Of a stretch of DNA of 64,000 bases, positions 1 through 64,000 are shown piece after piece. The position numbers and the translations under genes are program-made. Position 1 is the stretch's first letter; each line of letters opens with the position of its first letter. Source of the stretch: Piromyces finnis finn (lineage: Eukaryota > Fungi > Neocallimastigomycota); NCBI GenBank assembly GCA_002104945.1, contig MCFH01000007.1, positions 1,183,294-1,247,293 on the forward strand, written 5' to 3'. Below the pieces are notes generated by a model. The model did no database searches and was not told where the DNA came from. It saw nothing but the letters and a program-made list of their open reading frames with translations.

Positions 1-2245
1 TAATTTAATAATTATTTTGAAATAATTGCTTCTATTTTTTTTTTTTTTTTTTGATAAATATAATATAAATTTCTTAATTAATGTTACAACGCTTTTTTAT
101 ATCAATTATTTAAATACTTAAGTAAATATTAAATAATAATTCATTTAAAACTTTTTTCTTTTTTAAAATGAAATGAGTTGATATTGAACTTTCTTAACTT
201 AAAATTTGATATAAAATGAAATAATTGCTTGTGGATTTTACAATTAAAAAATTACTGTTTTGCTTTTGTAGCAATTATTTTTTTATGGTTTAGTTGTGTG
301 ATACGTTAAAAAAATATTAAAAAAAATAACAAAAATTATAAAAATAAAAGTTTTTATTATCAACTATTATAAGAAGGAAAAAATTACAGTTTATTATTAG
401 GATTAATAAAATATTTTTGAATAGTTAATAAAAAAAAATTAATAAAAAAATGGAAAAAAAAACTTAATTTATTAATGAAATAAATTTAATATAAAAAAAT
501 TTTTTTAATTTAATCAAATTAAAAAAAAAGTTATTTTATCAAATTAATAACATATAATAAAATATAATGAAATATGTAATGAAATATATTAAATTTTCAC
601 TTAATTAAGTTATTTAAAAAATAATTAAATTTAAAAATATTAAAATATGAAGTATAAAGAGATTAAATAAAAATATTAAAATGAAATAAAACTTAGTTTT
701 TCATTATATAATGATTAATAATATTTACAATACACTTTTAGATTATAAGCAATAATAAAAATTATATAAAAAATAATAATAGTTAAATTATGTATAATAT
801 TTAATTTATATATATTAATAAGTATGACCATAATTATTATACAATGATTACTTATTCATAACAAGAATAAATTGATTTACTTATAATTTTCTTAATTCTA
901 AAATAAATATTATTTAAAAATACGTATTTCTAATAAGAAATTATTGTATTTTATACTAATAGAAATATTTAAAGAATTTAAATTATTGTTTAATAATGAT
1001 AGATATTATGCATAATTCATATTAAATTAAAGGAAACTAACCTATTTTTATATATTATAAATAGCATAAAAGTATTCAAAAAATGCATAAAATAATAGTT
1101 TTTATTATTCTATAGTTCAAAGCTTTTATTTTATATTTAAATTTTTTATAATTGATAATTTATAAATTTTCTCTGTTATAAATTATAAAAGATATTTATC
1201 TTAATCGATTTTGTATTAAACAAAAAAATTATTTATGTTCTTTAAACTAAACATGAAATAATCTTTAAAGTATTGATTAAATTTAAAATAAATATAGAAA
1301 TAAATATACCAAAATGGCATTATACTTTAAAATACTTGTTATTTACCACATAAAAATATAATATAATTATTTATTATAATAAATATTGTTACACCTCTAT
1401 CATTTTTAATATACATTGAAAATACTATTGATTTAACAAAAAATTATTAAAATTTCACTCAAATTAATTCAATGTAAATATTAAATAATACTTAATAGCT
1501 TTATTACAATAAATTAAATAAGAAATATTATATATTTATTATGAATATTTAACTATTTTATATTAATTTTATTAAAGTAATTTATTAATTAAAAAAGAAG
1601 TATAATATTAGTTATATATTAGCTGTTGTATTTACTATATATTTCTGTTTATATTGAAAAAATGAAATATATTTTGATATTAAAACTTTTAAAACTTTAT
1701 ATTTAATTACAATTTATTTTATTGTTCTAAACTCATAAATATAGATATGGTATTCAATTTAAGACATTTTATTTTTATAATAATTTTTTTTTATTCTTTT
1801 ATTTAATAAATATTCATTAGAACTTTATCCACCATTATCATTATAATTACAACATTTTATATCATTGATACTTTTCAATATAAATGTATTTTCATTATAA
1901 TTAAGATTATATAAGAAAGTTTACATATAATAATTGTTCATATTTCCTAACTAAAAAATATATATATAATAATTATTCAAATCTTTAATATTTAATTAAT
2001 AAAGGCTAATCAATAGCAAAGAATTTCAATTTTCTGTTTTCTAAAAAATCGAAATAATTGAAAAATACATATATTAATATTATATAATATATGTAAAAAA
2101 CAATTTATTTAAATATATAATTAATTTGAATACAATTGATGGTACAATGTATTATACTTTAATATAATCAAATTAATAAACCTTTTTAAATTATTTAATT
2201 ATTACTTTTTTGGAAATTAAATAAATTTTTTATATTAAATTCTAT

Positions 2246-2276
<31 letters not shown>

Positions 2277-3980
2277 TTTTAAATAAGTTACATGAAAAAA
2301 AAATACTAAAGGAATAAATGGATACTTAAATATTTTTATTTTTAAAAAATTAAATAAAATAAGGAATAAAATATAATAGTCACACACACTTTCCTCATAT
2401 CATTTACGTTATAATTTTATTATTATAATTATATATCTTTTTTTTTATTAGAAAAAAAAATTAAGATTAATTATTTTTTGTATAAAGAAAATTTAAAAAT
2501 AATACATATATAAATATTAATATATGTATTATTATTATTCATGAATTAATGCTAAATTAAAACTAATAACCATTAATAGACAACAAAAAAAATGTAAAAT
2601 TTACACTTACTTATTAATTATTAAAAATATATATTCACTAATAAAATTTAAATAGTCTCAATTATAAAAAATAACTAATTCCTACTTTCTAAATAATTTT
2701 AAAATTCAATTTAAAATACAAGATTTTATTGTTTTTTGTTTAACCCAAAGCGAAACATCTACTACTATTATTAGAAGTACATATATTAGATGAGTTAATT
2801 TATTATTGGCACGCCCATTTGAATCTCTACCACTGATAGGTTGAGCCACGGTATTGCACGCCTTCCTCAGTTTTAATAGAGAATTAAATTTATTGCGGAC
2901 AAAATTGTATTTATTTTATCAAAAAATTAAATTTTTATTTCCTTAATCCCAACTTAAAATTACAACTATACTATTGGTTAATAAATATTTTAAATATATA
3001 TGATTGGATAAAAATATAAAGGGTTAAAGAAAATTTTTAAATTCTTAAAATTTAAAAAAAATTGGTTTATTTATATTTATTATTTTGTATTATTAGCTCG
3101 TTTATATAATTCAAAGTATTTTATATATTTATTTATTTATTGTAGTTTCTGTAAAACTGAATTAGTACATTTAATACTTATTATTTATTATTTATTCAAA
3201 AAAAAAAAAAAAAAGAAAAAATTTTAATTATTATCTTTGTAATTAATATTTCATCATGTAATCTTTGTTATATAGTGCGCTAGTTTAAGAAATATAGAGT
3301 TTATTAAATACATAATGAAAACTACAATTAATCGTTTTTATTAATGAATATAAAAAAAAAATAGTTTTTTTTTTGTTGTTTGTAACTATTTCTTACCATC
3401 AAAAGAAATAATAAAATTATGTGTGTATTAAATTTACAATAAAAATTAAAATTTTGTCTCCATTTTCAATAAATAATTGAATTAATATTTTTGTTATTAT
3501 AAAGAAGCAGAATCATTAAATGTTATTTTGAATATGCTGATAAGATGATAAATATAAAAAAAGTAATAATTATTCAATATTTCTAATACAAAAAGGAGTT
3601 AAGGTGTTATTTTATATTTGATAAAAGAATATAGTATAATGAAATAATGGATGTTTTATTTATTAATTAATATATATTTTAAATTTTATATACACTTTTT
3701 TCCATTATAATAATCATAAAATTTATTTAATATTAACAAATTTCTAAAAAAATTAATTTAATAAATAATTATAATAATAAAAAAGAATATTAAAACTAAC
3801 TTGAATTTATAAAATTCAAAAATATAATTTATTTAAAAATATATTATTAAAAAATACATTTCCAATTATATGTTTTTATTTAATTAATACTTTTCTTAAG
3901 TAGTATTAATTTAATAATAATAATAATAATAATAATAGTAATAATAATAATTAAAATATTTTTAATCAAATTAAGAATCC

Positions 3981-4167
3981 ATGGAACAACAATCAGCATC
4001 AACAGAAGTTGTATTGGCAACAGCTGGTTATGATCATACAATTAGATTTTGGGAAGCTTTAAGTGGTATCTGCTTAAGAACTGTTCAACATCCTGATTCT
4101 GTAATATCTTATTATTTATAATTTATGTGAAATAATAAATAGTTATAAATACATAAAATTCTTAATT

Positions 4168-4202
<35 letters not shown>

Positions 4203-6093
4203 CATTTATAATTTATATGCTATTATTTTATAATTGACATTCTTTATATATTTTTGTATATCTATGTTATTATAAATTCTATAGGTAAACAATCATTTAT
4301 TTTTTTTAAAAAATTTGAAAAATAAGATATAGTTATATTAAAATGGATTTCAATAAATTTAATTTTAAAAATGAATATTGAATAAATCATTCAAACAATT
4401 GAATTGTATTTAAAAAGTAATTTTTATTAACAATTATTTATAAAAAAATAAACAACAACAACAACAAACAGGTTTAATTATAATACATATATTGGGCAGT
4501 AGTAATTCAAAAATATCTATAGAAATTAGTTCAATTATATACAAATTATTTAATTATTTTTATACTTAATCATAATTTTTCATTCAGTGTGAGAAAATAT
4601 GTTTTTAATGTTAAAAATTAATCAGAAAGTTCCATGTAATTTTTAAAGGAACAATACAATCTTTTCAAGCATATAAATTCAACAATACTTTAAATAATAA
4701 AAGTTTATACCATTTAGTTGAATATATATTATTTATTATTCCTCTTTAATTTTTTTATATTATTTAGATATTTACTTTAATACAAAATCTAAAATATAAT
4801 TTTTATTTTGAAATTGCAATTTATTAAAAAATTAAGAAAAAAAAGAATGATTATAAAGACGTTTCCACTACCTAAATGAAATAATAAAATAGATTAAATT
4901 CATACAAATTAATATTTTTAATGTTTTTAATTGCCAACATTATATACTAATATATATTAAAATATTGATGATAATAGCAAGTAAATAGATTAGCTATTTC
5001 CCCTGATAAAAGATATTTAGCAGCAGCTGGTATTACTTATATTTTAATATATATAATAGTTATAAAATTTTTAAATACTAACAATTATGTTATATTTACT
5101 TGAATATTGTTGTGAAGGTAATCCACATGTTCGTTTATACGAAGTCCAAACAAATAATCCAAATCCAGTACGTTTTAATTTTCAATTGTTAAATTTTCAT
5201 TTTTTTGAATTAAAATAAATAATTTTCAATATTTTGTTTTTACCTTTCTTAATTTAATTAATAAAAGGTTGTTAATTTTGATGGACATACTGGTAATGTA
5301 ACTGCTATTGCATATCAATCTGCAGGTAGATGGATTGTTACAGGTAGTGAAGATGGCACTATAAAGATTTGGGATGTTAGGTAATTTTATTATTATAATT
5401 ATTATTTTAATTAAATATTAATGTATATAATAATTTTAAAATAATAAAAAAAAAATAATAGAGCACCAGGGGTTCAAAGAGATTATGAATTAAAAGTACC
5501 TGTTAATGATGTTATTATTCATCCTAATCAAGGTGAACTTGTTTCTTGTGATCAAAGTGGTTCCATAAAGGTTTGGGATTTAAGTGAAAATCTATGTACT
5601 CATGAATTAGTAAGTTTTAATGTGGTATTTTTGATGTAATAATAATTAAACTACTCAATATTTAAATATTTTAAGCAAATGATATATACTTAAATTTTGT
5701 GATTTTAACCACATTTTTATAGTTACCAGAGGAAGATGTTCCAGCTCGTTCTGTATCTATGGCAGCTGATGGTTCTATGCTAATTTGTAGTAATAATAAG
5801 GTAATTATTAATGTTATTATTTTAGAAATTTAAATATATACATCAAATAATATTTTTATATATTATTATTAAGACAAATTAATAATATATAAATTATCTA
5901 TATTTAATATATTTATTAGGGTAATTTTTATGTATGGAAAATGAAAGAAAAAGGTGATTTAACTGAACTTGAAGCAGTTCAAAAAGTTAACGCTCATAGT
6001 AAATATATCACAAAATGTGTATTAAGTCCAGATACAAGGTAATTTTTAGTTTTTCTAGTTAAGTAAATAGAACAATAAAATCAAAAAAATATG

Positions 6094-6125
<32 letters not shown>

Positions 6126-6566
6126 TATCATTATATATATTAATGTTGTATTTTATTTTTGATAATTATTATAAATTGATTAAAAAAAATTTTTTTTTCT
6201 ACATTATTACTATAGATCATTAGCAACATGTAGTGCAGATAATACTGTTAAAATATGGGAAAATGTTAATAATGATGGTCAATTTTCTTTAACAAAAAAA
6301 TTAGTTGGTCATCAAAGATGGGTTTGGGATTGCTCATTTTCTGCTGATTCAGCTTATTTAATAACAGGTAAATTATATATAAATAGGCAAATAATATAAT
6401 AATTATAGAATATATATTATATTTATTTTAATTTTTATTTTTATTAATAGGATCATCTGATCACACAGCAAGATTATGGGATTTAAATACTTCTGAAACT
6501 ATTCGAACCTATAATGGACATCAAAAGGCAGTCGTTTGTGTTGCCTTACATGATGTTAGTTTATAG
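3981..6566 (+). CDS. LST8: TOR complex subunit LST8 (WD40), 9 coding exons, all GT-AG introns
   Basis: Manual splicing gives [40 protein letters not shown]|[18 protein letters not shown]|NPHVRLYE...[33 protein letters not shown]...[31 protein letters not shown]...[12 protein letters not shown], the characteristic LST8 sequence. Exon 1 is 3981-4100, exon 2 is 4978-5029 and the last exon ends with TAG at 6564-6566. Confidence 0.96.
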
Positions 6567-7840
6567 GTATTACTTAATAATATTTATAAATATATCTTTT
6601 TTATATTATAATTTTTAATAATCTTAAATTTTAAATTAAAATAAAAGTTTAATATACCATTATTATTTTAAATAATAATAATTTTTTTTGAAAAATTATA
6701 AATATATTTTATTTTAATTAGGATTATTTATTAAAATATTATTTGATTCATTTAAAATTTTTCAAAACAAAGAAAAAAAAAATTAATTATACCTTTTATT
6801 TTTTATCTAAACTTTAATGTACAAACAAACAAACAAACAAACAAACAAATAAATAAATAAGTAAATAAATAAATAAATAAATAAATGTTTAATAAAAGTT
6901 ATGTTATTATATTGGTTTTATTATTTATATTTAATTTTGTCAACTTTAATATTGCTAAGTAAGGGTTAAAATTTATTATTTGTTAAAGTAGTATAAATTT
7001 ATATGTATTTAAATATTTAAAATATGGCTTCCGTAATAAATTTAAATATGTGACAAGTACTTATATAAATATTAAAATATTAATTTTTAAATTATAAGTA
7101 TTTCACTTATAAAAAGATAAATACTAATCTTCATGTTCTAACTAACGATAGCGTTATATATTAACTTCTTTAATGATAAGGATCTTATTTGTATTCTAAA
7201 GTATTCTCTTACTTGGTGAATAGTTATCCAAAAATATGGAACAAAAATAAATGATTTAACAAAATAAACATGAACAAATATGATATAAAAAATAAAAAGA
7301 ATAAAATAGTTATTATAATATATTTGTTATATTTGTTTGCTCATTTATATCATTTTTTATATTTATTAATTAATCAAAAAATATTATATTAAATTTTGTT
7401 AAATGTTAGCAAAAAATTTCCATTAATATTTAATAATATTTTATTGTTAGCAACTATTATTTTATTTAATAATTTCTTCTTTTAAAATAGAAACAATACT
7501 ATTATAATTCAATGAGGAAATAATGCATCTAGATTAACAAAAATTGCTGTTATATTTTTTAATTAATAATTATAATTTTATAATATAAATTTATTAAAAT
7601 CTTCAAATGAATTTTTTTTTTTAAAAAAAGTTATTTAGAAAAAATATCTTTATATCTTTATATCTTTATATATAAATAAATAAATAAATTTATTTTCAAA
7701 AAAAAAAAAAAAAAAAAAATAAAATATAAAATATATATAATAAAAATCATAAAAATACAAGTTTCTATAAAAGAAAGAAGAAGAATTAAATAATAAAATT
7801 GTAAAAGTTAAAAATTTTAACATTTTTATTTTACATAAAT

Positions 7841-8096
7841 ATGAATCAAATGTTATCTACATTTTCAAATTCAAATACTTTTAGATCTAATATATCGCAG
7901 TTAACTTTAAGTTCATTTTCAACTCTTATTAAAAATATAGTTAATTCCAATTGTATTAGTAAAATAAATATTCATAAAAGAAATTACATTTATTTTAAAT
8001 GTAATACTTCTTGGAACAATAATTTAAGAGAAAATAAATTTAATTCCTTTTATATTAATAAGAAATTATTTTCATTTAAAAATAATATTCATTCAG
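7841..8096 (+). CDS. Probable upstream coding exon of the dipeptidase gene, encoding an 85-aa organellar-presequence-like peptide
   Basis: The ORF from ATG 7841 has a CAG|GTAACT donor at 8096/8097 (phase 1). This matches in phase an AAG|GT acceptor at 8615/8616 inside the dipeptidase ORF, with CTAAT at 8602-8606. The peptide has 11 K/R, 1 E, no D and many Ser/Asn. Confidence 0.5.
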
Positions 8097-8608
8097 GTAA
8101 CTTTTATGATATATTTAATATCCCTGTTTTTTTTTATAATAAATATTTTTATTAGTTATAACCTTATGAAAATAAGTTGCTATATTAATATCTATTATAT
8201 TGTAAAAGAAACATATATTTATTCATAATAAAAAAAATAACTTTTTTTATTTAAAATGGTTTTAACATTTATTTGAAATATATTAGAAATTCAAAATATA
8301 TATTATAATTGTTTATATATATGTAAACAACAATATTATTACTAATGTATTACAATGATATATAACAATTATCAAAATAATGATATTTAGTTATTTATGC
8401 CAATACATTTAAAAAAAGTGATAAAGTGACAATTTTATTTTTTTAAATGACTATTTTAATATAATTTTCACTACTCTTTATTTAACTATTTAATTTGTGA
8501 TTGGTTTAATTTCCTAATATATGAAATTTTAAAAATTTAAAATTTAAAAATAATATAAATTAAATTCAAAAGTTAATTTATTCATATAATTTTTAAATTT
8601 TCTAATAA

Positions 8609-10090
8609 ATGGAAGGTTCAAAGAGAGCTTCTTGTACTACAATTCTTGTAGGAAAAAATGCCACCTATGATGGTTCTACAATGATGGCTCGTACTGAAGA
8701 TTCAAGTGCTGGAAATTTTTGTTCAAAAAAACATATTGTTGTAAAACCTTCTGAGCAACCTCGTCATTATAAATCCGTTTTGTCAAAATTTGAGATAGAT
8801 CTTCCAGAAGACCCACTTCAATATACTGCAATGCCAAATGCAAATCCAAAGGATGGCATTTGGGGTGAAGCAGGAATAAATACTAAAAATGTAGCCGTAT
8901 CTGAAACAGAAACAATCACTTCGAATGCATTAGTATTAGGTGCAGATCCATTAGTTGAAACTGGTATTGGTGAAGAGGATATATTAACAATAACTTTACC
9001 TTACATTGATTCAGCAAGAAAAGGTGTCGAAAGACTTGGCTCAATATTAGCTAAATATGGTACATACGAAATGAATGGAATTGGATTCCAGGATGAAAAT
9101 GAAATATGGTGGCTTGAAACTATTGGTGGTCATCATTTTATTGCAAAGAGAGTGCCAGATGATTCCTATGTTGTTGGTCCAAATCAACAAGGAATAAAAA
9201 CATTCGATTTTGTCGATGCTTATGGAGAAAAAAAGAATCATATTTGTTCAAGTGATTTGGTTGAATTTATCGTTAATAATAAATTAGATTTATCATTTAA
9301 TTCATCTAAAAACTTGAAATGCGAAAGAAATTTTGATGTTAGAGCTGCACTAGGAAGTCATACAGATTTTGATAAAGTGTATAATACCCCAAGAGCATGG
9401 TTTATGCATAAATATTTAAGTCCAAAAAAATATAAATGGGAAGGTCCAAATTCAGAATTCACACCAGAAAGTCTTGATTTACCATGGTCTTTAGTTCCAG
9501 ATCATAAAATAACTGTTGATGATATTAAATATCTTATGTCATCCCACTATCAAGGTACTAAATTCAATCCATATGGAAAGTATGGTGATTTGTCAGAAGC
9601 TGGGAAATATAGACCTATTGGTATTAATAGAACCAATTTTGTAACACTTACTCAAATAAGAAGATATATGCCAGACGAAATCAAATCTCTTGAATGGATT
9701 GCTGTTGGTTCTTGTATTTTTAATGCTTTTATGCCTCAATATTCAAGAGTTAATGATTCTCCAAAATATATTAAAGAAGTCACTGATGAAGTTACTACTG
9801 AAAATTTCTACTGGATCAATAGAATTATTGCTGCTTTAGCTGATACTCATTATAGTGATGTAATGGTATGGATTGAAAGATATCAGAAAAAAATAGCTGC
9901 TAAAGGTCATGAATTTATTAATAAATATGATAAACAATATCAAGAAGGAAATATTTCAAAGACATTTTTAGATGATGCTAACAATGAAATCGCAAATTTT
10001 GTTAAAAAAGAAACTTCTGACCTTTTAGGAAAAGTATTATATACTTCAAGTTTAAAAATGAAAAATGCATTTTCAAGATCAGATGCTTAA
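8609..10090 (+). CDS. pepD: Dipeptidase, peptidase family C69 (PepD/PepDA-like Ntn hydrolase), bacterial type
   Basis: Motifs CTTILVGKNATYDGSTMMARTED (N-terminal Cys nucleophile), GIWGEAGIN, ETETIT, GIGEED, YGTYEMNG, WLETIGGHH, YNTPRAW, SSHYQGT and RPIGINR match the Lactobacillus PepDA family. No intron in the 493-codon body. Confidence 0.93.
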   Translation: MEGSKRASCTTILVGKNATYDGSTMMARTEDSSAGNFCSKKHIVVKPSEQPRHYKSVLSKFEIDLPEDPLQYTAMPNANPKDGIWGEAGINTKNVAVSETETITSNALVLGADPLVETGIGEEDILTITLPYIDSARKGVERLGSILAKYGTYEMNGIGFQDENEIWWLETIGGHHFIAKRVPDDSYVVGPNQQGIKTFDFVDAYGEKKNHICSSDLVEFIVNNKLDLSFNSSKNLKCERNFDVRAALGSHTDFDKVYNTPRAWFMHKYLSPKKYKWEGPNSEFTPESLDLPWSLVPDHKITVDDIKYLMSSHYQGTKFNPYGKYGDLSEAGKYRPIGINRTNFVTLTQIRRYMPDEIKSLEWIAVGSCIFNAFMPQYSRVNDSPKYIKEVTDEVTTENFYWINRIIAALADTHYSDVMVWIERYQKKIAAKGHEFINKYDKQYQEGNISKTFLDDANNEIANFVKKETSDLLGKVLYTSSLKMKNAFSRSDA

Positions 10091-10504
10091 ACGAATAATA
10101 TTCATTTTAAAAATTCTATTGTTAATATGATATATTTATATACAAAATAATAAAATCATAAAAATTAACATAATATAAATATTATTAGCAATACTATTAA
10201 AGAATTATTATAAATAAATTATAATAATCAAAGTAAATTTATAATATTTAATAAGTAGAAAAGAACATAATTAATAAAAAACTTTATTTTTAATTATTAG
10301 AATTATGTATATTTTTCTGTTAATTTTATTATTATTTTATATTTTAAAATATATAAAAAATTAAAGTAAAAAATTATAAATAATCCTGTTATTTAAAATT
10401 TTGTATTATAAAATTTAATTTACTAATTTTAGTTATGTATATACTGTTCTTATTAAAAAAAAAATATTAATATATAAACATAACTTATTTTATAATAATA
10501 TTAT

Positions 10505-13500
10505 TTAATTTTTGGAAAAAATCCTCATAATATTATTTAAATTGAAATATTGATTATAAAAATTAACATATTCGTTTATACTTTTCAATTCATCATCATT
10601 ATATATTTCTATTTTTTTTGAAGTACAATTACATATGTATGAATTATGTAAGATGCATTTTGTATTTGGAATATTTATAAAATATTTATATCTAGTATTC
10701 CCATTTTTGGAATGAATCATATATATAATATATGAAAAGTAACCAAAAAATATAATGAAGCAACTTACAAAATTTGAATAAAATTGAATTATTTGTGAAG
10801 TTCCCAAATTATTTTTAAATAGTGTATATAATGTAATCTATAATTTTTAGTATACATAAATGAAAATGATAATAGATATAATTTTGTTATGTATAATTTG
10901 AAAAAAAAAAAAAAAAAAAGAATCAATATAACTAATATATTAATATTATAAATAGTATAATTTATAAAAACTTTACATTAAGAATTGGCTCAAAGAATAT
11001 CCATATAATACATAAAATACCTATTATTTTACAGTCAACAAAGATATATCTTCCATTACTAATCAACTGATATTTTAAAATATCATAAATTAAAAATATA
11101 AATTGAACTATAGTCATTAAAAACATAATATAATTGGATGGACATATGTGATGAAAATAATTGTTTATCATGAGTTCACTAGATAAAGATTTATTCCGTG
11201 CAATAATATAATATACTATTGATGGTATTAAATATAGAATAAAAGAAATATATGTTGTTATAATATTATAGTAACATAATCTCAACATTTTCTCAAACTT
11301 GTTTTTTATCTTATCTTTTTTAAAATTAAAATTAAAAGGTGTTAATGGATTTAATAATAATTCATTAACTTTTTCATTTGAATTACATTGATTTGGATAA
11401 AGATTACTATATGAATCACAATAACCTTGATTAACATTATTATTTGAATTATGCTGATTTAAATTAAGATTACAATTTGAATTATGATTTAAATTATTGT
11501 ATTGTAATGTTGATAAATGGGATTGAGAACCATTTGCATTAGACATTATTTGAGAACCATATATATTTTCATATGAAACATTACTTTCTACTCTTGATGG
11601 TAAATTATCGGTACTACTTCTATTATTATTTTTATTTCCAATTTTTTTATTTGAAATGATATCTTTATGACAACAATTTTCATTACTAGCAAAACCTTTA
11701 AAATTATTTTTAATTACAGAACTTAATTTATTTTTATTTGAGAAAAACAAATTTTCACATATTTGAGTAGAAAGTATATTGTTTAAAAGAATATAATCTA
11801 CTCTTCCAGAATTGAATTTAATAGTGAAAGTGGAAGCAATTATTAATTTTATTGTGAAAGGTGTATATATTAATAAGAACCCAATAGATAACAAAAGAAA
11901 TTGTAAAAAACAATTACTTATACTATTTGATATTATATAAAAGTTACTGAAATTTTTTATAATACATCCCATAGATATGGAAATCATGGACACTAATCCG
12001 AAATCTTTTATTATTAAAACATTAGCATTAGATAATATATATAAAGTAGAAATTGCCATGATTATACTACTTGTAATTGTAATAACTTTAAATATATTTT
12101 CATAATGACTATTTAGTATTATTAATAGAAAATAAGGAAATTAGAAAGAAATATATACTTTAAAACAATTTTAAAAATTATAATATTTTAAAAATTACTT
12201 TTCTGGTCCATAATCCAATGTGAGACAGTCATTTCCTGTATATCCTGCAAGGCATACACATACATTAATATTCGGATCATTGACATTCATATGAATATTT
12301 TCAGGTTTTATACATTTCTTATTACCAATTAAACAATTATCATTACAATTTGGAAGTTCACATGTATAAAAATTATTGCTATCAATAACTTTAATACTGT
12401 CTCTACTACAATCATTAATTTTTAATTTAATATTTAAATAAGTTTCCTTCAAAATATTTAATGTATTATTTTTAGCTTTTATCTTTAAATAATAATATCC
12501 AGCATCTTTACATAACACTTGTAAAAAATTAATATTGTTTTTACCTATTTTTTATTTAAGAAAAATTAATATTTTATTCATATCTATTTAAAATTCTTTA
12601 TTATTATATGTATGATAAGCAATTACCTCTATTAAAAATATTTTCAGAAGTAACAATTGAGTAATTAGGAACTTTTTCATTCCTATCATAATCATATAAC
12701 TCTATGGTGATTCCAATATCAGAATAAAATTTTTCTAAATCTTCAACAATATTATTTAATTTATCTTTAAGAATTATTGAAAAAGATGTTGTTTCTCCAG
12801 AGTATATTTCAATTCCATTTTTGATTTCATTATTAGTTAAACCACCTATATTATTTGAATTTTCAATTTCAAATTGAGTAGGATGTGTTGCAAAATCAGG
12901 TCCATGAGAATTAGCTTTATTATTTTTAAATTCATTTTCATTTGATTTCATTTTCAATAAATTATGAATGTAATATATTCTATCATTAGGTTGTTCAAAA
13001 AAAAATACACCACCTGCAACTCCAACTGAATTATTAAAGAATTTATTTTTTCTTATATCTAAATTATATTGGAATTCTATTCTATTATTAATAAATGCAA
13101 CACCTCCAAAATAACCAGCTTTATTATATTCAAAATTTGATTCTATTATTGATATTGATTTTTGATATTTATATTCATTACTAGTATCTTCATTTAAATA
13201 GAGAATAGTACCTTTACTGTGACATATATTTGAAGTAAATATTGAATTATTTATATAAATATTATTATTTTTTGTATCATTAAAAAAGCTAAGTCAAATT
13301 AAAAGAGAATTTATTATAATAAAAAATATATGAAAGTAATAAAATTTAGTATATATAATATAGTTTTGTTAATTAAATCAAAAAAATTTTATTTACAAGA
13401 TTCCAGATGAGTATGATTCATTGTTCATGAATTCAGAATAATCTATATTAATATTTATATTATTTGCCATTGATATAAATCCGTAATCATTTTTACTTCC

Positions 13501-15652
13501 ATTTTCATTATTTTTGAATATGAAAGATTTAAATTGAATATCAATCTTATAAATATTTAAGCATAATATATATAAATTTTATTAAAAGGTTATATAAATT
13601 AATGTAATATTTTTGTTAGAATTATATTTTAGAAATTATTATAATAAAATTTTAATGATGACAAAAAACAAAAAGGTACATTATTTGATTTAGTTTTTAA
13701 AAATGGTCCATTTGAAATTGAATTATTAACATATCCATGATTCCATTCAACATTAATAATGTCACCTTCCATATAAATGACATTTCCATTTGATTTAATA
13801 TTTGATATGTTTACATTATCGAATAAAGTGAGTTTACCTTCTAAATTCATTTTTAAAGATATTAAATAACATTCATTTTTTTCTCCATAAATATTAATAT
13901 TATTTATATTTACATTCTGTAATTCAAGATTTTTATAATATATTGGTATTACTGACTTATAGAAAGTTGAAATATTTTCAAGGGTAACATTTTTTAAATA
14001 TAATGCAGATTGTTCATCAAATAAAGATGTTCCAATTAATCTTATAAAATAACAATAGGTAATAATAATAAAAAAGTATTTATTTAATAATAAAATATTT
14101 AAAACAATGTATATAAAAGAGTTATAATAATAATTAATATAATAAATAATAATAAGTTTACTTTATTCCACGAATTATTGTATTAGAAATATAATTATTA
14201 CTGTATTTTGTACCGGAAATAGTTGGAATATAATTTTTATTATCAATATTTTCAAAAATTGAATTGTCAATAAACATTTCAATGTTTTCCCCATAAAACA
14301 GTGGACTTATATCTAATATGAAGTCAAAAAGTGAAAAACGAATTTAGTAATAAAAAAAAATTAGTGTTAAAAGTATTGTTAATATTTTTTTTTTCTATTC
14401 TTCAAAATATATATACTTTTAAAATGGGATTCAGAAATACATATTTTATTGGCACATTTTGTTCCACTTGCAATATCATATATTAGATTGCCGATTTTAT
14501 TATGAACATTATTGATTGTTACATTTTGAAATCTATATATAAAGTAATAAAATTGTTTATTATAGATAATTAATATTAAGTGTAATCTTGAATAAAAAAT
14601 TATTAAACTACTTTATTAAATTTCCAGAAGCTTTCATAAAAGGAACTACAGAAGCATCAACTTTAAAATCATTAAATATTGTATTTTTTATAATTAATTC
14701 TCCATAATATTTTATATATACAAAAGATGCCCTACTAGAACTTGACGATGAAGATATTTTTGTAAATTTACCTTTTATTTTTTTATTATATATTTAAATA
14801 TTAGTAATTGAAAACTACACATAATTGTTACATATTTAAATATTTACAATTGTTATATTCAATTTTCCCGAAAGAAATTTTTGAAATATCATCACAATTA
14901 TTGAACTCTGAATTGGAAATTAAAAAACTTAATTGATGATTTAATGTTTGTTCATTTTTAGTAGAGAAATGTAAAACACCAGATCCTTTGATATCACTAA
15001 AATATATTGATTGTTCAATTATAGTAGTAAAAAACTTAACCTTTTATTTTCATATATAAAATAGTTTCAAAAAATATTTATTTTGTAATAATTACATAAA
15101 TTTGCATGAATCAAGTGTAATGTTTATTTTATTATCATTACTTTTTATTAATGAGCTATTTTCTGCTTCAAAAATTAAAAATCTTCCATTTCCTTTTTCA
15201 AAAGTACATTTTTTGAAAGTAATAGAAAAATCCGAACTAGTAACACGAGAATAAAAAATAGAATTTAATTGTTGTGGATCTTGAAAATCATAAAATTTTA
15301 TATTCTCAAATTTTATTTTCTGTCCTGTATACTCTTTGAAATTTATAGAAAAATAAAATCCATTTTTTCCTAATTTAATTTCAGTACCTTTTTCTTCCTT
15401 TCCATATAAAGCAAAATCAATATTACCAGGAATATCAATTTGAAAACCTTGTTGATAGTTTAAAGAGGATTCTATTACATTTTCTGTTATATATACATTG
15501 ATAGTTTTTGATATTAAAGAATATTTTTCTATTATACTTGTCAAATTGTATATTGTGTATATTTCATTAGGAATATATATATCAATTGATAAGCATTTAT
15601 TCAATATAATTAAAATTAGTGTAATTATTTTAGTATATTTACATAGCATCAT
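10505..15652 (-). CDS. Multi-exon membrane receptor: signal peptide, parallel beta-helix (GG[VA]xF repeat) ectodomain, EGF-like module and class-C-like 7TM GPCR domain
   Basis: The ORF-track pieces 15092-15652, 13629-13850, 12604-12957, 12195-12518, 10962-12059 and 10505-10807 are exons of one gene. Visible elements: an N-terminal hydrophobic leader, GYFGGVAF and VAGGVFFF repeats followed by NKANSHGPDFATHP, the EGF-like CELPNCNDNC...CVCLAGYTGNDC, then seven hydrophobic segments with IIKDFG (ICL1) and CFLQFLLLSIGFLLIY..K (TM3). Not every internal exon boundary was resolved. Confidence 0.8.
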
Positions 15653-16182
15653 AATATATTATGGAGAGAATGATCAATGTTTTTTTTTTTTAAAATACTT
15701 GAGATATAATTAAGAAACTATGCAATAAAATACATTTAAATTATTAGGATCATTAAACTTAAAAATTTTATTTAATAAAATATAAATTTTAAAAATATAA
15801 AAAAATTATTAAATAAACTTTTTTTTTTTTTAGATTATGTAGAAATAAAAGAAGCTATTTATTATTATAAATCAATATTCTTCAAAATTACAAAAAAGAA
15901 AAAAATACACATTTATAAGTAATAAGTAATTTTTAAAATCTATATAATTTTTATCATACAATAATGTAAAGAATAAAAAAACAAGTGGATAAAATCCTTT
16001 TGGGTATGAAAGTTATATGGAACCAAAAGTCTTATATTAGGGAAGTGCCGAATTAAATTTCTATAAAATAGAAATTTAAAGTAATTTAGCATACATCAAC
16101 AGATACAAAATGTATATATTTAATCAAAAATATTCAAAAATGTATGATTCATAATACAACCTAAAGTATAGCTATAATTGTA

Positions 16183-16228
16183 ATATTTCTCCAATTATTT
16201 CCATTTTAGGAAATAATTGGAGAAATAT
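16183..16228. repeat. Perfect 20-bp inverted repeat with a 6-nt loop
   Basis: ATATTTCTCCAATTATTTCC (16183-16202), then ATTTTA, then GGAAATAATTGGAGAAATAT (16209-16228). The arms are exact reverse complements. Confidence 0.95.
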
Positions 16229-19054
16229 ATTAAAAATCAAAATCATTAATAAATTAAGTTATATAGAATAAGTATTATATGCTGTAAAAATAAAATAATA
16301 CTTTGTTGTATAGAGTAACGCAATTAATCATTGAAAAGCATATTAATTTATTAGTATTTCCTTTATTATGAATTTTAAATATAATTATTTCTAATAATAA
16401 TAAATAAGTATTCCAAATATATAAAAAATCACCATTTATTTATCTATTTAATAACCATTTAAATTACTTATTAATAAATATAAATTTATTTATTTTTTAT
16501 TTTTTATTCATTTACTTTCATAAATTGCAATTATTTTCCTTTTTTTTACCCGATTTAGGAATTAAAGAATTTTTAAGGAGATCTTTTAATGTACCATATT
16601 GCAATTGCAATATATTATATTAAATAATATTAAATAAAAAATGTATTTACTATATATGGAAAAAATATTTATTTTAAAAATTTTTAAATTTAATAAAAAA
16701 AATTACACAGAAATTCTAAATATAAAAATTAAAAAAACTTTATTGAAACTAATAAGCATAAAAAAGAAAAGTAAATTAATGAAAGATTAAAAAACAGTAA
16801 CAAGGAAAGAAAATGAAAAAAGTAACAACTTTTTAATTTTCTAATAATATAATATTTTAGAAAGAAATGAAATAAGCCACTATTTTGTATTGATTAAATA
16901 ATTATTATTGGTGTATATTGAAAATAAATATTTTTATTTTTATATAATATGTAATATTTTAAAAATATAAATTAATTTTAATTATTTTTAATCATTGAAT
17001 AGTGATTAAACAATTCATTTAGTTTATTAATTAAAATATTTTCAATTTAAATAATAATTAACGAGTAAAGGTCCTTTTAATTTAGGTTTATAAGATTCTT
17101 TCTGTATTTTAGATATTATTCTAATTAAATCCATAATAATATTTTTAATTATTTTAATAAATAAATGAAATATTGTTGAATATTGAAGTTAAATAAACAT
17201 ATTATATTGAAGTAAAAAATTATATAATTATTAAGTTAAATAGAACGATGACTTTTTTTTTATAATAAAAGTGGTGGTTAAATTATTTAGTGATAACGAA
17301 ATGTCTTTTGTGTTGTTATTTTTTTTCTCAGAAAATCATTGAAATTTTATTTATATTAATTAGTTATTAATAATATATAAAAATGAGTGGCAATTAATAT
17401 AAATATTTATATATTATGATATATTTAATATATTTTACTAATTAATTTTAATATATCTAAAAGTATAAATAAAATATATATAATAAAATTTAATTAGATT
17501 TTGTGACACAATTAAAATTTCTTTTTTTAAACTTTTTCAGTTATTGGAAAATAATATGTATGAAAGAGGTCTATTAAGAGCTTTTTGAAATAATAAATTA
17601 TTTTAAAAGATTTTTTAAAATTAAATAGTTGTGATAATTATTATAATTATAATTATTATATGTAAGCATTCATAATTATAATATTTTTTCTTTAACAATA
17701 ATATAGCTATTATTTATATTAATATTATTATCATTACTCCTTTTCATTGTTATTAATCATTCATTTACATAAATATTTTTTTTTAAAAAATCAATATTAT
17801 AAATATTCAATAATATATATTAATTTATAATTTATAATGGATTAAAATATTATTTATATTAATTAATATATTAATATTTTAATATTTTTTATATTTAAAC
17901 AAAATTTATCTTTTTTTTTTTTTTTTTTTTTTTAAAGTTTATATTAATAATAGTAAAAAGAAAAGTATTTTTTTTTTTAATTTTTATATAGATTTAATAT
18001 TAAATCTTTATATATCAAGAAAAATATAGTTATTAGAATTAGAACATATAAGTTTTATAAACATTCTGATTTCTTCAACCTTTATATTACATTGAAAGGA
18101 AAAATTGGAGAAAGAAAGAATGAAATTTTAATAAAGAAAATACTTCAAAAAAAAAAAAAAATAATAATAAAAATTAGAGAAAAACATGTGCAAAGGATAG
18201 TAAGTAAGAAAAAGTATAAAATTATAATCAAACTAAACAAATATTTATTCTGAAATTCTAAAAATTTATTCTTTCAATATATTGAAAATCAAAGTTAAAT
18301 TTAAATTTATTAAAAACATTGAATTGTTTTACAATAAAAACATTATAGAAAAGGTATTTAAATAAAAATATTAATATAAAAAATAATAAAAAAAAAAACA
18401 TAAAATTTTCTGTGAAATATAAGAAAATAAAAGAAGAAAAACTATCATATCCACTCATTTAAATTTCTTTTTATAATTATTATAATATCATTATGAAAAT
18501 GCACATTCCATATTAATAAAAGAAAATTATCGTAAATACTAATAACTATAAATATAGGGTAATATATTAATAATTTGAATTAAACAAAATAGTTTTCTCT
18601 TTAATAATTTCCTTGCCTTTTTAAAGTTTTAATATCAATAAGTATACCCAAATTTATCTATATTATAAAGATAATAATTATAAAAAAGAAAACCAAAAAT
18701 ATTATAAATTAATTTTCGGAAAGAAAAATCTAAGTACTTTACTTATTTTCATGAATAACATTGTTATACTTTAACTCTAAAGACTTAGTATTTCATAAAA
18801 GAAAAATAATTGGTATAAGATTTATTTTTATTTAATTAAAAATAATAATTTAATGTATTAACTTTCATTGATATATTATTTATATATTTATATAATTTTT
18901 TTTTTTATTTTTTTAGGTATATATTTCAATATAATAACTATATCCATATTTAAAGTAAAAAAAGGAAATACTTGATATAAAATTACCTTTTTAAAATAAA
19001 ATATTTTAAAAATATAAAAATTATAATAATATAGAAAAATATATAATATTTGAC

Positions 19055-22000
19055 ATGGGTAATGAAACAAATATTAGCAACTATAAATGGCAAATTTGTT
19101 ATAAAAAACCATTATTTAATGGTGAAGAGATAGAAAATTTTGCAATATGGAATTCTGATTTAAACTATTTAAATGAAGTTAAAAATCCAGTAGATATTCT
19201 CATTATTCAATACCATGCTTTTTATAGATCAATATCTAATAATGGAAGCTATGACAGTTTATCAGTAGATTCTGGACCAATTGATTCTGTAACATTGGAT
19301 ATTGATAATTATAATGGAAAACCACCAATGAGTGCATATACAAAAGATAGATTTATAGCTAAAAATATCAGTAATGAAGCTCTTCTCAGTAAATTAGATT
19401 CCAATAAATACAGTCAAAGTAATTTAGAAAGAATGGATAATTCAAATCTTCCTCAATCAGATTATAATACTAATTTAACAGGTTTCAATAATATTAGTTT
19501 ATGTGTAGATACAGAAGTACTTTATGGTTCGAAGCGTATTTTAGTTGATGTTGATATTTCTGAATTTATAAGGTCATATGCTGGAAAAATTACTACATTA
19601 ACAATTGGTAAATATATCACTAAAAAAATTAAAAAGCTCATAGATATCAGTTCCATTAATTGGATATGGGGTTTCTATTTTTCTAACCTTCAGAATCTAA
19701 TTGATAAATATGGTATTGAAAATTGTCAACAATTTCTTTTTATTTTTAGAAAAGCCTTTCCATACTATGCAATATTTACTGACATAAAAAAGTTAGATGT
19801 TTTTGAAGAAATAAGAGATTTAATTCATGGAATCATATTATATAATGTTGTTTTCCATCAAGATGGTAAGCAAAAATCAAGATGGGAATGGGGAAATATG
19901 AAATTTCAAGATTATATAGCTGCTTTAAGAAATGAAATTAGTTTAAGAACAGATTTTATAGTTCTTGATGCTGAAGTATTACCTCCAGAAAAGAACCAAA
20001 GTTTTCATCACTATCAAAGACGTCGTTATTATCGTAAATGGATTATGGGTAATAACTTTAAGGGTTGGATATCATTTGACCCTGAATTTAATTCATTAAA
20101 GTGTATTGGTCCACCAGAATTTCCACTTGTTAATGATTTGGATATTTATGAAATGTGTACCTCAACAGAAGTTAAATCTTGTCGTAATTTGATATTAAAT
20201 ATTTTGCCTCAATTAGATTGGAAAGATAAATTATTAAATCATTATATATGGAAAAAGGTGCTTCGTGAAACTGATTTCCCAAAAGACATTACTGATCGTA
20301 TTCCATCTATTAATAATGTTACCCAAATAGAGCTTTCAGATGTTCTTATTTGTCAACCATCAAAACCAGAATTGCCATCAATTAACGATGTTATTGGAAA
20401 AACAAATAATCAAAAAACATCAAAAAAGAGTAATAGTGATTTACTGTGGAGTGAAAGTGGAATCGAAGGTTCATCTAATCATTTGTGGAAGCAAATTAAT
20501 CAAACACATAGAGTCTTTAGTACTACAGCTATTGGCAAAACTTATGGTAATGAACGTCGTAAACAAGTTGAAATTAAATTGATTGACATTATGATTAATC
20601 TTCTTGAAAAGAATTTATTAAAATCAATTAATGTATCAACTTCTGGTAATACTAATCAATCTATGTCCATTATTAATAATTCAATGGTATCCCTATCTGA
20701 TGATGAATATGAACTTCAACCAGAAATGGAAGAAATCATTGACTTTATTGATTCCATTATCAAAAATCCTTCTCCATTAGTTGTTCGTATCCTTAACGAG
20801 GTTTTCGGTGGTTATGATGTTGCTATAGAACATTTTAAAGAATTAAATGAAAATCTTTTAAATAATAATATTTCCATATATATTGGTACCAATTCATCAT
20901 TCATATTAAAAGAGAATCCTGATGAATTGCCATATAAAAAGGTTTGGGCTATTATGGGTTTAGATGATAATGAAAAATTATATATTTTTGTTCCGGAAAA
21001 TTGTCCAAATATTGTTGAATTAGTAATTAATTGCTATTTTAGAAGATTCTTTTATCATGACTCTGGAAAATGTTTACTTTTAGAAAGTTTAATAGTTGCT
21101 CAAGAAAATCCGGAATATTTGCCTATCTCTCATCGTGTTTTCTATGAAATTGAAAACAGTTCCTATTCAGAATTATTCTATTTTATTCGTAATACTTATT
21201 TAATTCAAAACTCTATGGAAAACAAGATTCAAAATCAAATTGAAAGAGAGTTACTTTCTGCTTATGCTAGTTATATTTGTGATTATTCCCATCACTTATT
21301 AGTAGAAAAATTTGATTATTATGATAAAATAAAAGAACAAGTCAAAATTGGCTATGAACCTCTTCATGAGCCAGAAAAAGAAATGTACGATTTAGTTGCA
21401 TATTGTTCATTAGATCCTTTGGGTGATCGTTTAATCAAAGAATTTAGTAAACGTATCGAAAATTCAATGATTAAAAATTGCTATCCAGCAAATTCCTCAG
21501 AAGCCTTAGCATTATCTTATCTTTTTATGCTTTTCTGGAAAGCATGTCGTCGTGTCGCATGGCTGAACATGGAATCTTCATTAATTACAATGAACCCAAG
21601 TTTCATACCAGATTACGACCAAGTTGCTGTAGCTATGGAAATGATTACTACTCAATCCAATTTAAATATGATGTTTGATTTGAACAGTCATCAATTAGCT
21701 AGCTACATGCATCCAATATTGAGAAATAATGTCAAAGAAAGTAGAGAAATAAAAGAAAATTTAGTTGTTGAAAGCATGGATAAGGGTACTGATACTAAGA
21801 AGGCTAGACAATTAGCTAATGCCTTCCTTTTCGTTTATCCTGTTATTATAGATTTAATTCTTGTAAGGTGGATTGGTTCTGGTATTTTTATTAATGGCTA
21901 CATGGATAATACTACTAAAGACGTATTAAACTTTATCTTTATCTTTATTTTCCCTGTTTGTGGTGGTTTAATGAACTCAATTGCTAGAACATGTACATTT

Positions 22001-25000
22001 TATTATTTCTACAAGTCATTTTCCTTAATGACTGCTGCATTCTTAAGAAGATATTCTGCTAGTTTAATAATTTTATCTATTGTTAGTATTGGTATTGGTA
22101 TTGCTTCCCTTTTCAGAACCGGTTATGATATTACATATATGTTTTTATTTATGATTTATGCATTTTTATTTGGCCATTATTTAATTCTTTTCTCAATTCT
22201 TGGTTCGATTAAAGATATTAATATTTGGATTTTCAAAAATAAAGGTCCAAGTATCGCATTACTTGGTTCCGCTATTCTTTTAATTCCAAACTTATTTTGT
22301 TACTATATATTTAATGATTCTACTCATTCCAAGCTTATACTATCAATATATGATATTGGTTTCATTATTTCTAATCTTTTTATGCTCTTTGGTTATCGTA
22401 GATTATCAAGAAATTATCTTAATTTCACCAACAAAATTAAGATTCCAACTAAGGAGGAAATTCAAGAATACTATGCTATCGATAATCCAAAACCAACAAT
22501 ATTTGTTGATGAAACTCAAAAGAATTACATGAAACGTATTGCATTATGGGAACGTTCCGCAAGAATCTACTACATGAATAAAATTAATAAAGCTAAAAAA
22601 GCTGTTAAAAAAAACAATAATAGCATTATTCATGAAAGACTCAAACAAAAACCATATGAAGAAGAATTAATGGGATGGTATATTCAACGATCTGGTTCAA
22701 CTGCTCCATTAAAGTACAGTAATGAATGGGATACTATGTTAAAATGCGCATTAGAAGAATTAAAGAAAAAGATTCAAGTAGAAAAGATTAATCGTGGTGA
22801 TTTATTATTTGATTTTGAGCGTGTTGTTATATACTTTGGTATCTTTTATTTTATCTATATTTTTATTGATAAATGGGCTCTTTTATTCCTCGAAGGAAAA
22901 CCATATCTTTTCTTACCAAAGAGATTAGCTGCTAAAAAAGAAATTCCATTTGAAGATTATCTTAATGGTTCTCTTTATGCAACTCTTTTCATGTTAATAT
23001 GTTCAGGTTTCCTTGAATTAACTCTTTCACGCGTTTTATCGTGTAAGAATAAAGAAAAAAATAGTCGATTAGGTTGGTTTACTTCAAAGGAAATGATCAG
23101 TCAATATAAGAAAGATGATATTTATGTTTATAAAAATGAATTAGTTAAATTCCTATTAGTTATTATTGTTATGCTAGGTGGTATGACAGGTATTATCTTA
23201 TTTCTTCATGGTTACAAACGTAGTGTATTAGAAACCTATGGTATTGTTGCTTTTGGATTTGTTGGATTTTTAATCGGGCTATATCACAAACTTTTCTTCT
23301 ATTCAAGAGAATGTGAAGTTCGTTTGAATAAGTTTTTGATTGTTATTGTCATTTTATGTATTGGATTTTCAGCATTCCTAAAGTATTATTGTAAAACACT
23401 TTTCTATTCATTCTATGCCACTTGTGTTGGAGGTTGGCTTTTTTGCCTTTGTACTGTATTCATTTATTATGGTGGTTTCAATTCTGATGTTCATTATTCA
23501 GTTAATCTTTCTCCACATTTAGCCTCCTCTGGACAACGTTTCATAGGTCAGAAAAATGATTTATTAGCGAGAGAGAATTTAGAAATTTATTTAAGAAAAA
23601 TTCCATCTAAAAATTTCATTACTCCATCAGAAATTCTTTTAAAAAGTGTTTATGCAATGATATTAGATGCTAAAGATCGTTTTAGAAATCTTTCCTCTAG
23701 AAATATATTAAAAATTTGTTTCCCAGACTCTGAAGATTTACTTCAAAATATTTATGAAAGTTTCTATAATGGTTCAATTAAGGTTAAAATTGCTCCAGAA
23801 GAAACATTTAATATCAGGGGTCAACGTTACTGTGCAATATCTTTTAAAAATAAGGTTAAGAATGTTTTAGATATATATACCTTTTTACCTCCTATTGCTA
23901 ATGATTACATAGGGGATCAAATTGATCCAAAACTTATTGAATGGGTAGCTTCATCTGTTATTCATGAATATGCTGAACAAAATGCTGGTTACTCACATGC
24001 AGAAGCTGCCATTTTAGAACTTTTAATTAAAGATGGAGAGAAATTAAGTGAATTACCAATTCGTTATCAATATCAAATATGTGTTTCAGATAAACGTGAA
24101 TTAAAGAAATTAATTTATGGTTATGTAGAGTTAGAAAAGAGAAAAGCTTTGTTGGATATTGATATTGATTGTGAGTGGGAAAAATTACAACGTAATACCA
24201 AACTTTTCCTTATTCAACTAAATACAATATGGTACAAGTATATCAATAGAATCTCAAAAAAATATAATATTGAAAGTATTAGTATTAATGGTAAGATTCC
24301 AAGTGATTTAACCAAGCTTCTTCACAAAAAGCATAATAATAACATGAAAATTAATCAAATTATTGCATTTTCAGTTCTTTCCATTTATGTTGCAAGAAGA
24401 GTTGGTGATTTATGTTTAAATGAAAAACTACCAAAGGAAATTATGGTTCATAAACGTTCTCTCAAAAAGCAAGCTTCAAAAGAATTATTTAATCGTAGAT
24501 ACAGTATTTCTCGTTCTATAAGTCGTAAATTACCAAAGAAAGATAAGAGAGAAAATAAATATAATGTCACCAGTATAACAAATACACGTAGTAAATTTGT
24601 CGAACAATTAGAAGAATTAGAATTCATTATATATTTAGCTTTCACTGGTGATAATCGTTTTGGTCGTGAATTTAGTACTACTAATCATTTCTATATTACA
24701 CGTTTAATCCTCTCAACTATCTTTAAGATTTCCACTAAAATAAGATGGATTCTTACCAAGAAATTTTATTTAAATGAAAAGAATATCAAGAATTTATTAG
24801 AAAGAATGAAGAAAGGTAGTTTCCGTGATCATTACTACAATAAAGAAAGACAAATTGTTAGAATTGATTCATATAATACCTCATTAAGTAATGTTGTTAG
24901 TTTAGTGGAAAGTAATCGTGAAGGTTATCTTATTGCTACACGTTACTTCCAAAATAAAGCAACTGCCGATTGGAAACCAACATCAAAAGATAAACCATTC

Positions 25001-27934
25001 AGTATTGGTTTTTATAATCGTAAAAATGGTCAATTAATTAAAGAACATATGTTGGATAACAATAAAAATATTTCTTCCACTATCTACTACGAATATTCCA
25101 ATGAGCATCAAGCTTTCCCAAAAAAGATTTACAAGTTACACGGTGAAATTAGTAGTGCAAATTACCGTGATTTCATTCAAATCAGTAAGTCACCAGAGCT
25201 TTATGAAGAACAATACCTTACTAGTAATGAGCTTTCCCTAATTACTATGTCAATACTTCATGTCGTCAGTAGTAGTGGTGAAAAAATAGATATTCAAGTC
25301 AATTATACTTATGATCATGCTAATACTACATTGTCTTATGCTCAACACCTCTTTACTACTTATAAATGTATGAGTGAAATGTGGGTTATGGTTGTATACT
25401 ATTCTGAAAGATGGAGAAATGACGATTTTGGAAAAGATATTCCACCAAAGTTAAAAGAAGTTCATTTTTGCCGTTTAAGTGATCCTCAAACGGAATTTGT
25501 TACTGAATTCGATTACTCTCATCCACAACATGTCAAAAATAAGACAACTATGCTTTCAAAAGATTCTAAATTTAATCCAATATCTGTTCCAACACCGAAA
25601 GAAGTAGCTGAAGATCCATATTTCCTTTTAAAAAGACGTCCACCACAATCCTATTATTTCAGTAATGAACTTCTCACTTCTCGTCTTAAAGAATCTAAAT
25701 CCTTCAACCCATTTTCAAATACATCAAAGCATTCCTTTTATACTAAACCATTTAGTACTGCTCGTAGTCGTCAAGAATTATGGAGTTTTTGGAGAGCTGG
25801 TAATCTTCCAGGTGTCTATGCTCGTGATATTGATGAAGACATTTTACGTAAAGAAAACGCTCTTAAATCTTATTGGAAGCATCGTGATATGGGTTATCGT
25901 GAAAAAGCTCGCAAAGACCTTCAAAAAGAAAAAGAAGTTCTTGATGTTATCTTAATTGTTAATGATATTCCAACTATCCGTTCTAACCTTCACTTACGTT
26001 TCAGTGATCTAGCAATTTTGGCCACTGGTGGAGATGCAACTGAAATTTCATCCTCAAAAGATTTGGTAGTACAAAATGCCAAGAATTTTGCTGCCAGTCA
26101 CAGCATGTCTTACTTCTCTACTATTTCACATTCTAGATCAAAAGTTGCTAAACCTAACGTTACATTATTATCAATTAATCGTGGTCATACAATTACTATT
26201 AGTGAAGATGAAGGCAATGATGATATTTTAGATGTTGTCAATTTAGATAGTGGTACATGGCCAACTGGTGGTGGTGGTGTTGGTAGTTGTCGTAGGGATT
26301 TAATTGATTATTTAGACCGTATTCGTTGGACAGCTATTGTTGAAATTGGTGGTGCTGAATTAGTTCAACGTGATTATCAAATTGAAAGAAACATCACTTC
26401 TATCCGTTATCTCCCTCTCTGGGATAATGATTTCTCTTCACCAAACGAAAATGTCTATCGTGAACATGATTATCTTTCATTACGTAGAAAAACACAAGCA
26501 ACCAGAGATAATATTATTCAATCTATTTTCATTCCAATGGTTAAACTTCTTATTCAAGGTATGATAGAAACCAAATTTACTGAAGATAACTTGGACTGCT
26601 ATGAAAAGCTTTTCATTGATATGTACCTATACTTCCAAAAATGTGATTGGTCAATCTCATGGAATCATAAAAAAACACAAATTGTATGGTTAAAAACATG
26701 GTTAGAATACTGTGAAAAGGAATTAAGTAAGGGCAACTCTTTAAGTGTAGAAATGCCAACTGTTTCTGAAATAGATATGCTCTTCTCTCTTACCACACGT
26801 TTATTATTACCAATTACTGCTGAAATTCCAAATATATCTGTTTTTCATGCTTCTCACCATGGTGTTCAAGCCATTATTGGCGTTGTTGCCAAAGCTTTAT
26901 ATAAGTCAAGACTAATTATTTGGGATCATGGTATATTATGGCGTGAGCGTCTGTTTGGTTTATGTTATAGTGATACTATGCCAAGATTTATTCAAAACGG
27001 TTTTGTTGGATTAACGCGCTTAATTTCTTATTTAGTCTATAGTAAGGCTGATTATATTACACCATGTACCAGTATTCAAAATGTTACATGGGAAGAATGG
27101 TTAAGTGGTAAAAAATATAATAATCAAAGAAAAATGATTGAAGCTCGTGAAAAAATTTATCCTATTGTTAATGGTATGAATGTTGCAAAGTTTAATCCAA
27201 ATCCAGAACGTGAATTTTCAACACCATTAGCAGTTATGCTTTCTCATATTAGTTCTGTTAAGGATATTCACAATGCTATCTATTCAGCTAATATTATTGT
27301 TAACAAAATGGGTATACATAGCTATAAACTTCATATTTATGGTTCTCTTCAAAAAGATCCAAATTATACTGCTGAAACACTTAATCTTATTTCTTCTTTG
27401 AATTTAACTGAAAATGTAATTTTGAAGGGTTTAGGTAATCCATCCAATGTTCTTCCAACTGGATGGGTCTTTGTTAATTCTTCCATTACTGAAGGTTTAC
27501 CATTGGCTATTGGGGAAGCTGGTTTATGTGGATTACCTGTAGTATGTACAGATGTTGGTGGTTCTCGAGAAGTTGTTTCTGATCTTAAAAATAATATAGT
27601 CTATGGTAAGATTGTACCACCACAGAAACCAAATCAATTAGCCATTGCTCAATTATCTGTCCTTTGTATGACAGATGGTCTACAACAGATTGTAAATAAA
27701 AAATCAAAAGATACATTAACAATTGAAGAATTAATAAAGAAGGGCCAAGATGCTATTGAAGCACGTATGAAAGATCCATTAATAAAAGAAAGTCGACGTG
27801 AATTAGGTCTTCTATTAAGAAAAAGAACCATTGAAAAATTCTCAATCACAAGATACTGGAGACAACATGAACAATTATTATGGTTAGGACATTTATCCAA
27901 TAAACGTGAAAAGCTAATGAATATGTACAGTTAG
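19055..27934 (+). CDS. Giant intronless multipass membrane glycosyltransferase, GT4 family (PelF/DUF3492-type C-terminus; Gtb3/Gt4c-like architecture)
   Basis: 2959-aa ORF with roughly 12-13 hydrophobic segments at about aa 915-1470. The C-terminal ~560 aa carry GTWPTGGGGVGS (cf. PelF GTYPYVxGGVSSW), HASHHG, IWDHGILWRER (cf. PelF TEHGIYxRER), SVKD, the GT-B EX7E motif TEGLPLAIGE, and CTDVGGSREVV. Confidence 0.85.
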   Translation: MGNETNISNYKWQICYKKPLFNGEEIENFAIWNSDLNYLNEVKNPVDILIIQYHAFYRSISNNGSYDSLSVDSGPIDSVTLDIDNYNGKPPMSAYTKDRFIAKNISNEALLSKLDSNKYSQSNLERMDNSNLPQSDYNTNLTGFNNISLCVDTEVLYGSKRILVDVDISEFIRSYAGKITTLTIGKYITKKIKKLIDISSINWIWGFYFSNLQNLIDKYGIENCQQFLFIFRKAFPYYAIFTDIKKLDVFEEIRDLIHGIILYNVVFHQDGKQKSRWEWGNMKFQDYIAALRNEISLRTDFIVLDAEVLPPEKNQSFHHYQRRRYYRKWIMGNNFKGWISFDPEFNSLKCIGPPEFPLVNDLDIYEMCTSTEVKSCRNLILNILPQLDWKDKLLNHYIWKKVLRETDFPKDITDRIPSINNVTQIELSDVLICQPSKPELPSINDVIGKTNNQKTSKKSNSDLLWSESGIEGSSNHLWKQINQTHRVFSTTAIGKTYGNERRKQVEIKLIDIMINLLEKNLLKSINVSTSGNTNQSMSIINNSMVSLSDDEYELQPEMEEIIDFIDSIIKNPSPLVVRILNEVFGGYDVAIEHFKELNENLLNNNISIYIGTNSSFILKENPDELPYKKVWAIMGLDDNEKLYIFVPENCPNIVELVINCYFRRFFYHDSGKCLLLESLIVAQENPEYLPISHRVFYEIENSSYSELFYFIRNTYLIQNSMENKIQNQIERELLSAYASYICDYSHHLLVEKFDYYDKIKEQVKIGYEPLHEPEKEMYDLVAYCSLDPLGDRLIKEFSKRIENSMIKNCYPANSSEALALSYLFMLFWKACRRVAWLNMESSLITMNPSFIPDYDQVAVAMEMITTQSNLNMMFDLNSHQLASYMHPILRNNVKESREIKENLVVESMDKGTDTKKARQLANAFLFVYPVIIDLILVRWIGSGIFINGYMDNTTKDVLNFIFIFIFPVCGGLMNSIARTCTFYYFYKSFSLMTAAFLRRYSASLIILSIVSIGIGIASLFRTGYDITYMFLFMIYAFLFGHYLILFSILGSIKDINIWIFKNKGPSIALLGSAILLIPNLFCYYIFNDSTHSKLILSIYDIGFIISNLFMLFGYRRLSRNYLNFTNKIKIPTKEEIQEYYAIDNPKPTIFVDETQKNYMKRIALWERSARIYYMNKINKAKKAVKKNNNSIIHERLKQKPYEEELMGWYIQRSGSTAPLKYSNEWDTMLKCALEELKKKIQVEKINRGDLLFDFERVVIYFGIFYFIYIFIDKWALLFLEGKPYLFLPKRLAAKKEIPFEDYLNGSLYATLFMLICSGFLELTLSRVLSCKNKEKNSRLGWFTSKEMISQYKKDDIYVYKNELVKFLLVIIVMLGGMTGIILFLHGYKRSVLETYGIVAFGFVGFLIGLYHKLFFYSRECEVRLNKFLIVIVILCIGFSAFLKYYCKTLFYSFYATCVGGWLFCLCTVFIYYGGFNSDVHYSVNLSPHLASSGQRFIGQKNDLLARENLEIYLRKIPSKNFITPSEILLKSVYAMILDAKDRFRNLSSRNILKICFPDSEDLLQNIYESFYNGSIKVKIAPEETFNIRGQRYCAISFKNKVKNVLDIYTFLPPIANDYIGDQIDPKLIEWVASSVIHEYAEQNAGYSHAEAAILELLIKDGEKLSELPIRYQYQICVSDKRELKKLIYGYVELEKRKALLDIDIDCEWEKLQRNTKLFLIQLNTIWYKYINRISKKYNIESISINGKIPSDLTKLLHKKHNNNMKINQIIAFSVLSIYVARRVGDLCLNEKLPKEIMVHKRSLKKQASKELFNRRYSISRSISRKLPKKDKRENKYNVTSITNTRSKFVEQLEELEFIIYLAFTGDNRFGREFSTTNHFYITRLILSTIFKISTKIRWILTKKFYLNEKNIKNLLERMKKGSFRDHYYNKERQIVRIDSYNTSLSNVVSLVESNREGYLIATRYFQNKATADWKPTSKDKPFSIGFYNRKNGQLIKEHMLDNNKNISSTIYYEYSNEHQAFPKKIYKLHGEISSANYRDFIQISKSPELYEEQYLTSNELSLITMSILHVVSSSGEKIDIQVNYTYDHANTTLSYAQHLFTTYKCMSEMWVMVVYYSERWRNDDFGKDIPPKLKEVHFCRLSDPQTEFVTEFDYSHPQHVKNKTTMLSKDSKFNPISVPTPKEVAEDPYFLLKRRPPQSYYFSNELLTSRLKESKSFNPFSNTSKHSFYTKPFSTARSRQELWSFWRAGNLPGVYARDIDEDILRKENALKSYWKHRDMGYREKARKDLQKEKEVLDVILIVNDIPTIRSNLHLRFSDLAILATGGDATEISSSKDLVVQNAKNFAASHSMSYFSTISHSRSKVAKPNVTLLSINRGHTITISEDEGNDDILDVVNLDSGTWPTGGGGVGSCRRDLIDYLDRIRWTAIVEIGGAELVQRDYQIERNITSIRYLPLWDNDFSSPNENVYREHDYLSLRRKTQATRDNIIQSIFIPMVKLLIQGMIETKFTEDNLDCYEKLFIDMYLYFQKCDWSISWNHKKTQIVWLKTWLEYCEKELSKGNSLSVEMPTVSEIDMLFSLTTRLLLPITAEIPNISVFHASHHGVQAIIGVVAKALYKSRLIIWDHGILWRERLFGLCYSDTMPRFIQNGFVGLTRLISYLVYSKADYITPCTSIQNVTWEEWLSGKKYNNQRKMIEAREKIYPIVNGMNVAKFNPNPEREFSTPLAVMLSHISSVKDIHNAIYSANIIVNKMGIHSYKLHIYGSLQKDPNYTAETLNLISSLNLTENVILKGLGNPSNVLPTGWVFVNSSITEGLPLAIGEAGLCGLPVVCTDVGGSREVVSDLKNNIVYGKIVPPQKPNQLAIAQLSVLCMTDGLQQIVNKKSKDTLTIEELIKKGQDAIEARMKDPLIKESRRELGLLLRKRTIEKFSITRYWRQHEQLLWLGHLSNKREKLMNMYS

Positions 27935-28792
27935 GATAATTAGATTTAAAAAATTTTTAAAAAAAGAAAAAAAAAAAATTAACATAAATATATCACATAA
28001 TTAATTAAAAAAAATATTACCATTTTTTATAATCATTAATACTATAATTAAATTATTATATCTATTCACAACCATTTTTTATAATTAATATTATTAAGTT
28101 ATTATATTTATTCATATTTTATAAAATATTTATTGTATTTATTTATAATATTTTAATTTTTGAGATCTATTAAATAAATTTATTAATAAATAAATTATTT
28201 CTTTTCTTATGCATATCTTTTTAATTTTAATAAAATTTTAATCAATTAATAATATATATAATAATTATATATTAACTGAAAGTAATATAAAATAATAAAA
28301 AATAAATATAAAAGGAATAAAATTAGATATATAAAAGCATTTCAAATGTTTTATTATATATATTTTCTTTGTCAATGGTATATATCCTATTATTATGTAT
28401 ATATTATATCATTATTATTTATTAATTTATTAATTTCTTTTTTTTTATTTATTTTTTTATTTATAAATACAAAATAATTAATTTTTTTCTTTTATGACTA
28501 TATATATAAACATAAATATATTTATATAATAAGAAAATTGATAATAATGTTTTCTATTATGGAAAAAAATATATAATAAATTATTGACTTTTATATTTTA
28601 ATCCTAAATTTCAATACAAACCTCTAATTAATATATAATTATAATTAAAAAAATTATTCAACTAAAACAAAAAAATTAATAATATATTGATTAGAAAATA
28701 AAAAAAAAAAAAAAAAAAAACTGAAAAACAATTATAAATATTAAAAGAAATATAAAAAAAAAAACATTATATTTATATTAATTAATAATTTA

Positions 28793-29650
28793 TTATTGTA
28801 TTAAACAACAACATTTACTGGTTTTTTCTTGTTTTCCATTTGATTCTATTTGTGCTGATTTTGTGATAACTTCAGGTTTAGGGGTATTAATATCTTTTTC
28901 TTTTTGCGCTGTATTATCTGAAGCTTCTTTATTTTGTTTTACATTAGGAAAAACTATTTCTACGTTTTCATGGAATAAATTAGATGAAACAGTAGGCTGT
29001 TGAGTATTTGTCTGTTCTGATACCTTAGATTTATATTGGCCTGATAAAATAGCTCTTAAAAATCTAGGATAACTTTCTGTTTTCATCATTTCAAATGCTT
29101 TATTCATCGCAGGTAATAGAATATCAGGATGTAAATTGTTTCCATCATATATATATTGAGTTAAGCGGGATCTAATAACTTGGGATAAGTTTATTTCTTT
29201 AGGTGCACCAATTTGTATATAGCTACGTGAAATATCTTGTAATATATATGATAAATATTGTCTATCACCCTCTTCTAATTGTTTTGTTTGTTGTTGATGT
29301 GCTAGGTTTTGCTGACTAGAGTAATCTGATTGCAAATTTCCATTTTTTATTTTATCGAATTCAAGGTATCTACTTCCTTGATTAGACGACGATTCTTGAT
29401 CTTCACTATTTCCTGCTGTTAATTTATTAAAACGCTTTAAGGCTTCTGTTCTATAAATGCATGCTTCTGAATAAAAATCTACGTTATCGTGACTAAGTTC
29501 TGTTAAACAAAATGCACGATAATCAGCATAACTATATGGTGGTGGGAATTTATTAGTTAATATTCCTCTAAGTGGATATTTTGAACGTTGTTCTGACTCC
29601 TCATTATTACCGACTTTATTTGTTGATGTATTATTACCATCTCCATCCAT
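28793..29650 (-). CDS. RGS-domain protein (regulator of G-protein signalling) with C-terminal CCC-LIQ lipidation motif, intronless
   Basis: RGS motifs YRAFCLTELSHDNVDFY, YIQIGAPKEINLS and MMKTESYPRFL; the protein ends KTSKCCCLIQ*. Confidence 0.9.
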   Translation of the reverse strand: MDGDGNNTSTNKVGNNEESEQRSKYPLRGILTNKFPPPYSYADYRAFCLTELSHDNVDFYSEACIYRTEALKRFNKLTAGNSEDQESSSNQGSRYLEFDKIKNGNLQSDYSSQQNLAHQQQTKQLEEGDRQYLSYILQDISRSYIQIGAPKEINLSQVIRSRLTQYIYDGNNLHPDILLPAMNKAFEMMKTESYPRFLRAILSGQYKSKVSEQTNTQQPTVSSNLFHENVEIVFPNVKQNKEASDNTAQKEKDINTPKPEVITKSAQIESNGKQEKTSKCCCLIQ

Positions 29651-31565
29651 TATAAAAACTGAATATTTATTCTTTATTCTTTAAATATATATATATTTAT
29701 TTATATATATAACTATTTCAATATTTTTATAAAATATTAAAATTCTCCAATCTTTTTCTTTTTTTTTTTTTTTTTCTTATTCTTTCTATATATAAACTAG
29801 TAAAGATATAAAAATAATATTTCAAGATATTTTCTTTATTTAATCTTCCTATTATTTTTAAAAGTACATATATATATTGTATATTTGAAATAGATATAAT
29901 TTCCGATTTATTGGTTTATCAATAATACCATTATATAAAATGTAAAATATATATAAAAAAATAGTTATAAGTAAAATATAAATTATATATCTTTAAAATA
30001 ATTATATTTAATAATAATTAGTATTAAGTGAAGTTAATAATATGTAATAACGATGTCATTTTATATTTTATTAACTTATTGATATTGCAAACTTATAAAT
30101 TTGTTTTTGTTTTTTGAAAATTTTTTTATGAATTTAAAAAATTTTTAAAATTTATTTCTTATATTAATATTTGAAATACTTATTACAACTACTAATTAAT
30201 ATAATATCTTTCTTTCAATAATCTTTTATGCTTTCACTTCAAGATAATCCTATTATGAAATGAATATTTTTAATGGATTATATTAAATTAATAAATTAAT
30301 GAATTAAATAAATATTCCAATTTTTAATTCAGTTATATCTTGTTTCTTCATATATATAATTATGAATTTTTGAAAAACTCGTATATTAGTCATTAACTAT
30401 TTTAAAAAAAATTTACAAGTATTTTTATTTTTATTATATTTTATCTCTAATATTTATGTAATATGAATTTTTAATAAAATTATTAATCCTCTTTTTTTTT
30501 TTCCTTTTTTATTGAAATCTCGATATTATTTTTAAGACAATAATAGTATTTACAAATAAATCATTATATTTAAATAAGATCGGTCTTTAATTGTTCAAAG
30601 TTAATGATTCATAATTCTTTATTACAATAATAGGTTTTATTTTTATAAATAATTTATTATATTTTATATGATATAATTATAGTAATATTATTTTGGAACT
30701 TTCTAATGAATAAGTAATAATAAATAAAATGATATTTAATTACTTTTCTTATTATCAATTCTATATTCAATAATTCAATAATAATAATCTAAATGTTTCT
30801 TAGAAACTTATTATAATCACAATTCTTACTTTTTTTTAGACAAAATTTTATATAATAATTTCTCTGTATTTTTTCTTTACTTTTTTTTTTTTTTTTTGAA
30901 AATGAATACAAACTTTATTAATAACAAAATTATAATTAGATTCTATTTTTCATTTAAATAATAATTATTTTAATTACTACCAACCACTATAATATTTGTT
31001 CAAAAAATAGATTTTATTATAATTTTATTACATAAATAAAAAAAAGCATTATAACAATCATTTATCTCATATATATAATTGTTATTTTATTTTTCTTTAT
31101 ATACAATTAAAATTTTATTTGTTATAATTATAAAAAATATATATGCATTAAATTTTCTTTATTTTTAACTTTATATTATTTCTCCTTAAATTCTTAATAT
31201 TTATAATTATGGATTAAACATAATTAAAACATAAATAGATTAAACTTAATTCTATATAAATGAAAATACTATACAATTTAAAATTTAAAAATTACAAACC
31301 ATATTTTTATATAACAATTTTTTTTTTAGAGTATCAATAATTTAAATTTTTATTATTATATGAAAAAAATAAAAAAGTTTATATATATAGTTTTAAAATT
31401 GACTAAATTTTTATTTTTTTTTGTTTATGTAATCTTTTAGTTTTTCAATTTTAAGTTTAATATTTTTTATGTTTTGTATTTAAGAAAGAAAAAAGCATTA
31501 TTGTTGTTAATACACTATAAATAATTTTTTTTTAACTTATTTATATGAAGTAAATGAATACTAAT

Positions 31566-31566
<1 letters not shown>

Positions 31567-31606
<40 letters not shown>
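31567..31606. repeat. Poly(A) run, 40 nt
   Basis: Directly visible homopolymer, one of many A/T runs in the spacers. Confidence 0.9.
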
Positions 31607-31610
<4 letters not shown>

Positions 31611-32329
31611 TTAGATTAGTTTTAAATAAGAAAATAAAATATCAAGATTTTATTATATGTTTTTTTAATATACTCTTTCTATAAATAAAAATCATTATAC
31701 ATAAATATTTATTATCAATTAAATAATTAACTTTATTTTTATAGTAAAGTTTATATTATCAATAAAAATTTTCTAAAATTAGAATTAAGTTATAAGATTA
31801 TTATTATATTGGTATTATCTATATCATATTAATATAATTAATCCCATTCACTTTATCAAAACAATAAAAAAACTTCTATTAAAATAAAAAAGAGCTGTAT
31901 ATAATAATGATTTTTTTTTATACTTATATATTTGCTAGACATAATTTATTGATGATTTATATATATATATATATATATAAAAATTGAAATAAACTAAATA
32001 TTTATTAAATAAAATTTAAATATACTAAAAAAAAAATTGATTTAATGCTTGCTTAGGAATATAGAGTTTACTTTTTGTTATCATTATTTATTTAATATTT
32101 TTTTATTCTTATTATTCTTATATTGTTTTGATTTTAATTTTAATTTATTAGAACAAAAAAAAATTCAATTGATGTTTTTTAATTATCTTTTTAATATTAT
32201 TATTACTATTTTTAATAATAATAATAAAACCAATTTTTAAAAGCTTATAAAGAACTTAGAACATTTGTTTCTATAATTTCTTTTTTTTTTATAAATATTA
32301 GTATAATTATAAGCAATTAAATTTTCTAT

Positions 32330-34052
32330 TTAAACAACAGTTAAAACTTGTCCACCTTCATAAATAGCATCAACATCAAGCTCAATTGGTTGATAGACGC
32401 TACCAACTAATTAAATTTTATATATAAACTTTAATCAATATATATTTTCAATTAATTAAAAAAATTTATATATACGAAAAAAGTTGTTTTTTTTTTTTTT
32501 TACCTTCAAAACAGAACATCTTTTTATTGTTATTATAATTAATAATATATATATATATATTTTATTTAATTCATATGAAAATCAACTAATTATTATATAT
32601 ATTATTATTAATAATAATATTATTTAATGATGGTTATTACATTTGGGTAGCTTTCTTCACCAAAATCAGCCATTCTTTTTGATTTTTCAATCCATGGATT
32701 CCAAACAACAATATCTGGTAAAGTACATTTTTCAGCGATAATATCATTCTTAAAACCGGTTTGTAATTTAAATGATTTTTGATTTACGTCATAATAAATG
32801 CTATCGACTTCTTTTTGGAAAACAATTTTTTGTCTGTCTTCCATCTTCTTTTCGCCATTACCTTCTGGTGAAGTATCAATATAGTTGTAATTTTTTAAAC
32901 CATGAACACCGGCTTCAGTTAAATCCTAATAATATAAAAAATTTTAATTTTATTTTATTTTTTTTATTAGATAATTAAATACATTTATTCTGTGAATTAT
33001 TATTTATATAAGAAGATATAAATTTTAAATAGTAAAGCTTAATTATAATGTACCTTAACATTAAAGTAGGTGTGTAAAAGGGTATTGAATAACCATGGTT
33101 CATTACCAGTATTCTTAATCTTTATCTTAGTACTTAATGATTTTCCTTTTTGTAATAATAATTATTTGTTTTATATAATATTTTTTAAATATGCGTTTAG
33201 AATATTTATTGTTATTTTTATAATTATTCTTATTTTACCATCTAAAAGGACGGTATAAACTAATTTAAATTGGTGTGGCCAAATTTCAAGATATTTTTTG
33301 TTAATTTCCTTGTCGGTTAAAACTATTAATATTGATGAATTAATAATGCTTAGATATTTGATATATATATATTATAAATTAAAATAAAATATATATATAA
33401 ATAAAGAATATTATTACTAAATGAAACTTCCTTTCTGTCAGGAGTGTTAATATTTATACCACCCCATTTCCAAGTAGAAATTCTAGCAAAACCTATTTTA
33501 ATTTGATATATGTTATTAAAAAAAAAAATCTCCTTTAATTATTAAAATTTAAACAATAAAGGAAATATGTTACCATGAGATGGGAGGTCTGTAGTTAGTT
33601 TAGTATTAAATTGAGGGAAAACTATAGGAATACCACCACGAATGGCTTTAGAGCCATTTAAAATAGCTTTTTTACTTGTATTAAAATTAAAGAATTAAAT
33701 TAAAAATATTGATTTAGTATAAAGACACAATTTCAAAAATAATTTTTTCTAGTTAATAATGAATGATTAATTTTTTTTTTACCTTAAGAAAATTCTCTCT
33801 TGACCTTCAACAATCCATGAAGTTAAAGTAGCGCCATACATGTATACCTTTATTATTTAAATTTATTAATATTTATTACTATCTTCATTTTTATATAAAT
33901 ATTTAAGATAATGAAAATTTTTAAAAGTTATTGACTATTTTTTTTAAAAAAAAAATAAATAAATAAATTACCTCAGCAGAAGCGATAGTGTTGTTAATTT
34001 TAACTTTAATTAAATTACCGTTATCGTCTCTTATTAAATCAATTCCACTCAT
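32330..34052 (-). CDS. Glucose-6-phosphate 1-epimerase (aldose 1-epimerase family), multi-exon
   Basis: Spliced translation MSGIDLIRDDNGNLIKVKINNTIASAE|VYMYGATLTSW...KAIRGGIPIVFPQF...SHGFARISTW...NTLLHTYF...EVDSIY...DIVVWNPWIEKSKRMADFGEESYPN|MFCFE|VGSVYQPIEL...QVLTVV*. Contains the family motifs RGGIPxxFPQF, HGFAR, LHTYF and VVWNPW. Confidence 0.93.
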
Positions 34053-34909
34053 TTTCTACTTTATTTATAAGAAATTTTACAAAATATTATAATAAATGGA
34101 TTATACTTCAAATTATTTTACCTAATTTTAAATAAATAAAATAAAACTAAAAATATATATAATAATAAATTATAATAAAAAATAAGAAACATAAAAAAAT
34201 TAGTTTTCTATATAATAATGATTATAATATTATAATTTTATAATTCTTAACATCTACTTATTTATTTATAAGTACTGTATTATTTTTTTTTAAATGCATT
34301 ACAAGAAAAATACTATTAAACTTAATTAAATTAATTTATGATTGGCAACAGAAAATCAAATTTTGAATTATTTTATCTAATTAATTTAGATAAAAAATAA
34401 TTACATAAATGAATGATTTAATATAAAATAAAATTTATTAAATAATATTTTTCATTTTATAGATAAAATAAAATAATTTAATCTTAAAAAAAAAAAATAA
34501 ATTCTAATTTCAAAAAAAAAGGACTTTTTTTTTTGTATTTTGAATTAATATTGGTAGCTTTTTACAATATATATTATTGATTTTAGCTTTTATTACTACT
34601 ATTATTGTTATTATTATTTTTATTATTATTATTATTATTAAAATATTAATTATTATTAAGAAAAATATATGTATATATTTTAAATAATAATAGTACTATA
34701 CTACCTTTTTATAAGAAATATTAATTTATAAAAATTAATTTTATTTTAAAATAACTTAATATTTTTATTTAAAAAAAAATTTCTTTTATTTAAATATACT
34801 ATTACTGCATAATTATAAACCTATATTTATTATAATATACTATAACTTTTTTATAAAAAAAAAAAAAACATTAAATTAAAATATATATAACAATTGTTTA
34901 AAACTTTAT

Positions 34910-35904
34910 ATGGATAATAAAAGTAACAGCAATATAAGTAATATTGACCATCAAATTTTAGAATTCCTGTATTATGAATCAATAACTTTAACTATTGATT
35001 TTGTAGAAAATTATGTATTAAAAAATACTGATAATAATAATAAAACAATAAATAATAAAGATAAAGAAAGAAATTCAAAAAAAAAAATAGATGATATAAA
35101 CATAGTAATTAAATGTAAATGTTAATATAATCAGTTTTTATTATGGTTATTATTATATTTATCTATTTATTTATTTAAACATATCAATGTATATAATATA
35201 TAGCTTATTTAGATTCTCAAAAAATTACATTTAACAAAGAATTATTATGGAAAGGGAAATTATGTTCTTTGGTTAGTATGACCTTTAATCTTTCATCTCA
35301 TAAAGAAGTGAGTGAAAATTTTATAAATTTGTTTTTGAAAGTTTCTCAAAAATATATTAAAAAATTGAGTCAAACAGATTTTTGGTATGAACTTTTTCTG
35401 CTAATCCAAGTTCAGGTAATATTATGATAAAATATACATCTACATAAATGAATATATGTAAAGTATATATATTAAATAAATAATAAAATCAATAAAATAT
35501 TTAAGATAATTATTGAATTGAATGGTTCTATAAAACGACCAGTACCCATAATTACAAAAGCTGTATTCAATGAATATCAAAATCATGAAATAATTTCATT
35601 AATGCCTATTCATACACTGAAAAAATATTCAATAAAAAAAAATGAAATATTGAAAGAAGTAAATAATATTAATAATTCTTATTAATAATAACTTAAAATA
35701 AAATTATAACATCTAACACTATAATTTTTTTTTTCAATTATCTAAATAAAAACAAAATATTAGATGGAAAATAGCAACATGAATGAATTAATTATTAAGT
35801 ATTCATATAATCAATTTTTAGAAAAAATGACTTTTTATTTTAAATATTTATTAAAACATTTTAAAACTCCAAATCTTGTATTAAATAAACCAAAATTTTT
35901 ATAA
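34910..35904 (+). CDS. Hypothetical protein, about 4 exons
   Basis: Open GT-AG-bounded segments near 34910-35116, 35213-35415, 35507-35659 and 35764-35904 join in frame (...IVIKY|SQKITFNKELLWKGKLCSLV...FWYELFLLIQVQ|IIIELNGSIKRPVPIIT...|MENSN...KPKFL*). No family recognised. Confidence 0.5.
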
Positions 35905-36889
35905 TGAAAAGTTAAAAATAATCAAATATATTGTAAAATCTAAAATCTCATAATTCAATCTTATCAAAAAAATAAAATACTATGAAATTTATAATTAAAA
36001 TTTCATCATTAATAAAATATACATAATAATAAATTTTTCATAATTAATTTCAAAATTATTAATAATTATTAATAATTTTCGAACTTTCATCAATTAATAA
36101 TTGATTTTTTATTATAATTAAACATAGACGTTACACAAAGATATTTAATTGAAAAAATAATTTTAAAAAAGGAAACCAATAAAATTAAAGAAAATTATTT
36201 CTTTAAAAATTAAAAAATAATCAAGTAAAAAATAAGAAAGAAACATTTGAATTATTAAAATACACTTTTAATCATATTTACTTAAAAAGTTTTATATGTA
36301 TTATCAGTGCTTTTGTTATTATTACATATACTTTAACATCTGTTTTTTTTGTTTTCTATCCTTCATTTTATCTATAATATGAAATAAAAATATATAATAA
36401 ATTTAAAAATATATTTAATAATTTTTAAATAAGGATTGATTAAATTTAGATAAAATGGTACAATCTTTTTATTTAATTCTTCAAATAATATAATATTTTT
36501 TACTTCATTGAAGAGACAAAAAAATAATATAAATATCACATAAATTCTTTATTTTAAAATAATAAGAAAAAGAAAAGAAATTAAGAATATATTGATATCT
36601 TTTAATATTTTAATAAATCGAATAAATAAGCATATTATTTAAAAAGTTTATTCCCAAAAAGAAATTGTATTCTGTATTTTTTTATATCTTGAATGTCCAA
36701 TTATCAAAAATAATAAATCCTTTTAAATATTTTACCTTTTCTATATATATAATAAAAGCCAATAAACTGTTGGACGCAAACATAAATAAATATAATTCAT
36801 TTATTTATTAATATATGAATTATAACAAAATTTAATTAATAACAAAATTCATTAAAACATTTAAAAATATAAGTATTAATTTTTATTAA

Positions 36890-38940
36890 ATGGAAAGATT
36901 TTTTAATTTAAATCAAATCAACGTTCAGAATAATATAATTGAAAAAAGAAAACCTACAATAAGGATATTAGTACAAATAGACGAAAATCATTTAGAAAAT
37001 AATGTAATATCATTTAAAGATTTATTTCAAAATAGTACCTACATTCACAAAAAAAATAGCAATAAGAATAAAAGTATCAAACAAGAAAATTTTGGAAAAA
37101 GTCATAATATTTCTCCAGAAAATAAAATAGGTAATTCAGTTTCAATTAGTAATTCAAATAATGAAATAAATAATTACAATAAATGTCCTACAGACACCAG
37201 TATTAATATTGAAAATAATATAATTCAAACTTTTGAAAATAAAAAAAATAAATTGAATGCAAATTCATTAATTCCTAAAAAAAATCAATATAAAATAAAC
37301 AATTTAAATTTATTTATTGAATCAGAGGAGAGAATAGATTATAATAATGAAATAATTAATATTGAAAAATATAATAATGATGAAGATGAAGAAGACGATG
37401 ATGTTTTAAAAGGCATAAGGAAATTTAAGCAAAAAAAAAGAATAAGTAATATTGAAGAAACACATGAAAAGGACGAAAAAAATACTGAAGAAATAAAACC
37501 GCTTGAATATGAAAAACTTAAACAGCAAGAGAATAAAGACGAATATATTAATGAAATTGAAAATATAATAATTAATAATAAGCCATTAGATATCAAAAGA
37601 GCATTGTATTTACGTGAAATAATAGAAAAAGAAAAATATACGGAATTAAAAAAACAAGTAAATATAAGCTAAATTTTAAATTGACTAAATATTATTATTA
37701 TTATTTACAAAGTACGTTTATAATATATTAATAACATATAATATACCATATAAAAGATGTCTAATTGGAAAAAACGTAAATTCTATGAATATGATAAAAA
37801 TGATCCATTTATTGATGATAGTGAAGATTATATTATATACAATTCATCAAAATTACAGAAAATTGAAAAACAAAATTTTGTAGTATGGTCAGGAATATAT
37901 GGAAAGCATAAAAGGTTTCATTAAACTTTTATATTAAAAGAATATAAAAATAATAAATATAATATTAATATTAGGTTTTTAATAATTTTTAAATTTTATA
38001 TTTTGTTTTAAATATCAAAATAGAAAAAGAAATACAAAAATTAAGCCATTAGAAAATGATATTAAAGTTTCGAAAAATGAAAACAATAAAGTAAATAAAA
38101 TTGAACTGGTAAAACTATTCTTTTTCTTCTTATATAATATTGTTATTATATTATTATGTAGATTCAAATCATTAAATTTTAATTTACAATATATATATAT
38201 ATATCAGTTACAGATACCGAGTACATTATACCCATTAGATCCAAAATTAGAAATACATATGAAACAATTAAAAAATCAATCTGATAAATGTATGTACTAA
38301 TGTAAAATTTACATTATTTTTTTTATATTAGTATTAGTGTTGTTAGTGTTAACATTGTATTATTGTATTATTGTTTTTTCTTTTAATAATTGTTTTAAAT
38401 TGTTATTAAAATATAATTTTATTGGGAAATATAGGCAATTGGAATAGTTTTGAATCATTACCCGAAACATTACTACCAGTTTTGAAAAAGGTATTAAAAT
38501 TAGCAGATAAATATAACCAACTAAATATGAATTTTTATGGACATCTTAGACTTATTCTGAAAAATAAATTTAATGAAGATATTAATTATCTGAAGGTAAA
38601 TATATGAAAACTAATAATAAATATATAAAAATAAACATTTAATAATTATAATTATATAAAATTTTATTTGAATCAAGAATTTTATTGAAAAAGTTGTATT
38701 AGAGGAAAAAATATTAAATTTAACAAACGAACAAAGAATGCATATACAAGCATTAAAAAAAATTATTGATCAATATAGAATTAATATTGTAAGTTAAAAC
38801 TTTAAAACAAAAAATATATATATTATATTAAAAATAATAAAAAATATATTAATATTTTTATTACCAAATAAATACAATATTTATTGAAATATAAAAGAAC
38901 AAAAATTGTATAAAATTAAACAATCATGAATCAAAAAATG

Positions 38941-39015
<75 letters not shown>

Positions 39016-41633
39016 GTAATAAGGATGATATTTTTTTTTCAAATACAAATATTAATAATAATAAGATAAAAAAAGCAATAAATATTCCAATAAAATTTTC
39101 ATGGGATAAGTATTCAAGAATAGCTTTATTTAATATTATTAAACTAAGTCTGGATAAAGAAATATTAATTTCAAAAGAGCAAGCATTAGATTCAAAAATT
39201 CAAAGAAATAGGAATAAAATTGTTATAAAAAAAATGTGTGAGGATTTGATTCCTTTATGGCCTGAATCTACAATGAAAGTAATTACACTTATACGTGAAT
39301 ATAAATATGCTAAATATAAAAAAGAAAAAATGGAATCACGTTTCGTACAAAAAAAAAGTAAATTCAGAAAAGATAATACTTCATTAAATAATATTTATGT
39401 AATTAAAATCATTGAAAAATCAAAACAACAAAATGATGATCTTATTTTACCAAAATTTATTAAATCAACATCAATATGTTATCCTAATCATGATAAGTAT
39501 TATCAAAGAAGTGTAAAGGAAATTAATAACAATACTCAAAATATAATACGGAATGAAACTGAAGAAAATAATATTGAAGACTATAGTAATAAAAATAATA
39601 AAAATATGTGTTGTAAAAAGCCAGTTTCAATAAATAAATTTAATGAATTGATAAATCATAATCAATTATTATCATGTAAATTAAAAAATAAATCAAATTA
39701 TCAATTTGATGAAAAAATTGAAAATTTGAGTCAGGAGAGTGATAAACTTGAAATTAAGAATAATGATAGTATAAATAGAAATAAAAAATTCTTTGATATG
39801 AATATATCAAGAAAAGAGAAAGAAAATGATATATCTCAAAGTTTAAGTTTGGATTATGAAAATTCATCTGATTTTAACACAAATTATAACCCAAGAATAA
39901 ATCAAAAATTAGAAAGGAATAATTCAATAGAAATTGGCAAAAAGCAAAATAAAAATAAATTTGAAAATCAAAACTCAGATGATAATATTTCAAAAATTTT
40001 AGAAATATTGAAAATAGAAATAAATCAATTGAAAGATATTATATATTTTTTACAAAATCATACAGATTTAGATGTTTCAGATTCAAAATTGATTTTCCTT
40101 TCCTCGCTAAAAGATTATTTCAATATGATTCTAAATAAGATTTTAAATCATTCTGAAAACGGAAATTCTTTATTTAATCTTTTTGATCTTATTCTCTCAA
40201 TAAATCCAAAAAAAAGATCTAAAACAATGAGTTTGAAACGATCAATATTAAAACCAAAATGTTTATTGTCAAATACAAAAAAGATAGTATTATCTAAATC
40301 AGAAGATAAAAATCAAATGAAATCTGAATTACCAAGCAATGATAAAAGAGCTATGCATATTATTAACAAATTATCAAGTAAAATTAATTACAAAAGTGAG
40401 GATCTATCAATAAAATCTATTAAACCAGTAATTAATATAAGTCCTTCAAAAAACATTTCTTTAAAAAGAAAACCTTCAGAAATAATTAACTCACCATTAA
40501 AAAAAATAGTTAAAGTATCTAATAATAAAGAATCAATAAATAATGAAATAATAAAGCATAATTCTAACCAAGAACATACTGAAAATTTTATTAAAGATGA
40601 TTTAATTAATTCATATAATATAAAATGTAATTTAAATAAAGTAAGTAATTCAAATGGTGATAAAATAAATCAAAAGGAAATTAAAGAAGCTTCAAAGAAA
40701 GAAAATGGTCTAAATAAAATAAACCAAGAAGGAATTAAAGAAATTACCAAAAACGATAACAGTTCAAATAAAATAATCCATGAAAATATTTTAATGAAAA
40801 TTAACAATTTAAATAAAAAAAGTGTTTCAAGGGGAATTAAAAATGAAAATAAAACAGCAAGTTTTGAATTACAAGAAATATTTCCAGAAGGACAAATTTT
40901 GAAAAAAGATAATATGAATCTTAAAAATGGGCCTAAACCGAGAGCCTTTAGTAGAAGGAAACCTGTACAAAATAAATTGCCAGTGACTAATATTAATAAT
41001 AGAAATATATATTCAAATAAATCTATTATTTCTTTTTCCTCCTCTGATAAAAATAATAATAGCGATAGCGATAATGTTAATATTAATAATAAGGTAAAAG
41101 AGCATTATATTCTACCGTTACCAAAATCCAAAGTAACTACGACAAGTAATAATTCATCATTACATCATTTAAATTCAATGTCATTTTCCTCATCAAAAAA
41201 AAATAGTACAGTTACACTTAATGAAATTAAAAATGAAATTAAGATTCCTATAACGTCGATATCACATAAGCTTAATGAATCTCAATCAAATAAAATATCA
41301 AATAGTATTTATAAACCAAATTCTTCTATATCAGATATAATTAATATTGTTAAATCTAATGATTCACCGCCTAAACTTAACTTAAAATCTAATAAAGCAA
41401 ATAAAAATAAAAATTTTGATTTAACATATGAAATCATTTCAAAAAAAAGTGGATCTCTTGATAAAATATCCGTTGAACGTAATTTTCCATCCTCTATAGC
41501 AAGTAGTAAAATAGATTCCCACTCAGAAAATTGTTTAAATTTAAAAAAAGTTAATAAAAATAATGGCTCTGAACCCAACCGATTAGATATTATTATAAAT
41601 AAATACGGAATACTTAAAAAAAAACATCAATAG
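36890..41633 (+). CDS. Hpc2/ubinuclein-like HIRA-complex histone chaperone subunit, multi-exon, with long N/K/S-rich C-terminus
   Basis: HUN-domain signature YEYDKNDPFIDDSED near 37785-37830, N-terminal TIRILVQI..VISFKDL, and ubinuclein middle-domain-like LPETLLPVL, KFSWDKYSR and DLIPLWPESTM. The ORFs at 36890, 38422 and 39234 are exons of this one gene. Confidence 0.75.
38943..39014 (+). repeat. (AAT)24 microsatellite encoding poly-Asn in the ubinuclein-like gene
   Basis: In frame with the downstream ORF at 39234 when read from the acceptor near 38898. Confidence 0.8.
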
Positions 41634-41756
41634 TAACAATTATTCACCAAAATAAAGGAATGGAATTCATAATAACTAAATAAATGTATATGTATATATA
41701 TATAATTTTATTTAAAAAAGAAAAAAATATGATATATTTGTAAAATAATTATAAAT

Positions 41757-41863
<107 letters not shown>

Positions 41864-42127
41864 ATATAATTTGTACAACACTAAATAAAATTAAAATTTT
41901 CTTAAAATTTAATATTTCAATAAATATTATTTTTTTACTACTTGTTATAACATTTTAAACATAAATTTAAAAATATATACCACATGTTTATAATGAAATA
42001 AAAGCAAATTTTATTTGTTTTAAAAAATTAAATTAAATTAAATTACAAAATTTTTAAACATTATATATTTCTATTTTTATTTTTATTTTTATTTTGTATA
42101 TATGTTATTAATTTTATATGATTTATT

Positions 42128-45100
42128 ATGAGTTTTGGTGGACATTCATACAATTTTGATGTATTTAATACCAATCAAAAGAATAAAAATGGATTTAGTT
42201 ATTCTAAAAGGTCTCCTTTTCAAAGGATAGATAATATGGATATTGATATACCTTCAAAAAATGAAAATTCTTTTCCATATCAATTCAATTCAATGAATAC
42301 AAATTACCAAAATTTTCATCCTAATAATCCCTTTCAAAAAGAAATTCATCCTTTGAGTTTTCAAAATTCCTCAAATTATATAAAAACTAACACAGTATTT
42401 AATTCAGAAAATAAATCAAACAACCAATTTCATTTTTCAAAAAATACTGAAACTCAGAACTTCTCAATTATTTCCAATAAAAATAATAATTCAAATTTCT
42501 CAACAAATAAACGTATTAAATTTTCAATTGATAAATCCACAAGTTCTTTTCCAAACTCATTAAATTGGAATTTTCAAAAGCAAAGACAAGACAATATTAA
42601 GGATACATTTAAAACACCAGCAAGTCTGAATTCTAATTTTCAAAGAAATAATTCAAGTGTTAGTAAATTTAACATTTACACTATCAATAGACAAAATGAT
42701 ATTCTCTCTTCAAATAAATCATTAGAACATTCATTTTTAATAAGGCAACAGGAGCGTATAGCTATAAGAGAAAATAATAATAGCAATGGTAATTATATAT
42801 ACAATAGTAGTAATTTCAAAATACAATTAATAATAGGTTAATATTTATTCTAATATTCAATTTTATATAAGTTATTCAGAAATTTTCATATATAAATTAT
42901 ATTTTGAAAAAAATAAAAAATATATTAAATATACCACTAAAATTACGTAAGTTATATATAATACAATTTTAAATGTTTATTATACAAAACCATAACTAAA
43001 AAATATAAATATTTAAAAATTATATTTAATCAAAGTTAATCTATCTTTAAATATTAATTGGAGTTTAATATTTGCTATTATTGTGACGACTTTAATATTT
43101 TATTTAAATGATAGTCCAGGAATGATTATAAAGAAATTTTTACAGCAATATAATATTAATTTTAAAAGTGAAAATTTTATAAATATAGGAATTACTTTTT
43201 TATTAATAATAATATTTTGTAAGTATTATTAATATGTGATATTTATTAAACATATTAATTACTGATATTAACTATATTAATTGTTCATATACTTCTTAGG
43301 GAGTCAGGGAAAAAAAATATTAAATTCTACAATAAATTATATATTAGTAATAACAGTTGGAGTTTTTATTATTAACACTCTATTTATAAAGCCAAGTATA
43401 ATTTATAATTTCGATAATAATAATAAAAATCTATTAAATATTGATAAAAGTAGTGATTTATTGAATTTAAATTTAAAGACATACAATGAATATTTTAGTA
43501 AGTTGAATTTTAAATTCATACATTTAGTTTATTAATTATTTTGTTTTATTATTATTATAAAATATTAATCTTATTTTATGAATTTCATTATTTGTTAATA
43601 ATAGATAATTTTATTCATAATAACTATATCAGTAGTTTAATTGATTTCATAATTTACAAACCAATAAGAAGAAATGAAGATAGAAGAAAAATAAAGAATA
43701 TAGAAAAAAAGTTATTAAAATTTGAAAATAATATCAAAATTATAAAAAGTCGTCTTAATTATAAATCAAATAGAATTCATGAAATTTCGAAAATTCATGA
43801 AGATAATAAAAACTCATTTGAGATTATTAATTACTATCTAACTATTTATGAAAATATATTTAAATATAATTCCTTACATTTGGAACAACAAAAAGCCATA
43901 TTAAAACAAATTGAGAATAATTTTAATTATCAGTTTGAAAACATTATAAATACAAGAAAAAAACTAGATAATCTTTCAAAGAAAATTGATGATTTATTTT
44001 CCAAATCCAGAAACATGCTCAATAATGAAATTGGTAATGTCGAAGAAGATAAAATATCTTTTATTGAAAATTACATAAGAGAACTGGATAATTTATTTCC
44101 TCCACAAATTTTAATTACTTGGAATCAAAATAATAACGAAATTGAGTTTTCGACTGATCTTTATAATACTATTGGTCAGCGCTATTTCTCAAAAAAGGTA
44201 AAAAAAAAATGATTTCAAAATAAAAAATAATAATAATAATGATAATAATAATACCGAAACTTATTATTAATATATTATAACTATTATTTATTATTATTTA
44301 TTGTCTTTGTTATTAACTGTTGTTGTTTTTATTACTTTTTTAAATAGGATTATAATAAACATTTCAATGTACAATATCCAATTGCTCCTACCCTTCCATT
44401 AAAAGAGTTTTTATGGAAAAATAAAGAATTAGTTGAAGATTTAATGTTAAAAAATTTTAATACGTATACTAGCAAGAAATCGGAAATAATAATTCAATTA
44501 AAAGAAAATATTGATTATTTTCGAAAACAATTTAAAAACAATGAAAATATCATATTGAGTTCTATAGACAAAAATGAATTTTTAAATTCAATTAAATCTT
44601 TTATTATTTCAGATGTAAAAAATAGAATTAAAGAAAAAGAAAGAAATCATTCATTACAAAAATATAATCAATATTCAACTCATTCTATTCCTGATTATTC
44701 AACTGCTTTATATGGAGCATCCATAATTGAATCATTAACCACCAAAACTCAACCAATTACTAGTGAAAATCATATGATTAATAGATTGCACATTATTAAT
44801 AATCCACCACTTTTAGCATTAGAAAATTCATTATTACCAAATAGCTGTTGGGCAATGAAAGGTATTTTAATAATATTTGATTTAAGCACTTTTTTTTTTT
44901 TTCCTATAATCATTTAATTTTCTTATATATGCATTTATATAATATTCTGATCTTTTCTAATTAAAATTTTATATACAGGAACAAGCGGTTCAATAGGTAT
45001 TGAACTTTCACATTTTATATATCCAACATCCATTACAATTGAACATTTACCATCATGGAATACACGAGATCCAATGTCTGCTCCAAGATCAATGACGCTT

Positions 45101-45511
45101 GTTGCAATTTCAGGAAGTCAAAACGTTCTAAAAAAAATAGATAGTAATAGAATAAAGAATATTAATGAAATTAAAAGCAGCAGCAACAACAATAATATTA
45201 ATAATCAGTTTTTAAACCAAAATGAAGAAATAGAAAACCATAAAATAAATATTAAACAATATTTAAAAAAAGTTGAATTTCCATTAATATTAGGTACATT
45301 TCAATATAATATAAGTGGACCCCAATCCTCACAAACATTTCCATTAAATCAAAATGCAATAAATCGACTTAAACTTTATGACACGAAAATAAATAAAGTT
45401 CAACTTCAAATACATAATAATTGGGGTAATGAAAATTACACATGTATATATAGAATTCGGATACATGGTGATGAACCTCAAACGTCACAATCACCATTAA
45501 TGCCATTATAA
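42128..45511 (+). CDS. SUN-domain (Sad1/UNC-84) nuclear envelope protein, multi-exon
   Basis: N-terminal low-complexity region, TM segment (YILVITVGVFIINTLFI), coiled coil, then SUN motifs PDYSTALYGASII, LLPNSCWAMKG|TSGSIGIEL..PTSITIEH, SAPRSM, LGTFQY, QTFPL and NNWGNENYTCIYRIRIHG. Confidence 0.9.
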
Positions 45512-45740
45512 TTTTACCATTTTACTATAATCCATTTTTGGCTTTAATTATTTAAATAAAATTGGATATTTAAAAAGAAAAATATAAAAAAATAAAAAAT
45601 AAATAAATAAATAAAAATAATATTTTTTATAATATTTTGATATTTTTAAAATTTTATAATTTTACATTATTCTTTAAATAATTTATATTTTACTTTATTT
45701 TTTTTTTTTTTTTTTTTAGCTTTTAATCCATATATATTTT

Positions 45741-45779
45741 GTTTGTTTGTTTTGTTTTGTTTTGTTTTGTTTTGTTTTG

Positions 45780-45810
<31 letters not shown>

Positions 45811-45811
45811 T
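45741..45811. repeat. (GTTTT)n microsatellite
   Basis: Directly visible array between the convergent SUN and AKTIP-like gene ends. Confidence 0.9.
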
Positions 45812-46045
45812 AATTTTTGACTTTGTCTTTAATTAGTTAGTACTTAATATTTTATAAAAGGAAATTTATAAAATTGTTATGTTATATATTCTATACAGTA
45901 TTACAAAATATCCTTCCATAATAATATTATTATAAGTGAATTTATTATCATTTAAATATATATATTCCATTATTAAATATTGAAAAGAAAAAATTTTTTT
46001 TTCGATTTTTGAAAAAATGAGGATTTATAACAATAAAGATAAATA

Positions 46046-47554
46046 TTATTTTCTACCATCAATAGCACATTTAAAACGATAAACAATTTCATCTATATTT
46101 GTTCTTTCATCTAAAATTGACATATCGTTCTAAAATTATATATATATATATAATCATTAAGATTTTCTATTTGTGTGTTTGAAAATATTTATAACAAAAT
46201 AAAATAAAATAAAAACTTACATAAATTTCTAAAATTTGTTTCTTGTTCTTCTCAAATTGCTCATCATTTATTTTTTGAAACTTGATAGATTCACTTGTTG
46301 GATTGTTTTCATATAAAACTTCATCGGAAATAGAATTATCAACACAATCCTTTACAAGCTTTAGGAAAAATTCTTGATTATTATTATATCTAAAAATAAT
46401 TTAAATCGAATTTAAAAATACATTTTAATCTTCTTAAAATATCTAATATATTAAAAAAAAAAAAAAAAAATTACGTTTCCCAAGCATGTTGATTTGAAAT
46501 CTTATCACTTTGAAATTCTAAAAATGTTCCTTCGTTACTTAAAGCATCATTTAAAACATAAAGTAACTTTAAAACAGAATGTTTAATATTAATGCTTTTG
46601 TTATATATTGGATTGAAATAACCAACTTTATTGACTAATGGATGATAAATATGTGTGTTAAACTGAATAACAGGATTAGCATTTCTATCCGTATTTATAT
46701 TGAATCACATAATTAAAATTAAAGGTTAAGGCAACTAAATATTTTATATAACTTATTTAATATATTACAATGTTAATAAAAAATATGAAAAGGATATTCA
46801 GAGAATCTAACATTGAACTTAAATACACCTCCTTTGTAAAAACCTTCGTGAATGAATATTACACCTACCCATTCTATTAAATAATAAATCCATATAATTT
46901 TAATTATTAAAAATTGTATTATTTTAATTAAATTCTAATAATTAATATTGAATATAATAATATAATTTGAAGAAGAAAAAGAAAGAAAGCTTATTTACTG
47001 TAAATATCATTTGATTGATAAATAAAAATATTTTTACATTTTAAATTTGTTAAATTTTTTCTATTAATTAAGATTATGTGAAAATAGTGAAAAGTTTTTA
47101 AATATAATAAAATAACATTAGTACATTTTTATACTTTAATTGAATTTTTATGAAAAAAAAAAAATAATAATAACAATTTAAATTTAATAATATATATTTT
47201 AAATAATAATATTTCGTTATATTTATGTTTAATGAAAAACTTACAATTCCATTAAAATGTCATTTCTTCTAATTAAATTAGTAAAAGTTGTTTCATTATT
47301 ATTGTTTCCATGAACAATAGTTCCTGAAATTGTTCTTGGTGGAGGTGGTGGTGAATTTAATTGTAAATTATTCTGTAATTATTTAATTATTTTTTAACAT
47401 ATTAAAATGTAAAAATTAATAATATTATTAATTGTGTTATTAGTATATAATGTTTAAACCTTTATTTTATAATTTTTTAAGAAATATTATAGTAATTATC
47501 ATAAGAATTATAAAATAAAAAAAAATAATAAAATAAAAAATAAATTACATTCAT
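46046..47554 (-). CDS. AKTIP: AKTIP/Ft1 (FTS)-like ubiquitin E2 variant; 6-nt first coding exon; one U12-type intron
   Basis: Spliced: MN|NNLQLNSPPPPPRT...ILMEL|KNLTNLKCKNIFIYQSNDIYK|WVGVIFIHEGFYKGGVFKFNVRFSE|DRNANPVIQFNTHIYHPLVNKVG...HAWET|YNNNQEFFLKLVKDCVDNS...|...DGRK*. WxGVIFIxxGxYxxGVFKF and HPLV without the catalytic Cys match the AKTIP family. Confidence 0.8.
46691..46797 (-). other. U12-type (minor spliceosome) AT-AC intron, 107 nt
   Basis: On the minus strand the 5' end is ATATCCTTTT (46797 downward), a branch-like TGCCTTAAC lies at 46733-46725, and the 3' end is AC (46692-46691). Removal joins GA|G into a Glu codon and restores the frame. Confidence 0.88.
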
Positions 47555-48210
47555 GGTTATTTAACCTTTCTTCCAATATCAATATTTCTTACTATATTAA
47601 TGTTTCAAAGGTTTTCCAAAATAATTTAATTTAATATCAATAAAATGTTTATAAAATTATTACTAATTATTACTATATAATAATAAGAGTTATTACAAGC
47701 TGATTGTTATAATATACAATTTATTATTATTTAAATTTATTTTTGTTGTTATTTATTGTTTTTTTTTTTAATTTGTTATTGTTTTGATTGCTTTTTTTTA
47801 TTATTATTTTATAATTTTTGTTGTAAAATAAAAAATAAAAATTAAATATTATTTTTTATACTCTAAAATTATTTAATATTAAATTTTATTAATTATTAAA
47901 TTTAAAAATTTTGTTTTATTTTTTTAAAAATTATTAAGTTTGTGTTACATTAAAGTATATCATTAACACCAAATTTGAAAATTTAGATTTATACTACTTT
48001 TCAATTCTATAACAAAATAACTATTTCTATCTTCCATTCCATCTAAAGTATATAATAATAAAATAACAATAATCTTATAATAGTTACATTATATTATTAA
48101 TTAAAATTATCTATTTATCTATTTAATCATAAGCCCCCATTTTAATAATAAAATTATCAATGAACAGTATGATTTTTTTCATAGTAAAACTATAGTTTAA
48201 CTAATTTTCA

Positions 48211-48214
<4 letters not shown>

Positions 48215-48268
<54 letters not shown>
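48215..48268. repeat. (ATT)n microsatellite
   Basis: Directly visible intergenic trinucleotide array. Confidence 0.9.
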
Positions 48269-48270
<2 letters not shown>

Positions 48271-49112
48271 TTTAACTATTCATTTTATAATATAATAGTC
48301 ATCATAGAATCAATATTTTTAATTTTTTAAACTACTATATAAAAGTAATAATTATAAATTCTATTTTGATATAATATTTAATATGTTTTAATCATAATAT
48401 CTTTCTTTGGTAAATATAAAATATTAATAATCCATTAAAAAGTATCCTATATTCTTTATTTATTGAAAAGAAAATTATAAATTAGTTTTTATAATAAGCA
48501 TATTTTCTAAGAGCTACTCATTAATATATATAAAATGTAATAATTTATATTTTTTCTAATTTCATTTTCATAATTAATTTTTTCTACTTATGATTTTATA
48601 AAAATGAAAGATTTTTTTCCACAAAAATTAAAGGTTTAGATTTTAATATTTAAAACCTTTCTTGTTTTTATTTTATTAATATTTTACTAATTTTTATTTA
48701 TAATATATCATATTTTTATTTCATTATTTATATTTTTAATGAATATATATTTAAATAAAATAAAATTATTGCCATTAGCTTAACACATTTCTTATATAAA
48801 AAAGATATTTTTTTATTAATAATATTTATTATACTATTGTTACTCAAATCTAACCTTTTGTGTAACTATTTATTGAATTTATATTTTTTAAATCAAAATA
48901 AATAAAAAAAATTATTAAATAAATATGTATATATGTAAATCTTTTTATTTACATTTACATATAGATTAAATGGGTATATTAAAAAGATTACTTAATATTA
49001 TTACTTTTTAAAATAAAAGTTTTGATAAATTACTACAAGATTAATAATTTAATTACAAAAATATGATATATTTTAAAAAAAATGTTTTTTTTGCATATTA
49101 CTTTTTCCTATT

Positions 49113-49552
49113 CTAACTCAATTTTAATTTTGGATTATCTATTAAAAGTTCAACAAATGGTTGCCAATCTGTATCGTTTCCTAAATTTATACTTTTAAAA
49201 AATGCACCAGCGGCTGCTTCAATTTGACCGGTATGTAGAAAAGAAAATGCAAGTAAGTGTTGACTTTCTCTTTTTGTTCTTTCATTACGTAATGCTGGTG
49301 TTATACATTCTATGACAGAATGATAATCTTCTAATTTATAAAATCCTCTTGCTGCATATAACCAACCAATAGAGTCTAAAATAATGAAAGTAACAAACAA
49401 TTAGTATATATATAATAATAAATATTTTAGTAATAGAATAATCAATTACATAATGTTTTTATATAAAATATACCTTTTGGACAAAAACCAATTTTTTCTT
49501 GTAATCTTTCTCTAACAGACTTTCTTTGTGCATTATAATCATCATCATTCAT
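49113..49552 (-). CDS. Small TPR-like helical protein (about 113 aa, 2 exons)
   Basis: MNDDDYNAQRKSVRERLQEKIGFCPK|DSIGWLYAARGFYKLEDYHSVIECITPAL...SQHLLAFSFLHTGQIEAAAGAFFKSINLG... shows TPR-like spacing. The GT-AG intron replaces the spurious start of the ORF-track entry. Confidence 0.65.
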
Positions 49553-52349
49553 TTTTATTTCCTTTTTATTATTTATATATATCTTATATACTTTTACAAA
49601 TTATTTATTTATTTTTTTTTTTATATTTTCTTGCCTATAATAATAATAGATTTTGATAAAATTAAATATTTTGTATTTATTAATTAAAAAAATAAGTAAC
49701 ATTTATTACAGTTCTATAATTTATGTATATGTTTACATTATAAGAAATATTTTAACTTTTTTTAAATTTTTTAAAAAAGTAGTCTGAGTTTTAAAATACT
49801 ATATAAAATATTTATTCTTTATTATTTCATTTATACATTTTTATTTGATTTTTATGTTAATATTAATTAATTAAATATAATAATGATAACTTTTTTATAT
49901 TAAATGTCTTTTAATGTGAAAATAGAAAAGAAGTTTTATAAAAAATTAAATAATCTTTCATTTTTAGTTAATAATTTTCTTTCCACTTAAATTAATATAA
50001 ACTAATAATATGAAAAATGATGTTTAAACAGAATGATATTATGTACATTTTAAAATTAAAGTAATTCCGATAAAATGATCTTCTTATATGATTATTAAAA
50101 AGAATATTTATCATATATTTATATATTAAATTTTTTAATCTATTCAATTATTAAAAATATAAGTACCTACAGAATTTTCATTTTCATTTTTTTTTTTTTT
50201 TTAAAAACATGATATTACAAGAAGTATAAATATAAATAAAATCATCCTTACTCAGTATAATAGAATAATAAGTTCTAATTTTTTTAAATATACAACATTA
50301 ATATTAAAATGTATTATACATATGATAAAGACTGTTATTAACAAAATTAAAGTTATCTTTCCAGATCATTTTATTTGCTAAATATTACAAATAAGGACTT
50401 AATATTATTTGATAAAATTACACAAAATTTTATTGGATATTTATTAACACATAATGTGTTAACTTTTATCAATAACAAAATTTTATTAAATTTTAAACAT
50501 AAATAATAATCCATTTTTATGAGGATGAATTAAATAAAAAAAAATGATAAGTCAAAATTTCATTGGTTAACAGTTAATTAAATTACAAAAAAAAGAATAT
50601 TACAAATTATTAGTTAATAAATACATTATGATAAGTAAATAGATGTAATATTAATTTAATATGACTTTATTAAGCTTTTAATAAAAAAATAATCATATTT
50701 TAGCTTATTAGCAATTTACCTATATATATAACTTAAATTTACATATACAAAATACAAAAGTAAGTAAAAATAAAAGATACTTTTTTCATACAGCTACTTG
50801 GTGGCTTGATTTATAATTTTTTCCATAATTATAAAAATTTTAAAATTTTTAGATCTTGAACTTAAAACATGAATTATATGGATAAAGTTTTATAATACTA
50901 TTTTTTATATTTATTTTATTTATTATTCCAACCTAATGACATACAATTAATTATGCAAATAAAAATCAATTAGATTATTATAGAAAGTCAACATCCATAA
51001 ACCATATAATTTATATCATTCTTTTTAATTTTTAGAAAATAAAAATACTTATAATTGTATATTTAAAGTAATATATTGTAAATATATTTATTAAATGAAT
51101 AGGTTTTAAGTGATATTAAAATGTAAATCTATGATATTACAATTAGTATTGCAAAAAAAGCAGCCAATATATTTTTTGAATCAAAGATTTGATTGAATTT
51201 CTATAATTAATAAAGTTCCCATTAAATTAAAAGCTTAATTACTTTATTTTAATTAAATTAAATTAATATACATTATGTTTTAATATATAAAAGGATATAT
51301 AAATAATATAATACGATATTACAAAAAAGTTTGAAATAAATAATAATAATAAAAATCAAATTAAAGAAATTTTTATTTAATCATATTAATATTTATATAT
51401 AATAGGAATATATAATAATATTTATTATTATTAAATAAAATAAAATATAAGTATATTATATTAACAATAAGCAAATTAATTTTTTTATACAAAATATTTT
51501 ATATTATTAATTATTTAATTGATTTTAATAATATAATATAATATAATATATCATATGAAATAATAATCTATAAATTAGTTATATATAACCATTACATTAT
51601 CATATTTAATAGATAAAAAATAAAACAATTGATAGAATTATAAATAATGAATAAAGGAATATATTATTAATTATATAAATCATTTATTATTATATTAATT
51701 TTGTAATTCGTTTTTTTTAAACTTAATTTTTTTTGTTTTTATGGATTTGTTTGATTACTAACAATTATTGTTAGTGGTGCTCTATACCACCAAGTTTATA
51801 AATTATTTTTTTTTAAAAATACTAGATTTTTATTTATATTAATTAGAAAATATAGAAAATTTTATTATTAATACTTAATAATACAAGGGAACATATATAA
51901 AATATAAAGAGTATTAAATAGAATTGTAGTGAAATAGCAAAATTAAAAAAGATTATTATTCATCATGTAAATATGATTATCCATTTCACTAGTAATTTTT
52001 CCCAATCACTTTTTAGTTTATCATATATAAAAATTTCATGATTGGATATAATTAAATATTATTGGTGTATTTATCACATTTTGTAATTTTAATACAATAT
52101 ATAATATTGTCTAAATAAAATATTTGGAAATCAAATTTTTTATTTAAAAGGATAAAAATTACCCTTTTTTTGTTTTTTTTCTTCACAGAAAATTAATTTG
52201 TAAGTGAAGTATAAATAGCATATATTAAGATTAGAAAAAGTTATAAGTAGTTTATTAAAAATGAATATTGATATTAATGAGTATTTATTATAAAAATTAT
52301 AAACAATATATTTTATATTTATATAGATTTATTAATTCATAAATAAGCA

Positions 52350-53717
52350 ATGGCTGAAACTTTCCTTTTTACTTCTGAATCTGTTGGTGAAGGTCACCCA
52401 GGTAAATATTTAAATCAGTAAATAAATTAATATTATTAAAAAGAAAAAAAAAAAGTCAATAATTGAATATATGTATAAAAGCAAAGTATATTAATAAATA
52501 TTAATATTAATATTAAATAGATAAGATCTGTGATCAAATTTCTGATGCTATTCTTGATGCCTGTCTTGCTCAAGATAAGTTCTCTCACGTTGCTTGTGAA
52601 ACTGGTGAGTTTATTAAAATGAAAAATATTAAGAATTTCTAGTAATAATTAAATGAAAATATATTAATAAAAATTTAATTATTGTTATCAACATAACACA
52701 GCTGCCAAGACTGGTATGATTATGGTCTTTGGTGAAATTACCACTAACGCTCAAATTGATTTCCAAAAGGTTGTCAGATCTGCTATTAAGAAGATCGGTT
52801 ATGATGATTCTTCCAAGGGTTTCGATTACAAGACTTGTAACGTTTTAGTTGCCATTGAACAACAATCTCCAGATATTGCTCAAGGTCTTACTCAAGTTTC
52901 CACTAACGTCGAAGATATTGGTGCTGGTGACCAAGGTATTATGTTTGGTTACGCTACTGATGAAACTCCAGAATTAATGCCACTTTCTCACATGTTAGCT
53001 CACAAGCTTAACCTTAAGTTAGCTGAACTCCGTAGAGATGGTACTCTTCCATGGTTACGTCCAGATACCAAGACTCAAGTTACCGTTGAATACAAGATTG
53101 AAAACGGTGTTACTACTCCATTAAGTGTTCACAATGTTGTTATTTCTACTCAACATGCTCCAGAAATTACTACTGAAGAATTACGTAAGGAACTTGTTGA
53201 AAAGGTTGTTAAAACTGTTATTCCAGCCAACTTATTAACTGAAAAGACTATTTACCACATGCAACCATCTGGTAAGTTCATTATTGGTGGTCCACAAGGT
53301 GATGCTGGTCTTACTGGTCGTAAGATTATTGTCGATACTTACGGTGGTTGGGGTGCTCACGGTGGTGGTGCCTTCTCCGGTAAGGATTGGTCTAAGGTTG
53401 ACCGTTCTGCTGCTTACGCTGCTAGATGGGTTGCTAAGTCTTTAGTTAATGCTAAGTTATGTCGTCGTTGCTTAGTTCAAATCTCATACGCTATTGGTGT
53501 TTCTGAACCATGCTCTATCTTTGTTGATACCTACGGTACTGGTGTTAAGTCCAATGCTGAAATCTTAGAAATCATTAAGAAGAACTTCGATCTCCGTCCA
53601 GGTGTTATTGTTCAAGAACTCGATCTCTGGAGACCAATTTACCAAGAAACTGCTTGTTACGGTCACTTCGGTCGCTCTCAATTCACTTGGGAACAACCAA
53701 AGGAACTTAAGTTCTAA
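52350..53717 (+). CDS. SAM1: S-adenosylmethionine synthetase, 3 exons (52350-52401, 52521-52604, 52702-53717)
   Basis: [33 protein letters not shown]..., [51 protein letters not shown] and YGHFGR. Strong AAG/GGT/TTC codon bias suggests high expression. Confidence 0.98.
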
Positions 53718-54314
53718 GTTAACAATGTGGAACTCATTAATTAATAATATAATACATACAGATCATTATGAAAATATAAAGAGGTTTCAACATTTCTTTA
53801 TACTATCTTTAAAAAAATACAAAAGATACAAACAAAAAGCTATTTCATTTTTCAATTAATATTTTATTAAATTAATTTATTAAAAAATTATGTATATTTT
53901 CATATTTAATATTAATCATAAATAATAGCAATTTTTTTTAGATATAAAATGTAAAAAATTAAAAAATTTTGAAATAGAAGTTAAAAGTAAATATAAAATT
54001 CATCCTTTAATATTTTGAAGTTGCAAATAAGAACAACATGCAAAATAAAAATGTAAATTTAGAATAAATTTAAAGGATGGAAAATGAGAATAACTAACTT
54101 TAAAAAATTTGCAAATATATTAAAAAAACAAAAAAAAAAACGAAAAACAAATAAAAATAAAAATATATAAATATAATAAATATAATAAATAATTGTTATT
54201 AGAGAGCTTTGTGTTTAAATAAGAAAAAATAAAAGTTTAAAACTATTTATAATTATGAAATCAATATTAAAATTACTTGAAATGTTAGTTTTTAAAATCA
54301 ATATAGATTAGTTT

Positions 54315-54394
54315 ATGTTCCGTTCACAGGATTCAATGTTAGTATCTCTTCGAATAAAAACATTATGAGCTCATTGGTTAGTTTAGTAGATGCC
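54315..54394 (+). mobile_element. Short 3' fragment of LINE subfamily B
   Basis: Near-identical to 61217-61296 (ATGTTCCGT.CACAGG.TTCAATGTTAGTAT.TCTTCGAAT.AAAACATTATGA.CTCAT). Confidence 0.8.
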
Positions 54395-54512
54395 ATTCCA
54401 TTTGATAAAAATTTGTCCCTTAAACCAGCTATTAAAAGCTCTTTGTGTATGATTATTCTAGTGTGTGAAGTAAAATATTTAAATTCCTTCTTGAGGGAAG
54501 AAGTTTTAACAA
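54395..54512 (+). mobile_element. Left part of an older, internally deleted subfamily-A LINE copy, interrupted by the younger insertion
   Basis: 54395-54443 matches element positions ~58676-58722 and 54444-54512 matches ~59756-59823. The same copy continues at 60358. Confidence 0.8.
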
Positions 54513-54653
54513 AACTATAGACACTTTTTCAAGAAAGCTGACGAATCAGTTCCGGGAATGAGAGGTTTATATTTAGGTTTTCACAATTCGTGTCAAGCTT
54601 CACTTGAAAACTTCTCTGGAAAGTATATTATTTCTATTTATACTTTTAGTCTC

Positions 54654-55006
54654 TGGACCCCTCTTGGGAACGTGCCTTCATTTATTTAATAAATGTAGTT
54701 TCTCAAGGGGGTCTACTCATGCTCATGGTACTGAGAGAGTAGAAAGAATTAAATCCAAGTATTGCGCAATGGATGCTTGGTGCCCTCTTAGGAACGTGCC
54801 TTCATTTATTTAATAATGGAGTTTATCAAGGGGGTCTACTCATGCTCATGGTACTGAGAGAGTAGAAAGAATTAAATCCAAGCATTGCGCAATGGATGCT
54901 TGGTTAGTCTTTAAGGGAAAATTATTAGGACTAAGCTCATGGTACTGAGCGATTAAAAAACATTTTATTCATCGAATTAAGTATTTGATGAATAAGTTGA
55001 ATGTTT
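54654..55006 (+). repeat. Two tandem ~123-bp monomers plus a divergent third module at the LINE 5' end, hairpin-rich
   Basis: GCTCATGGTACTGAG occurs at 54721, 54844 and 54935. Monomers 54654-54777 and 54778-54903 are nearly identical. Confidence 0.9.
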
Positions 55007-55015
55007 GATATTCAG

Positions 55016-55356
55016 GTAAGTTTGTATAGTATTTAATTAGAAGAGTAATACATTTTGTTGCTGTATTTTTTCTTTTATTCATGTATTCATGTAGTACTAC
55101 TCTTCTCTTGTAAGAATCCAATGTAGTCAACTTTAGCATTTGCATTGTACTTTTATATTCATGTAGCTATTGTTGTATTGTTTCTTGTAAGAGACTGATT
55201 CACTCTACATCATGTAAAAATACTATTCACAAGCTTTCTGGTGTCGACATTCTTGATTCAAATTTTTTACCAATTTAAATATTTAATGAAAAGTAAAGTC
55301 AAACAAGTTTAGTGTCAAAAAGCGATTCGAATTTACTAACAACAAACCAAAACTAG
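55016..55356 (+). other. Putative spliceosomal intron in the LINE 5' leader (341 nt)
   Basis: CAG|GTAAGT at 55015/55016, TACTAAC at 55334-55340 and CTAG| ending at 55356, upstream of ATG 55552. Confidence 0.55.
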
Positions 55357-55551
55357 AATTTTTAAAGAAAATTTACAACTAGAATTCAAAAAAAAAAAAA
55401 AAACTTTAAACAAAGCATCGTAACAATTTTTGTACTATCCAGTACTTTTAAGAAGAGAGAGAGAGACAGATTTTTTTTCCATACACGTTATATTTATAAT
55501 TTTTATTAGTATTTATTTTATATTCAATATTTTTAATTAGAATTTATTATC

Positions 55552-58500
55552 ATGTCAGTCCTTTATATTAAAGACAAGAATTATATCAGACGTGGTACCC
55601 GGTCTTATGGTATCCCCTTAAATGATATTCGCTCCTTCTTTATCCGTGGTATTCGATCATGGTCAGTAAATATGCTATGGGAAAAACTCGAGGTTATTCT
55701 AGAAGATAAATTTAATTCAGTTATTAGTGTTAAATATTTTCAGACTTTCAATGATCACTTTTTCTTAGTCAAGGTTCATGGTTCATCGAAAGATTGTATT
55801 AAAATCTTACACATGTTAAAGAAGAAACTTTCAGTTACCTCAATTTCCTTTTCAGCTCGTAGTAGAAGGAATCACAAATACACTTTTTCCACTCTCAAAC
55901 GTAAAATTTTAGTTTCTAATAAACATCAACATTCTATTCAACAATCATTTCAACAATCAGTTCAACAATCTCATCAACAATCCGATCTTCAACTAGATCT
56001 TCAACAAGATCTTCAACAAGTTTCCAATCATGAAAATATTCCAGATCTACAGCAAACACAATTTCAATCTCAACATTCAACAATTAATTCTAATAGCTCT
56101 ATCAACTCTGATAACAGTTCAATAGTTGATAGTTCTTCAGTTTCACAGCCATCTAGTAATAGTTCTACTTATTCCTCTGATGCATCATCCATTAATAACG
56201 ATGACTTTAATAATAATAATAATAGCAACGATTCTTCCTCATCCAACAAGCCTGATAACTTTTCTTTTTGTCTTAGTTGGAACACCAATGGGTGGAATCA
56301 CGAAAAGAGAGATAGTATTAGCTATTTCACAGCTATTTTCAAACCATTATTTTTATGTTTCCAAGAAACTGGTAATGGTTCTGGTTCGAATACAGATTAT
56401 CCTTGTCGTGTTACTTTGCGAAACTATAGACACTTTTTCAAGAAAGCTGACGAATCAGTTCCAGGAATGAGAGGTTTATATTTAGGTTTTCACAATTCGT
56501 GTCAAGCCTCACTTGAAAACTTCTCTGGAAAGTATATTATTTCTATTTATACTTTTAGTCTCTGGAATAGATTCAAATGCTCGATTGGAAATGTTTATAT
56601 GCCTCATAGTCATCACAACATCTATGTTGATCATGCAAAGTTAGAAGTTCGCTTGTGGTTACAAACTCATTCATCCCATCCATCGATTCTTGTTGGTGAT
56701 TTTAATATGTCTAAAGTAAAATTATCCAACTGGTTATCAACTAATGGATTAGGAGATTGGGAAATTCTTCCGCTTAGAGGGTCTACTATCTCTTGGACTC
56801 GAGGTGATCAATCTTCCGACATTGACCATGCTCTTATCAATTCGAAGATGAAAGATCTTATTCACTCAGGATCATTTATAAATAATTTTTATCCTGTGTC
56901 AGACCATAAGCCACTTCTTATTAATGGTAAAATTATTCCTATGGAAGATTTTTCTAATGACTTTAATGTTCCTAAGAAAATTCTGAAATGGAATAGATTA
57001 AAATGTATTGAGGAAAAGGAATCTATTCTCAGTCATAATAAATTCCAAATACTTTCAGCAAAATTCAACGATCCTAATGTTTCTACAGATGAACTTTCCA
57101 AAGAGTTTACTTCAACTGCTTTTTCAATTGCAGACGAGCTCAGTATTACTTCAGCAAATAATGTTATAAAGTCTTCATTTCATATTTCACAACAAATTTT
57201 TAATCTTCAAAAAATCAAAATGAAGTTGTATAAGAGATTTAAAAAAGAAAGAATTTATGATATAGATGAATTTATTAAAAGAATTAAAATCTACCGTAAA
57301 CTCATTGATTACATCCACAAAAGATGTAATGAATTTAGGAAGCAAGAATATCTTCATTGGATTAAAACAGGATGTGAGTATATGAAGAGTCATAATCCTA
57401 AGAAGGCCTGGAAATGGATCAAGAAAACTGCAAAAATTGGAAAAGATTCTTTCTTTATTGCTCAACCAATTAAAAATAAAAATGGAGAATTAGTTGTTGC
57501 TACAGAAGAACAACTAGATGTGTGGCATGATCATTTCGAAAATCTTGCATCAGACCCAAGTGGTATAAGTCTTGATTTGGAGCATTGGTATGAAGAACCA
57601 ACGAATAAACGTTTTTCACTTCCTATGCTTGATGAGTGGGATATCAACCAAGATATTAGTATTGATGAAGTCAAGTCAGCTATCCTCACTACTCCAAATT
57701 ATAAAGCATCAGGTCCGGATGGTATTCCAATTGAATTTTACAAAGCATTAGTTCCATCAAGTAATGATTCTAATAATGCTACAGATAATAATTCTTCTGG
57801 TAATGCTACTTCAGATAATGATGCTCATGGTTTAAATTTTATTCTTAAATTATTCAACCGTATTTGGGATGGAGATTTCCCCAACTCATGGAATGAATCC
57901 AGTATTGTTTCTATTCCTAAGAAGGGAGATTTGACAGATTGTGATAACTATCGAGGTATATCACTTATCAATAATGGTATTAAGTTGATTTCCAAAATTG
58001 TCACCACTAGAATCTCAGAATATGGTTTAAAGAATAATTTCATTAGACCTGAACAATTTGGTTTTCGAAAAAAGGAAGAAAGTATTAGTCTTTTCATTTC
58101 AATCCAAGAAATATGCCGTAGACGTCAATTAGATAATAAAGAGACATATTTGGCCTTTTTAGATCTCAGGAAAGCATACGATTCAGTCCCAATCGGTAAT
58201 ATTCTCCATAAATTAGATTGTTTAGGAATCCGAGGTAAGAGTCTACAATTTATCAAAAATTTATATTTAACATCTAAGGCTAATGTCAAATTAGATGGAC
58301 AATTCTCGAAATCTTTTGATGTGAAGAAAGGAGTCCGTCAAGGTTGCCCTCTTTCTCCTATTCTCTTTAATCTCTTTATTAATGATATATTTAGAGAGTG
58401 CGAAGATCTAGGAGTCAGTTTAGGTGACACTCGATGCTGTGGTGGACTTTTTGCAGATGATATAGTTATTTGTGCTCCAACAAGAGGATGCTTAAAAAAG

Positions 58501-60073
58501 ATGCTTAGAAGAGTTAATGAATGGGCCTTGTATAATGAAATGGAATTTGGTATCCAGAAATGTTCAACGATGGTGATTCGTCCTGAATCAATAGAAAATC
58601 AGAACAAGAGAGATCCAACATTTTACTTAGCAGGACAACCCATTCCAACTACTGATTGCTATACTTATCTTGGTGTTCCATTTGATAAGAATCTGTCCCT
58701 TAAACCAGTAATTAAAGCTCTTAATAACAAGGTTTTGAAAGGGCTTTTCTCAGTCAGTAAATTCTTAAGAAATCCTAATATTCCTATTCCTTTCAAAAAA
58801 CTAGTACTTAACTCACAAGTGATTAGCAGAGTTTCATACTTTGCACCATTACTTGGATCCAACAAAGCTAGGTCTAGAATTGCTCAGAAGCATGTTAACA
58901 AAGGAATACGATGGGTTGCCGGAGTTCATAAAGCTGTATCGTTTATATCTTTATACTCTATTTCAAAAGATTTGAATATTCCTCCACTGTCAGCCAAATG
59001 TGCGTTAGCTCAGGTTAGATGTTTTAACAAATGGAAAAACTCAAATTGTATTATCTCACACCTTGTCAATTACATTCCTAAATTTAGAAAATACACGTGG
59101 TGCAAATCAAGTAGGACACTTGATAAAAAATTAAAGAAACATGGAGATGTTAAAGCAGTTAAAAACTTTTATTGGAAAGATCTCAAAGGGAATTCAATCA
59201 AAGCGCAATATTATGATGATAATAAATTTATTGAAACTAAAGATTTTATTAAATTATGTTATGAGTACCCAGAGTTTGCCTATGGCTTCTACTGGCTATT
59301 GAAAGCAAGAAGCGGATACAAGTTGGATGCTAGAGTTGCCAAAGCTGCCAAATTTGTTGATCCAGTTTGTCCTAACTACTGTCCATGTTGCAAGTGTGGA
59401 GATCAAAGTATTAAACATTGGTTATTAGATTGTCCAACATTTAGAGATATCCGTATTAAACATTATGATTCCATAGTCCAGCTATTAAATTTTTTCAGTC
59501 AACGTAATTCCAATAGTCCTATCAATAATAATGAAATTGATAATATCAGTAGAGATAGTAATAACATTAATAGTAATAGTAACAATAGTAGTAATAACAA
59601 TAGTAATAGTAACAATAGTAATAGTAACAATAGTAATAATAAAATAATAGAAATAATAATATTAGTAATGATAGCAATAGTGAAGATAATAATTCTAATT
59701 TAGATAGTAATTTAGTTAATGATAGTAATAGTTCTAATAATCCGGTGAATATTAATGTGTATGATTATTCTAGTGTGTGCAGTAAAATATTTAAATTCCT
59801 TCTTGGGGGAAGAAGTTTTAACAATATTAATTACAATTCAAGGGAATGGAAAGAACTTTGTAAGCGTCAGATTCAATCTGGTACTAATGAAGGAACACCA
59901 TTCTTGACGGTAACCGCGGAACTTCTAACCAAAATCATGCCTTTTGCTATTGGCCAGCAATGGTCAATGTTCAAAAGGTTTGAAGCAACATCCAAGAGCG
60001 TCAATGTGAAGAAACAGTAAGACAGGCCAGGAGGGCCAGCGCAACCAATGGAGATCATAATTTTGTTCCATGA
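55552..60073 (+). CDS. LINE polyprotein: N-terminal RRM-like region, Q/S/N linker, AP endonuclease, reverse transcriptase, CCHC knuckle; two apparent 1-nt deletions near the C-terminus
   Basis: APE motifs SWNTNG, FQET, GNVYMP, VGDFN, IDH and SDHKP. RT motifs KASGPDGIP, PKKGD..DCDNYRGISL, QFGFR, FLDLRKAYDSV, GVRQGCPLSP.LFN, LFADD and YTYLG. Knuckle CPCCKCGDQSIKHWLLDC. The frame shifts at ~59641-59643 (continuing as ORF 59745-60020) and at ~60004 relative to the copy at 60358. Confidence 0.92.
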
Positions 60074-60309
60074 CAAAATTTTGATCTTTGGCTCGGTGTC
60101 CCATTGGAAGTCAAATACAATTATTATACTTTAGTATGATAGTGGCTTTCTTACTTTAATTAAAATTACTAGAATACATTATACCCAAATTTTTATTCAT
60201 TTGTGTTTATTTAAACATATTTTTTTTATTTTTATTTATTTTTTTAATTTTTTATTACATGTATTATAATTTTAATTAATTAATAATAAAGTTTAAAATA
60301 TTTGATGCC

Positions 60310-60357
<48 letters not shown>

Positions 60358-60359
<2 letters not shown>

Positions 60360-60819
60360 AGTTTTAACAATATCAATTACAATTCAAGGGAATGGAAAGA
60401 ACTTTGTAAGCGTCAGATTCAATCTGGCACTAACGAAGGAACACCATTCTTGACGGTAACCACGGAACTTCTAACCAAAATCATGCCTTTTGCTATTGGC
60501 TAGCAATGGTCAATGGTCAAAAGGTTTGAAGCAACATCCAAGAGCGTCAATGCTGAAGAAACAGTAAGACAGGCCAGCAGGCCAACGCAACCAATGGAGA
60601 TCATAATTTTGTCCTATGATAAAATATTAATCTTTGGCTCGTTGTCCCATTGGAAATCAAATAGTATAAACTAGAATACATTTGTGTTTATTTAAACATA
60701 TTTTTTTATTTTTATTTTAAATTTTGCTTTTTTATAACATGTATTATAATTTAATTAAATTAATAGAAAAGTTTAAAAATATTTGATGCCATTAAAAAAA
60801 AAAAAAAAAAAAAAAAAAA
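60358..60819 (+). mobile_element. Right part (3' end and poly(A)) of the older subfamily-A LINE copy
   Basis: Highly similar to 59811-60312 with scattered substitutions and indels; ends in a 26-nt poly(A) at 60794-60819. Confidence 0.9.
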
Positions 60820-61400
60820 TTTAGAATGCCCTGTATTCTCTGAATACAGAGCTTCTTCACTCAGCTTTCTTGACGATCTTTTTACTCTTTTTTCAAAATA
60901 AATACAAAAATCAATTCATCACTTACTTACTCCCTGAAACGAAAGTGAGAAAAACAATTTATAACTATATTTTTACGTTCCTTCTTGGTAGAACTTTAGC
61001 TACAAATCGATAAGGCGGAACAAAGACATTTGAATGAACAGCCTTACAGTTCATCGGGGTCTCATGTTCCATATGTAGAAGGTCCCGCGGCTTTTCTTAC
61101 TAAAACAATCCTTACCATTAGTAGCTCTATGAAGCTACTTTTTGATAGGTTTAGTAAGACACCTAACGTAATCAAGAGCGCCGACGTTATACCGATATGA
61201 CAAAGGAACATTCCTAATGTTCCGTACACAGGGTTCAATGTTAGTATTTCTTCGAATGAAAACATTATGAACTCATGGGAGAGTTTAGTGGACACCACAC
61301 TATCATACCTGATTTTACTTCTCTTTTTTATTTCATTTAATTTATTAGGTAGGGACCAATCTCACACAATACGAATTTCAGAGTTCATTGAACTTTTATG
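60820..61400 (+). mobile_element. Degraded 3' fragment of a divergent LINE subfamily B
   Basis: Broken translation LECPVFSEYR...IFTFLLG...PYVEGPAAFLTKTI...LLFDRFSKT parallels element A's LDCPTFRDIR...IFKFLLGG...PFLTVTAELLTKIM...SMFKRFEAT. Confidence 0.7.
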
Positions 61401-61418
61401 CAACTTTAATAATTATTT

Positions 61419-61567
61419 TAAAATTACTAGAATACATTATACCCCAATTTTTATTCATTGTGTTTATTTAAACATATATTATTTTTATTTTTTTATTTTT
61501 AATTTTTAATTTTGCTTTTTTATAACATGTATTATAATTTTCATTAAATTAATGACGTTAAAAAAAA
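61419..61567 (+). mobile_element. Short subfamily-A 3' UTR tail ending in a short A-tract
   Basis: TAAAATTACTAGAATACATTATACCC...ACATGTATTATAATTT...GTTAAAAAAAA matches 60161-60320. Confidence 0.75.
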
Positions 61568-61689
61568 GATTCTATGAAAAAAAAAAATAATTTAGTAAAA
61601 ATTTAATTGTTCAAATATCTTCATTAATTTTCAATAATTGTTTATTTAAAGTTGTTTGAACATTTTAAATGATTCTTGTTTATTGCATA

Positions 61690-62370
61690 AAAAAACTTAT
61701 GAGAATAAATAATAAAAGTACTAAAGATATTAGAAAGCGTTATTAGAATAAAATAACCTAAGTAATGGAAGTAAAGCCCTCAGATATACTACCAATAAAT
61801 TTCTTAATTCGAATTACCTGATGCATATCGGTTTCAACAAACCTCACTTAAATTTAGGAATTACTTGGATTATTCATATTCGATGCGGTTATGAAAACAT
61901 TACCAGAATTGCCCTCATGTCTGCATGGATTTTAGAATGTTCTGTATTCTCTGAATACAGAACTTTTTCGCTTTCCTGACAATTTTTTTACTCTTTTTTT
62001 TTTTAATTAAATATAAGAATCAATTCATTACTTGCTTACTCCTTGAAATGGAAGTAAATTATTAATAACTATATTTTTACTTCTTCTTAGTGTAATTTTA
62101 GCTTATGATGGGCTATAAATCGATAAGGCGGAATAAAGACATTTGAATGAACAGCCTTACAGTTCATCGGGTCTCATGTTCCATATGTAGAAGGTCCCGC
62201 GGCTTTTCTTACTAAAACAATCCCTATCATTAGTAGCTCTATGAAGCTACTTTTTGATAGGCTTAGTAAGACACCTGATGCTACTTCTCTTTTTATTTCA
62301 TTTAATTTATTAGGTAGGGATCAATCCCACACAGTACAACTTGCAGAGTTCATTGAACTTTTTTACAAAT
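61690..62370 (+). mobile_element. Second degraded subfamily-B LINE 3' fragment with internal deletions
   Basis: GSKALRYTTNKFLNSNYLMHIGFNKPHLNLGITWIIHIRCGY parallels element A's SIKAQYYDDNKFIETKDFIKLCYEYPEFAYGFYWLLKARSGY. 62110-62275 nearly duplicates 61000-61165. Confidence 0.7.
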
Positions 62371-62939
62371 TAAATAATAATTTATTTTATCTTATATTTA
62401 TATCTTTATCTATATATATTTTAATATTTTTATTGATTTTTATTATATTAATATGTATTATTACTTAATATAATGTAAAATCACAAATTAAATAAATAGA
62501 TACAAGAAGAAGTGTATTCTCTTTCTAGTCTAAAAAAAAAAGGTAGGGTAAAGAAGACAATTAATTAATAATATTTTTCAATCTTCTTCTCCGAGTCTTC
62601 TTTTCCGTGTTCTTATGTTGTGGAACTTGCGGAATTCCTCCGAATTGTAATTTGTGACTTTTACACGATGATCGATTTGTATAAATATAGTGTACTTTGA
62701 TTAAATTATTAATAAATAAAATTACACATTTTCAAAGTCTATAAAAAAAAAAACTTAAATGTTCTTTTTAACATATTTTTTATTTTAAATTAATTTATAC
62801 ACATATTTCCATATAATTAATAAAACCAACTTTTTAAATTAATTTCTTTTGCTATTTCCTATAAATGATTATCACTAAATTATTATTATTATTATTAAAT
62901 AATTAATTAATTATTTATTTAATTATTTAATATTTGACG

Positions 62940-63965
62940 TTAAAGATATTTAGAAAACTTATTCACAATGGCTTCAAAACCTTTATCAAATATATATATA
63001 TAAATATAACGTATAATTAGAACTTTAAAAAATAAATATATTTTTAATTTAATATTATAAATATAAATTTTTACTATATTTTTCAGCTTCTATACTATCC
63101 AAAGCGTGGCCAGTTTCTGGGAAAAGTACCACTCTAATAATATTTAGTTTATCATATTATTCTATTAACCATCCTATTAACTTTTCTTTTTTTTTAAATA
63201 AATATAAAAAACTTACTCAACATCCTTATTTTTAGATTTTAATAAACGAGCTAAATAAAGGAATCTTGTCTTGGTACTCTACGATCCATTTCTAATATGT
63301 AAAAATATGAAATTTTTCATGTAGTATTATTATTTTAATAATCTTTTTATATTTCTAAACTTTCATCTTATAATTTTATATCTATATATGTTTTCTTTAT
63401 TTTTTATTACCTCCTAACAATAATAATAATGGTGTTACTACATGATCAACATTTTTAATTGGAGAACAATCAAATGCTTTTTGATATAATTCACCAGAAA
63501 TTATTGGTGGTTGATTCATATCCCAATTTATTCCTAATTCTAATGGTGACCTGTTATTAATATAATATATTTTTTAAATTAATATATTTGATATGTTAAT
63601 ATATAATAAATTATTATTTATGAGTTATTAACTATGACTGTTTTTTTTTTTTTTTTTTTTTTAATATCCATTTTATTAACTAATTATTTGCTAAATACTT
63701 TTGGTTTAATTTTTTTTAATAAAGAAATTTTCTGTAAAATTTTTAATAAAAATCAACTAATAATTTGTTGAAAATATTTTTGGTTAAAGTAAATATTAGT
63801 TGAAACTATATTTGATAAATACAATATTAGTTTAAATTTATTGATATCCATCCAATAAAGTTATTCTATTCTTCTCTAATTTTTTATTACATAAAATTTA
63901 ATTACACCGAAAAATATAACAACTTTTAACTTACCATTCTGGAATATCAGAAGTTAAAAGCATTC
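62940..63965 (-). CDS. APEH: 3' part of acylamino-acid-releasing enzyme (peptidase S9C), gene continues beyond the window; one apparent 1-nt frameshift
   Basis: Exons give MLLTSDIPEW|SPLELG...AFDCSPIKNVDHVVTPLLLLLG|EMDRRVPRQDSF(/)YLARLLKSKNKDVE|VVLFPETGHALDSIEAEKY|SFEAIVNKFSKYL*. The catalytic Asp (DRRVP) and His (GHAL) context matches APEH. Confidence 0.85.
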
Positions 63966-64000
63966 CTAATTAATTTTATTTTAATCATTTTAAATATATT

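What the first reader, a model, noticed from the sequence alone, without database searches (positions are those of the whole stretch)
7841..8640. Horizontally acquired peptidase appears to have gained a spliced hydrogenosome/mitochondrion-type targeting exon, with a second ATG allowing a cytosolic form
Seen: exon 7841-8096 ends at CAG|GTAACT in phase 1, and an AAG|GT acceptor at 8615/8616, preceded by CTAAT, rejoins the dipeptidase in frame. The product is ...KNNIHS-G-SKRAS-CTTILVG (576 aa). The 85-aa extension (MNQMLSTFSNSNTFRS...) has 11 basic residues, one acidic residue and abundant Ser, like an organellar presequence, and an Arg lies 3 residues before the catalytic Cys. The dipeptidase's own ATG (8609) lies inside the 3' end of this intron. 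Inference: alternative start or splicing could make both a hydrogenosomal and a cytosolic enzyme from one bacterial gene, perhaps to clear peptides in the organelle.
Basis: partly seen in the sequence, partly recalled or inferred. Interest (0 to 1): 0.75.

Follow-up and report, generated by a model that had tools for sequence, protein, structure and literature searches.

The report
Added upstream exon on transferred dipeptidase
A bacterial-type dipeptidase gene in an anaerobic gut fungus has an extra upstream exon, and RNA from a sister genus shows it spliced onto the enzyme as an ~80-residue N-terminal tail that may send one of two enzyme forms into the hydrogenosome.

Summary
An 85-codon open frame (7841-8096) ends at CAG|GTAACT in phase 1. 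An AG at 8614-8615, 7 nt into the dipeptidase's own ORF, rejoins the frame to give 576 aa.

It is not chance. The same exon, with an invariant TTCATTCAG|GTA donor and an in-frame acceptor, lies upstream of the orthologous C69 dipeptidase in three other anaerobic-fungus genomes. The frame would stay open by neutral drift in only about 0.2-0.4% of cases.

In the Neocallimastix-type orthologue, at least 24 transcript contigs from many samples encode a 572-aa protein. Ten were fetched, and all lack exactly the predicted intron. A second species shows the same junction.

The short form is also supported. The ATG inside the intron is kept in frame in all four species. A CCAAT-type block is conserved in the intron. 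One contig from an RNA sample reads through the ATG unspliced.

Public gene models show only the 493-aa form.

Not shown:
- Hydrogenosomal import. The tail is acid-poor, Ser/Thr-rich and predicted unstructured, and resembles this genome's hydrogenase presequence. But it is three times longer than known ones, and its charge is what AT-rich DNA gives by default.

This is a new member of a known kind.

The parts
7841..8096 (+). Exon 1, coding part (85 codons + 1 nt, phase 1). It encodes the N-terminal extension of the long form. A second ATG at 7850 aligns with the start codon of the orthologues.
   Evidence: Orthologous ORFs were found in L001, L109 and L113. Invariant columns by codon position are 39/39/23 of 75 (Fisher p=0.003). 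The exon is present in spliced transcripts of the L109-type species.
7976..7987 (+). K-R-N-Y codons, conserved as [K/N]-R-N-Y in all four species. This is a candidate R-2/R-3 processing-peptidase site (inferred).
   Evidence: Alignment. No acidic residue lies upstream of it in any of the four species.
8097..8615 (+). GT-AG intron of the long form, 519 nt, GC 0.13. It contains the short form's promoter region and start codon.
   Evidence: The homologous intron (L109:717-1505) is absent from ten transcript contigs.
8097..8102 (+). 5' splice site GTAACT, preceded by exonic TTCATTCAG.
   Evidence: TTCATTCAGGTA is invariant in four species, the longest invariant run of the exon alignment. Verified LST8 introns in this window use GTAATA, GTATTA, GTACGT, GTAATT and GTAAGT.
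8498..8517 (+). Conserved inverted-CCAAT-type block TGATTGGTT...TTCC, 111 nt upstream of the internal ATG. It is the inferred core of the proximal promoter for the short form.
   Evidence: TGATTGG(C/T)T occurs once in each species' intron, at -111, -218, -238 and -258 from the ATG, in introns of 7-13% GC.
8602..8606 (+). CTAAT, a branch-point-like motif 10 nt before the acceptor AG.
   Evidence: CTAAT and TTAAT-like motifs precede the acceptors of LST8 introns. Not tested functionally.
8609..8611 (+). ATG of the 493-aa short form, lying inside the long form's intron.
   Evidence: It is kept in all four species, and the extra ATG codon in L113 is in frame. Every other eukaryote-type homologue starts here. 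Contig L005 from an RNA sample reads through it.
8614..8615 (+). 3' splice-site AG. It is the first AG after the branch-like motif and is in frame for a phase-1 junction.
   Evidence: The homologous AG (+7 from the ATG) is the one used in L109-type and L001-type transcripts.
8616..10090 (+). Exon 2: the C69 dipeptidase body including the TAA stop. There is no further intron.
   Evidence: Pfam PF03577 E=1e-163. PDB dipeptidase 5IAU E=6e-120. GC 0.31.
8633..8635 (+). Codon of the catalytic, N-terminal-nucleophile Cys in the CTTILVGK motif.
   Evidence: Invariant in 35 homologues. It aligns with the Cys of the solved dipeptidase. The first strand of the confident fold starts there in the model of the long form.

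Best explanation
One gene makes two proteins from two promoters.

Long form. A distal promoter upstream of 7841 gives an mRNA in which exon 1 (7841-8096) is spliced to 8616. This encodes a 576-aa precursor. Its first 85 residues are an unstructured, acid-poor, Ser/Asn/Lys-rich extension placed in front of a C69 dipeptidase acquired from bacteria.

Short form. A proximal promoter inside the 519-nt intron, marked by the CCAAT-type block at 8498, gives an intronless mRNA. Translation starts at ATG 8609 and yields the ancestral 493-aa, presumably cytosolic, enzyme.

In both forms the residues before Cys (codon 8633-8635) must be removed to expose the N-terminal nucleophile. An N-terminal add-on is therefore compatible with activity.

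What the extension does. Most likely it is a mitochondrial-type matrix-targeting presequence of about 45 residues ending at the conserved K-R-N-Y, followed by a linker. This would deliver part of the enzyme to the hydrogenosome. The exon probably arose from local AT-rich noncoding DNA, not by copying another gene's presequence.

Shown:
- The exon, intron and frame in this window.
- Conservation of these features in four species.
- Exact splicing in two orthologous species.

Inferred, with my odds:
- Splicing in this species: about 0.85.
- Use of both starts: about 0.65.
- Hydrogenosomal destination: about 0.5.
For: Anatomy.

Conservation:
- A profile of the exon found small ORFs of 106, 87 and 88 aa. 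Each lies 570-760 nt upstream of a C69 gene on the same strand.
- Exon lengths are 256, 241, 244 and 238 nt, all phase 1. Length differences are multiples of 3.
- After the donor the frame stops after 18, 25, 5 and 8 codons.
- Third codon positions are least conserved (Fisher p=0.003).
- Neutral substitution at the observed 33-39% divergence keeps the frame open in 0.2-0.4% of trials.

Splicing:
- P0127 (572 aa) reads ...KFNFHS-E-SKIASC, which is exon 1 joined to the peptidase.
- At least 24 contigs from JGI samples and one SRA run carry it.
- The ten fetched contigs align to genomic L109 as two blocks ending at 716 and starting at 1504. One contig ends in a run of A at a point where the genome reads on with other bases.
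- P0134 (MKFHSEESKIASC) shows the same junction in the L001-type species.

Short form:
- The ATG and the frame between it and the acceptor are kept in all four species.
- A conserved TGATTGG(C/T)T block lies in each intron.
- L005, from a sample that also holds a spliced mRNA contig (L122), carries 104 nt of intron sequence followed by the ATG.
- All other eukaryote-type homologues are 490-496 aa with their own ATG.

Targeting-like features:
- No acidic residue before K-R-N-Y in any of the four species.
- Ser+Thr fraction is 0.22-0.29 in three of four, against a null mean of 0.07.
- The starts (MSISNLPSFK..., MLTSFSNS...) resemble this genome's hydrogenase N-terminus MSSISNVLNK....
- This genome's succinyl-CoA synthetase beta presequence ends KRF.
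- Residues 1-83 of the long form have pLDDT 25-32, so there is no sign of a folded domain.

Origin: the exon has no paralogue in the 56-Mb genome, and its GC (0.17) is close to that of the noncoding DNA.
Against:
- Four probable RNA runs of this organism hold only 0.54-0.55 of the sampled words of 7600-10300. That equals the share of the 493-codon ORF alone. It may mean exon 1 is weakly expressed there, but UTR words are missing too, so the figure is ambiguous.
- The extension is 80-85 aa, whereas the presequences seen in this genome are about 27 aa.
- Its basic and acidic content equals what translated AT-rich DNA gives by default. Its helical hydrophobic moment (0.34-0.41) is at the null mean of 0.38.
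- No localisation predictor or proteome data were available. Two papers' texts and supplements do not mention this enzyme.
- L005 could be retained-intron RNA instead of a transcript from an internal promoter, and its first 65 nt are unexplained.
Confidence: 0.6

Rival explanations
1. The long spliced form is real, but the extension is not an organellar address. It could be a pro-peptide that delays or regulates autocatalytic exposure of the nucleophile Cys, a signal for another compartment, or a weakly constrained leader whose main role is translational control.
For: - The extension is three times longer than the presequences found in this genome.
- Its charge and hydrophobic moment are at the composition null.
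- C69 enzymes must in any case shed what precedes the Cys.
- Exon 1 evolves nearly as fast as synonymous sites: 61-71% nt identity against 59-74%.
Against: - Ser/Thr enrichment, total lack of acidic residues before a conserved [K/N]-R-N-Y, and an ML/MS...S...K start like the hydrogenase presequence.
- No hydrophobic core of the kind a secretion signal has.
- No predicted fold.
Confidence: 0.27
2. In this species the upstream frame is not joined to the peptidase. It would be a separate small gene, or a decaying relic of the arrangement still used in Neocallimastix, and only the 493-aa intronless enzyme is made.
For: - The public model of this genome is 493 aa, with sources NCBI, UniRef and EukProt.
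- The four runs hold a word share equal to the ORF alone.
- No long-form protein of this species is on record.
Against: - The frame is intact over 85 codons despite about 35% divergence. Donor CAG|GTA, branch-like CTAAT and the in-frame first AG are all intact.
- As a separate gene its C-terminus would be unconserved, with stops at +5 to +25 codons.
- The 493-aa public models of N. californiae and N. lanati also miss the long form that transcripts prove.
Confidence: 0.1
3. The long form is the only functional mRNA. The ATG at 8609 would be a leftover of the bacterial start, and the short ORFs in databases come from gene callers and unspliced RNA.
For: - Spliced contigs are numerous, at least 24.
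- L005 may be retained-intron RNA.
Against: - The ATG and the frame behind it are kept inside a fast-diverging intron in four species, including an in-frame 3-nt insertion.
- A conserved CCAAT-type block lies in the intron.
- Lineages without room for an upstream exon use only this start.
Confidence: 0.08

Closest known systems
Bacterial C69 dipeptidases (PepD / dipeptidase A type; solved 'Dipeptidase' chains 5IAU, 5IMH, 5IMG)
   Same: Full-length Pfam PF03577 match. E=6e-120 to 5IAU over residues 3-490, with the Cys-Thr-(Thr/Ser)-Ile-Leu-Val-Gly-Lys nucleophile motif after a short leader. 60-65% identity to Lachnospiraceae-like proteins.
   Different: It is encoded in a eukaryote. An added upstream exon and a spliceosomal intron overlap its start codon. 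The closest bacterial relatives start MPC..., while the eukaryote clade has M-x6-C.
N-terminal presequences of anaerobic-fungal hydrogenosomal matrix enzymes (here: succinyl-CoA synthetase beta and [FeFe]-hydrogenase of the same genome)
   Same: N-terminal, acid-free, hydroxyl-rich and basic. It starts ML/MS...S, and a basic-x-aromatic motif (KRNY against KRF) lies near a plausible cleavage point.
   Different: 80-85 aa instead of about 27. Rich in Asn/Ile/Phe where the known presequences are Ala-rich. No amphipathic signal above null. Import is untested.
Dual localisation by alternative transcription starts and two in-frame ATGs, as in yeast HTS1, VAS1 and LEU4 (my own knowledge, not checked here)
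   Same: One gene; the upstream start adds a targeting peptide and the downstream start gives the cytosolic protein.
   Different: Here the upstream start is in a separate exon. The downstream ATG sits inside the intron, 7 nt before the acceptor, so splicing and the choice of start are mutually exclusive.
Presequence gain by exon recruitment after organelle-to-nucleus gene transfer in plants (my own knowledge, not checked here)
   Same: A transferred, originally intronless coding region receives its targeting peptide as a separate upstream exon joined by an intron.
   Different: The donor here is a bacterium, not an organelle. The exon has no detectable parent gene in the genome. The untargeted form is retained.

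Membership tests
Peptidase family C69 (Ntn-type cysteine dipeptidase) | Full-length match to the family profile | tested here: met
   PF03577, E=1e-163, profile positions 1-401 of 402. Single copy in the genome.
Peptidase family C69 (Ntn-type cysteine dipeptidase) | Nucleophile Cys close to the N-terminus in a conserved motif | tested here: met
   The Cys of CTTILVGK is invariant in 35 homologues. It aligns to the Cys of 5IAU and starts the first strand of the confident fold.
Peptidase family C69 (Ntn-type cysteine dipeptidase) | Dipeptidase activity and autocatalytic removal of the leader | not testable with these tools
   Needs enzyme assay and N-terminal sequencing.
Spliceosomal GT-AG intron | GT donor, AG acceptor and branch-like motif matching this genome's verified introns | tested here: met
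   GTAACT ... CTAAT ... AG. LST8 introns in the window have GTA(A/T/C)NT donors and lengths of 81-877 nt.
Spliceosomal GT-AG intron | Removal shown by comparing transcript with genome | tested here: inconclusive
   Met for the homologous intron in the L109-type species (ten contigs) and the L001-type species (P0134). Not tested in this species.
Mitochondrial-type (hydrogenosomal) matrix-targeting presequence | N-terminal position, no acidic residues, net positive charge | tested here: inconclusive
   0 D/E and 5-6 K/R in the first 44-49 residues of all four species. The composition null gives 5.7 basic residues and P(no acid)=0.30 per sequence.
Mitochondrial-type (hydrogenosomal) matrix-targeting presequence | Enrichment in hydroxylated residues | tested here: met
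   Ser+Thr 0.22-0.29 in three of four species (0.11 in the fourth), against a null mean of 0.07. P(>=0.22)=0.001.
Mitochondrial-type (hydrogenosomal) matrix-targeting presequence | Amphipathic helix | tested here: not met
   Maximum hydrophobic moment 0.34-0.41, against null 0.38 +/- 0.10. This genome's succinyl-CoA synthetase beta presequence gives 0.48. This is a crude measure.
Mitochondrial-type (hydrogenosomal) matrix-targeting presequence | Arg at -2/-3 of a processing site | tested here: inconclusive
   [K/N]-R-N-Y is conserved in four species. Cleavage there is inferred only.
Mitochondrial-type (hydrogenosomal) matrix-targeting presequence | Import into the organelle | not testable with these tools
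   No predictor or proteome at hand. The supplements of the hydrogenosome proteomics paper are not held.
Dual-isoform gene with alternative first exon or promoter | Two in-frame start codons giving proteins that differ only at the N-terminus | tested here: met
   ATG 7841 (576 aa after splicing) and ATG 8609 (493 aa).
Dual-isoform gene with alternative first exon or promoter | Transcripts of both kinds | tested here: inconclusive
   Spliced form. Unspliced form with 104 nt of intron before the ATG, in an RNA sample: L005. Both come from orthologues, and an internal start cannot be told from a retained intron.

The most novel reading that the evidence does not exclude
An anaerobic fungus built a working hydrogenosomal address for a bacterial dipeptidase from its own AT-rich noncoding DNA. 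The new exon is spliced into the 7th nucleotide of the old ORF, so the same gene still makes the cytosolic enzyme from a promoter inside the new intron. This would be a clean, datable case of de novo presequence birth on a horizontally transferred gene, older than the split between this lineage and Neocallimastix. It would also mean that fungal hydrogenosomes carry out terminal peptide breakdown with a borrowed bacterial enzyme.
Probability: 0.4. Interest if true: 0.72.

Novelty: new member of a known kind. Interest (0 to 1): 0.58.

Why it matters
- It shows step by step how a gene taken from bacteria can be fitted with a new N-terminal module in a eukaryote: a new exon, a new intron, and a retained old start.
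- It shows that the public gene models of at least three anaerobic-fungus genomes miss the longer isoform, which transcripts prove in one of them.
- If the tail is a hydrogenosomal address, it adds a peptide-degrading step to the inventory of this reduced mitochondrion.
- It would also be a natural example of a targeting peptide born from AT-rich noncoding sequence, which is basic and acid-poor by default.

Tried and rejected
- **Read laying on 7000-10700.** A ORF listing over 1-7700 still covered 7681-7700; all later references to the upstream flank stopped at 7680 or started at 7753 or later.
- **Word shares of runs X1-X4 (0.54-0.55).** They equal the ORF's share of the stretch. UTR words are missing as well, so I do not count this for or against exon 1 expression.
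- **Exact look-up of the 493-aa protein.** Not on record.
- **Word-based search with the 104-aa ORF.** No hit.
- **Region search with the long form.** It returns only cluster representatives, so no further long forms were visible.
- **blastn and tblastx of the upstream regions.** Swamped by low-complexity matches.
- **Exon paralogues in the own genome.** None, so exon shuffling from another presequence is unsupported.
- **Other eukaryote-type clusters at 83% identity or less.** No long members among those read. Their loci have neighbouring genes 160-560 nt upstream, leaving no room for the exon.
- **Charge composition and hydrophobic moment as evidence for targeting.** Rejected, because both sit at the null.
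Not conserved.
- **Papers and supplements on anaerobic-fungal HGT and hydrogenosome content.** No mention of this enzyme.
- **Organism identity.** A search to confirm it as Piromyces finnis from assembly statistics found nothing. That name rests on my memory of a 56.46 Mb, 232-scaffold assembly.
- **Bacterial contigs from human-gut metagenomes.** Returned and not used.
Full report
**1. What is in the sequence**

The window is extremely AT-rich. The ORF 8609-10090 (493 aa, GC 0.31) is a full-length family C69 peptidase. It matches Pfam PF03577 at E=1e-163 and solved 'Dipeptidase' chains such as 5IAU at E=6e-120. It is single-copy in the 56.46-Mb, 232-contig assembly.

- An ATG at 7841 opens an 85-codon frame that ends attcag|GTAACT at 8096/8097, in phase 1.
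- CTAAT lies at 8602-8606.
- The first following AG (8614-8615) is 7 nt into the peptidase ORF and restores the frame.
- The joined CDS is 1731 nt, or 576 aa, and reads ...NNIHS-G-SKRAS-C.
- The peptidase's own ATG (8609) lies in the last 7 nt of the 519-nt intron, right after an in-frame TAA.

**2. Is it more than chance?**

Only 16 ORFs of 85 aa or more exist in the window. This one has the lowest GC of them. No ORF longer than 57 aa occurs in the 7.7 kb upstream. Simulated noncoding DNA gives an ORF of 104 aa or more in 3% of 64-kb runs, and an ORF of 85 aa or more in 0.16% of 1-kb runs.

Verified introns of the LST8 gene in the same window have donors GTAATA, GTATTA, GTACGT, GTAATT and GTAAGT, and lengths of 81-877 nt. 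The proposed signals and intron length are therefore normal for this genome.

**3. Comparative evidence**

A genomic contig of a related species (L001, peptidase 88% identical) has a 106-aa ORF at the same place. A profile of the two exons, searched against 1.84 billion proteins, found two more small ORFs of 87 and 88 aa. Each lies upstream of a C69 gene on the same strand (L109 and L113).

The L109 peptidase is identical to the annotated Neocallimastix californiae and N. lanati protein.

In all four species:
- The exon ends TTCATTCAG|GTA. This is the longest invariant run of the exon alignment and includes three synonymous positions.
- The exon is in phase 1 (256, 241, 244 and 238 nt).
- Length differences are multiples of 3.
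- The frame closes at variable distances after the donor (+18, +25, +5 and +8 codons).
- The first AG after the peptidase ATG is in frame.

Amino-acid identity between the exons is only 40-56%. Third codon positions are the least conserved, with 39/39/23 invariant of 75 (Fisher p=0.003). Random substitution at the observed divergence keeps the frame open in 0.2-0.4% of trials. The exon is therefore a translated, weakly constrained coding exon.

**4. Direct proof of splicing in orthologues**

The 90%-identity cluster of the orthologues contains P0127, 572 aa. Its sequence is the 87-aa ORF up to ...KFNFHS, then Glu, then SKIASC and the rest of the peptidase. That is exactly the predicted junction, CAG|..AG|AG.

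It is carried by at least 24 contigs of 2.1-2.7 kb, from many JGI samples and one SRA run.

The ten fetched contigs align to genomic L109 in two blocks, one ending at 716 and the other starting at 1504. This removes the 789-nt intron. The contigs have 5' leaders of 53-132 nt and a 3' UTR of about 375 nt. One ends in a run of A at a point where the genome reads on with other bases.

P0134 (MKFHSEESKIASC...) shows the homologous junction in the L001-type species, and P0128 is a 5'-truncated copy of the same form.

The NCBI models for N. californiae and N. lanati, and the public model of the window's own genome, are the 493-aa short form.

**5. The short form**

All other eukaryote-type homologues (66-83% identical, hundreds of cluster members) are 490-496 aa with their own ATG and an M-x6-C leader. 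The nearest bacterial sequences start MPC.

In a maximum-likelihood tree the eukaryote-type sequences form one clade (support 100/100) next to Lachnospiraceae-like sequences. This fits one transfer from bacteria.

More distant members have neighbouring genes 160-560 nt upstream, so the stand-alone gene is the ancestral state.

In the four exon-bearing species the ATG is retained inside an otherwise fast-diverging intron. The codons between it and the acceptor stay in frame, including a 3-nt insertion in L113.

Each intron holds one TGATTGG(C/T)T block, an inverted CCAAT box, at -111 to -258 from the ATG.

Contig L005 comes from a sample that also holds a spliced mRNA contig (L122). It carries 104 nt of intron sequence followed by the ATG and the whole ORF. 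This supports a transcript that starts in the intron. A retained intron is not excluded, and the contig's first 65 nt match nothing.

**6. What the extension is**

It has no Pfam match and no paralogue in the genome. Its GC (0.17) is close to that of noncoding DNA. Origin from local noncoding DNA is the simplest reading.

In a model of the 572-aa form, residues 1-83 have pLDDT 25-32, and the confident fold begins at the Cys. The alignment is shallow over that part.

Features like a matrix-targeting presequence:
- No acidic residue before a conserved [K/N]-R-N-Y in any species.
- Ser+Thr of 0.22-0.29 in three of four species, against 0.07 expected.
- Starts such as MSISNLPSFK and MLTSFSNS, which resemble this genome's hydrogenase N-terminus MSSISNVLNK. 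The succinyl-CoA synthetase beta presequence of this genome ends KRF.

Against it:
- The extension is 80-85 aa, against about 27 for those presequences.
- Its basic and acidic content is what AT-rich DNA yields anyway.
- Its hydrophobic moment is not above the null.

Localisation therefore remains an inference, at about even odds.

**7. What could not be done**

One ORF listing (1-7700) still covered 7681-7700.

Four probable RNA runs of this organism hold 0.54-0.55 of the sampled words of 7600-10300. This equals the ORF's share, but UTR words are missing as well. I treat it as ambiguous, at most a hint that exon 1 is not abundant in those samples.

**8. Verdict**

The splice prediction is validated by orthologous cDNA and by conservation. 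The two-start architecture is well supported comparatively. The hydrogenosomal destination is plausible but unproven.

In kind, this combines two known phenomena: presequence gain through an added exon, and dual isoforms from alternative starts. Here they occur on a bacterial-origin peptidase in anaerobic fungi. I found no description of it in the papers searched, and the public 493-aa models lack it.

Noticed in passing
window 3981-6563 (+): An LST8-like WD40 gene with at least 8 introns; the first is 877 nt and the rest are 81-177 nt. I used it as the local reference for splice signals.
   Followed up: partly
L126 (own genome, contig C156, minus strand): The hydrogenosomal succinyl-CoA synthetase beta presequence is itself split by an intron: MLANVTRSTSKAAPAL / ASIAQTAQKRF-LSVHEY. 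Presequence-coding first exons therefore occur in bona fide organelle genes of this genome too.
   Followed up: partly
P0075 (545 aa, ENA contig of 1951 nt): A eukaryote-type C69 homologue (67% identical) has a different 64-residue N-terminal extension with a hydrophobic, signal-peptide-like start. It may be a secreted paralogue that gained another kind of address.
   Followed up: no
L007-L010, L099-L101, L011-L014, L104-L107: In rumen contigs, eukaryote-type C69 genes sit next to M1 (LTA4-hydrolase-like) or M20 peptidase genes, with short spacers and apparently no introns. This is a recurring peptidase neighbourhood whose host organisms are unidentified.
   Followed up: no
L005:1-65: The first 65 nt of this RNA-sample contig match nothing in the genomic loci and join at an A-rich run. 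This is probably an assembly chimera, but an unrecognised 5' exon is not excluded.
   Followed up: partly
L115:1-589: The SRA-derived spliced contig carries 589 nt, including a 182-aa ORF, upstream of the part that aligns to genomic L109. This is either a chimera or a longer 5' structure.
   Followed up: no
window 10962-12059 (-): A 365-aa Asn-rich ORF with hydrophobic segments lies downstream on the opposite strand. It was not examined.
   Followed up: no
P0129 and P0036 (Piromyces sp. E2): That genome has two C69 genes. One falls in the exon-bearing cluster and one in a separate clade, whereas the window's genome shows a single copy.
   Followed up: no
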